From Piedraia hortae CBS 480.64 (taxonomy: Eukaryota), in the NCBI GenBank assembly GCA_010093745.1, contig MU006005.1, positions 67,934 through 123,664 of the forward strand: a DNA stretch of 55,731 nucleotides, written 5' to 3'. Of the stretch, positions 1-55,731 are shown in pieces. Numbering within the stretch: position 1 is the first letter of the stretch; every line of letters starts with the position of its first letter. Made by a program: the position numbers and the translations under genes. The notes beneath the pieces were generated by a model. The model saw only the letters and a program-made list of their open reading frames with translations. It was not told the origin of the DNA and did no database searches.

Positions 1-3000
1 AGCAGCCAGGCGAGGAAGCGGAGAGAGAGTTTGCGCTGGCTGCGGTGGCCGAGAGAATATAACTCCTGTGTATCAATGACCTGCGAATCTGGAACGTGCA
101 TGTTGATGGTGCGGAAGTCACTGCTGAGACCGTGGCCGATGAAGCAACAGCCAAGGTTCAGCAGGACCCAGAGCTTTTTGTAGACGTCTTTTAGGCCCAC
201 GAGCTCGAAAGGGCTACATCCTGGTGTGAGATCACCCGGTCGGAGGCCGGAAAACTGGGTCAGATAGTCATCAATGGGATCTGTGACGGCAATATAGTCG
301 TCGATGAACGGCACACCGGCATCTGGACCGTCGCCTCGTAGCACAGAAACCCGCGCCAGGCCAGACCGCGCCGGTCGTGTGATTATGCGGGACCCGTCGG
401 GCCCAACATCAAATTCCTCTCGCAGCAGCCGCACAAATTCGGCATCAATGGCGCAGTGCATGCCCGGCTGCGGGGCTTCGTTCCCCGACAGAGGCCGAAA
501 CTCGTACGATCCGTCTTCCCGTTCAGGCTGTGCCAGGCTCCTATACAGCACCCCAGTATCGAGATGCGACTTCCACTCCTCATCCAGAACACCGGCCTTG
601 GACTTGAGCTGGTAAGTGATGACCGACGGCAGCTTCCAGCGGGCATCAAAGTGTAGGGCCTCGTCTGCTGAGACGGGACGGGCGAGGAAATCGTTGATTA
701 GGTGCCAGTCCGACTCTTGAGCGTTTGGCCGCGTCAAGGCGGCATTGACCAGTGCCACCAAGTGCGACTTCTGACCCTCGCCGACCGTCACATCAGCCAC
801 AACGCCGACCAGCTCAAACAACATCATGGCTTGGTTTCGGCGCTGCAAGTGCAGATTTAGGTCATCTCCTTCGTAGCAGTAAAACTGGCTGTTGACGTTA
901 ATAATGCCAATTTCAGCCGGCAGAAAGCCAGGAGTGCTCCATAAATGCCTCGCCTCGGTCGACTGTATGGCGGCATGAACCATGAGAACCTGCGGTGTCG
1001 AATGCACCACGCGGCGAGAGCGGATCATCTTGTAGCCCTGGCAGCGCATGCACCACCCCCGTTGCTGCTCGTGGCGGTGCACCGAGTCCTGGAGGAGGCG
1101 GGCAAAGTTGACGGGATGCATGCGTCCACCGGGTTTGGTCGGCTTTGGGTAGCACAGCTGGTGCGTGTACGAGACGTTTTCCCGCGCATCTTCATAGGCG
1201 CAGTGGACACAGTGGCTGATGATGTGGCTGCGAGTCGCCATGGCTGCCTGCATCTCCACTGGGTTGCTGATGACCTGACAGTAGCCCCATTCGAGCCTCG
1301 TCAGGAGGAAGCGGTTGAGGTTCTGGATCATTGTAGTTTGCGGTGCATGAGAAGACGAATCCTCCAGCATCGGTATCTGTCTCGCACCGGGCTGTCTGGT
1401 GAGGGCTTTGAGAAAGTTTGTGGCCTGGCAGTTTTGGCCTCGAGCCTTTTCCAGCATATCAACCAAGAAGCCGAGCTCACAGAGCAGGCAATTTTCGTAG
1501 CGGCAGTCACAAGCCGCGTGCTTCAGCGCAAGATTGCGAGCAACGTTGGTAAAGCGATAAAGCTGTAGCAGGGCATTTGCATACGAGTTCACTATGTGTG
1601 TTTCCAGGCCCGAATACTGCGTCTTGTTGAAATATCCAAAATCAAAGTCGTTCACTCCAAATCTGCTGTATTTGATCTCAATGGGCTGGTAAAAGGCCAC
1701 GGCGTCTTCGCCAACATCGTCCAGCCGCCATCCATCACCGTCTGTGGCCCCTTTGGGCTGTTCGCTGAGGAATTTAGGAGTGGCAATCGAATTCATCGCC
1801 CGCATCATACTGCGCGTGTCAAAGGCTTCGTACCTCCTTGACGTACGCGGGAACCTGCCTACCAATCCCAGTTCTGCTGGCTGGAGAGTGCTCAGCAAAG
1901 CAGGATCGATCCGTGTGGGCGGTGCCCCAGTCTCGTGAACCATGTCGTTGGACCAGTTCGAGAGCAGTGGCTCCGTATAGTACGGCATGCCTATCAAGTT
2001 CAGCGGCGTGTGAACAGACCAATCCATGTACATTGGAGGAGCTGATGGAGGGTCAGGGAAGCGAATTGGCTGGCTAAACTCGTTAAAACCCACAGCCGAC
2101 GGAGACCCCCAGAGGATGATGTTACAATGGCTGTCCGTGAAAGCGAGGCCTTTTCCGCACGGCATCAGCTCAAGGCCTGTAAGTTGGGCATCAAAAGTGT
2201 TGATAAAGGCGAGGGTGGGAGTGTCTACGTTTTGTACATCAATTGAGCTGATGGAGCCTGTAGGGGAGAGCACGATGCAGGTTGAAGTGAGCTTTGGATG
2301 CATTCGCACAAAGGCGGCGCCACTTTGAGTTGGAATTGGAGCCGCAGACTTTTGATGCCGTAGATCCTGCACTCGCACCAGCCGTTCCAGTCCAAGCCCG
2401 CCGTACTGCTGCTGCGTCCAGCCGCAGGTGAGGAGATAGTCACCGCGGACATCCATGTCATTAACGGCGCCCGAATACGACTTCCAGCTGCGCACAGTCG
2501 CCAGCGTCGTAGGATCGAGCAGATGCACCGAGCCGTCCTTAGCGGCGGCGTAGATGTGCTGACCTGCGCGGCGCATTAGAATAAAAGGCACGGCCGACGG
2601 GCGCATCTCTTTGATGACTCCCCGGACCACATCGATGCGGTACATTGTCGGCTGACATCCTGCAGCAACAATTTCTGAGGTACCCTTGGCGGTAAAGGCC
2701 ATGCATTGCAGGTCGGCCATGGTCGAGTCGGCAATGTGCCACTTGGCAGGACCATTCCGCCGTGCATAGTGCACGCTGCGGTAAGACACGGACAGAACGC
2801 CCTCGTTGTTAAACAGAAGCTGCTTGACCGGCGCATTTCCAGGTGCACCGAGCCGCGATGAACTGGTGTGAGCGCGGAACGAAGTGTAGCGCCGCAGCTC
2901 CAGACCGTGGTATGACGAGACTCGTCCCTACGCCTGTCAGACTGGGTGACCTTCACACATCAGAACCCACGTACGTAATCATTTCCCGCCCAGAGCAACT

Positions 3001-3103
3001 CGTTCAGGCTGTCAAACGCAAACGTCGTCACGGCCGTTGGAGGAGCGCCGGGTGAAGGGCCAGGAAGCGTGATGCGTCCGAGCTCGGTCCAATCCACTTC
3101 CAT
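1..3103 (-). CDS. PAN2: PAN2 deadenylase catalytic subunit (WD40, pseudo-UCH, DEDD exonuclease); 3' end outside the window
   Basis: Read manually, not in the ORF track because no stop falls in the window. Exon 1 3103-2975 [15 protein letters not shown]...ELLWAGNDY; 47-nt intron 2974-2928 (GTACGT..CTGAC..TAG); exon 2 2927->1, same frame at both ends, with [61 protein letters not shown]. Confidence 0.93.
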
Positions 3104-3733
3104 TGCATTCAGGCTTAAATTTTCTCCTCGTCGCTCATGACCGCTTGTCGACCGAGTCTCACACGAGGCTACGGCACAGAAGCCTTATGTTGCGATCGGC
3201 AACACGTTACGCGGGTGCGGGTCGGGCCTGGCGATCAAGGCGGTCCGTTCCGACCGTTTGCACCAACTGGGTGTCAGGGTCTAGCCTGCGCCACAGTAGT
3301 ACTAGCCTCGCACAAATGTTTTGGTTCACAGCTCTCCTACCTCTTTCTAGCTCCAGTACATGTAGTCTTGTAGCAGGAGCAGTTGCAGTCATGCGTCCAC
3401 AAGAATTGGGTTAGGTGCCTGCATGACTTGCGGTCATTTCTTGCTTGAGCCGGGTACACATTCCCACAGAATTAGGTAACGGCATGCCGTGTGTATGTCT
3501 TAGTTTACAATACATACAAGCCACCTGCTTCCTCTAATAGTGGTATCGAAGCCGCTACATCTAACCATTCGCCCAGACCATGTTCGCCGTGTCGTCATTC
3601 ATCATAGAGTGTGTGGTTTCACGGCCGCGGATATATATGTAGAGTGCTATGCCAGATGGTAAAGCATACCATTGTGGTCGTTTATAGGTCAAGGTTCCAA
3701 AGGAGTCGTAGGGTCTGAAGTCTGTAGGTAATG

Positions 3734-6700
3734 TCATGTCGGGGCCGGTGTCTCCATGAACCACCCGCCACGTTCCCACTCACCGGGCACGTAAAGGTTC
3801 TTTCGTTTCATGGCCTCGTCAAAGGTGCCGGCCATGATTTCGCTTAGCCGTGCAAATGGAATGGGTTTGAGTATCCAACCATCGAAGCCAACATCGACAT
3901 AATACTGTCTTTCACCCTCACGAAGAGATGCTGAGACGGCAATGATGGGTACCGCTCCGTCGAGAAGATTTTGCGTGCGCTGCACTTGCTCCGGGTTGCA
4001 TTTTTCAAATTCTCTGATTCTCTTCGTCGACAAATAGCCATCCATGATGGGCATCTGGATATCCATGAGGATTATGTCGTAGTCGTCAGGAGCTTTGCTG
4101 TACGTGTCGGAGCACTCCTCGCCGTTGGCAGTCAAAGTCAGCTCATGTCCCAGCTTCTCCATGCGTGTCTTGATGATTCTGCTATTGATTGGATCGTCTT
4201 CTGCAACCAGAACACGCATGTGCCGCTTGTCGTTGGACTTCTGCTCCAGCATAGACAGTGCCGGTTTCTTAGCCGCAGGGAGCTCCTTTAATTGTTGGTC
4301 AGTGGTGGGATAAGGTATCGGGTCAGGAACCTTTACGGGTCTTATGGGCATCATTTGCCTTTCGAAGGTCGCTGTACCAGGCTCACTTGCCCACTTGGCC
4401 CGCAGTTCCATAGTCGAAGGCGGGCTTGTTTGGCTATATACCCTCCGACGAGAACCGTCACGGTCTTCACCTGCACCGCTGATCTGGCTCATCTTCGATG
4501 GAGATGCAGTGCCAAGAGACCTCGACTTGGGGCTTGAACCCAGCTCGGATTGCAAGGCATCCGACTGTTTAATGGCCTCAATGAGCCGGTCCGCCTCGCC
4601 TCGTGCGCTGCTTGAGCGTTGCATGCTTATGCTGTTGCACGCAGGCCTGTTGGAGCCGGTGCTGCTTCTGCTTCTGCAACCGTCGTCCCTGCTACTTTTA
4701 CGTGACAAGGTGCTAGAGTCTGTCCGGTCGGCTTCCTTCGGCTTTTGCGCCTGGATTAAAGTGACCGCTTTGCCTTCCGACACAGGAGCAGCTGGTGGCT
4801 TTAAGCTGTCAGGAAAACCGGTTGGCGAGCTCAAGTTCACCTGTGCAGAGCTCCAACGACCATCTGGTAGGAGAAAGGGAAACGAGACGATAAATGTCGA
4901 GCCACGGCCTTCCTGAGATGTTAGCCGAAGTTGTCCATTCACATTTTTTACTATGCGGCCAACCACGGCCAAACCGAGTCCGAGGACGCGCGAGATTTTT
5001 CGAAGAGACGACGAGACATCAGACATGTCCTCAAGAAGAGTCGAGTCTTGACCCTCCTCGCTTTGCACCTGCTCCAGCTCCCGGAAGAGAGCATCTAGAT
5101 GATCAGAACTGAAGCCGCAGCCCGTATCTGCCACGGAGATTTCGACCTGTACATTGTCATTTTCCCAACTGGCTACATACATTTCGATCTTTACGCTTCC
5201 CTTGACCGTGTTCTGGATGGCGTTCGCAGTGAGATTGGTGATGGTCTGCCGCACACAAAGACGGTCTCCAATGACACGAGACGGCAAGTCTGGCTGCGTA
5301 GTCACGTCAAACACGAGACCCTTGCGCTGTGCATCACGTTTGAACATGTCAGTGGCATCAGTCAGCGTTTCCCGGAGATCAAAAACATCATCCTTAACCA
5401 GATTGCGACTGCTCTCCGTCTTGGTGAGGTCCAGAAGATCATTGATCACGTACACGAGCGATTTGGAAGCCTCGTGCGACTTCACCAGATAGTCCCGCGA
5501 CTCGGCATCAAGATGACCTTCGAGCGCAATTTCAATGTAGTTGATAATGGCGTTGAGCGGCGTGCGAACCTCGTGGGCCGAGTTCGCGAGGAGCAGCTTC
5601 GTAAGCTGGCTGCTCTGCACGGCTGCCTCTTTCTGCCGCCAGACCTGGATAAATTTGCCGTACACAAGACACAACACGGCAGCTGTCTCGATTTCTTCCT
5701 CGGTCCAGTCGCGGCACTTGTCTACCACCGTCTCGGACCAGGTTTTGAACGACTTTCGCGGCTCGAGGAAGGCCCGTGTGCCATCCTTGATGTTTTTATG
5801 GTACGGATTCCCAGCCCATTTGACCTCTCGCAGCTGGCTTGGCCGGCAAAAGACGATAAAGTCCTCACCACCGTTGGACAGCGGAACCAGCAATACGCCC
5901 GATATCAGCGTAAATCCTGGCGCATACTCGAGGTCAGGAAAGTCCTCATGGATATTCTGCGACGCGACCACATGTGTTAGACGGCGCATGCGCAGGTACT
6001 CAAGCATCGCTAGCGCCTCCTGGCTGTGCGTGGGCCGGCCGAGAATCTTGGCTTCGTTCCTAATCGACAGCATGCCAAAGTCGGCATTGAAGAGCTCCAG
6101 CAAATCCTCAGAAGAGGCAATAATGTAGCCCGACGGGTTCTGCTCCGTAGGCACCGTGTTGATTAGTTTACGCGCCTGTAACCTCGACGCATACGACAGT
6201 CGCTCGATATTGCGGCTGGCAGCATCTCCCATCAGACGACACAGCTTGCGCAGAGGGAAGGTTATGCGCATACCGCGACTGCCGTACGAGTGGCAAGAAA
6301 TGAGGCCCCAGAGCTCGCCAAAGGTGTTGATAGATACCGACATGCTGCTGCGGACGGCCATGTTGGCTAGATACTTGAGATGGATCGGGCTCATGGCACG
6401 CAGATAAGCGTGCGTCAGGTCCAGCGGCCGCTCCAAATCATCGACGCTGCGGCACACCAGGCGCGCCGTCTGTTGGTCACGGTCGTACAGCACGCGCACC
6501 TTGTTCAGCTTGTACAGATCGCGCGCCTGGCGCGGGATATCAGATGCCGGGAAGTTTAGCCCCATGTAAATGTCCGCCGTCTTGCTGGTGTCTACAAGCT
6601 CGGATACGACGCGACCGTGCCAATCGCGGCTGAACTGGTACATCATGACGCGGTGGAAGCCCGTCAAGTCCTTGAAGATGCCCACAATGATGCGCAGCAG

Positions 6701-7804
6701 CTGGTCCAGCGTCCGCGCGCCGCCCATCTGCTCCTGCACCTGCGACAAGACATCAAACACATCGACTGTTGCTGCAGCCGCCGTCCTGCGCCGGGACGAA
6801 CGGAGTCTCCGCAGCGGCCGACTAAGACTTCGCGTCGATGCCTCCAATTCCTCTGGCGTTGGCTGGCTATTCAGGGTATCCGCGCGCTCATCGGCCACAT
6901 CGCCCTCAGGCCGTGGTGGGTTCTTCTCGTCGTCTTGAAGCTCAAATTCACATATTACCAGCTGCGGGCTGTGCGGAACCTGATGCAAGGCGCACCAAAG
7001 CTGCACCTCGTCACCGTCCGGCCGCCGCACGGAGAGGGCGAAGACGTCGGGACCATTGACCTCGACGCCGTTGCCGATGTCGTCGCGCGCAAAGTCGACG
7101 TGGTCAAGCAAGGTCAGCGCACGGTCATTAGCCATGATGCGAGTGAAACTGTCCAGCGCAAACAGCTCGCGCGGCGTATAGCCCAGGAATTGCCGTGAGT
7201 TCTCACTCACCACCCGCACCAGCAGCATCTCGTCGGATAGCGGCTCCAGCACCAGCAGCATGCCGTATGACTGCACAGCGCCCGGCGCGTGAATCGGCTC
7301 CTCTTCACACTTTTGCGGCGGCTCGCCCTCACGGCCTGTAATGATTGCATGGCCACCCTCGTCCATTACGTACTGGAAGCGCGCCGTCATAAGCGGATCC
7401 ACGTCGTCGGTGGCCTGCGGCGCGCCGCTCGCGGTCGACGACTCCTCACCCACCAGTACTTGCTGTGCCGCCGTCGGTGCTGTTACATGTTCCTGCTCGG
7501 AATCCTGGCGGCCACTGCCCGTAGACGCGCTCGTAGCGGACTTACGGCCAGCATTGCGGTCAATTGACACCGATGGCAACCGCTGTTGTCTATCGGTCCG
7601 GCTGCCGTCGGCGTTACGTGGGGCGGGGTTCGACGACACCACAGAGCGAACGGGGAAGATGCGGTCGACCGAGGCGCGAGTGGCGTCTCTGGGATTGTCA
7701 GGTTTGGATATGGTGCGGTCTGTCTTGGCCTGTTCATCCCCTATCTTGTCCTGGTTGTCGTCAATCTTGTCCTGGCTGCCACCCGTCTTGTCCTGGTCGT
7801 CCAT
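3734..7804 (-). CDS. fphA: Fungal phytochrome, red-light hybrid histidine kinase (PAS-GAF-PHY-HK-REC), FphA/PHY-1-like, 1356 aa, intronless
   Basis: Bilin-attachment Cys in KCEEEPIHAPGAVQSYG, PASDIP, PIHLKYL, PRKSF, H-box AHEVRTPLN, DTGCG and GLGL ATPase boxes, receiver LVAEDD...ILMDIQMPIMDG...KP. Confidence 0.95.
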   Translation of the reverse strand: MDDQDKTGGSQDKIDDNQDKIGDEQAKTDRTISKPDNPRDATRASVDRIFPVRSVVSSNPAPRNADGSRTDRQQRLPSVSIDRNAGRKSATSASTGSGRQDSEQEHVTAPTAAQQVLVGEESSTASGAPQATDDVDPLMTARFQYVMDEGGHAIITGREGEPPQKCEEEPIHAPGAVQSYGMLLVLEPLSDEMLLVRVVSENSRQFLGYTPRELFALDSFTRIMANDRALTLLDHVDFARDDIGNGVEVNGPDVFALSVRRPDGDEVQLWCALHQVPHSPQLVICEFELQDDEKNPPRPEGDVADERADTLNSQPTPEELEASTRSLSRPLRRLRSSRRRTAAAATVDVFDVLSQVQEQMGGARTLDQLLRIIVGIFKDLTGFHRVMMYQFSRDWHGRVVSELVDTSKTADIYMGLNFPASDIPRQARDLYKLNKVRVLYDRDQQTARLVCRSVDDLERPLDLTHAYLRAMSPIHLKYLANMAVRSSMSVSINTFGELWGLISCHSYGSRGMRITFPLRKLCRLMGDAASRNIERLSYASRLQARKLINTVPTEQNPSGYIIASSEDLLELFNADFGMLSIRNEAKILGRPTHSQEALAMLEYLRMRRLTHVVASQNIHEDFPDLEYAPGFTLISGVLLVPLSNGGEDFIVFCRPSQLREVKWAGNPYHKNIKDGTRAFLEPRKSFKTWSETVVDKCRDWTEEEIETAAVLCLVYGKFIQVWRQKEAAVQSSQLTKLLLANSAHEVRTPLNAIINYIEIALEGHLDAESRDYLVKSHEASKSLVYVINDLLDLTKTESSRNLVKDDVFDLRETLTDATDMFKRDAQRKGLVFDVTTQPDLPSRVIGDRLCVRQTITNLTANAIQNTVKGSVKIEMYVASWENDNVQVEISVADTGCGFSSDHLDALFRELEQVQSEEGQDSTLLEDMSDVSSSLRKISRVLGLGLAVVGRIVKNVNGQLRLTSQEGRGSTFIVSFPFLLPDGRWSSAQVNLSSPTGFPDSLKPPAAPVSEGKAVTLIQAQKPKEADRTDSSTLSRKSSRDDGCRSRSSTGSNRPACNSISMQRSSSARGEADRLIEAIKQSDALQSELGSSPKSRSLGTASPSKMSQISGAGEDRDGSRRRVYSQTSPPSTMELRAKWASEPGTATFERQMMPIRPVKVPDPIPYPTTDQQLKELPAAKKPALSMLEQKSNDKRHMRVLVAEDDPINSRIIKTRMEKLGHELTLTANGEECSDTYSKAPDDYDIILMDIQMPIMDGYLSTKRIREFEKCNPEQVQRTQNLLDGAVPIIAVSASLREGERQYYVDVGFDGWILKPIPFARLSEIMAGTFDEAMKRKNLYVPGEWERGGWFMETPAPT
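7723..7796 (-). repeat. 21-bp-period coding minisatellite in the phytochrome N-terminus
   Basis: tcttgtcctgg at 7744, 7765 and 7786, plus degenerate tcttggcctg at 7723; encodes DQDKTGG/SQDKIDD/NQDKIGD/EQAKTD. Confidence 0.8.
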
Positions 7805-8281
7805 TGTCTGCTATGTTCCTCCGCCGCTTCCCGCCGCCGACGGTTCGGCTACCGGACGCCCCGAGAGGCTTCGCTGCTCTGAAATTGTGCCACGATGAGT
7901 GTGAATGATTGACTAGCTGTGGCGGCGCGGTTAAAGGAAGGGACGATGCCGTAGCGTCTTTGGATCTTCGCCTGAGCGGGCGAATCCAGGGTTGAGACCA
8001 TTCTAAACATCGAGTCCAAAAAAAAGCCTAGCCATCGTGGACATCCCACATGTACTCCGTGCTATATTTTACGCATGATCGGAAATTAGTGACGGATGTC
8101 AGCAACGGCCGTTACTGACCGTAAGTTACGCTTCGGCTATCACGGCCTTGGCAGTTTGCTTCTCTCTTGATCCGCATCCGTATATCTTGCCTGCCTGGTT
8201 GTCATGTTGGCTTTTACCTGTTCATAATCCCAAATAACTTTCAGTTGCAAATACCTGTTGGTTCATTCCCTCCTTCCCGCA

Positions 8282-9925
8282 ATGGCTACTACTCCTAGCT
8301 CGGGGCATCATAGCCAACTACTCAACGTTCTGATAGCATCTAGCGCCTGTATAGACGCCACCATCGAGACGCACTTGTTCTCGCAACTCCGCCAATTGAC
8401 CGGGGTGACCCTCCGAACGGTCGGCGATGGTTCCCTCAATCTTGATGAAGTTGAGCAAGAAGTTGCCTTTGTGTGCGAATGGGCTGATGTGGCAATCATT
8501 GGGCCTCTCAGCGCCGACGACCTTGCAAAGATGCTTCAGGGACAAGCAGACAACTGGCTTCTAGAGATCTTGCGTAGTTGGCCTGTATGTAAAAGGATAC
8601 TGTTGATCCCGGCCATGTCGACGCTGATGTGGGAAAATCCCATGACGAAGAAGCAGTTGGCCAAGATCCGTAAGAAGTGGATCTGGGTAACTGCTTTGCA
8701 GCCCATGTTGTGGTCCTTTCAAGGAGGTCAGAAGATTGTCCAAACCTTGCAACCGGCTACTGAGGACCTGCTTGAAGCCGTACGTAGCCAAATTGATCTA
8801 CTAAACATTGGCCAGGGGCACCAGGTCTCTTCTACCTCTAGGACTGGCATTTCACCGGCAGAGAGCTGCGGTTCCTGCACTGCGAAGACCGTGCCCCGTC
8901 TTCCGCCTGAGCTATGGACCATGATTCTAGATTACGCCGGCGATTGGGAGTTGGCTCAACATTTGGACGTACACACTCACCTACCAGTTCCTGCAAAATG
9001 GGTCTCCCATGCTAGTGCACAAGGCCCTAGAAATTACATGGAGACGCTAGAGCTGAAGATCCTCCACGGTCGAATCACCGACATCAAGACGTTTATCACT
9101 GCTCATCCGGTGCCCACCCGACTGAGCAACTTGGCTATTTCGGTAGTCCTGAAATTTTCAATGACCGAGTTTCTCGGCTTTTTGGAAAGCCAACACCATC
9201 GACTATTCTGGGAGAGCTTCGGCCACACCATCTTGCCTGATAAAGCTAGCAGTGTTTTTGGCCATATCGAGCTACTCGAGTTCTGGCGCACCAGTCCCAG
9301 TTTCCTGAAAAAGGAATACAACACGGTGGCCCTCGATGGTGCTTCCAGGGCTGGCTTCGTTCACATATTGGAGTGGTGGCGACGATCAGGACTCCCTCTC
9401 AAATTCACCCAAGCCGCTTTGGAAGAGCCCTCCAGCCGAGGTGATTTGCGGACTCTTGAGTGGTGGAAAGACCTGTCTACAGCCCCAGTCGGCTCTGATG
9501 AAGCCGAGCCCACTCAACTGAAACCTGGTAAAAGCATCATAGAGGCCACCAAGAACGGTCACGCCGATGCCGTGCGATGGTGGTGCCGCTCCGGCATCCC
9601 TTTTCGGCACGAAGAAGCCATTACCAAATTCGCTTCGACTCACGGTCATGTCGATATATTGGACTTGTGGTATGGACTTAGTGGCTCCAAAATTATCGAC
9701 AATCAGGTGCTTGTAAGTGCAACAAAACACGGCCACGTGGATGTGTTGGAGTGGTGGAAATGCAGCGGTCTGAGAGTGGGATATAAGACGTGTGATATCG
9801 AAGAAGCTTTGGAAGATAGCAATGCAGGGCCCAGAGCTCAGGCTGTTCGGCGCTGGTGGGCTCTAAACGGCTTGAATCTCGGTATTGGGACGAGTGAGTG
9901 GATGAAAACAAAGTATTTGAACTAA
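8282..9925 (+). CDS. Hal3/PPC-decarboxylase-like (HFCD) flavoprotein domain fused to ankyrin-like repeats, ~547 aa
   Basis: WADVAIIGPLSADDLAKMLQGQADNWL..ILRSW..ILLIPAMSTLMWENPMTKKQL matches the HFCD flavoprotein pattern; C-terminal repeats of the form A(S/T)xxGHxxxLxWW. First ATG is 8282 (the track starts at an upstream TTG). Confidence 0.8.
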   Translation: MATTPSSGHHSQLLNVLIASSACIDATIETHLFSQLRQLTGVTLRTVGDGSLNLDEVEQEVAFVCEWADVAIIGPLSADDLAKMLQGQADNWLLEILRSWPVCKRILLIPAMSTLMWENPMTKKQLAKIRKKWIWVTALQPMLWSFQGGQKIVQTLQPATEDLLEAVRSQIDLLNIGQGHQVSSTSRTGISPAESCGSCTAKTVPRLPPELWTMILDYAGDWELAQHLDVHTHLPVPAKWVSHASAQGPRNYMETLELKILHGRITDIKTFITAHPVPTRLSNLAISVVLKFSMTEFLGFLESQHHRLFWESFGHTILPDKASSVFGHIELLEFWRTSPSFLKKEYNTVALDGASRAGFVHILEWWRRSGLPLKFTQAALEEPSSRGDLRTLEWWKDLSTAPVGSDEAEPTQLKPGKSIIEATKNGHADAVRWWCRSGIPFRHEEAITKFASTHGHVDILDLWYGLSGSKIIDNQVLVSATKHGHVDVLEWWKCSGLRVGYKTCDIEEALEDSNAGPRAQAVRRWWALNGLNLGIGTSEWMKTKYLN

Positions 9926-9985
9926 TACAGCAGTCATGTTCAACGGCCTTCGCCGTTCGAAGGTATTCTATTTGATATCACACAC

Positions 9986-10787
9986 TTAAGTATCTCGGTA
10001 CGCACAACCAATGTCGGTGACCTGACCATCGCCACCAATCATACATACAACGTTTCCCACCGTGCCGGCATCTCGCATTGCTCCAAACCAGGCGTACTTT
10101 GCAACAAACTCCAAACCGTCAAGATACTTGCAGCTCTCGCGGACAAAGTTTTCGACATGATCCTTTGATAAGGGCTTTGCTGGGTCAAATGTGGTGCCTG
10201 CTCCTGTCAGCAAAAACATGACAACTTGCGTAAAGAAACATACAAGCAAACTCTGTGATCCACAAAGGCTTTTTCTCGCCGGGAAGCTGATAGTATGTCG
10301 ACCAAATGTAATCATAGAACTGACCAAGCTCGGCACCGTACCAGTGGAAGCAATAAAAGTCAACGTCGCTGCCCCCGTCGCGAATGCGACCTAAAAAGTC
10401 CTTTAACCAAACTAGTCCTTCGGGAGCAGCACTGATGGCGGGACTGCCGCATTTGACGCCAGATTTTCTCAAAGGTTCAAACACGCGAATCCATTCCCTA
10501 GCAGCTGATTCAGGTGACATGTTGCTTTGGTCTGGCCGCTCAGGCTCGTTGAAGCCGAGGACGACTTTGGCGTGATAGGCCTCGACCTTTTCGTATAGCT
10601 TGTCGATGCCGTTGGTGCCCCATTGCATGAGTGCAAATTCCAAGCCGTTCATGTTTGAGTTCGGGGTAGGCGACCAGTTGTACAGCCATGATATCTTACT
10701 ATTAGGTGTTTTGAAGAGAGAGCATTCGTCATGGCAATCACAGGGCCAGGCCAGGCCGCGTTTCGTGTTTCCACATATTGATGACAT
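9986..10787 (-). CDS. Glycoside hydrolase family 128-like (Asl1-like beta-1,3-glucanase core), ~251 aa
   Basis: KRGLAW, SWLYNWSP, GFNEP, HWY, PLWITEF, YAWFG motifs; 46-nt intron 10243-10198 (GTATGT..GCTGAC..CAG) joins two track ORFs in frame. Confidence 0.88.
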
Positions 10788-11288
10788 GATAATAGGGATG
10801 ATAATAGGGATGATGATGAAGATGGGAAAGTGAGAATCTCGCCATTTTCATGATCATTGTCATGAAAGCAGAGGAAAGGGCATTGGCAATGGTGCGCACC
10901 TTCCTCTTTGGGAACAAAATAGTCGAGGAAACCATCAACAGGAAAGCTCTTATTTGCGATTCAGGGTGCTACAGGTCAAGAATTGCACACAGTGATTTTT
11001 GTGAATACCTAATCCTAACGTCACAGTCAAGCGGTATGCTTGGTCGCCTGAACGGTTATTCTGAGGTTCAGCTTGACTGTCCATATGACAAGCGGCATGC
11101 GGGATTGTCTGCAAAATAAAATTCAGCTTGTTTGCCTCGATACAGCAGGTTAAGCTTACCACGTGATAAATGGCAGCCTTAGCTGATATTGATAAGCGGC
11201 CGATTGTGGACAAAAGGTAAGGCGCCAAGGCCTTGAGTGCTTAGTCATCACACGGCATCACAACGCCTGCGCCTTGGAAGCTTGACGC

Positions 11289-12458
11289 ATGCGCCCATGG
11301 CAAGCAAAACGATTCCTTTCCAGTCTCGCGCAGGAGACTATCAAAGTACCTGTGGGTAACTGCAACATCACGTTAGAGTTGGTCTCCCCCTTGCAAGGTT
11401 GATGACAAGAATTAACCCTTTCAAGCATCCATCACCCATTGAAATCATCTCCAAACTCTTCCCATTCGCCTACAGTCTTGGTCCACTTTGCCCGCGGCCC
11501 AGTCGCGGCAGATACATCCCATGACCTGGCTTTTGTATCTGCTTTGCGCACGCACCTTCCATTTACGGTCGTGCAGTTGAATTACTGCCTAGGAGAAGAC
11601 CATCCATATCCCGGACCGGTTCACGATGCGGTGATCGGGTATGAATGGGTAGTGGAACATGTGCTTCACAGAAAACCTACCGGCCGTGTAGGCGTTTCAG
11701 GAGAGTTGGTAGGTGGCAGCCTGGCGGCCATGCTGTCTCTCACTGAGTGTCGCATCGGAGAACCAGGAATCGTAGCTACTGCCTTGAACCTTCCGATCGT
11801 TGATTGGACTGTTTTTGAACGGACTGATGTTGCTTCACCGTCGGACTCTGGCCCTGGAGGAGAGCAGCCAGTCCAAGGAGATGGCTGGGAATCGAAGCTG
11901 GCTCTCATTCAGTGGCGGCCAAAACTCTTTCGCAAAGATGAGCATTTCTTCGACCCATTTGCCTCTCCCATCTTGTTCTTTCGATCTGCTGGACGTTTGC
12001 CTTCAGGGCAAGATCTCGGCAAAGATTCCGAAATCTCAACTGCAGATAAACCTGGCGAGAGTGATTCCATTCCGACCACCCTTGAAGAGTTGGAAGCAGT
12101 TGCACTAGAAATGACACCTCGCAAAGCATCCAAACGGTTTCCCTCGGTAGCATTCCGTCTTCGTTTACCGCAGTTCTACATCTCATCGGGAAGGGACAAC
12201 CTACTAGACGCGCAGATTCATGAGTTCACCCGCCAGCTAAAGCAGAGCCACATTCGTCAAGTCACGCCCTCGAGGTTTGGACGCAAGGTCTTGACTGACG
12301 AGGAAGTGGATCGAGCTCAACGGAGCAAGCGAAGGGAAGACGCTGAGAAAAAGGCTCTCCTGTCAGCTCAAGAAAAAAGCACATTGTGGGACGACACGCC
12401 TGCTGGCCAGGAGAGGATAATGGAAGCTATACGTTGGCTTGGTGGCAGACTTTTGTAG
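11289..12458 (+). CDS. Alpha/beta-hydrolase-fold (HSL/Aes-like) protein, probably non-catalytic, ~373 aa
   Basis: Exon 1 11289-11377 (MRPWQAKRFLSSLAQETIKVPVG), 48-nt intron 11378-11425, then VVQLNY..HPYPGPVHDAVIGYEWV..VGVSGELVGGSLA, PIVDW, FFDPFASPILFFRS. Confidence 0.7.
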
Positions 12459-13398
12459 TTTTAAAAAGTGCAAGCATTCACAGTGGTAATTGATCGCTTA
12501 GTGAGCGATCATATCTACTTCAGACTGCCGGGGGGCTTATGCTGTGATTCGGTATAATACTGCCATTTCATCCAATTTCAGCGATATAACCTAATCCAAA
12601 CGGAAAATTTCTAAGTTGGCGTTACGCACGGGCCCCGTCTGATTCCATCCGGTTCTATTCACCGACTATCATATGTAGAGGCAGCATGAAGTTTCTAACC
12701 AGGCTGTACATGATAAGGAACAGCTCAATCGTTGCTTTTCATGCAGCAAGCCTAAAAAGAAAAGAGGAGAACGAAACCTATTGTGCATACTATCCATCAT
12801 AGACCCGGGTGCGGGGTTGAAACCGGCGCCTCTTCTCCCACTTATGCCTTTGCCGGATGCGCCGTTGAATCATCCTTCATGGCTTCGCGAGGGGCCATGT
12901 GACCGTTGCATCCTCAGCTCCTCAAGTCGAATCCTTTATGGATCGGCTTCCAGCATGCGCCACGACTCAAGCCTCGTGAATTAGGCTGTGAGTATGTGTT
13001 TACCCGTCCTTTGGCGATCCAAGACCCGAACTTCACCGTCACATATTTAAGAAAATGACATCAACCTATGACAATAGCCGCCCGTCTTACACCCCGTTAA
13101 GATTCCAATCAGCTGCAGGGAAAAACGCCAACGGTTGCACACATGTATGTACAAGCGGCCCGGACTAATCCACCCACCAATCCAACCAGTTACGCAGGTG
13201 CCGCTGCATAAAGCTGTAATTAGACTTGTACGATGTGAGGTAGAGGAGAAGGCGAGCACGGCAGCTCGCTAAGTTTACCTTTGCCGGCCCAGATGAATCC
13301 CTCGCGTACGCCTTCTTCTCCCTTCGCGCTTCCATCGCTTTGATCTTCTTGTTCGCACTTTGAATCTTGCACTTTGTGGGCTGCTGCTCGTCTTCAAC

Positions 13399-15337
13399 AT
13401 GTCAGACATTGAGAAAATGGTCGGGGCCAACTACGTCCAGCTCACAAACGTCGATGTCAACAGCTTTGGCTGGAAAGCCGTGACGGTCACAGTCAAAGAC
13501 CGTCAGTCAGCACAACCCAAGACGATTCTGACAGATATCAATGGCCTCGTTCGGTCTGGAGAGCTGTTGGCTCTCATGGGCCCGTCGGGATCAGGCAAAT
13601 CCACCCTTTTAAACGTCCTAGCCCATAGAACAGCGGCTGTTGGCGCAAACATCCTTGGAGGCATCTATATCAACGGCAAACGGACTGCAGCGCCAACTAT
13701 CCGCAGCATATCAGCCTATGTCGAGCAAGAGGATGCTCTTGTTGGTTCGTTGACAGTACGAGAGACTCTGAATTTTGCTGCACGCCTCTCGTTATCCCGC
13801 TCAGTAGATAAGGCGGAACGCATTCGTCGAGTCCACGCGCTCATAAATGCGTTTGGTCTCAATGCACAAGCAAACGACCTCATTGGAACGCCGATCAGAA
13901 AAGGCATATCAGGAGGACAGAAGCGTCGCGTAAGCGTGGCATCGCAACTTATTACAAGTCCTCGTCTGCTTTTCCTTGATGAACCAACCTCTGGCCTCGA
14001 CTCAGCCGCTGCTTTCGAGGTCATTTCATTCATCCGTGATATTGCAAAGCGGTACCATCTCATGGTCGTTGCATCCATTCACCAGCCTTCTACGTCTACG
14101 TTTGCCATGTTTGACCGTCTCCTCCTTCTATCTCAGGGCGCTACCGCTTATTATGGCCCAGTCTCCAAAGTTCAAGGGTACTTTGACACCTGTGGCTTCC
14201 CAATCCCTTTATACATGAACCCGGCAGAGTTCATTATTGATTTTGTCAACACGGATTTCGCCCGGGATGGGGCTGAGATTGACCAGCAGCTGGAACTGGT
14301 GCACTCGTCCTGGCAACGGTCTCGTCTCTCATCCACCACACTCACCGAGTTGAACGAAGAGATAGGCTACGGCAGTGAAAACGCTCCTTTTGAACCTGAC
14401 GGCGAGACCAAAGGAGCCAATATCTTTTCCGTCACTCTGACCCTCATCCACCGCTCATTCATCAAATCCTACCGCGATATTGTTGCCTACAGCATCCGCA
14501 TCGTTATGTATCTTGGTCTTGCCGTAATGATGGGCACTGTCTGGTTACGATTACGCACGACAGACGACAACATCCCAGCCTTTATCAACGCTATCTTCTT
14601 CGGCGGCGCCTTCATGTCCTTCATGGCGGTAGCCTACATCCCGGCCTTCCTCGAAGACCGTGCCCTCTTCATTAAAGAACGAGCCAACGGGTTGTACGGT
14701 CCCACGGCATTCATGATCTCCAACTTCGTCACCGGGATCCCCTATTTATTCCTAATCTCACTCCTCTTTTCTCTAGTCGCCTACTGGCTCTCCAACTTCC
14801 GTCCCACCACAGCATCCTTCTTCACCTGGATCCTCTACCTCTGGCTCGACCTCGTCGCGGCCGAAGCACTCGTCGTACTCATAACCTCCCTCCTCCCCAT
14901 CTTCGTCGTCGCCCTAGCAGCAACAGCCTTTGCAAACGGTCTCTGGATGTGTGTCGGTACGAAGTATCCCTCCATTAACACCCCCACAATACTAACCCGT
15001 GAGGATAGGAGGCTTCCTCGTCCCCACGCATACTCTCAACCCCTTTTGGCGCTATGTATTCCACTACATAGACTACCAAGCTGTCGTCTTCGGCGCAATG
15101 ATGCAAAACGAGTTCCGCAACCGAAACTACCAATGTACATCGCGGACGGCTTCAGGCGCATGTCAGTGTTCGTACCCCTCTGACCCTCGCGATTCGTGTC
15201 AGGTTAATGGCACAATGGTACTGAAGACGTATGGGTATGAGAAGCAAACTACGGGGCTGTGGATTGGGATTTTGGTGGCGATTATTGCGGCGTATAGGCT
15301 TCTAGGGTGGTTGGTGTTGTTCTTCAAGAGGCATTAG
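13399..15337 (+). CDS. ABCG (White-type) half-size ABC transporter
   Basis: Walker A GPSGSGKS, signature ISGGQKRR, Walker B LFLDEPTSGLD, SIHQP; C-terminal membrane domain; 52-nt intron 14957-15008 (GTACGA..CTAAC..TAG) restores the frame. Confidence 0.93.
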
Positions 15338-16005
15338 TGGAGATGGGGGGAATGCTTCGCGTGGGGAGGTAAGGTGGGAGTGTGTTCAGGGTATGGAAGG
15401 AAAGCTTGGTGTGATATCTCCGACCACGACTAATACTCTCTCCGTGGGTTGGGCAGGGATAAGATTTGAGGGAGGATACGATGTCTATGATTTTACGCGT
15501 TCGAGGATGTTTTACCTAGTTTTGGGCTTGGTCTACTCTATCTATTCCTGGGTAGGACTGCGTACCTCTATGATTGCGAGTGATCTACAACTCGACATCA
15601 AAATAATTGCATCGACACATAGAGCTGAGAGTTAAACTCTGCAACTCAGTATTAGCTTTCCAGTGGCAATAGGGTTTTAAGTTCTGACTCGCTGGGGGAA
15701 TAACGTCCACGAGCGACATTCCGAACCTCGTATCTAGAATCTTAGCACAGAAAACTAGATAAAAACCAAAAGTTTGAGACAAGACCGAAACAGAATGCCT
15801 CCCTCTCGGAGCTTAATTATCCTGGGATGTGCTACCCCTTTTTCATCAGCCAAAGAGGCTGCTTCGTGCTACGGTCAAACGAGCGACAGAATTCGCAAAA
15901 TTCAGATCTTCACACACTTTTCACAGAGTTAACTGGATTGGCTTAGATGAAGTATTTGCATGATAAAGCAGCATCAAACGCTAAAACTTCAAGCATTATG
16001 TACAC

Positions 16006-19000
16006 CTATCCATCACTCTCATAATCCTCTTCTGGTATAAGAGCATGGTATCGCCGATTAGCCAGATCTTGCTCCAATCCACCATCGCTTTCGGGATCAA
16101 TGTATCCTGCAAAAAATCAGCCAGAAATCAAGATGAGGGAAGTGAAAACATACCTCTCCCACCAAAAAGACTCAACGCCACGGGAAGGAAGATCAACGCG
16201 TGTGTAGCAGCCCAGAGAACCAAACTGACCCAGATTCGGAAATAGTAAATTTCAAAGATCTTGCTCCTCGTGAAGGCAAGAACAAACACGCCGAGGAATT
16301 TCGTCACCGTTATGCCACTGAAAACGCTTCCGCCGACGGTTACAAGGGCGGCCCACGAACGTGCCACTTGACCGTCTGAGCCTGGGCTAAGGGGAAGTGA
16401 GCTTGGGGTGCGTTCCAATACGGATAACAGAGGCATGGTGAACGCGCGGGCAATGTGAGCGCAAAATTCAACCGCAATGCCAACGCAGATTACAATGTTG
16501 ACGAGACTGACGGCGTTTAGGCTCACTCCCACTAGGGCCATGGTGCCCACAATGTCTGTTACGATCATGAGCACGGTCAGTGTGACCACAAGGCCCGTCG
16601 CAAGACTGCCGAGGAAGAGCGAGGTGATAACGAAGATGAAGCCCAGCGATGCTCCAACCAAGATTGTGCTCAATCGCACGATGCTGGCATATTGGTCGAA
16701 GAAGATGTAAAATTTGCTATAGGGGAAGACTTCAATGTCGTTGCGCTCTGAAATGTCCTGAGCGATGCGCCGGGCAGACGCATAGGCCTGGATAAAGTCG
16801 TCCTGCGTCCGAAGGGGAGTGTGTGCAGTGCGAAAATGACTTGCTGGTATTGTCAATGCTTTTTTATCCACTACCACAGCATCAGAATAGGGGGCTTGGC
16901 CGCCAAGTGAACATTCTTCGTTTGTCGGACTCTTGAGCCATTTCTCCATGTACGTGACGAATTCTTGGCCCTCTGGCATACCGTAGAGGCTCACGTTCCA
17001 TGGTGGATCCCGATCGGCAAAGCACACCGACCCGTCTCGTTCTACACAGCAGTGTTCCAGCATCGGGTTCAGCCACTGCAGGCAATCATCAATCCAACTT
17101 GCTGTTGATTGCGAGATGTACGAAATCTCTGGCCGCTTGCGCTCTTGTTCCAGCACATTGGCGAGGCTGAACTTGTTGCAGGTTGAGAAACGACCACAGA
17201 GTTCCTGCTGAACATATCTCTTCGTTGCATTGGCGTTCTTAACAACAAAGTATACGGGTGGACCGGCGTCAAAGTAGTCGCTCAAGTCATTGAAGTAATC
17301 AATGAGATAGCTGTCGGTGGGAATAGCAACACGCTGATCGAGACCCAGTGGCACATCTGGCAAAAGGGCAATGCCTGCGGCAAAGAATCCCAAGAAGACG
17401 GTCACGATAAGGACACGCATCTTGCTACCCAGGACAAAAGGGGCATAACGAGTTCGTACAAATCGACGAAGCCAGCCTTCTTCCTCAACGCCAGAGAACG
17501 GAGCACCGCCGAAGCCATTAGGCATGTCGCTATCCTGCGATTCTTTGACTCGAAAACAAGGAACGCAGTCCATCCTGCCATCTTCAACTCTCTGTTGGTT
17601 CAGAGCAAGTACGGCAACAAACATGGTCATCTGGAGTATCGCGTTGATCAATACAGCGCCAGCGGCATATGCAGCAAAGTTCTTCACGGCCGGCATCCCG
17701 ACAGCTGCACCTAGAGCAATTGAAACCGTCTCAGTGATAGCCGAAAGCAAGATGCTTGGTCCCATTCGTCCCAGGGCTCGAGCAGCACGGTCAGCCACAG
17801 TTTCGTCGGCATGACTTATATTGACCCGTTCAAACTCGTGCACAATGAGGAAGATGTTGTCCACGCCGACAGCCAATATCAGGAATGGAATAACTTCTGC
17901 AATGATGAGTGTGGCCTTGACGCCCAAGGAAGCAAAAAGGCCAACCGAAGCAGCCACAGACATGAGCACGATAAGGATACCAACGACGCCCAGACTGAAC
18001 TTGCTTTGGACAAGTGCCTGTACAGGCCGATGCATGATCATGCTTGCCGTCATTGTCGTCGATCCAAGCGCCAAAGAGGCGTAGACGAACATTACGAGGT
18101 ATGAGATAACTACGATCCGGGCGTCGGTGTTTGTGTTCTTGTTCAACTCCTGCTCCAGACTGATTTCCGTGTTGAAAGACAGTCGAAGACCCCGTTCCCG
18201 AGCTTCGTATTGTACATCCATCAAAAGAGTTTTCAGGCTTTCTTCCCATTCCTCAGCCATCTGCAACCTTTTGTCGCCGGGATTGAAGTTATTCACCACC
18301 CATGTGGCTATCAAGGCTTCGGCTTCCCGTACATGGCCAGAAAAGGTATTGTGCCTGCCGAGAAGCTGCTCAATAGGTAAAGGCTGCCCTGAATCGGGTA
18401 GACAAGTCACAGGAGTGTCGGCGCATTCTTGAATCTGTTCCGCCCAATGCTTCGGCTCCAATTGACTGAAAGAGCCTCCAAAATACTGCGTCAGACTCTG
18501 CAGAACACAACTGTCCCCGGTGGGTTTATAACACACGTCATCCAAGGTGTATCCTGAGTCTTTGCTTTTCAGCCATGCAATTCTTTGCTCGACACCAAAC
18601 CACCACTCCAGGACATCATAGCTAAGAACCGGTCCGGGTCCAGATGGCAGAGTGTCATTCACCAAAAAAGCCTGCTCCGCACGGAAAAAAGGACCAAAAT
18701 TGTCATCAAAAAACGCCTTTTCCTTGGCAGCGTTGCTGTTCGGGGCGACCCAAAGCTTGACGGGGTCCATCTCAACCGCGAAGCGAAGCCAGCCTAGCGA
18801 TAAGAGACCCACAATGACAACGGAGGAAACAATTGTGATGGCAGGAAATTGTGCACAGGTCCTCGCCAGTTGGCTAAAGGCGCGACTACATATGCCGTTG
18901 AGCCAATATGTCTTTGTCGGCCTCTGCCACTCGAGCACCTCGGCTGCACCCGGGCCAAGCATAGACTCATTTGCGAGTTCATCCTCGTCATCCATCGTGG

Positions 19001-19910
19001 TGGAATCACGCAATAGCTGCATCCGCTCATTCTTATTTCTTCGTCGTTTGGAAGCGGCAACATGGCCGCCAACAGCCAGTACCAGAAGAGTGATGAAAAC
19101 CACATAGATGATTATTACAGCAAAGCTCAAACAGGGCAAGAGTCCAACGTGACAATCATGGTCACTCGCTACGTCTGGCAGAGCAGGACAGGACGGTTCG
19201 CAGTCAACGCATGCGCATCTATACCGCTCATCACTGCTGTTGCAAGCTTTGGGGTCTGCTAAAACGGGTTCCATGCCTGGGAAAAGCTGGGGATCTGTTG
19301 GGAAATTGATCTGAAAAGGGCTTCCCAGAAAAGGCCGTTTATCGCCCAGGAACTTGAGAAATTGCGAGTAGTTTTTGGCGCTTCCACCAATAAAATCCAT
19401 GGCTTTGCCTCCAGTGGCACCAAACTTGACATCTTTGCAGCTGTCGTAAAAGCCTCGACCGTAATTGGCTGACACTAGCTGATCTAGTTCCGTAACAAGG
19501 TGCTTTCCACCCTTTTCGACCGTTGCAGTGATGTTTACAAACAAACTTTGATCGGGAGAGCAGGTAAAGGTGCAGAAGAGGTCGTAAAAATTTTTGTGGC
19601 AAGCAGGGCAAGCCGAGATGATGTTTTTGGCCTTATCCAGGTTGCTCTTGAGCGCATCAACTTGTTCATCCGTGCAGCACACCTTTGTATTGGCCCACTC
19701 GCTACCACAAACTTCTACAATCGAATCGCGGAGCTTTGAAGATGGCGTCTCCGCGGCACCGTTGTCGGGACATGGCAATTGGGCACCAAAAAGAGATTGT
19801 GAACCGCACTGTCCGCGGATGGCGCATCTGCCGGGCTCGTGGAGGCGGGTCATAGCAACTGCAGAGGCCTCAAAGGCCAGGGCCAGTAACAGGACCAACC
19901 ACCGCTTCAT
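16006..19910 (-). CDS. NCR1: Niemann-Pick C1-like sterol transporter (NCR1/NPC1)
   Basis: Signal peptide, Cys-rich N-terminal domain (CPACHKNFYDLFCTFTCSPDQS), sterol-sensing domain (AEVIPFLILAVGVDNIF), VEFCAHIARAF; 47-nt intron 16153-16107 adds the final exon YIDPESDGG...YESDG*. Confidence 0.95.
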
Positions 19911-20224
19911 CCTGTCTCGTACAAGCCGCCTTCACAACAGCCGCTGTCCATGAGGTGTCGTCATAAGGCGACGGCGCTAGTGGCTGGGATGTAACGGACG
20001 CTAGGCCACTAGTGGCGGAGCTTGTAGACGACGTCACCAAAACAACGGATGACTATGAACAGCGAAGAATCAGTGAATACAGTCGCCGAATTAAACACCA
20101 TCTACCAGCTGCCTGCACTGATCAGCACCAGCCCCACAAGTACATCCCCTTGGCGATGCCCGCAGACGCAATGCAACCCAACGCCTTGTCTTGCTTGCCG
20201 TGAAATCAGAGTTTACATGACCCG

Positions 20225-22560
20225 CTAAGACTCACCACCGCCCGTTGCTGGTGTCGACGAATTGCCCGTGGCCGCATCGGGCTTGCTTCGGTCGTTTCCA
20301 CGGCCGCCCCTGTTGCGATTACGGTCGCCGCGGAACCCCCCGCCTCTTCCCCGGCCTCGACCGTGGCGGTTTGTATCCGATTCACTGCCCGTATTACCCG
20401 CTGTAGACTGATAGCCCTGACGCTCACCCCCACTGCGGTGACCACCGCCTCTGCCCCAGTGGCCCGAGTTGAAACGGTTGCCCGAACGAAGCTCTGACAT
20501 TCGCACTTGGCTGTTTCCTTGCTTCGTATATTTTTCGCGTGCCTCTGATGCCAGCCCATTTTTCAGAACGGCGGACATTGTGTCATGATCACCAAAATGG
20601 GCAACCCAACGGCCGTTATTTAGCTTGTCCACACGCTCAATTTTGGCAGCGTCTTCTGCAGAGAACAGCTCCTTCACATTCTCCACTGTTGCTATTTCCT
20701 GGGGTGCGTAGATAAAGATACCTTTTGACGGCTCCCGCGGGGGCTGCGAAGCTTTCTGACCTTCACCTTGTTTTTGCGTCTCGTTAGTAGGAGTACCGTT
20801 GGCCTGTGGTAGTGCGGCAGTCGGTGCCGTAGTCCCATTGGCAGTGAGGGCAGTCTGATTCGTAGCAGGTGGGCTTGCAGTCTTCTGTACATTTGCCGCC
20901 GGCTGCTGCTGCTGCTGCTGCGGGGCTGACTTGGGCTGCACAGCATTTTGAAACTGCTTCTGGGCAATTGACGGCTGTACAGCTTGGAACGGAGGCGGCA
21001 TATCAGCCGGTTGTTGCTGCGTCGAACCGTGAGGAACAGGCCGCGATGGCAAGGACGCCATATCAACAACTGGTGCGGCATTACGGCTGCTTGACACCAT
21101 GGAAGAATTGGACGGCGCGGACGTCGCCGGCTGTGGTCGTTGCTGCACTTTGCTCAGACGATGTGAGAAGTTGAAGCCCTGGGCACGCATTTCAGTGCCA
21201 ACGCGGCCTTGATCGATGTCGAGAACCAGCCAACCAAATGCAGCATCTGCCAGATTGAAGTTCCACGTATTCTTGAACGCCGACTCATCGACTTGTCCAT
21301 TGGGCGGGCCGCCGCCAAACGGATTGCCGCCCGAGGCGGTGACGGGCATTTTGCCGACCAGGTCTAGCGCCTGCTGTAAGAGACGATTCTGCGACTCGTT
21401 CTCCGTCACGGCCTGCTCAACCTCGTTCTTGACCGTCTCCCAAACGTCGTTGAACTGCGACTTGGATTGCGCAAGCTTGCCACGGTAGTAATCAAGGGAT
21501 GGGTTGACCGAGAATTCATTGTATGAGCTGCCGTAGCGGAAGTGCAGGCCAGCCGAAATAGAAAAGTCTGCCTTGAGTGCAACAGACAGTTGGTTCAGCA
21601 AGCCTTCTCTGGCTGGCGATGCGTGAGTGATGAATACCCTCGTCTCCGTCGGATCGTATACACGGTTAGCCGTATCAAGGAGCTCGCCGATCTGCAGAAA
21701 CGTCGTCCACATAGTGCCTTGCCCGCCAGCGATAGTCGTGCGTCCCTCGCCATTATCGAACATCTTATGCATGACCACAGCGCCACCAAGACCGAGCAGT
21801 CGCAGTCGAACACCGCCAATATCGAGCAAGCGAGAGTGAGACTCGTCGATGACGTGAAGGTTATCAACCTTGTACTCACCGGACCGAAGCTTCTCCAATA
21901 CCAACACGTCCTCACAGGCGCCCCAGACGGTATAGACGGGCACCTCAAGTTTGTACGTCTTGTTTAAAAACTGGGGAAGCTCAGACAGCGGGAGATGCTC
22001 GCGCTGAAAACGATCCTTGATGCTCTCCTGCGACGCAGAGCGGAACACGTCGGCTTTGACCGGTTCGGATAGGAGGGGCGAATACTGGGCGACATGCTTG
22101 AGAGTCCTAAGAGCGAGTCAGTAAAGCTGACATGGCGCCAAATAGTCACTCACTTTTCAGCTATGCGCTCCAGCGAGCTCTCATCGTAGAAGCCAAAATC
22201 ACCTGTGTGGATGATGTAGTTGGCTTTAGCATTGCGCGCTAGCTCATTGAGCTGGGTCAGGCTTCCTAGATCATGAATCAGAACTGTCACGTCTACAGGT
22301 GTCATGTGTATGTCTACCTCTGACATCTGCTATGCAGAGCACGCGGGCACGTCCGACTTGGTGAACGCGACCATGGCTCGCATCCAACGTTCGAATGCCC
22401 TTTTCTGGCATGGACTCGGCAGTGGCTAACTGTGCGCCGTTTGTACTCTGATAAGCTACTTGCGAATAGGGACGAGGTTGAGACGAGGTTTGCTGCCACA
22501 GACAGCTGTCAGTGATCAAGTAAGTGGAAAAGGGGGGCAAGAAACTGCACTTACCGACAT
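20225..22560 (-). CDS. Calcineurin-like metallophosphoesterase-fold protein (DUF2433-like) with Q/P-rich linker, possible RRM-like segment and RGG tail, ~724 aa
   Basis: Four exons (22560-22555, 22492-22318, 22265-22154, 22106-20225; introns 62, 52 and 47 nt) give RVLCIADVRG, IIHTGDFGFYD, VWGACED, FITHASP, SAGLHF; tail RHGRGRGRGGGFRGDRNRNRGGRG. Confidence 0.8.
20903..20920 (-). repeat. (CAG)6 coding microsatellite (poly-Q)
   Basis: ctgctgctgctgctgctg on the + strand; PQQQQQQP in the minus-strand protein. Confidence 0.8.
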
Positions 22561-22958
22561 GGGGGGTATCAGTGAGGGTCGGGTTAAAGGTAAAAGGTAA
22601 GAAGGATGGATTTCGCGAGTGCCGCGTGGTTGTGAGAAGCTGAGCCCCGTGCAAAAGTCGTGACTTTTGATGGCGGGAAGAGCGGGAACGTGCACTAGCG
22701 CGGCGGGAGCAGCCGAGGCAGGAAAACAGCGCTAGCAGCCCACGCAAGCATGGCTGCATCAACTACAGCTGTGGCGGCCACCGTCACTGCATAATCAAGC
22801 CAATTGGGACCGACACGTTGGGCTTCCTTGACGTCTGTGCCACACATGCCCTGATTCGTGAGAGGCGCAGCCGTTGGTCAAGCGAGCGATTGGTCAAAGT
22901 GCACAGGCCACTTCTCACTAACCAAACGCGCAAAACACCCCTCAAGAAACCTCCAACC

Positions 22959-24626
22959 ATGTCTCGCCGTGCACCGGCTGCGGACACGGCGGAACGCAAC
23001 CGGGCTACACTAAAGCAGCTCGTTAGACTCGAACACAATAAAATTTGTGCCGATTGCAAGCGCAACAAGCACCCGCGATGGGCCAGCTGGAACTTGGGTG
23101 TCTTTGTCTGCATCCGCTGTTCGGGCATCCACCGCTCGCTAGGCGTGCACATTAGCCGGGTAAAGTCTGTTGACTTGGACTCATGGACGGATGAGCAGCT
23201 AGCCTCGGTGACCCGTTGGGGCAACAAAAGGGCCAACAAATATTGGGAACACAAATTGGCCCCCGGACACATGCCCAATGAAGCCAAGATTGAGAATTTT
23301 ATACGCACAAAATACGACAGTAAGCGGTGGGTAATGGACGGGCCCATGCCGGATCCTGCCACATTGGATGACGATGACGACGTTCCCTTGAGTGTGGTCC
23401 AGGAGAGGGCACGCGGCAACAGCTTGAGGAACGGGAGCGTAGCTTCGCCTCCCGCGTCCGCGCAGCCCCAAGTAGACCTCTTTGGAGACCCAATTGCGTC
23501 TCCGCCAGCTCGGTCGAGCACGGCTGACCCTGCACAAAACCGACACGGTGCCTCAAAAGCTCCGACGGCACCGCCTCGGCAGACAAAGCCAGCTGAAAGC
23601 CTGCTCGGCTTCGACTTTTTGGGTCGCTCTCAAGCTGGCTTGTCCCGTCCGTCAAGTACCGGTCCAGGCCCGCAGACGGCAGCTGGTCGGTCAGACTTGA
23701 AGCAGTCAATTCTCTCATTATACGCCTCCAAACCGGCCTCTACACCACGACAAGCATCCGGCGACAGCCAGACATCTGCCAACCAGCGTCATGCCTCCCC
23801 CCAATCTAACCTACAGGCTCTTGGCGGCCTCGACTCTGCCTTCAGCTCGCTCTCCTTTGTGCCTCAGCAGTCCACAGCGAAGCCTGCGCCTTTTTCTGAT
23901 CTCTCATCGCATTCGCGACAGGCGTCTGCCCATAAGCCAGATTCACTGAGTGGAGGCAGTTTTTTCGATGCCAAGCCCATCCCCAAAGCTTCTCCCCCTC
24001 GGCTGAACAAGAGGGAAAGTTTTGGTGACTTCAACGACTTCACGTCACCCCCTCCTTCTGCGACCATACAGCCAGTGTCTAATCCTGCACCATCCATTAG
24101 TGGAACTGGCGGCTTGCTTGATCTGGCCTCGTCGCCACCGCAAAAGTCGCCTCCTCTTCCAAAACCATCCAAGGCTCCACCTCCAATCAACGCCAGCAAC
24201 TACTACAATGCCACCGCTTTCAATCTCTCGAGCAACACACAGCAAACTACGCATAAGGCTGCCCCGTCAACCCAAGTGAACAATGCGTCCGCTCTGAATA
24301 ACATGGATGCTTGGGGGTCCAGCAACGCCTGGGCTACTCCTGATCCTGCCTCTGCGCCGCAGACAACTGCTCCCTCGAAACCGACCAGCTCTGTTCCAAA
24401 GATGGACTCTCTCTTCGATTCTGGATGGGGAGACACCGAGCCTGCTGTTACGCCTCAGAAGCCGGTTACGAGTGGGTTCGATCCAAGTGCCGGTGGCTTT
24501 GGTGTTCAGCAGGATGAAGAGTATGGCGGCTGGAGTCATGCTTCGCCAGTTGCCTCCTCTACTGCTCCAAAGCCGCCAGCTCTATCTAGCAATACTGACG
24601 ACCTGTTTGGTAATGTGTGGGGTTGA
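22959..24626 (+). CDS. ArfGAP, SMAP1/Age2-like, 555 aa
   Basis: CADC-x-WASWNLGVFVCIRCSGIHR zinc finger with arginine finger, SRVKSVDLDSW; low-complexity C-terminus with DLF, LLDL and DAW short motifs. Confidence 0.92.
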   Translation: MSRRAPAADTAERNRATLKQLVRLEHNKICADCKRNKHPRWASWNLGVFVCIRCSGIHRSLGVHISRVKSVDLDSWTDEQLASVTRWGNKRANKYWEHKLAPGHMPNEAKIENFIRTKYDSKRWVMDGPMPDPATLDDDDDVPLSVVQERARGNSLRNGSVASPPASAQPQVDLFGDPIASPPARSSTADPAQNRHGASKAPTAPPRQTKPAESLLGFDFLGRSQAGLSRPSSTGPGPQTAAGRSDLKQSILSLYASKPASTPRQASGDSQTSANQRHASPQSNLQALGGLDSAFSSLSFVPQQSTAKPAPFSDLSSHSRQASAHKPDSLSGGSFFDAKPIPKASPPRLNKRESFGDFNDFTSPPPSATIQPVSNPAPSISGTGGLLDLASSPPQKSPPLPKPSKAPPPINASNYYNATAFNLSSNTQQTTHKAAPSTQVNNASALNNMDAWGSSNAWATPDPASAPQTTAPSKPTSSVPKMDSLFDSGWGDTEPAVTPQKPVTSGFDPSAGGFGVQQDEEYGGWSHASPVASSTAPKPPALSSNTDDLFGNVWG

Positions 24627-24763
24627 TCAGAACCCGCACCGCGGAACGGAACGGCTAACATATGTGGAAGAGAGACGAATCTGTCAGGACTTTTGTTAGA
24701 GCTTCGAGATTCAGCATCGAAGCCTTGTGTTATACGTGAAAATGAAACAGATTAGCCCTGGTG

Positions 24764-26462
24764 CTAGTTAACTACTCGGTCGATAACCTCGGTAATGGCA
24801 ATAAGAGCTTCATCACGGAATGGTCGACCCACGATCTGGATCGCCGACGGGTGATTTTTCCATCGGCTAGGGTCATCTGTAGACATTAACATTTTCATCC
24901 TTCTGATACCAGTGTCATTACTCACAGATATCCCAGTTCGGCTTGTCAAATGGATTGTCTTTCTTGGGCTGATAATCCCCTTTTACGTCTTTCTGTTCGT
25001 CCACTTTGACGCCTTTTACAGGAATGTTGGTAGAAGGATAGTCGAGCAGGTTGAACAAGCTGGTATATCCCCACCAGACACAAAAGTCATGAGGCACAGC
25101 TGCCATGGGCGAGACAGGGCAAAGCAAAACATCAATTCCGGCCGCGTCCCAAGCCTGCTGGAACAGCGCCTTGTAGCGAGCTTGCTCACGGCTGTGGTGA
25201 AAGATTTCGGTCGCATTGAGTTCGCGGTCACATTCAAACACACGCAGATTGTATTCCAGAGCGGCAATTGCTGGCTCTTTCGCTGTGGCCATAAGATTTC
25301 GTGCTTCCTTTGCTCCTGTTTGGAAATACAACTTGAAAGTGGTGAGCATGGCTTGCCAGCAGTCAAACGGTGCTTGGAAATTAACAACTTCATGACCTGC
25401 AGCCTTTAACTTATTCGCTGTTTCACGCAGGGCGCGAGCGATTGGTGGGTGCGGCTCGACAACTCCGTCGGTCAACATGAGGCCGACTTTTAGCTTCGAC
25501 GGAGCCGTAGCCCCCTCATCCCAGAACGGTAGGATACAAGTGGATTCATAGGGCAAGGTCGGGTGAGTTACGATTAGCCGGGTAAAAAGCTTTAAATCTT
25601 CCACGCTATGGGTTATGGGACCAGCGGCAGATTTGATGGCTGTGTTTCCCAACGCCGGGTGACAAAAGCCTGTTCGTGGAACACGATCGTGTGTAGGGCG
25701 CATGCCGAACAGGCCGTTGAAGGCCGCAGGGGCACGTACGCTACCGCCTACATCAGTCGATAAGGACGATGCAGGAGCGCCTCGAAGGCCTACAAGTGCA
25801 CCGTCGCCGCCTGAACTGCCTCCAGCTCCAAAGTTTGGATTGATAGAGTTCAAAGTGCGACCCCAGAGGTTGCTCACCGTCTCCAGTGCCATACCCGCTT
25901 GCGGACAGGTTGTTCTGCAGAATATAATGGCACCCGCATCCCGCATGACTTTCACCACGGATGCGTCATCCGTTGCTGGCGGGAAGCTGTTCCAGGCAAC
26001 AAATCCCATTGTAGTAATATGATCGCGGATTTGCAAAATATCTTTGACGGGTAGTGGAAGGCCATGTAAAGGGCCCACTGGCTTGCCTGTCTTGATCAAG
26101 ATGTCGTCGAGAGCTTTGGCTTGTGTAGCTGCCTCATCGGGCATAAATTCTACAAGACAGTTGGTCAGCTGGTGAGCAACAGCTGCTCGAGCAATAAACG
26201 CCTCTACAACGTCAACAGCCTTGAGCTCGCCGGTAGCTATTTTTTGCAGGAGCTCAGTAGCCGTTAGTGCTGTTATCCGAAGTTGACTAGAGGATAGAAG
26301 CCCGCTTGCTTCGACCGCTTGGGGTGGATCTTCAGACAGCTTTTTCTTGGACTCTGTCGACAGTCGAAACTTTTCTGGAATGGAATCATTCAAACTTTTC
26401 TGCACCTTTTCGGCAATGATGTGGTAGTCCTCGGACCTTGCTGTGCTCTTTTCTGCTTCCAT
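24764..26462 (-). CDS. Amidase-signature family enzyme (acetamidase/fatty-acid amide hydrolase-like)
   Basis: GPLHGLPLPVKD (catalytic Lys), GGSSGGDG, TDVGGSVRAPA; 49-nt intron 24925-24877 adds YDPSRW..IQIVGRPFRDEAL. Start could also be the in-frame ATG at 26570. Confidence 0.9.
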
Positions 26463-26700
26463 GGTGAGTAGTTGCTCGGTATCTGCACGAGGAGCTCTTT
26501 CGAAGGTGGGGTCGTAAAGTAAGCTTAAACATGCCGATGGCGGAAGGACCGATCCAGAAGTCCGAACCATTTTGAGAGTGATACATAGCTACCTACCTAT
26601 CATAATCGGGTAAATATTACATATCTTATCTTATCCGGCAGCTACTTCACAGGCCAATGTGACTGACCGTTTGTTTCATCGCACGTTAGCGTCACGTGGA

Positions 26701-26726
26701 TCGCGTAAATAGCTTCACGCGTCGCG
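26701..26726 (+). promoter_or_regulatory. MCB-like (ACGCGT/CGCG) elements upstream of RDH54
   Basis: tcgcgtaaa at 26701 and acgcgtcgcg at 26717, 60-85 nt before the ATG of a DNA-repair gene. Confidence 0.6.
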
Positions 26727-26784
26727 CTAGAGTTCTGCATGTGCCTCAAGGCAGACTGCCTGTATACCACTCTTCTTACCCAGG

Positions 26785-29463
26785 ATGAAACCGTTTCGTC
26801 CACCATCGTTAATCAAGAGAGAAATACCTTCCGCAAATGAGCCACCGCAGAAGAGACGACGAATCAGTGACAATGATGTCTCCCAAGCATCGCATCCTTC
26901 AAAGGGCTTGAGCAACCCTCTGCTGCCAGTGCAACCAAATGTTGCTCAACATCCAGTGAAGGAGAAAGCAAGCTTGAGCGGTACTCCTCAACTTCACTAC
27001 ACCGTCCTTTGGTATGGCTAAAGGAAGAGTATATGTTGGATGCTGACGTGTGCTAGGCGCAAGGTGACTACCAAGAAGAATAAGACATGGGATGGTGATG
27101 GTACTCTGTCCGTTGTTGATGGAACTGCTTCTTTAATAGATGATTCTGGCAAACAGCTGGGACGAACGTCTTGCAACGGCCCCCTTTTGGTCGGATCTAA
27201 GTTGTCAGTGAGCGGGAAAGAGGTCGAAATCGTTTCCATGACCACAAAAGAGGCTACTGGTAATGGGCAGACCTCTCTTACTGGGGCCAAACAGCCCTCG
27301 TCGTTAATGGAGCCGCTGCAGGAAACCTATGAACTGCCCACCAAGGGACAGACAGTGGATGCTTTCGGTAAGAGAGCAATGACCACCAAGTCTAGCCAGG
27401 CGCCTTTTAAGAAGCCCACCATGGCCAATGCGACTGTTGTACCCAAACGTAACCCATCAATTCCTACTCCACGGCATGATCCAAATGCAGAAGGTGCCCT
27501 TGTAATGCGGCGCCCAAAGGCACCCAAAGGCAAACAAGTGGTTGACGTAGTTGTGGATCCTCTACTATCCAAACATCTTCGTGACCATCAACGTACTGGA
27601 GTTTCATTCTTGTATGAATGTGTCATGGGCATGAGAGGATATTCTGGAGAAGGCGCCATTCTTGCGGATGAAATGGGCTTAGGCAAAACTCTACAGACAA
27701 TTGCCTTGCTTTGGACCCTTCTGAAACAGAATCCGATCCACGGTGATGGGCCCGTCATTCGAAAAGCCCTGATTGTGTGCCCTGTGTCCCTAAACACGAA
27801 CTGGCGCAAAGAATTTGCAAAATGGCTCGGTAAAGACCGCATTGGAGTATTCGTTGCGGAAGACAAAAAGGTGCGCCTTAAGGATTTTACTCATGGCAAG
27901 GCCTACAACGTAATGATCATTGGCTACGAAAAGCTCCGGTTGGTTCAGACGGAGCTGCAAAAGGGCACTGGAATTGACATTGTCATTGCCGATGAAGGCC
28001 ACCGCTTGAAGACCGCTCAAAATAAAGCAGCGCTTGCTATCAAATCCCTAAACACAGACCGCAGGATCATTCTCAGCGGCACACCGATTCAAAATGATCT
28101 GGCAGAGTTTTATACCATGGTGGACTTTGTCAATCCAGGGTCACTGGGCAAATATCAGGCGTTCAAAAAGGAATTCGAAATGCCTATTCTCAGGAGTAGG
28201 CAGCCAGGTGCTGGCGCAGATGAGGTGGAGTCTGGACAAGCAAAAAGCAGTGAGCTCGCCGCAATCACCAACATGTTCATCTTGCGCCGCACTGCAGCCA
28301 TTCTTTGCAAGTACTTGCCTTTGAAAACCGAACACGTCGTTTTATGTAGACCCACCAAGACGCAAGCGTCAGTGTACAACGCCATTGTGAAGTCTCCAGC
28401 CTTTACCTCTGCGCTTGGCTCACCAGCAGTTGCATTGGATCTGATCAATGTGTTGAAAAAGGTCTGCAACTGTCCGAGCTTGCTGATGAGAAAAGGCGTC
28501 CAAGAGAATTCATCCAAGCAAGAGTTCCTCCAAAACGTCCCACCTTCGATGCTCAAGTCGCGAGGAGCGAGCGGCAAACTTCAAGTTTTGGATTCTCTGT
28601 TGCATTCGATACGAATCTCCACCCACGAGAAAGTGGTGTTGGTGAGCAATTACACATCCACAATGGACATTATTGCCACCTTGCTCAGCGCTTTAGACTA
28701 CAGTTTCCTGCGTCTGGACGGCTCAACGCCTGCAGCCAAAAGGCAGGAACTGGTAGACCGTTTCAACCGATCTTCCCCCGAAGATGCATTTGTTTTTTTG
28801 CTCTCAGCCAAAGCAGGTGGATTCGGTCTCAATCTCATCGGGGCCTCGCGGCTGATTCTTTACGACCTCGACTGGAACCCAGCAACCGATATTCAAGCCA
28901 TGGCCAGGATCCATCGAGATGGACAAAAACGACCATGCTACATCTACCGATTGGTAATGCAGGGTGGTCTGGACGAGAAGATTTTCCAACGCCAAGTCAA
29001 TAAAACGGGGCTGGCGGATAGCATCGTAGACGGCAAAAGCGCCGTGTCGGGCTTCACGAGGGAAGAGTTGAGGGATCTATTCACCCTGGATGAAAGCGGC
29101 GAGTGTCAAACCCATAAGCTGCTTCAATGTAAATGTGGCGGAAGTGGCACTCCCGTTAATGTTGATGGGCTTCCAGAGCGCAATGACGTTACCGCCCTTT
29201 GCACTGATTCAAAAGGGCAAACGAACACTTCTTGGCTCAAGGCCAGTCAGGTTGATATGGGAGCGCAAGAAGCGCGTAAACCGAAACAGGAGCAAGTGCT
29301 CAGTTTAATGCAATATCTGCATTTCGACACCTCGCTGGTTCCGCAGCTGATGAGTGATGATATGGACCCGCTGGAGAGCGTTATTGATGATGATGTTTTG
29401 CGATCTGTCTTGCGAGAGGATGGGAATAGAGTCGGGTTCGTTTTTACAAAGAATTGGAGTTAA
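26785..29463 (+). CDS. RDH54: SNF2-family DNA translocase RDH54/RAD54B
   Basis: MKPFRPPS start, LWRKVTTKKNKTWDGDG across 45-nt intron 27012-27056, VVVDPLL, ILADEMGLGKT, DEGH, SGTPIQNDL, QAMARIHRDGQ. Confidence 0.9.
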
Positions 29464-29691
29464 GAGTACATCTCGGAGAGTACATGTACAGATATCGTGG
29501 CGTTATCAGAGTTGTTTGCCAAGACATTACTTACGTAAAATGGCCATTGTGTTATTTCGGCTGCAAGGAAAAGGTTTGGTCCGGCAGGAACGTAGCAGAA
29601 TTAAGGCCGGTGGTGTTCCGGCAAGTCAGAACTAACCCTACGATAGGCCCCTTCTAACTTGCTGCATGCGCGACTGGCAGATGTCGGCAGT

Positions 29692-30370
29692 TTAAACCTT
29701 CTCTTCCTTCAGCCCGTGCTTCCAGAAGACAATGTAAGGCGTTATGCCATCCTCGCGGTAGTTCTTCAACATCACCCTGTACCGGTCAGTCCTCATCCGT
29801 CATCATCCCGATTTCAAAGCTCACATTCCCGGATTCTCGCCCGACCAGCCCTCGCCGCCGAGAAACTCCCAGTTCTCAAAATTCTCATGCTTGACCTTGG
29901 GCTTCTTGGCGGGATCGTCCGAAGGAATTGTCTTTGTTCCGAGGATAACATCCCGGGTGAACTTGTTGGCGTTCTTCTCGAACTCGGCAGCCTCCTCCTC
30001 GCTGGAGCCGTTCTCGACCATCTTCGCCTTGATCGTCTTGATGTACTTCTTGAGGTACGTGCCGTAGTCGACCGGCTTCGGGAAAGCGCCCTGCAGCTCC
30101 TCCAGGTTAAACGAGTGGATGACATCGTTGACGCGCTGGACGTTGTCATCGACACCCTCTTCGGCCTCCTCAGCAGAGGCGTTTGCGCCTGTATCGAACT
30201 TCTCGCCTCCGACGTTGATCATGCGGCAGTCGACTTCGTATGCGATGCCGTCAATCTCTTTGAGGTCGTACGAGTCCGAGATGAGCTCGGCTCCTGTAAT
30301 GAGATCCTGCGCCTGTTAGCCATGAGGTTCCAGGAGCGCTTCAAGATCACCTCACCTTGTAGACAATCAT
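29692..30370 (-). CDS. TMA19: Translationally controlled tumour protein (TCTP/Tma19), ~193 aa
   Basis: [47 protein letters not shown]; introns 30355-30307 and 29824-29777. Confidence 0.95.
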
Positions 30371-30512
30371 GGTTGCGATGTAGAAGAATTGCGCAGTAGC
30401 GGGGGCAAGGAGTGTCTTGAAAAATGAAAAACCCACGGGCTTGGTGGGGCACAGAAAGAAAGCAGTGCGGGGCCGCGCTTGGCGGCGATGACCCCGCCAA
30501 ATCATTGGGTCA

Positions 30513-30550
30513 TTAGGGCCGAGTCTGCCAGCAGCGCTGTTAGGGTTAGG
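30513..30550. promoter_or_regulatory. TTAGGG/GCCCTAA-like motifs in the TCTP / histidine-phosphatase divergent promoter
   Basis: ttagggc at 30513 and ttagggttagg at 30540, about 145-180 nt upstream of the TCTP ATG. Confidence 0.4.
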
Positions 30551-30754
30551 ATCTTCGAACGTCTCTGCATGGGGTCCAACCAACCGCGGCTGGGCTCGAG
30601 TTACATAGGTAGTGGTACGTAGTGCCGCGTTTACACGTATTGTACGCCTTCACATCGTACAGTCCATGTCTACTTCTTCCATCGTGCTCTAGCTCGGTGA
30701 CTTGTGCCATCTCAAGTCCACTGCCATTGTGGAAACAACCTCGGCAACGCACAA

Positions 30755-31714
30755 ATGGTTCTAGAAGTGATATACATAGTCCGACACGGCGTGAGCCTTC
30801 CCAACTCTACACGACGACATGCATGATAACAAGTACAGTACCGGTCAAACTGGACCATTGATCCATTCACAGGGGAATACAAATCCCACATCATCAGCCC
30901 GACGGGAATCCCATCCGACCCGGCTCTTACCAGCTATGGGGTGATGCAATCGCAGGAACTCGCTGTTCATTTACGTGGGTTGGATATAGACAGAGTCTAC
31001 TCTTCTCCTTATTATCGCTGTCTGCAGACCATAACGCCTTATGTTCTGAGCACAAGCCGAGGAGCTCACCTCGCGGTCGATACCGGACTGGGAGAATTTT
31101 ATGGAAAGGCAGCTTTCGATCACCCTCAGCCCGCGCCTTTGCACGTTCTAAAGACTCACTTTCCTCATATCGATGCACAGATACATGACATTGTGCCTAA
31201 CATCAAGGGCGAAACGATCCAAGAACTCCATGGTCGTGTAGCTCGCTGTCTGGAGGGGATTATAAGACGGTTAGATGACGACCCTCGATGTCCCAGAAGC
31301 GTTCTGATCTGCACACATGCGGCTGTCATGATTGTGGCTGGAAGGGCTTTGACTGGTAAGATGCCAGACGATATACAGCAAGAGGACTTTGGAGCCGCAA
31401 CTTGTGCTTTGTCCAAGTTTGCGAGGAAAAGCATGGGTGAGGGACAAGGGTCTTTACGCAGCCAGCGTATCGGGGACTGCTTCGATTGGAGAGATCGCGG
31501 CATAGCCGGGGGCTGGGCCTGCGAGATGAACGGCGATTGCTCTTTCCTATCGGGAGGCCAGGAGCGACCTTGGTTAGCTGACAATTACATCTGAAAGAAG
31601 GTGCTGACTTGTTTTAGGACGTTCTCTGGGGATGAAAGCTTCCTTTCATATGCAGATCCCACCCAACGAACTGTAGAATCAAACCAGAGCAAAGGAAACA
31701 AAGGCAGACTATAG
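30755..31714 (+). CDS. Histidine phosphatase (phosphoglycerate-mutase-like), TFIIIC tau55/Tfc7-like
   Basis: MVLEVIYIVRHG|YRSNW..SPTGIPSDPALTSYG, YSSPYYRCLQT, GLGEFYG, LICTHAA, NGDCSFLSGGQERPW|TFSGDESF; introns 30791-30838 and 31573-31617. Confidence 0.87.
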
Positions 31715-31804
31715 AGACGTGAATCCATTGATGACAGCAGACGACTCAACCATGGCCTATGTAAGCTTTTGTCTAATCGTTCGTACCGCCATTGCCGACT
31801 TTTC

Positions 31805-32526
31805 TTAACCCTGCGTAATGGCACCATGAACAGCACGCGCACGCTGGCGCGAGGACAGATGCTGGTCTTCGCGACGCACCACTTGAGGCCCCTTCTGAAT
31901 AACCTCGGAGCCCTCTGTGAGGATGAGTTCGATGTGGCACGGGTTGGACATGTAGGGGTTGATCTGTTTGGTTAGCTGATGGCAGCGTTTCGTCCGCTAA
32001 ACTTACGCGGCCGTGTGCACGGTACGTGCGGCGCCTCTGCTTTGGCGCCTGGTTGACTTGGATGTGAGTAACAACCAACTTGCTTGTGTCCAGGCCCTTT
32101 GTGTCAGCGTTAGCCTCCGCATTCTTGAGGAGGCTAAGCAAAAACTCCGCCGACTTGACGGGCCAGCGGGCCTTGCTCACGCCAAATTGTTTGCCTATCC
32201 ATTCTCAGCTTTCCGCGTTTCATGCATCCCCGCACATGGCATGCGACTCGTCGCTACGTACCTTGGGCGGTACGGCCAGTGCTCCCAGCATAACGCCGCA
32301 TCGGAACCGCCTCGCGATGTTCCTTGACATTCTCTAGAAAAGTGACGGCGCGCGCCAGCTTCCAGCCATTGATAGCCTGGGCCGTTTCACGGGTGTTCTT
32401 GAACGAAACACGCAAGTACGAGCCGCGGGCGCGGGCCGACTTGCCGGGCTCGATATCGGTAGCAGCGTAGCGAACCTGTCTGTGTAAGCGCACGGATCCG
32501 TGTCCAGAAATCCTCAACAATACCAT
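31805..32526 (-). CDS. RPL17: 60S ribosomal protein L17 (uL22)
   Basis: [59 protein letters not shown]; introns 32523-32476, 32261-32195 and 32006-31964. Confidence 0.97.
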
Positions 32527-32733
32527 GATGCTGTCTGCGAGTGACGGTTGTTGGGGGAGAGAGTGTGTGTGGTGGGTGATGCGAGAAATTGGTGATGCGT
32601 GGAATTGAGAAGTCTTGGCAGCGTGCGATCTTCAAAAGGCAACTTTGCCGAGCTGTCTCCCACCAATTTTTGTCTGCACCGTGCGACGAATTCACGAACC
32701 ATTCTTTAATCGCATAACCACAAATTCGCACAA

Positions 32734-33771
32734 ATGGGAGCAGCACCGCGAGGAGGACGGGGAGGTGATCGTGGAGGCAGAGGTGGAATGCGCGGCGGAC
32801 GCGGTGGGGGCGGCGGCCGAGGTAAGATTACGACGCGCACTTACGCGGCAAGCTTACTCATTTCACTAGGTGGCGGAGACCGTGGACGTGGCGGCGGACG
32901 TGGCGGCGGACGTGGCGGACAGAGAGGTGGGAGGGGAGCCCCGCGCGGCAGGGGCGGACCCAAGGGCGGCGCAAAGGGAGGGCAGAAGGTGGTGATTGTA
33001 AGCAATGGTCCCCAAGGCCCATCTCAGGTTTTGATACTGACACACTTCTAGGAGCCACATCGGCATCCCGGCGTCTTTATTGCACATGGCAAAGAGGACA
33101 TGCTAGTGACTAAGAACCTTACACCCGGGGAAGCAGTGTACGGCGAGAAGAGGATCAGTGTTGAGACACCGGCAGCAGCAGCAGTCAATGGAGACACACC
33201 TGTTGCGACCAAAACCGAATACAGAGTCTGGAATCCGTTCCGTTCCAAGCTCGCTGCGGGCATCATCGGTGGCCTAGAAGAAATCTACATGAAACCCGGC
33301 AGTAAGGTGCTCTATCTTGGTGCTGCGTCTGGGACATCAGTGTCACATGTGGCTGACATTGTTGGTCCGACTGGAAAGGTATACGCTGTTGAGTTTTCGC
33401 ACCGATCGGGCAGGGACCTTATAAACATGGCCACGCATAGAACGAACGTCATCCCCATCATCGAAGACGCACGACATCCGCTCAAGTACCGCCTGCTGGT
33501 ATCCATGGTCGATTGCATCTTTGCCGACGTGGCCCAGCCGGATCAAGCGCGTATCGTCGGCATAAATGCCCATCATTTCTTGAAAGAGGGAGGCGGTATC
33601 GTGGTGTCAATCAAGGCAAACTGCATCGACTCTACCGCCCCGGCAGCAGCGGTGTTTTCGCGAGAAGTCGAGAAGATGCGTGAAGAGCGCATCAAGCCAC
33701 TAGCACAACTGACGCTGGAGCCTTTCGAGCGTGACCATGCGATTGTGGTAGGAAAATATCGGCCTACATAG
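32734..33771 (+). CDS. NOP1: Fibrillarin, rRNA 2'-O-methyltransferase
   Basis: RGG-rich GAR domain, [50 protein letters not shown]; introns 32822-32869 and 32998-33051. Confidence 0.97.
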
Positions 33772-33990
33772 TCTGTATGATATCGACGTCCGGGACCAGA
33801 TGAATGTGATGGTTTCGCTGGCGGATGTTACTGCCGATTGTCTGGGACGGATCGGTCCTTTCCGTGACAAGACAGAAATAAAAGACGGTTACGTCATCGC
33901 CTGACGACAAGTCGGTAAGGTGGCTGTGGCATCCTTTCAGTCACCCAAAAATGTCCAATTTTGTCGCTCACGTAGATAAACACAGAAACA

Positions 33991-36005
33991 ATGAAATGCT
34001 GGGAACTGTTCGTCTTCTTAGGCTTCGCTAATTGCTTCCAATGTGCGTCTCAATGCCTTCGATTGGCTGGCGGCGAGCGCCGCGTTGAACTTTAGCTGAC
34101 TCCATCTTCTCAGCAGCGGTAGCGGCAGTGATTGTTGAACGGGCTCTTCCAGCCAACAGTCCGTATGGATACACGCCGCACAAGACCAAATGTCCGTCAA
34201 ATAGACCAGTGGTCCGCGATGCCTCCAAGTTATCCTCGGAAGAGACAGAATGGCTCAAGGCTCGACGAAAGGCGACCCTTGGCCCGTTGCAGAATTTGCT
34301 CAAGCGGATGAACATCACGGGGCTAGATGCCGATACGTACATCTCCAATCATCAGAACAATGAGAGCGCATTGCCCACAATCTCCATTGCCCTTTCGGGC
34401 GGTGGCTATCGAGCGCTGCTGAACGGGGCCGGAGTCCTCGAGGCTTTTGATAGCAGGACTATCAACTCCACCGGTCATGGCCAGCTCGGCGGACTCCTAC
34501 AATCTGCAACCTATCTTGCTGGACTCAGCGGAGGCAACTGGCTGGTAGGATCTTTGTACGCCAACAACTACACTTCGGTGTATGACATTCTCCATAGCAC
34601 CAACGATAGAAGCAACTTGTGGCAATTTGAAAACCCCGTCTACGAAGGACCAGCCGCGGGGCGTTTGCAGATACTCACTAGCATTGGATACTACAAAGCG
34701 CTCGAACAATCTGTACAGGCCAAGAGCCGCGCGGACTTTAACGTGACCATCACAGACTACTGGGGTCGGGCATTATCGTACCAACTGATCAACGACACAG
34801 ATGGCGGTCCTGCATACACCATGTCCTCTATTGCCGACCAAGGATGGTTCACCAGCGGTAATGCCCCGTTGCCTCTGATCGTGGCGGGTAGCAGGAAACC
34901 TGGGGAGCTGACGGTTTCAACAAACTCTTCCGTCTTCGTTTTTGATCCATGGGAGATGGGCAGCTTTGACCCAACGATTTACGGTTTTGCTCCCCTCAAA
35001 TATGTTGGGTCAAACTTCACAAATGGCCGTCTCGATCCGAACACCGACTGCGTTACCGGTTTTGATAATCTGGGGTTCATCATGGGCACCAGCAGTTCTC
35101 TCTTCAACTACCTGCTCACTTCTGTGAACAGTTCAGAAAACTCCAGCGCGCTTTCTTCGGCTTTCCAGTCTGTTCTCACGTCGTTGCTTGACAAACTAGG
35201 CTCCAAAAACCGTGATATCGCAGACTGGGTCAACCCTTTCTACCATTATCAGGACGGCTCGAACCCTTATGCCGCTTCGGAGCAGCTCAGTCTCGTTGAC
35301 GGTGGTGAAGACCTGCAGAACATTCCGCTTAATCCGCTGATCCAGCCCCAGCGAGCAGTGGATGTTATCTTTGCCGTCGACTCTTCAGCTGACACCAATA
35401 CCACGTACCCGACTAGGAACTCCTCGGCCGGCTGGCCCGACGGCGGCTCCCTTATCGCCACATATGCTCGTAGTCTGACCCCCATCCAGAATGGTACTGC
35501 CTTTCCTTCAATTCCGGATGCAAATACGTTCATCAACTTGGGCTTAAGCTCACGGCCGACCTTCTTCGGCTGCGACGTCCATAACCTTACCGGTCCCTCG
35601 CCGCTCATCGTTTATCTGCCAAACGGACCCTATACCTACTATAGCAATATCTCAACGTCCGTCTCCCAGCTCAACTCTACTGTGCGGGATGCCATGGTCC
35701 TTAATGGTTACAATGGTGCCACTCAAGGCAACGGAACGCTTGACGATAAGTGGCCCGCCTGCGTGGGATGTGCTATATTGTCGAGAAGCATGAACCGCAC
35801 CGGTACCAAGGTGCCCAGCATATGTACCGACTGCTTCGACCGCTATTGCTGGAACGGGACTGTTGCATCACATGCCCCCGGCAACTTCAACCCTTCATTG
35901 AAAGTCAATGGATCGCACGCCACGAGCGACAGCAATATTCGTTCGGTACCTTACGAAGCTGCAATGGGAGCGTTTTTGACTGTGGGGTCTTTTTTGATGC
36001 TATAG
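33991..36005 (+). CDS. Secreted, probably GPI-anchored lysophospholipase / phospholipase B
   Basis: Signal-peptide exon 33991-34042, 71-nt intron 34043-34113; SGGGYRA, GLSGG, LVDGGED catalytic motifs; hydrophobic C-terminal tail. Confidence 0.93.
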
Positions 36006-36118
36006 TTTGTCACTGTTTAGTTTCCTGTTTGCCGTTTGCGTCCTAGCATAGAAAACACAATCCACCTACGAAACGATTCGATGCAAAACGTAGGTTGAAG
36101 TTCTGGGTGTTTTTTGTT

Positions 36119-37639
36119 TCAATCAGGCAATTCCTCAAACCTACCCTCTTCCACAGCCTTCTGAACCGGATTCTGAACATCAACCACGCCCGTAGCCCTG
36201 AGTCTCTCAAACAATACAAACAACCTCTCCGCCTCCCTCTCTTTCTCCTCCTGACTCATTTCAGGCGAATCAGGCTGATCCATCGTCTCTTCAGCGATCC
36301 TCTGGCCGGTCACAGGGTTAATCTCAACACCATCATCATCACCTTGTAGCGTTCCGTCTTTGGAGGCAAGGACGGGAATGTTATGACTCATCAAAAACCC
36401 AGAAGCGAAGCCATATCCAATGTTCTTTATAAGCTTGTCTGCATCCTTGTCACTTAGTTCGAAGAGGAGACAGGATATGTTTTCTCGTAAAGTTGGGAGA
36501 CCTGGAGCGATTGAGAGGCGGAGCAGACGGGCTGATAGGGAATCGCCTTGGCCAAGAGGTTTGTCGCGGTCTTGAGTCTGTGGGAGTAGTGCGGAGCGTA
36601 TATTGGATTTTTGATGAGATGTGGTTAACTCGTACCAGCGACGAATCAGTGTGCATAGCGGTGCGGCCAATTGGTCAAGTTCCCTTTCGGGATAGCTGCG
36701 GATGGATTGGTCGAAAATGCTGATCAGCTTGTCGATTACGTTTTCTGTGTGGGATGGGGGTGTGCTGTTTGTGTCTTGGTCCGGCATTACGGCTGAGCTG
36801 AGATCAAGATTGAGCAATGCATTCAGCAAATAGTTGATGGGCGGCTGTAGCGGCGGTGAGAGGGTTGGATGGTGCACTAGGAGACTGATGATAGGCTCTA
36901 TGGATGGTGTGAAATTGGTGCTGGTGTGTGGGCGGTAATAGGTGATATTAAAGAGAAGTTTGAGGGTTTCTGTCAACGCCATGTCCTTCATCGAAGAGGA
37001 AGCGGTTTGGTCTTGGGTAAGTCTCTCTGCATGACGAGTGAGATGTCGGTTGACGCTGTCTGCGAGTCCATGCTTGTTCACCATGTCATCGAGATCAGCG
37101 CTGGTATTGTAAGTCAGTAAGAAAATTATGCGTGATATGAGAAATTCATCATTGCAATCGTTGCTCTTCAAACGTTCTGCCGCATCTGTAGAGTATTCCA
37201 AATCCACAAATAATTGTCGTGTGGTCTCGCTTAGGAGAAAGGCGTTGGCTAGACATCGAAGCGCTTCGTGTGAAGTTGATTTAGTTTCTCGGCGGAACCC
37301 ATATTTGGCCAATACATCGATACCCTGCCAAGAGGTTAAAATATGTCCGCAACCGTGAGATGCACCAACCCTCCGCGAAAAGATTGAACCTGCTGAAGCC
37401 GAATTACGGCCAAGAATTTTCAATTCGCCCAAGACCGTCTCCTGTTCTATGTTGGAGTTACACACTCGTCCCTATCATGACATTCAGCTATAGGTACCTT
37501 TGATTGGCATCCCATCATGTTTCAAATTTCTTTCGAGCTGATCCAACAGGTGATCGACCCTTGAATTATCTGAACAGGACATTGAGATTTAGAAATGACC
37601 AAAGATCGATACAGCCGATGTCTACTCACGGCCCCTCAT
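36119..37639 (-). CDS. RIC8: Ric8/synembryn G-alpha guanine nucleotide exchange factor and chaperone
   Basis: EALRCLANA, NIGYGFASGFL, INPVTGQR, EEKEREAERLFVLFERL. Proposed introns 37629-37570, 37497-37447 and 37369-37325; the 5' exons are less certain. Confidence 0.88.
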
Positions 37640-37712
37640 TATTTCTTGACACCCTCGTGGTGTATATGGCAAGCTTCCAGAAGGGCGGGGAGGGACGGGC
37701 CGTCGAGCGCGG

Positions 37713-37755
37713 CGCGTATCATTTTACGCGACGCGTATCATTTTACGCGACGCGT
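37713..37755 (+). promoter_or_regulatory. Tandem 19-bp repeat carrying MCB-like sites in the RIC8/RIF1 divergent promoter
   Basis: cgcgtatcattttacgcga at 37713 and 37732, then cgcgt; ACGCGT at 37731 and 37750. Confidence 0.7.
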
Positions 37756-37778
37756 TCGCACCCTCCCACGCTGAATGA

Positions 37779-40700
37779 ATGGGCCTAGTTCTGGATCATG
37801 GGATGGGAATGTTCAACTCGAATTCTCCATTCCAACATTTATCGCCCCGACCGCCGACACCGCCCAGAGAGACAGCTATCAACGGTCATGACGGCGACTC
37901 AACCAATGCGCCAGTCCAAGACTTTGAGAATGATCAACCGGGCTCCAAGAGTCCATCCAGCGCCAGTCCGACCAAGGAAGTTGCAGTGAAGCGCGTCGAT
38001 TTCTTCTCCGCGCCCATGATCCACCATGCTGCCCACGCCACTCCTTTAACTTCCCCCGCCGCGCAACTGCGCAAACGAAGCTCAATAAAGAAGCCGGCCA
38101 AACCACTGAAGTCGATATTGAAAATGCCGAGCGTGCCGATGCCGCTGATGATGTCGTCGCAGGGCTCAGAAGGGTTTGACAGGATGATACAGTCTATAAT
38201 CCAGCAATTGGCCAGTCAATCTACCAGTGCAAGGCTGGACGCATACATTGCATTGAATGGCGCTGTCAAATTATACGACGACCTGCCGGATGCTGAGATT
38301 TTGGTTTCAAACATGGGAATCCTTACCGAGTTCATGACGCGCGATATAACGTGGAAAGAAGCAGATGGCAGCCTCAACAGTAACCTGATCACGCAGGCGC
38401 TGAAGTTTGCCGCGTCTTCAATCTGCAACCCCAAACTGTCAGCTACTATTGGCAATGATTTTGCAGTCTTTCTCGTTGAGCGGTCAATTGCGGTACTGGA
38501 GGATGCGACGATGCCCAAATCCTTGGTAAAAATGCACCTTTTTGTTCTTGCCCAGCAAAGTTTTCCGCCCTTTATCATGAATGCAAATCGAGTGGACAGG
38601 CTGATTACTGCCGTCAAACCCATTGATGCCAACTATAGCGGAAGCGGCGTGGTCGTTGCAAGGCTTACCGTTTTCCAAAAGCTACTTGAGCAGGCACAGG
38701 GTACGATGATGGCACGAATGCGTGATTGGGTTGGCATATTGTTCCACGCGATGCTTGGCAAGATTCGCGAAATCCGATTGAGGGCCATCGAGTTTGGTAC
38801 TCTCGCCAGCCTCCGGTTAGGTACAGATGCGGCTGCCTCGAAAGCTGTTTTGGACTTTTTCCAATCCGAGACAGAAAATGGCCAGACATTTGGTGAACAT
38901 CTCAACCAGCGGTTGTTGCGGATGGTCAAGGACAAAAATACAGGGGTTTCTGTGCCACAGATATGGTCTATTGTAGTGGTTTTTCAACGGAGCAAAAGGT
39001 TTCCACTTGAAGACTGGCCACAATTGAAGAACTGGCTCCTAATCATCCAGCAATGCCTCAATACTAGTGATTCGGACATTGCTGGTGAGAGCTATATTGC
39101 ATGGAACAAGCTTGTTTTCACCATTATGCCGGGCCCATCGACTCCCAGAGTCTTGTTCAACATGCTCAAAGTGCCCTCGACTACCGGCATGGACCGACGA
39201 GGAAGTGACAAGCACTCTGTCCAAGTCCGTGAGTTTGCCAGGTACAGTTATTGCGACCTCCTCCACTACTCCCTTCGACCCGGCCTCGGGTTTTCTGAGT
39301 TGGACAAAGTCTGGGACGTGTATTTGAGCCCCACGTTGATTGACCTTTTTGAAAACGCCTCGGGCGGATTTTCATTTGCTTGTGCAGTCCTTGGTGGCAT
39401 CTGCACACCTGGGCCCCGGGTATGGAACCAGAATTTGGCCAATGAGTCCACTAAACCCAAGCCCGATGAGCTCCCCTGTCTCGATGCAAAGTGGGTTCGT
39501 TCTCGCTTCAGCAAGTTTCTTGCCGTACTTACCCCTGCGTTCCATGCTTCAATGAGGAAAACTCCAGACGATTTTTCAACATTCCTTTCTACTTGGCGTA
39601 CGGTTCTGTCCTGTGTTGCCGAAGCTGGCCATCAGGAAGTGAAAACCAGCAACGACTTGAAGCAGGCCCTGATCTCCCTGTCCAAGTTCCTCTCAAAACT
39701 GTTCACATCTGGTGCCTACTCGGAAGCTCCAGGACATGAAGGAGGACAAATTACTTTTGTTCAACGGCTCATCACCATGCTGCAAACATCGGTAGACATA
39801 CTTGGGGTCACAACATTTGGGGAAGACATCATGGTCCGACCCAAGGAGGGCAGCGCAGAAGTTTCTCTCACACCGTCTCGTCGAGCGTCGAAGCAGGTGC
39901 ATGCCCCAGAATCTCCACTGCTGTTCTTGCTCAACACATTACATCAGGTTCCCTGGGCCTGGAAAAACACTGAAAGAATGGCCGACTGCCTCTTACGGCT
40001 ACTGATTTCAACTCGCTCTGTGGACAGGAGTACTTCTCTTCATGTAGCCCCCACTGGCGCTGGGAACTTGGACGATGCCGCCGCTTTGTATTGGTGGAGA
40101 CGCATGGCCGAAAGCGCCATATCCATTCTGGAGAACATCAAATACCACGACCAAGCTCTTGCGTCTCACTTATATGACTCTAAACTGCGCATGTGCTTGG
40201 ATATACTACGAAGAGGGTTAACGTTCACGCTTGAAAATGAGGACGACCTGCTACTCTTTGGGAACTTGCTCAATTCAACGATTGCTACTGCGGATAATTT
40301 TGCAGGAAATGCGGGCGCGTCAATCGCGGTGACTGAGCCAATCTCCAACATGCTGCATGATCAAATTGGTCGTAAGCAGGTCGCTGTTCTGACACAACTC
40401 ACTATTCAAATCTTGTCAAGTGCTAGATGGCCTGGGACTTTGGAAGATGTTAAAGAAGCCCATCTGACGTTTAACTCGATGGATGCAGAGGTCTCGTATT
40501 CAGAGTCATTCAAATGCTTGGGCCAGCTTACTAGTGCGCTATTGATGTTGCTCTATCGTCAGCGCGGTGGACCTCTTGGAGTAGACAGCAATGTCCGCGT
40601 TGACGTACTTGTTGAGAAATTACTCGGTTGGATCAAGTCAAGCCCGCAGCCTTGGACGCCAATGGCTTTGGCTCAATTGCAAGATGGAATTGCCTTGTGG

Positions 40701-42154
40701 GTTCAAGATCAGGACCGGACAATCAACAATAATCCCACCTTAAACTCGGTAAATAAATCCTTGGAGTGCACTAGCTGTAGGCAAATCTTACTGACATCAA
40801 TCAGACCTTGCCTGCGTGGAGTCAACTCTTCGAGATGATAGATGGCCTTCCTCAAGATGGCCTGGAACTCTTGACCAATTTGGAGAATATTTTTGTTGCG
40901 GGATTCTCCAGCACCCATGAATCTCTTGTGCAAGCTGTGATCAAGCTTTGGAACAACAGAGTTGGCGAGAAAGACATGCCGAATTGCCCTGAGAGCATAA
41001 GAAAAGCTCTTCTTCCTCATGCCCATGCCATTGAAGCCTTGCAACAACCTTCACAGCCACCAACTGAGCAAACAAACGTACGGTTCACATCAGAGTTGAC
41101 AGCTCCAGTACCTGGCAAAGAACAAAGCTTGGTCCGTAGATCTCCAAGAAAGCACCACAAATGCCCAACAGAAGTTACATCATACTCTGATGTTCCTCTT
41201 GAAATGGAAGAGACGGAATCCCGAAGAGAAACCCGAATGGTTGTGCAGAGCTCTCCTAGATTTCGGCCGAATCATCCATCCAAAAGCAAGGTTATGCAGA
41301 GACTTACTCATCATTATACAGAACCTCTGCCAAAGGAGGACATGCAAGCCAAGGAAGTTCCACAGGCTGATTCAAGGCCATTGAGCGACATCCCGTCATC
41401 TTCTTCCCCTATATATAACGCGCGACAAGGCGATGCTGAACCTGTCATTGCCTCTTCACCGCCACGTGCGACTGAAAATGGAGAGAAACAGCCCGAGGTG
41501 CATGAACTTACTTCCCGTCCTTCTGACACCCACCACCCAGCTTCACCCGTGAGATGCACTCAGCTTGCAAGAGTAGACGAGGAAAAGTCAGATACCTCGT
41601 CTCCCGGCCCGCGTCTCAAGCGACGGAAGACCGAATCCACTTTCAGGCGAATTCTGTCATTTCTTGGCAACAGCCAGCAGGATGATGAAGTCGAGGACAT
41701 TCAAGTCCCCGCTGAGCCATGCCCAGATCAACCAATGCAGGACATTACGTCCGTACCAGAATCCGGGGAGACCAACGTACCAAGTTCACGCACTCTAAAG
41801 CGAAAAGCATCTGCCATGGACGATGTCAACGCTGTGGAGCCTATCCCCGAGGCTACCGAGGTTTCCATTGTGCCTCCAGCCCACACCGTTGGCCAGGAGG
41901 ACGAGGTTGAAGAGACGCTTGCGGATGACAGTATCATAGATCTAGCGGAGCCAATGCAAGGCGCCAGCCTTGTTCTCCAATCAAATGAAGTCGCGAGGCC
42001 TGTGGCTACTCCGCGTAGCATTATCAGCAGACTCACAGATGTGCTGCATGACTTGCGAGACATGGTGAGCATGAAGCCCAGTCATGAACGGGAACTGGAC
42101 GATGTGTTGTTTGAACTGCGTAAGGAAGTTCATGCTACGGCGAGGGGAAAGTAG
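37779..42154 (+). CDS. RIF1: Rif1 (replication timing / telomere regulator), ~1430-1440 aa
   Basis: PRPPTPPRE, PP1-docking KRVDF and KSILK motifs, long helical domain (RLDAYIALN, AWNKLV, LDAKWVR); 56-nt intron 40749-40804 joins the 1019-aa and 448-aa ORFs in frame. Start may be 37809. Confidence 0.88.
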
Positions 42155-42642
42155 GCAGCGGGGGGAATTAACGAAGTGGTAGAAAGGCCATGTATCGAGT
42201 GGTTTGGCCGGATTTGGGCGTTGAATGTGCATATTATCTACTATTGACCTTTCTCACACAACTCCAAACGTAAACTGGCCTGTGAATGCTGGCCCACAAT
42301 GATTTTGCACTGTGCAGATGAGTCATGCAGTCAACTGCAGGCGCACGAACCACCAGTTCGGCTCACGCGGCCGTCATGACATCATCGATGCACGTGCCTT
42401 GATGATAGGCATTTCTCCATTGAAATCCAAACAAAGGACACGTAATTCTGGTCAAGGTTTGTTGCGCCGGTCATCAAATAATATTTAATCCGCTGGACTT
42501 AATTCACCCCTTCGATTCGACGTTCAGCGACAATACTTCACCGTTACAATCACTTCCGCGGGAGATTCACGCCTACATTCCTCAGCCTCGGCCTTCACCT
42601 GGTTCAGCCAGCACCAGGGTCGCTCCTGGGGCGACGTTGCAC

Positions 42643-45600
42643 ATGAGCAGCCATCTTTGGAAGGCGTGTCTTGAAAATGATGTCGATAGCTTTCGGCGCA
42701 TCTTGGCAGGAACTATCAAGCTGTCCCAATTGGGAAAAGGAGATTATGCAGGAACGGCCGTCGAAGTCTCTGGCAGGGGAAAGAGCAAAACGCGCAGAAG
42801 CAACTCTATACAATTTCAGTCTGCTGATTCCTCCCTCAAAGTAGACGTTAACTGGCGTGACCAAAGTGGCTGTACCCTGCTCCATCACCTGGCGTCTCAA
42901 TCAACCAGTGAATCAGTTTCTTTGGCTATAGCGTTGATTGAACATCCGCTCATTGATCTATACGTTCAAGATGAAGAGAATGGCTGGACCGCATTGCACC
43001 GGGCATTTTACTTTGGAAACATCAACCTTGCTCGTCTTATGCTTAATCGCGACGCCGAGGATGCGCTTGAGCGGCTTTCGGGTCAATCGCAGAGCCTCTT
43101 GAAAGTCAAAGACAGGGATGGTCTGGGGCCACTTGACCTTTACGCGGTGACAATCAAGAACCACTCACTTGATACTCCACCTGTAAGATTAAAACGATGT
43201 CCTCACGAGAGCATACGTGCCCCGTCTGTAACGAGCAACGACAACTCTGAGGATTGTAAATTGAACCTCTCCAAGACGTCAGAGGGAGATCAAGTGTTCA
43301 CATTTGGCAGCAATCGTAATGTCTCGCTCGGATTTGGCGACGAGGATAACCGTCAATTTCCGGAGCGTGTGCAGCTTCGTCGTCCTGCGCATCTGATCAC
43401 GACTTTCTACCAGGAACATGTAGACAGATGCCAAAGAGAGTGGGCGACTGACAGTCAGCATGGCACTAAGGCAGCCATACCCTCCTCAGAATGGCTCGAA
43501 GACCTTCCTTTTGTCCCTCGTACGAGGCCGTTCATCATACGGGATGTGCAGATGAGCAAATACTCATCTGCGGTGCTCACTGATGATGAGTCGTCTAACC
43601 TTTACATGTGCGGCCATGGAAAAGGTGGTCGACTCGGAATGGGAGACGAACAGACGCGATTCAATTTCGCTTGCGTCGACGGCGGGGCGCTGAGTGGTAA
43701 ATGCATTGCAACCGTGGCCCTGGGCCATAACCATACCATTGCCACCTCTCGTGAAGGCGATACCTTTAGCTGGGGCAGCAATGACCACGGCCAGCTTGGC
43801 TTCACTTTGCCTGCGGACGACAAGCCGATCAGTGTTCTGCCTAGACAGATCTTTGGCGCACTCAAGCGCGAGATTGTCGTAGGAGTCGCTGCATCCCGCA
43901 TCCATTCTGCTGCCTTTAGTTCCAATTCGTTGTACACGTTCGGGAAGAACGAAGGTCAACTTGGCATAATGGACTCTGACGCCCGTTCTTTGGTAATGCA
44001 AAGCACACCACGAAAAGTTGGTGCGTCCTTGTTCGCGTCCTCTATCCAGTTGGTCTTGGCGATCGATAAAGCCACGGTGTGTTTGTTGGACAATCACGAC
44101 GTTTGGGTGTTTGCCAACTATGGCTACGCCAAGGTTCAATTTTCCAGTGAAGGGCCTTCAAATGTTTTTCGAAGAAGTGTCCCGATGCCATCTGGCACCC
44201 CAAGAAATGTCACAAAGTTAACAGGGGCTGGAGATACTGTGTGCGCCCTGTCAAGTCAAGGGGAACTCTTCACCTTCTCCGTGGGGGAAAGAAGAGATGT
44301 TCAGTCCAACGCATCCACAACAAATCCATCCAAAATCCGTAGTGCAATTACGACGCCACAGTGCGTGTGGTCCCCGAGGAAAATGAACATGGTTGCTCGA
44401 GACGTGGGCATTGATATCGACGGCTCGTTCATTTTGAGCACAAACGAAGGCAGTGTTTGGCGACGCATCAGACGACAAAAAGTCCAAGACGGTACTCTGA
44501 TTGGAACAAGCGACCTCAAACAAAAAGACTACAAATTCTCTCGTGTCCCGGGTTTGAGTAGGATATGTGCCGTGAGAACATCGTCCCACGGTGCATACGC
44601 GGCAATCAGGCGCGACTGCGACAGCTTTAAGACGCAACTTACTGTTGATCCTCCCAGCTTGTGTCGAGACCTGTCTATACTGGAACCGCTGATCGATTTC
44701 GCCAAATTGGAGACGAGCCAGCTGTTCGATGAAGACGTCGGGAGTAGCCGTGTGCTCCAGAGGTTGACGCAGTGCTTGGTCACAAGTGATCAAGTCGAGG
44801 AAGAGCTCAGAGAGGTCATCGCGCATCGATTGACTTCTTCGTCGGCAAAATACGATGCATACTTTGGAACTGACATTGTTGACTTGACCATTCCAATTCA
44901 TCGTTGCATCTGCACAGCCCGAAGCAGAGTTCTCCGCAGTATTCTGAGCGACCTTGAGCATGGAGACACCGCTACCATCTCCGACATTGCAACCTGCATG
45001 GCAGACAAAGATGGCAAGACAGCCATTCAATTCATTGGGCTGGATATCTTGACAATCGCCAGCTTGACCATGTACCTCTATACTGAGAATGTCATCGACT
45101 TCTGGAGTTTTGCTCGGGTAATACCGCAGGCATCGCAACGCTTTCGTCAAATCCGCATCGAGTTGATCAGGGTTGCTTCGAAACTCGGCCTTGCACAGCT
45201 CGAAATTGCCGTTCGACAGATGAAGATTCCAAAAAGCTGTATGAGGGTGGATCTCGAAGTGGCAATTACTGACCCAGTGTTTTTCACTGACTCCGATGTC
45301 ACTGTTCAACTTGAGGACAAGGAGGTAAGAGCACACAGTGCCATCCTTCAAGCTCGATGTCCCTTTTTCCATGGTCTATTTGTGGGACGTTCCCAGGGCC
45401 GCTGGCTTGCCGGTCGTCAAGATGATCATGACACCTGCGTGGATCTTCTGCATGTTCACTCCAAAGTGTTTGGACCTGTCTTGCGCCACATTTATGCAGA
45501 CACTGGTCCCGAGCTTTTTGATGACTTTGTTTGCCATGGTATAGACGACTTTCTTGACTTTGTCATGGACGTCATGAGCGTGGCAAACGAACTCATGCTT

Positions 45601-46929
45601 GAAAGGCTTTCACAAATCTGTCAACAAGTCGTTGGCAGATATGTTCATGTGCGAAATGTGTGCGAGCTGCTCAATGCCATTTCTCCGAGCGCCATCCCCC
45701 GGTTCAAGGACGCCGCACTGCACTATCTATGTTACAATTTGGATGCAATCCTATATGGCCATTATCTTGATCAGTTGGATCCCGATCTACTCACAGAACT
45801 CGATAGAGCCGTGCAAAAGGTCCAATTAGGACATCTGCCTTTTGCAAGAAGCGGAGAGGCAGATCGGCTCTTGTTCGAACGACATCCAGGGCTTTTAGAA
45901 AGATGTGAACTCGAGCGGCGCCAGAATGTTGACAAGTGGTCATCACAGCAAGCTGGTCCGAGCCTGGGGAAAGTAGGGTCACCGCGTACTCCCAAAAACA
46001 GTCGTCTCGACAGTCTCAATCAAAGCGTGTTGAGCTTGGAAGAGAGGCCAAAAGACGGCCATTCCTCGGCCAACGTGCCCCAGTTTTTACCTGCCGAGGA
46101 GCCGCCTAAAGACACGCCAAAGCCAAAGGATGGCAAGGCACACGCATCGCAGTCCTCACCTAGACCAGGCTCAGAATCTGGTGCACCGTGGGGTACAACA
46201 CTTTTCTCAATGCCTGCTACCGATATAAAAGCCTTGCTGGCTCAGAACCCTGCGAAAAAGCCTCCTGTCGCACCACAAAAAGGTGCTTCGCCGGGCGTGA
46301 ATCCAGTGGGAACGGCCAATTCACCTAAACTATCACAAAAGGAACGCAAACGTCTGCAAATTGCTCAAAAAGCCGGACAAGTAGCCGCTGACTCTGCAAT
46401 GACTGAAGGCGCAGGCGCCCAAGGTCACAATAAGGCTGCATGGCGAACAGTCTCTGGATCAAGAACGGCTTCTCAAGATAGCTCCCATACATCCAGCCCA
46501 AAGCCTCCGCAGTTGACCATGCGTCAAACAGTAGCCAATGGAAAGCAGAGAGCACAAATCTCACAGCAAGGTACAATAGACCTACAGAGCAAGCAGCCAG
46601 AAGCTTGTACACCATCAATTCATCACCCAGTGCCCTCAGAGCTAGCGTGGGGTCCTTCAATGACAGAAATTCTAGCACAAGAGCAGGCAGCAAAAGACGA
46701 ACGCAGAGCTGCTGTTGCGAAGAGAGACTTGGCAGATATTCAAGCTGAGCAAGAGTTTCAAGAGTGGTGGGATAAGGAAAGCATGAAGATACAGGAGGAA
46801 GAAAAAAGGGCAAAGCTGGCTGCAGAACGACTATCTAAATCCCCGAGGGCACGGAGAGGGGGACACAGTAATAAGGGGGGTGGTCGAGGAAGGAAGGACA
46901 AACCTAGTGGATCCAAGTCAGGGGCCTAG
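42643..46929 (+). CDS. Ankyrin-RCC1-BTB domain protein (Btb1/IBtk-like cullin-3 adaptor)
   Basis: Ankyrin QDEENGWTALHRAFYFGN, RCC1 repeats (FTFGSN, CGHGKGGRLG, SWGSNDHGQLG), two BTB-like segments (IHRCICTARS; AHSAILQARCPFF), C-terminal IQAEQEFQEWW. Confidence 0.88.
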   Translation: MSSHLWKACLENDVDSFRRILAGTIKLSQLGKGDYAGTAVEVSGRGKSKTRRSNSIQFQSADSSLKVDVNWRDQSGCTLLHHLASQSTSESVSLAIALIEHPLIDLYVQDEENGWTALHRAFYFGNINLARLMLNRDAEDALERLSGQSQSLLKVKDRDGLGPLDLYAVTIKNHSLDTPPVRLKRCPHESIRAPSVTSNDNSEDCKLNLSKTSEGDQVFTFGSNRNVSLGFGDEDNRQFPERVQLRRPAHLITTFYQEHVDRCQREWATDSQHGTKAAIPSSEWLEDLPFVPRTRPFIIRDVQMSKYSSAVLTDDESSNLYMCGHGKGGRLGMGDEQTRFNFACVDGGALSGKCIATVALGHNHTIATSREGDTFSWGSNDHGQLGFTLPADDKPISVLPRQIFGALKREIVVGVAASRIHSAAFSSNSLYTFGKNEGQLGIMDSDARSLVMQSTPRKVGASLFASSIQLVLAIDKATVCLLDNHDVWVFANYGYAKVQFSSEGPSNVFRRSVPMPSGTPRNVTKLTGAGDTVCALSSQGELFTFSVGERRDVQSNASTTNPSKIRSAITTPQCVWSPRKMNMVARDVGIDIDGSFILSTNEGSVWRRIRRQKVQDGTLIGTSDLKQKDYKFSRVPGLSRICAVRTSSHGAYAAIRRDCDSFKTQLTVDPPSLCRDLSILEPLIDFAKLETSQLFDEDVGSSRVLQRLTQCLVTSDQVEEELREVIAHRLTSSSAKYDAYFGTDIVDLTIPIHRCICTARSRVLRSILSDLEHGDTATISDIATCMADKDGKTAIQFIGLDILTIASLTMYLYTENVIDFWSFARVIPQASQRFRQIRIELIRVASKLGLAQLEIAVRQMKIPKSCMRVDLEVAITDPVFFTDSDVTVQLEDKEVRAHSAILQARCPFFHGLFVGRSQGRWLAGRQDDHDTCVDLLHVHSKVFGPVLRHIYADTGPELFDDFVCHGIDDFLDFVMDVMSVANELMLERLSQICQQVVGRYVHVRNVCELLNAISPSAIPRFKDAALHYLCYNLDAILYGHYLDQLDPDLLTELDRAVQKVQLGHLPFARSGEADRLLFERHPGLLERCELERRQNVDKWSSQQAGPSLGKVGSPRTPKNSRLDSLNQSVLSLEERPKDGHSSANVPQFLPAEEPPKDTPKPKDGKAHASQSSPRPGSESGAPWGTTLFSMPATDIKALLAQNPAKKPPVAPQKGASPGVNPVGTANSPKLSQKERKRLQIAQKAGQVAADSAMTEGAGAQGHNKAAWRTVSGSRTASQDSSHTSSPKPPQLTMRQTVANGKQRAQISQQGTIDLQSKQPEACTPSIHHPVPSELAWGPSMTEILAQEQAAKDERRAAVAKRDLADIQAEQEFQEWWDKESMKIQEEEKRAKLAAERLSKSPRARRGGHSNKGGGRGRKDKPSGSKSGA

Positions 46930-47208
46930 GTCTGCGGATGAGGAACTCTTTATTAGACCTCAATCGTTGCTGGGCAGCGATTCCTCGATGTAGAATATAC
47001 ACCAGATATACGAGTGATGTCGGAAGATTCACTCTGAAGGGTTTATGCCTTTTTTGTCCATCACATGCTTCCACATGTTTTGATCTGAAACTCCACGAGG
47101 TTGAGATCGTCTTCACATGTTCCATATTTCAGAAAACCTCATTCCCTCTTCGGGGTTAGCGTGATGGCCCCGCACTAACTCACCCCATATTGAACCTCAC
47201 AGCCAAAG

Positions 47209-49578
47209 ATGCAGCGTGTCAAGAAAGTCGACTACGACGAAGACGAGCTCTACGACGATTTAGTCGAGGAATATACCGCCGAGGACTGCCAACAGTTTGC
47301 GATATTGACTCCAGTCGTCAAAGCAGAGCTGGAAGAGGCCGGACTCCAAAGTACTGACAAGGAAGTCGAGGAGGCTCTTTGGCACTATTACTGGGACGTC
47401 CAGAAGAGTGTCAACTATCTGAAACACGTAAAGCGGCCCAAATCTATCCCCAAGCCGGAAACGAAGCAATCAAAGTCGACGCCAAAGAGTCGCTTTGACG
47501 AAGGTGCAAAGAGGAACGCAAAGACTGAAGGTAAGTTTGTAAATTTTTCATAATCTGCCCTTCGCGGGCGGCTCTTTCTCACGGCCAAGAAGAAGTGGGT
47601 CTATTCCTCCACTCCTTTTTGGACGTGTGCTGAGCGGTTTGCGTAGTGCCTTCTCGTGTGAAAAGACAAACATGTTGGGTGGTTCATCCAAGCTTTCCAA
47701 ATTGGCAGAGGAGAGGCGCAAAAAGGCAGAATCAGCTCAAAGCGCACAAGCACCCGGTCTGAATTCGCTGGATCGTCTCATCAAGGCCCAAGGCGGTGAT
47801 GAGGCTAAACAACAACCGTCCTCCATCCGTCTGCGTAAGATTCCGCTTCGGCCAAAACATCGAACTGCTGCTCCTGAAACTCTCCCGTATGATTCAGAGA
47901 AGCCCGAAGAGAAGCCTCAGGATACGTCAATGCTGAGAGCATCACCCACTGCTTTTGGGCGTTTTATCTCGCTTCCAGTGAAAGAGCACAAAGCCCTTCC
48001 ACAGATCACACTGAAAGATGTGACTGGATGTGAAGTGGATATCAAACCGTTTTTGGATCCATCACCAGACACTATTGTCTTGCAAGCGCAGAAGAAGCGC
48101 AAAGGGATTACAAAGAGTTGATGGGTTATTCGGCTAACTTGGATCTGCAGGGCTAGGCAAGTCTACACCCAATGCAAATGCATTGGCAAGGGAAACGGAG
48201 AAGTTGAGCGTTGAGGATAAACCGGCAAAGAAGGCGCTCAATGTGCTCAAGCTTTGGCAGGAGGTGAAGCTGCCGTCTGTGGCTTTTGTGGTCATTGGTC
48301 ATGTAGATCATGGTAAAAGTACGCTAATGGGCCGATTGCTACTGGACTCGGGGGCCGTTCAGCAGCGTGATGTTGACAAGTTTGTCGTCTCAACCTACCC
48401 ATGGAAGAAGGCTAACATGTTACAGATATCAAAAGCAAGCAGGCGAGATGGGCAAGTCGTCGTTTGCCCTGGCTTGGGTAATGGACACGGATCCAGAAGA
48501 GCGGGAGCGTGGTGTTACTGTTGGTATCGCACAGCATCATATCTCAACCGAAAAAGCCGCATTTACAATCTTGGACGCTCCAGGCCACCGCGATTTTGTG
48601 CCCAACATGATTGCAGGGGTCTCCATGGCGGATTTCGCCGTCATTGTAGTAGATGTCAGTCAGTTGGAAAGCGGCATGAAGGGTCAGACGAGAGAACATA
48701 TAGTGCTTGCGAAAGCCGCGGGTTTGACCAGGGTCATTGTCGCCATCAACAAGCTCGATTCGATCAAGCCAGAGGCTTGGGACTTTGAGGTATATAAAGC
48801 CGTGCGGGATGAGGTTGCGACGTTCTTGAGAAAGACTGGCTTTGAGGATGAGCATGTCCAATTCACCGCCTGCAGTGGGCTCAAGGGAGAGAATGTGGTC
48901 CGTAAAGGGTCGGCCGCGTGGTTATCAGAGGACTATCCCACACTTTTACAAGCACTCGAAAAGGCAGCCACATCGGAGACCACGCCGGAGCGGATTGAAA
49001 GCTCCCTGGAGATGCAAGTCGCCGATGTCTATCGCGGGGGAATTGCGAATTTTCTATCAATTTCAGGTCGCATTGCATCTGGTCACGTACAAGTTGGGGA
49101 TACGATCATGATCCAACCCAGCGGGGAGAGTGCTCTGATCAAGGGGATAGAGGTCAACGACGAGACTCAAGAATGGTCGGCAGCGGGCCAGATCCCCATC
49201 CTACATCTAACAGATATGGATGCAAATCATGTGCAGCCAGGGGATATGGTATACTGTCCCTCCCAACTGATACCGCTAGTCAAGGAATTCGAAGCGACAG
49301 TCAATACTTTACAGAGCCTACTGCCGCAACGACTGGACCTTCACCTGGGAAGACTACACGTTTCTGCTTTTGTCAAGCAGTTGACTGCGTTGCTAAACGA
49401 AAAGGGGGAAGTGATCAAGAACAAACCGCGCGTGGTGCAGCCTGAACAACGGGCGCGAGTAGTTATATCTCTTGCCGAGGGGATACCGGTAGGTAAGTCG
49501 CTTGCCGTCATCCTACGAAGTGAAGGATCTACTGTTGCCTACGGACATGTACATAGCGCCGCATTATCATCTACATAA
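47209..49578 (+). CDS. HBS1: HBS1 ribosome-rescue translational GTPase, ~567 aa isoform
   Basis: Exons 47209-47530, 48151-48379, 48426-49578 join in frame; N-domain ALWHYYWDVQKSVNYL; GHVDHGKS, GKSSFALAWVMD, ERERGVTV, DAPGHRDF, NKLD, CSGLKGEN. Confidence 0.9.
47647..48121 (+). CDS. SKI7: Ski7-like alternative exon inside HBS1 intron 1, ending in its own stop
   Basis: Open frame with MLGGSSKLSKLAEERRKK, LRASPTAFGRFI and PFLDPSPDTIVLQAQ, resembling conserved Ski7 motifs; candidate acceptor GCTGAG..TAG at 47646; TGA at 48119-48121. Confidence 0.72.
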
Positions 49579-50917
49579 TTAGCTTCGTAATCTTGCCAAT
49601 GGCAATTGTTTGGCCCTGATCTCGTAACGTAAAGCGGCCAAGCTGCGGATAATCTTCGAAGCGTTCGACGCAGACGGCACCAGCCGCACCAGTCACCTTT
49701 ATCCTGGCGATGATGTTCTGGTTTTGCTTCGCAAACCTCGGGGCTTTTTTTGATTTTCGATTCGTCTTTGGCTCCAAGTAATGGAGAAGCTCCTCAAATA
49801 TGACTTCTTCCGTAGACGCGTGCACGTGCAATACGCACGGAAACCCGATCGAAAGGACCGATCTGAGCTCCAGAAGACGGATCTGGGCCTCGAACGCGCT
49901 TACACAGTGCACCGGTCGTTCTGGGGCACAGAGCACGAAGCCTGGGAGAATGTCCTCTTCCTCAGCACCTTTGATGCGGGCTCGCGCCTGCTCCCCGGCC
50001 ATCACTTGCTCTACCTCGTCCTCCGTCTCGCCGTACAAGGCAGAAATGTCAATGTTGGCGCGGCTCGGCATCATGAGATACTTTCCGCTCTTCTTCAACA
50101 CGCCTGCCTCGATCTTTCCTTCGATCATGGTGCCCTGTTCGCGGTATTTGGCTGATATGGGCATCATCAGCGGTGCGTCAATGTTGCGTTGGGGCGTTGG
50201 CATATTATCGAGGTACTCTAACAGTGATGGGGACTCATTCCACGGAGCGAGATCTTTGGGGACGCGTTTGTTAATCCCAATGGTCTGCTGTGCAGCAATT
50301 GGCATAAAATAGAGGTCTGTCTTGGGATTGTAGCCAATATTGCGGAGGAAGGTCGAGACTTTGCTGATACATTCGTTGTACCGCTCCTCAGACCAGTCGA
50401 CTGTGGGATCATCCATCTTGTTGACGACAACGACGAGCTTGTTGACGCCTTGCGTCTTTGCCAGCATTGCGTGTTCGCGCGTCTGACCGCCCTTCTCAAA
50501 GCCTGTCTCGTACTCCCCTTTGCGGGCAGAAATGACCAGCACGCCGACATCTGCTTGTGATGCACTCGACATCATATTCGGCACATAGTTCTTGTGGCCA
50601 GGGGCGTCGAGGATGGAGTAGCGTCGCGTGTCAGTTTCGAAGAAGCCGCGACCGACCTCGACCGTCTTACCCTTTGCTCGCTCCTCCTTGGTCTCGTCAA
50701 GAGCCCAGGAAAGAAACCACGACTCTCGGCCCATCTCTTTGGACTCTCTTTTGTATTTGTCCAGTGTGCGATCGTCGATTCTGCCTGTGGCGTACAGGAT
50801 GCTGCCGCCCAGCGTGCTCTTGCCAGCGTCAACATGGCCAAGAAAGATGATGTTGACGTGTTCTTTGCCGAAGACTTCGACCTCGGCGGCAGCGGCGTTG
50901 GCGTCGGCCTGAGACAT
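49571..50917 (-). CDS. SUP35: Peptide chain release factor 3 (eRF3), C-terminal GTPase region only, 448 aa
   Basis: KEHVNIIFLGHVDAGKST, RESWFLSWALD, KGKTVEVG, DAPGH, GEYETGFEKGGQTREH, NKMDDPTV and the eRF3 GRFTLRD motif; intronless. Confidence 0.93.
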   Translation of the reverse strand: MSQADANAAAAEVEVFGKEHVNIIFLGHVDAGKSTLGGSILYATGRIDDRTLDKYKRESKEMGRESWFLSWALDETKEERAKGKTVEVGRGFFETDTRRYSILDAPGHKNYVPNMMSSASQADVGVLVISARKGEYETGFEKGGQTREHAMLAKTQGVNKLVVVVNKMDDPTVDWSEERYNECISKVSTFLRNIGYNPKTDLYFMPIAAQQTIGINKRVPKDLAPWNESPSLLEYLDNMPTPQRNIDAPLMMPISAKYREQGTMIEGKIEAGVLKKSGKYLMMPSRANIDISALYGETEDEVEQVMAGEQARARIKGAEEEDILPGFVLCAPERPVHCVSAFEAQIRLLELRSVLSIGFPCVLHVHASTEEVIFEELLHYLEPKTNRKSKKAPRFAKQNQNIIARIKVTGAAGAVCVERFEDYPQLGRFTLRDQGQTIAIGKITKLIM

Positions 50918-51074
50918 GATGGCAGTGTTGCGGTGTGGATCTTTGGTTTCTGTCGCCTCTGTGCGGTGTGGTGTGGTGGGGGAGCGACCCCGCGGCAAAG
51001 TCTTGGCACGCAACATCCCGGACGACCTTGATGGTCACTTTGTCCGTCGGCCGTCATGCCACGCATCCACAATA

Positions 51075-52796
51075 ATGGACGCGCTGCTGGCCAAGGTCAC
51101 GTCGCAGGCCATGAATTATGCCATTCGCTCCGGCATCACCATCACCGCCTCCTACGCCATCCGCCAGTGTGGCCGGTTGCTGAAAGAGGCGCCGCGCAGC
51201 AAGGAGCGTAGCGAGCTCATGCTGCTGCAGGCACGTCTCGATGCCAAGATCAAGATTATCTCGCCGTCAATCGACATGATTGAGCTGATATCCGCCCGCG
51301 GTAATACGACGCTGGACTCAGCCGTGCTATTGACCAAGCAGATTCGCCACGACATCCAGCAGCTGGGCAAGCGGCTCAACGATGTCGCCAATGACGAGGT
51401 GATGCTTAAGAAGCTAAACAGACGAACAGAGAAGAATGAGCAGGAATTGAGGGACATCATAGTTGCCATAAACCAACTGCTGGTGCGCATCGATGACGCG
51501 GTGCCGCTGGTCAATCTGGCCATAACCACATCAGGCGTCAATCTATCCACCAATCTCTCCGGTTCCATCAGCCCAAGCCGCCTGCTACAGGCCTCGACCT
51601 TCCTGACGGCCGCTGATGGCGACTACAGAACGACTCCCGGCCGCCGATGCCAGGTCGGTCCCACATACACGCTTAGCGTCTACATGCTCTTTGCTGGTCA
51701 TTTGCGCACCGAAGAAAGCACGCGCCCAACAACTTGGAAGGAAGTCATGCACAAGGCCCAGGCCAAACTTGTGCGCGTGCCGCTGGACCGCGTGTACAAC
51801 CCACCGGGCGAAGGAGGCTGCGGAACTACGCACGCCGGTGAGTTTGCCTATCAGCTGACGCTCATCGAGGACTTTGACGACGGTCGCGTCCACACGGTTG
51901 AGGGGGAGCCACCCGGTCCTTGCGAAGACGTGTCGTCAGCTGGAATTCGGGACAGCATACCGGTTCACCAAGTGTCCAAAATATTCTATGCCGATACTGG
52001 CAAGATTCTCAATCTGGGCTCCGACAGCGATACCAGCAGCCCCGTGCTTTTGCTGAAGCGAGACATTCGGGCGCAACCGCCGTGGGAGAGCTTGCTGGAG
52101 TCGGAAATGGGCGACGAGGATGTTCCGGGGAGCGGGAGCACGAGCAGAAATGGAAGCGGGAATGGCCGGGTTGCTCCGGCCCTAGATAATGTGTGGCGAT
52201 TGCCAGCCGATCTCGATCCCGAGTGGATTGCGCTCGAAGTCTTCACAGACCAAGAGGACAGCGACGACGAAGACATTGCCGATGCAACCTCGCGTCTGAG
52301 CGTCTCTTCCTCTTGTCAATCTGCACCTGCACCGTGGCCCCGCATAAAGACCAGCCTGTCGCTGCTGGAGATGCTGATGAAGCTGGCATCTCTACAGCAG
52401 CTGCGCCAAGAATCTCATCTCGCCATTGAGGATGAGCTCCTGAATTTCTTCTTGGAGGATAGCTCAACGGCTGGCGCCGTTTACGGCCGAGAACAGCGCC
52501 GGAGGATCAGACACGATGCAGAACGTCGCGTGGGTTTCGATCCATATGACGAGTCTCCGATCAAACGAAGGGGGGAGGAATACATTCACCAACACGGGGC
52601 GGTGACGCCTCTGATGCTTCCTCATACGAAGTTGCAGGCATCGTCCATGGCGTCGTCGTCGCCGATGGCTTCGTCACCGGGTTCCCCAAAGCCGGCCACC
52701 TCAGGCTCTCCTATGCCTGCCACACCAACCTCCCAGCTGCTTGCGACGCCAGCATCTCAGCCTAGCAAAGGCAGCAAAGGCAGCAAAAGCGCCTAA
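51075..52796 (+). CDS. RanGTP-binding protein, Yrb30-like
   Basis: MDALLAKVTSQAMNYAIRSGI, IISPSIDMIELISARGNTTL, VSKIFYADTG, LSLLEMLMKLASLQ: family recognised from memory. Confidence 0.78.
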   Translation: MDALLAKVTSQAMNYAIRSGITITASYAIRQCGRLLKEAPRSKERSELMLLQARLDAKIKIISPSIDMIELISARGNTTLDSAVLLTKQIRHDIQQLGKRLNDVANDEVMLKKLNRRTEKNEQELRDIIVAINQLLVRIDDAVPLVNLAITTSGVNLSTNLSGSISPSRLLQASTFLTAADGDYRTTPGRRCQVGPTYTLSVYMLFAGHLRTEESTRPTTWKEVMHKAQAKLVRVPLDRVYNPPGEGGCGTTHAGEFAYQLTLIEDFDDGRVHTVEGEPPGPCEDVSSAGIRDSIPVHQVSKIFYADTGKILNLGSDSDTSSPVLLLKRDIRAQPPWESLLESEMGDEDVPGSGSTSRNGSGNGRVAPALDNVWRLPADLDPEWIALEVFTDQEDSDDEDIADATSRLSVSSSCQSAPAPWPRIKTSLSLLEMLMKLASLQQLRQESHLAIEDELLNFFLEDSSTAGAVYGREQRRRIRHDAERRVGFDPYDESPIKRRGEEYIHQHGAVTPLMLPHTKLQASSMASSSPMASSPGSPKPATSGSPMPATPTSQLLATPASQPSKGSKGSKSA

Positions 52797-52904
52797 AAGT
52801 CGGTGGCCATTCATGCCGCGTTTCAGCTGCCACGCGAGAGTCTCCTTTTCCCCAGACAGATAACGTCGCGCCCCACAGTGACTTGATTTGACTTGATTCA
52901 ACTA

Positions 52905-53300
52905 TTTAAAACGTCCTGGCAGGTGGGGCAACCTGCAACCATCCGAGGAGTAATCCGAGGCGGTCGTGATGACATCCAGTCCCAGATTCCGGAAGGCTGA
53001 CTCTAACGCGCTATTTCCCAGCAGATCGTCGGCGCCTGTGCGGGGTTAGTTCAACCCCTTGGCGGGTGGATGTACGGCTTGTGCCGCCTCCATCTTGCCC
53101 CGAAAACATGCCTGGGGTCGGCGTCTCCGCCCGCAGATCATGTGCCACTCTGTTGCATACCCCGGACGTCCTATTTCCCGATGAGGGCTCGTGAAGCCAC
53201 CCACCAACCTCCAACCCCGGCATCGGCAGCGGCGCCACCGTTTCCCCGCAAGGGGATGTCGGTCCGTAAACTGCGGCGCCGCCAAAACTCGGTTGCAGAT
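52905..53300. ncRNA. Candidate structured RNA element of unknown class
   Basis: Several nested and long-range complementary stems and GNRA-capped hairpins in a GC-rich intergenic block (see findings). No known family recognised. Confidence 0.4.
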
Positions 53301-53391
53301 TTCAATACTCACACCGCAGATGCGCGCCGTACTAAAATACAATCTAACGTACAGTAGAATACAGTATGGTACAATACTGGTCGGATCATCG

Positions 53392-54335
53392 TTACCAGCC
53401 TTTTGCATGATATTCTTGCAGGCCGGCATCAAAGTACTCATTTGTGAATTGCCGGTTGGCGCCAAGAGTCACAGGCTCCGGCAGTTGTCGCAACTTTGTC
53501 ATATCCTGTGTCGTGTGTCGCCGCTTCATTTTCATAAGATTGCTCGTGCTTCTATACTGTCGTTCCCACAAGAGATTTTTGCGCAGCGACTCCGTTAGTT
53601 CCGTCGAAAGCATATTACGACGAGTAGTGCGCGGGGAAAGCGCAAGGGAGGCGTTGGACGGGGCCTTTGCGATAGTAATCGGGCGCGGCCCTGTTTCCGT
53701 CTCAGAAACTGTAGGCAGCGAAGGGTCCATGGGTGGTGATGCCCGTCTCCGTCCATTCAGCGCCGGCTGTGATGCAGCGTTCCGCAAAGCTGCCGCGCGA
53801 TCGCTCTCGTGCATCATTGAGGTGAGTAGTGAGCGGTGTGATGTGAGGTTTGGCTTCGAATCCACGCGCTGGAAGAGGCCTTTGTCGCTAGGAGATGGTG
53901 AGGCGCTGGGGCCATCTGAATCCTCCCAATCTGAAGAGTCAGTTATAGAATCTCGATCAGAGGGCAATGCCACGCACCCGATGAATCATCCTCATCTTCA
54001 ATGGCAGAGCCAGAGTCATCTTCATCTTCTGAAAAAACGGGCCGATCCTCTGGTATATCGGCCTGCGGACGCATTTTCGCAGCCCGTATACTCTCAGATA
54101 GGTTGCTCTGAAACGATTTCATGTGGCGATCCAACGAGCCGTCGTCCTCGCCCGATGAAGAGCCAAGAGTGAACATGGTTGGCTTCTTGCCATCGCCCGG
54201 CTGCTGACCAGGAGGGTTGTTGCGCGTTGAGGTCGAGAGCTCGGGCTCTGGCTCGGGCGCCAGGCGGGTCTGTGAACGATACGACGAGGGTGGTCCACCG
54301 GGAACGAAGCCACGGACTATCGAATGCGAGGGCAT
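53392..54335 (-). CDS. DUF3295-like conserved fungal protein, ~298 aa
   Basis: SHSIVRGF, MFTLGSSSGEDD, SDWEDS across 47-nt intron 53977-53931, LFQRVDSKPNLTSHRSLLT, SPRTTRRNMLSTELTESLRKNLLWERQ, YHAKGW*. Start uncertain. Confidence 0.78.
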
Positions 54336-55401
54336 ATTGGGCGAGTGTGAAAGGGAGGAACGGGAACAGAGGCGGCTGGAGGATGAGGGGTGAGGAGGCA
54401 TGTGTGTAGGAGCGACGGAGCAGTTGTAGTGGCAGTTGGGAAACGAAGCGCAAGTGTGGACCCGGGAGGGGGGAAGGTCTGGTGGAAACATTGGCGCAAC
54501 ATTCCACGGCAAGGTCACGCGCCGTCCACCAGGGGCTTCAGGAACGGCACGTGCTTGAAGTGACTGGACCGTTCCAATTGGACCAGGCTACCATGTACTG
54601 CCTCCACCTGCCCCAGTCAACGCTTATGCACACTATTTTACCAACTGACATCCCGGATACCGGCCCGACGTGTCGGATTCCCTGTACCCCGGGAAACTCT
54701 CCGCTTCCAGCCCCTTCCAGATCTTGACCGCATTTTCGTCTGTTACGATTTCACCGCCCCCACCCAATCCCACTTTTACAGCCTGGAGACACCGGTAAAG
54801 TGCTTGTGCATCGAGACCTCGGCTCTGTCACAGCTTGTGCTCAACGGTCACTGACAAATGTCCGTGGCGCATTTCGGCACTTGACTAGTCATCTGACTGT
54901 TTCGTCAGCTGAATCCCCTCATGCAGCCTGCAACCTGGCATAGAAACCTTTACGGGCTTAGTGCAACGCGAAACGGGTGGTGCCGTTTGCACGAGGCTTC
55001 TATTTGCAAACGGTGAGAGAGCCAATGCCGACCGTACTGTTTGCTGTGCGTAGTATCTAACGCCTGAGTGGGAGCACTGTTTGCTGTCGACATTGCCATT
55101 GACAATCTGCTGCGGCTCTTTCCGCATCCTGAAGGATCGCCCATGCGCCTTCCAAAACAACAGCAAACGGATCCCTCGCGGGCATGACGCTGCTGCATCG
55201 CATGAAGTAAGGGAGGCCCTTTTAGTAGCTCTCGCTTCTGCTACGCTAATTCGATACAAATTGACAGATAATGCGTCTTGCCTGGCATCAGTCAGCACGC
55301 GTTTGTCGACCTTGGCAGTACACCGATTGTATCACGTGGAAACGTTGGTCCCGGAGTTTGGGCAGCACCAGCAACGTCCAGCATTGTCCTAGCCCAACGA
55401 G

Positions 55402-55571
55402 CAATGGGCATAGGGCGTATGCCCATTGACCGGCACAAAAAGGCCTAAAATGACATCCCACAATGTTCTAGAGACGTGTAGAGTAGGTTAGAGTGGTTTT
55501 CTAAGAGGTCGATTTTGGTGAGGGGGGAAGAGCGTATGCCCATTGACGTTGTACCCCGTATGCCCATTGAC
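55402..55571. repeat. Cluster of CGTATGCCCATTGAC repeats: three direct copies and one inverted 11-bp copy
   Basis: Exact 15-mer at 55416, 55533 and 55557; caatgggcata at 55402-55412 is the reverse complement of tatgcccattg. Confidence 0.9.
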
Positions 55572-55731
55572 TTTTGATGGACTTGTCGAGGCGAAATTTG
55601 AACAGGGTAATGAGATGGTCCCGATGCAGGTTAGGAAAAAAGTTGAGATGATTCTAATGGTTGGATGGCGATATAGGCAGGCAGTGGTTGGGGGTAGGGA
55701 GAGTAGTGGTGGGGGGATAGGGTTGGTAGTA

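Follow-up and report, generated by a model that had tools for sequence, protein, structure and literature searches.

The window analysed here, a 55,731-nt stretch of contig MU006005.1 from Piedraia hortae CBS 480.64 (a Dothideomycete), contains a single SKI7/HBS1 gene of a filamentous ascomycete, with all of its parts on the forward strand. A public protein model that NCBI assigns to P. hortae matches at 100% identity. SKI7/HBS1 is a textbook example of ancient alternative splicing that yields two proteins, one acting in ribosome rescue and the other recruiting the exosome to mRNAs, and the typical gene order, an HBS1_N exon followed by a Ski7-specific segment and then by the HBS1 GTPase exons, is present here. 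Exon 1 (47209..47530) begins with an ATG at 47209–47211 (AUG1; context CCAAAGATGC), encodes the HBS1 N-terminal domain (Pfam HBS1_N, E = 9e-20), ends in phase 1 and is common to both mRNA forms described below, with an RNA contig over 47214–47530. It is followed by a 620-nt intron (47531..48150); the two other introns that were checked, intron 2 of this gene and one at 53931–53977, are 46 and 47 nt long, respectively. Exon 2 (48151..48379), also covered by an RNA contig, encodes a linker and the start of the GTPase domain (GHVDHGKST; Pfam GTP_EFTU, E = 5.4e-9). Intron 2 (48380..48425, GTTTGT...CAG) has the donor AA|GTTTGT and leads into exon 3 (48426..49578), which encodes the remainder of the HBS1 GTPase and domains II/III, ends with a TAA at 49576–49578 (Pfam GTP_EFTU, E = 7e-36) and finds HBS1L (5lzw_jj, E = 1.7e-61) and 3mca_A as its top matches among solved structures.

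The 620-nt intron offers two 3' splice sites, a proximal TAG ending at 47646 and a distal CAG at 48148–48150. The motif scan placed a CTAAC at 48134, upstream of the distal acceptor, and found no canonical CTRAY branch motif before the proximal one. Between the two acceptors lies a Ski7-like open reading frame (ORF) of 149 codons plus a TGA stop (47672..48121). Its frame is open over 47543–48121, with an ATG at 47672 (AUG2; context ACAAACATGT) and the TGA at 48119–48121. Removal of the full intron gives an HBS1 mRNA that encodes a 568-aa GTPase, whereas removal of only the proximal intron (47531..47646, 116 nt, GTAAGT...TAG) gives a longer mRNA, referred to below as the long mRNA, which alone retains the segment 47647..48150.

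Both 3' splice sites, proximal and distal, are used in RNA, as seen in the contigs of a single public run. This run, X1, is represented by Logan contigs labelled 'RNA?' and was taken as RNA because its contigs show GT..AG skips and, at 47063, a loose end with poly(A). One contig carries the 47530/48151 joint (skip of 620 nt, the HBS1 form), one carries the 47530/47647 joint (skip of 116 nt, Ski7 exon kept) and the joint of intron 2, 48379/48426 (skip of 46 nt), is likewise present. From the 47530/47647 joint, a gap-free contig of 562 nt, covering 47645–48178, continues unbroken past the stop at 48121 and across the distal acceptor. The long form is thus spliced from the same canonical GTAAGT donor as the HBS1 form. 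The depths of the two junction contigs, 255.6 and 875, are not a ranking of the isoforms. According to the depth table, contig cover is absent at 47064–47213 and 47531–47644, the exon 1 contig beginning at 47214, and these gaps say nothing on the 5' end, intron retention or an internal start; contigs of this kind cannot show 5' ends or minor joints. The unbroken contig over 47645–48178 contradicts two candidate introns that would connect the Ski7 exon to the GTPase exons, one from GTCTTG at 48077 to exon 2, which is also in the wrong phase, and a 34-nt one from GTTGAT at 48117, as in the public gene model P0005. Joining the canonical donor to an acceptor at 47708 would preserve the frame but halve an invariant motif of the ORF, and this joint is absent from the run X1 contigs. 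Of the four joints that the initial annotation had listed as possible products of this intron, two (47530/48151 and 47530/47647) were found, whereas 47534/47647 (a skip of 112 nt) and 47530/47709 were represented by none of the run X1 contigs, which drop rare variants.

With the canonical donor, as used in the observed long form, exon 1 and the Ski7 ORF are in different frames. Reading from AUG1 across the 47530/47647 joint leads to a TGA at 47760–47762 and to a predicted product of 145 aa that consists of HBS1_N and a 38-aa out-of-frame tail and whose ORF overlaps AUG2 by 90 nt. In the Ski7 frame, a stop is read from the sequence at 47526–47528, just 5' of the joint, so that the AUG at 47672 is the first start open to this frame. 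None of the six AG sites upstream of the first motif of the ORF is in frame with the canonical donor, a trait of the window alone. A programmed -1 frameshift between 47647 and 47672 was considered and set aside, no slippery heptamer being recognizable there.

The initial annotation was accurate in its sequence facts, namely the 620-nt intron, GTAAGT at 47531, an overlapping GTTTGT at 47535, the stop at 47760 after the 47530/47647 joint, the 266 aa obtained through 47534 and the form of the intron 2 donor. It had proposed that the 4-nt-shifted donor (GTTTGT, 47535..47540) serves to keep the frame, and here it was not upheld: the sole proximal-acceptor joint seen uses the canonical donor, and GTTTGT at 47535, although used by model P0005, is absent from the RNA contigs. 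The corresponding account of the locus holds that a minor form joining GTTTGT at 47535 to the proximal acceptor yields the functional Ski7, a 266-aa HBS1_N-Ski7 fusion, and that the abundant 47530/47647 form is an unproductive by-product, possibly cleared by nonsense-mediated decay (NMD). Such a minor form may exist and may supply the functional protein, which weighs against initiation at AUG2. Joining 47534 to 47647 is in frame, as it is for all five '+4-compatible' AG sites, including the acceptor in use, when paired with the 47535 donor, and GTTTGT evidently works as a donor in the same organism, in intron 2 (48379/48426). Public models of four relatives (P0007, P0012, P0016 and P0021) also join HBS1_N and the Ski7 part in one frame, which suggests that HBS1_N is normally part of the Ski7 protein in this group. 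However, the 47530/47647 contig is unbranched over 47647–48178 and no joint with a 112-nt skip was seen, so this form must be rare in run X1. Moreover, a GT four bases into the intron comes automatically with any GTRAGT donor, and the hexamer at this position is not conserved: it varies in the 12 relatives with the same TAG-acceptor offset, four of its seven forms have no G at position 5 and it is often unlike a donor (GTTTCA, GTTTAG, GTTTTG, GTTAGA). What these relatives have instead is an AAG acceptor, in frame and 7 nt upstream. Fusion through the shifted donor would also leave unexplained two features discussed below, a Leu-to-Met change and an exon 1 free of further ATGs, and overall we consider it unlikely. 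Coupling of donor and acceptor choice into an NMD-based feedback switch, also suggested initially, found no support.

The intronic ORF has 22 representative relatives at E ≤ 1e-3 and 58 relatives of near length. Its relationship to Ski7 comes from a profile of its family, which was compared with solved structures. Four structures matched at E ≤ 10 and three of them were Ski7 chains, the top matches being those of yeast Ski7, 8qca_E (E = 0.0084), 8qcf_L and 5g06_P. The match is marginal as a whole-sequence E-value (0.0084) and confined to short motifs, which form two collinear stretches: the first motif aligns with residues 3–65 of the full-length yeast chain and PSPDD with residues 201–221. 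In the window, the motifs of the ORF are MLGGSSKLSKLAEERRKKA (47672–47728), SLDRL (47765–47779), LRASPTAFGRFIS (47933–47971) and KPFLDPSPDTIVLQAQ (48044–48091). The initial claims that a Ski7-like coding exon hides inside the long HBS1 intron, that it carries Ski7-like motifs and that it is kept through the proximal acceptor are thus borne out by the profile search and the RNA contigs.

The position of the ORF within the gene is shared by its relatives. In all 36 metagenome loci it lies 3' of HBS1_N and/or 5' of the GTPase exons, matching the order in the window, and 22 of these loci contain all three parts. The ORF of the window retains every residue that is invariant in an alignment of 30 sequences. 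The stop falls 17–19 residues past the S of SPD in each of the 29 distinct complete relatives; in the 19 of these in which the stretch up to exon 2 was compared, CTRAC and the distal acceptor come next. The Ski7 product therefore has no C-terminal GTPase-like domain, because the ORF stops just before the distal branch point; the stop at 48119–48121 precedes the GTPase exons, as had been stated initially. To judge from these alignments, the intronic ORF is a real, constrained coding unit.

On a less favourable view, the Ski7 exon is a remnant that is decaying or has only a regulatory role in this lineage, so that the long mRNA is degraded or gives the 145-aa AUG1 product alone, and use of the proximal site at most lowers the output of HBS1. 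The observed joint indeed leads to a stop 38 codons past exon 1, far 5' of the last exon junction, and the proximal acceptor has no canonical branch motif. In addition, an upstream WFxDxPW segment has been lost. Nevertheless, the 149-codon frame is still open, and both the invariant residues and the position of the stop have been kept although even the closest relative shares only ~55% identity in the GTPase, which would be unexpected for a dead exon; nor would decay be expected to place a Met exactly at the start of a motif. We regard this explanation as quite improbable.

The Met in question is the first residue of LLGGSSKL, which is a Leu in 29 of 29 relatives and a Met in the window. The loss of the WFxDxPW segment and of one near-invariant Pro is likewise peculiar to the window. 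The Met coincides with AUG2, and exon 1 upstream of it contains no ATG in any frame besides its own start at 47209. By comparison, exon 1 in 26 distinct relatives has 1–12 extra ATGs, with only one in two of them. Synonymous resampling of exon 1 gave a mean of 4.6 ATGs and a probability of 0.002 of finding none, in a test that was picked after the data had been seen. No ATG occurs in the 344 nt that separate AUG1 from AUG2 in the long mRNA.

These features are best accounted for by a minimal Ski7, with neither HBS1_N nor a GTPase domain, translated from AUG2 (47672), the second AUG that the long mRNA contains; to this reading we assign a probability of roughly 0.55. Choice of the distal 3' site (48150) leads to the HBS1 ribosome-rescue GTPase, whereas choice of the proximal site (47646) keeps in the mRNA 504 nt with the Ski7-like ORF, which would then be translated independently from AUG2. 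Ribosomes might reach AUG2 either by leaking past AUG1 through the ATG-free exon 1 or on mRNAs that start just 3' of AUG1. [quoted passage not shown] The ATG at 47672 had been mentioned initially as a fallback and is now the best-supported route. Against it, AUG1 has an A at -3 (CCAAAGATGC), a good context that should allow only limited leakage, and the four relatives' models mentioned above keep HBS1_N in the Ski7 frame. The complete scenario, in which the splice choice in this intron toggles between an ordinary HBS1 message and a dual-coding one, with exon 1 purged of ATGs and ribosomes passing AUG1 to make a stand-alone 149-aa Ski7, we hold at slightly under even odds.

The same Met could also serve a separate Ski7 mRNA that starts inside the intron, independently of exon 1. 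This mechanism is known in Candida albicans, where an alternative mRNA start allows Ski7 to begin with a Met at the first position of motif S1, as described by Marshall et al. (2013; PMC3597508), and the Met of the window is at the equivalent position. Against it, the sole contig that leads into the exon from upstream starts out in exon 1 and crosses the 47530/47647 joint, and the ATG-free exon 1 would be left unexplained; we find an internal transcription start here very unlikely. An RNA start within 47647–47671 is compatible with the contigs, which cannot show RNA starts.

According to Marshall et al. (2013; PMC3597508), Aspergillus nidulans employs alternative 3' splice sites for SKI7/HBS1, and A. 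nidulans and Lachancea kluyveri both have a single gene whose alternatively spliced intron follows the HBS1_N exon; use of the proximal 3' site keeps the Ski7-specific sequence and use of the distal one leads to HBS1. The locus in the window has the same arrangement, with both joints seen in RNA. However, the long form of L. kluyveri is described as one frame through the GTPase (96 kDa), whereas here a stop precedes the GTPase. The Ski7 segment is in frame with the shared exon in L. kluyveri and in human HBS1LV3, and out of frame here. A Ski7-type product without the whole GTPase domain and with an exosome-binding Patch-4-like PSPDD motif resembles human HBS1L isoform 3 and vertebrate Ski7 (Kalisiak et al., PMC5389692; Brunkard and Baker, 2018, PMC6143672). 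However, HBS1LV3 has the shared N-terminus in frame and its own terminal exon, whereas the mRNA observed here runs on into the GTPase exons. The C-terminal GTPase-like domain, present in Ski7 of yeast, L. kluyveri and plants, is absent here, as in vertebrate Ski7. The predicted protein shares with C. albicans SKI7 (Marshall et al., 2013; PMC3597508) a Met at the first Ski7 motif and the absence of the HBS1 N-terminal domain, although the C. albicans protein arises from a separate transcription start and keeps its GTPase, whereas here the mRNA is spliced from exon 1 and the product would have no GTPase. In Saccharomyces cerevisiae Ski7 (PDB 8qca, 8qcf and 5g06), the aligned stretches (3–65 and 201–221) come in the same order and the proposed start at 47672 falls within about five residues of the position where the protein starts, but Ski7 of this yeast is a 747-aa protein with a degenerate GTPase domain encoded by a separate intron-less gene.

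In public models of the gene in the window and of its relatives, unsupported introns link the Ski7 exon to the GTPase exons; two isoforms have thus probably been merged into chimeric annotated proteins. Known routes to Ski7 are in-frame alternative exons, an alternative transcription start and gene duplication. A 2018 PNAS paper by Marshall and colleagues reportedly distinguishes four kinds of Ski7-like protein and may already cover fungal Ski7 forms without a GTPase. The locus is the known two-in-one fungal SKI7/HBS1 gene, but its Ski7 part is out of frame with exon 1 and appears to form a small stand-alone protein with its own start. If this is true, splicing combined with a second start codon would be a further route to Ski7, by which Ski7 would have been split from HBS1 without gene duplication, through alternative splicing and alternative initiation. 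The product would then be about the smallest natural Ski7 and would help to map which parts a bridge between the Ski complex and the exosome requires.

The HBS1/SKI7 gene occupies the plus strand of the window, starting at an ATG at 47209 (AUG1), and comprises exon 1 (47209–47530), which encodes the Pfam domain HBS1_N (E = 9e-20), and exons 2 (48151–48379) and 3 (48426–49578), both of which match Pfam GTP_EFTU and whose top solved-structure matches are mammalian HBS1L (5lzw_jj, 1.7e-61) and S. pombe Hbs1 (3mca_A). The 620 nt intron between exons 1 and 2 (47531–48150) contains an open frame that runs from 47543 to a TGA at 48119–48121 and whose first ATG, at 47672 (AUG2), begins 149 codons. The coordinates and reading frames of the initial annotation were all found to be correct when rechecked against the sequence.

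Its relatives mark the ORF in this intron as a genuine coding unit of Ski7 type. Among 1.84 billion representative proteins, 22 relatives were found at E ≤ 1e-3, and a word-indexed search gave 58 of similar length. Alignments of the family contain the invariant blocks LLGGSSKLAKLAEERRKKA, SLDRL, DLRASPTAFGRTLS and DPFxGPSPDDxV, and the window ORF has retained all residues on which 30 aligned sequences agree. When the family profile was compared with all solved structures, three of the four matches at E ≤ 10 were S. cerevisiae Ski7 (8qca_E, 0.0084; 8qcf_L; 5g06_P). The match comprises two collinear stretches, the first motif aligning to residues 3–65 of the full-length chain and the block with the Patch-4-like motif PSPDD at yeast Ski7 residues 201–221, which bears out the earlier identification of a Ski7 exon. 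We consider it quite unlikely that the exon is a non-coding or regulatory remnant.

Splicing of the gene could be followed in X1, a public sequencing run labelled 'RNA?' in which 86% of the words sampled from the HBS1/SKI7 gene occur. We treated X1 as a transcriptome because its contigs end in poly(A) at 47063, 3' of the upstream gene, and skip short GT..AG introns. Three joints of the HBS1/SKI7 gene are carried by X1 contigs: 47530/48151 (skipping 620 nt), 47530/47647 (116 nt) and 48379/48426 (46 nt). The 47530/47647 joint lies on a 562 nt contig that continues without gaps to 48178, past the Ski7-frame stop and the distal acceptor. The initial annotation had proposed that a donor shifted by 4 nt (GTTTGT at 47535) keeps the Ski7 exon in frame, and that donor and acceptor choice may be coupled in a feedback switch with an NMD-targeted product. 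Neither the corresponding 47534/47647 joint (a 112 nt skip) nor a 47530/47709 joint is among those listed for X1 contigs, the sole proximal-acceptor joint being 47530/47647, and the switch is not supported. The contigs come from one run, drop rare variants and do not display RNA ends; the missing joint rules out a major role of the shifted donor, though a minor one may exist. That a rare shifted-donor fusion is the functional form appears unlikely.

Because exon 1 ends in phase 1 and the RNA-supported acceptor requires phase 2, exon 1 and the Ski7 ORF are in different frames. In the long mRNA (the 47530/47647 form), the AUG1 frame acquires a 38-residue tail and stops at 47760–47762. Between the donor and the first motif there are six AG sites, all of them out of frame with the canonical donor. 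The Ski7 frame cannot extend upstream because of an in-frame stop at 47526–47528, read from the sequence. Exon 1 has no other ATG, so AUG2 is the next AUG after AUG1 in the long mRNA, whereas 26 distinct relatives have 1–12 extra ATGs in exon 1; synonymous resampling of exon 1 with the window codon usage gave a mean of 4.6 ATGs and P(0) = 0.002 in a test that was selected after the data had been seen.

Use of the proximal site would produce one mRNA with two overlapping ORFs, the AUG1 ORF specifying HBS1_N with a short tail (145 aa) and the AUG2 ORF a 149-aa Ski7-type protein that would end after the PSPDD block and start within about five residues of the yeast Ski7 start. Reinitiation at AUG2 is excluded by the 90 nt overlap of the two ORFs; ribosomes would have to reach AUG2 by leaking past AUG1 or by loading on mRNAs with a 5' end at or just past it. 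We assign a probability of roughly 55% to a Ski7-type protein initiated at AUG2. A weak point of this model is the good context of AUG1 (A at −3). A separate Ski7 mRNA made from an internal transcription start seems very unlikely. AUG1 follows the upstream gene's poly(A) site (47063) after just 145 nt, so the leader is short, and the promoter and leader of HBS1/SKI7 must be very compact. By depth arithmetic, 47064–47213 has no X1 contig cover; the exon 1 contig starts at 47214.

A scan of metagenome contigs revealed 36 loci with the ORF, 22 of them with HBS1_N, ORF and GTPase all on the contig; the order relative to the HBS1_N and GTPase exons present was the same in 36/36. Where the ORF is complete (29 distinct loci), it always stops 17–19 residues past the S of SPD; in the 19 of these loci for which the sequence up to exon 2 was inspected, the stop is followed by CTRAC as branch motif and then by the distal acceptor. 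Named relatives place the window gene among Capnodiales/Mycosphaerellales, and the conserved stop means that in this clade the Ski7 isoform is without the GTPase domain, like vertebrate HBS1LV3. Proteins annotated in other classes (Botrytis, Penicillium, Exophiala, Aureobasidium) continue in frame from PSPDD into the GTPase. In more distant relatives (loci L023, L024 and L035, and in part L020 and L022), the exon 1 frame stays open across the proximal intron and on into the Ski7 ORF, and intron retention alone could encode a fusion.

An acceptor (CAG or TAG) that keeps the frame of the canonical donor does occur at loci L001, L012, L015 and L019, with a CTRAC branch motif readable just 5' of it in the first three. 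Twelve further loci (L003, L004, L005, L007, L009, L010, L011, L013, L014, L016, L017 and L030) have tandem AAG|ACTGTAG| acceptors 7 nt apart (e.g. 1763–1773 in L004), of which AAG is in frame and TAG is not; a conserved CTGAC branch motif precedes the pair, and TAG looks stronger. From their sequence, these acceptors may form a conserved productive/unproductive pair in the Ski7 isoform. Two features found 5' of the first motif in relatives, the segment WFxDxPW and an almost invariant Pro, are missing from the window. The first residue of LLGGSSKL, Leu in 29/29 relatives, is Met in the window.

The public model of the window locus, P0005 (744 aa, 100% identical), has introns of 55 nt (47535–47589, from the shifted donor) and 34 nt (48117–48150); the 562 nt contig contradicts both the 47535/47589 pairing and the 34 nt intron. 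Public models from the clade with the stop bypass it at positions that vary with the species, which looks like a predictor artefact. The introns by which the models of the window gene and its relatives (P0005, P0016, P0083, P0087, P0090 and P0098) link the Ski7 exon to the GTPase exons likewise differ in position between species, and each annotated protein (730–780 aa) is probably a chimera that combines two isoforms.

On the minus strand, the neighbouring gene encodes an eRF3 GTPase core (49571–50914; best solved-structure match yeast eRF3, 4crn_P, 5.8e-180) without an N-terminal extension. Its stop (49571–49573) and that of HBS1 (49576–49578) give convergent coding regions that share 8 nt, and a single X1 contig spans both genes; thus, two paralogous translation-termination/rescue GTPases are encoded tail to tail, their 3' ends overlapping completely.

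RT-PCR has demonstrated alternative 3' splice sites of SKI7/HBS1 in L. kluyveri, A. nidulans and Saitoella (PMC3597508). That study also shows that C. albicans uses an alternative mRNA start to make a Met-initiated Ski7, and it proposes that basidiomycetes and metazoans have truncated, GTPase-less Ski7 forms. HBS1LV3 of humans lacks the GTPase (PMC6143672, PMC7924785). As splice-site choice and Met-initiated and GTPase-less Ski7 have already been described, the window locus is a member of the known SKI7/HBS1 system. In the literature searched, we found no case of a Ski7 segment uncoupled in frame from the shared exon and with its own start on a spliced mRNA, and the survey of Marshall et al. 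(2018, PNAS) may already cover GTPase-less fungal forms. The features peculiar to the window form a lineage-specific rearrangement, which points to a stand-alone minimal Ski7.
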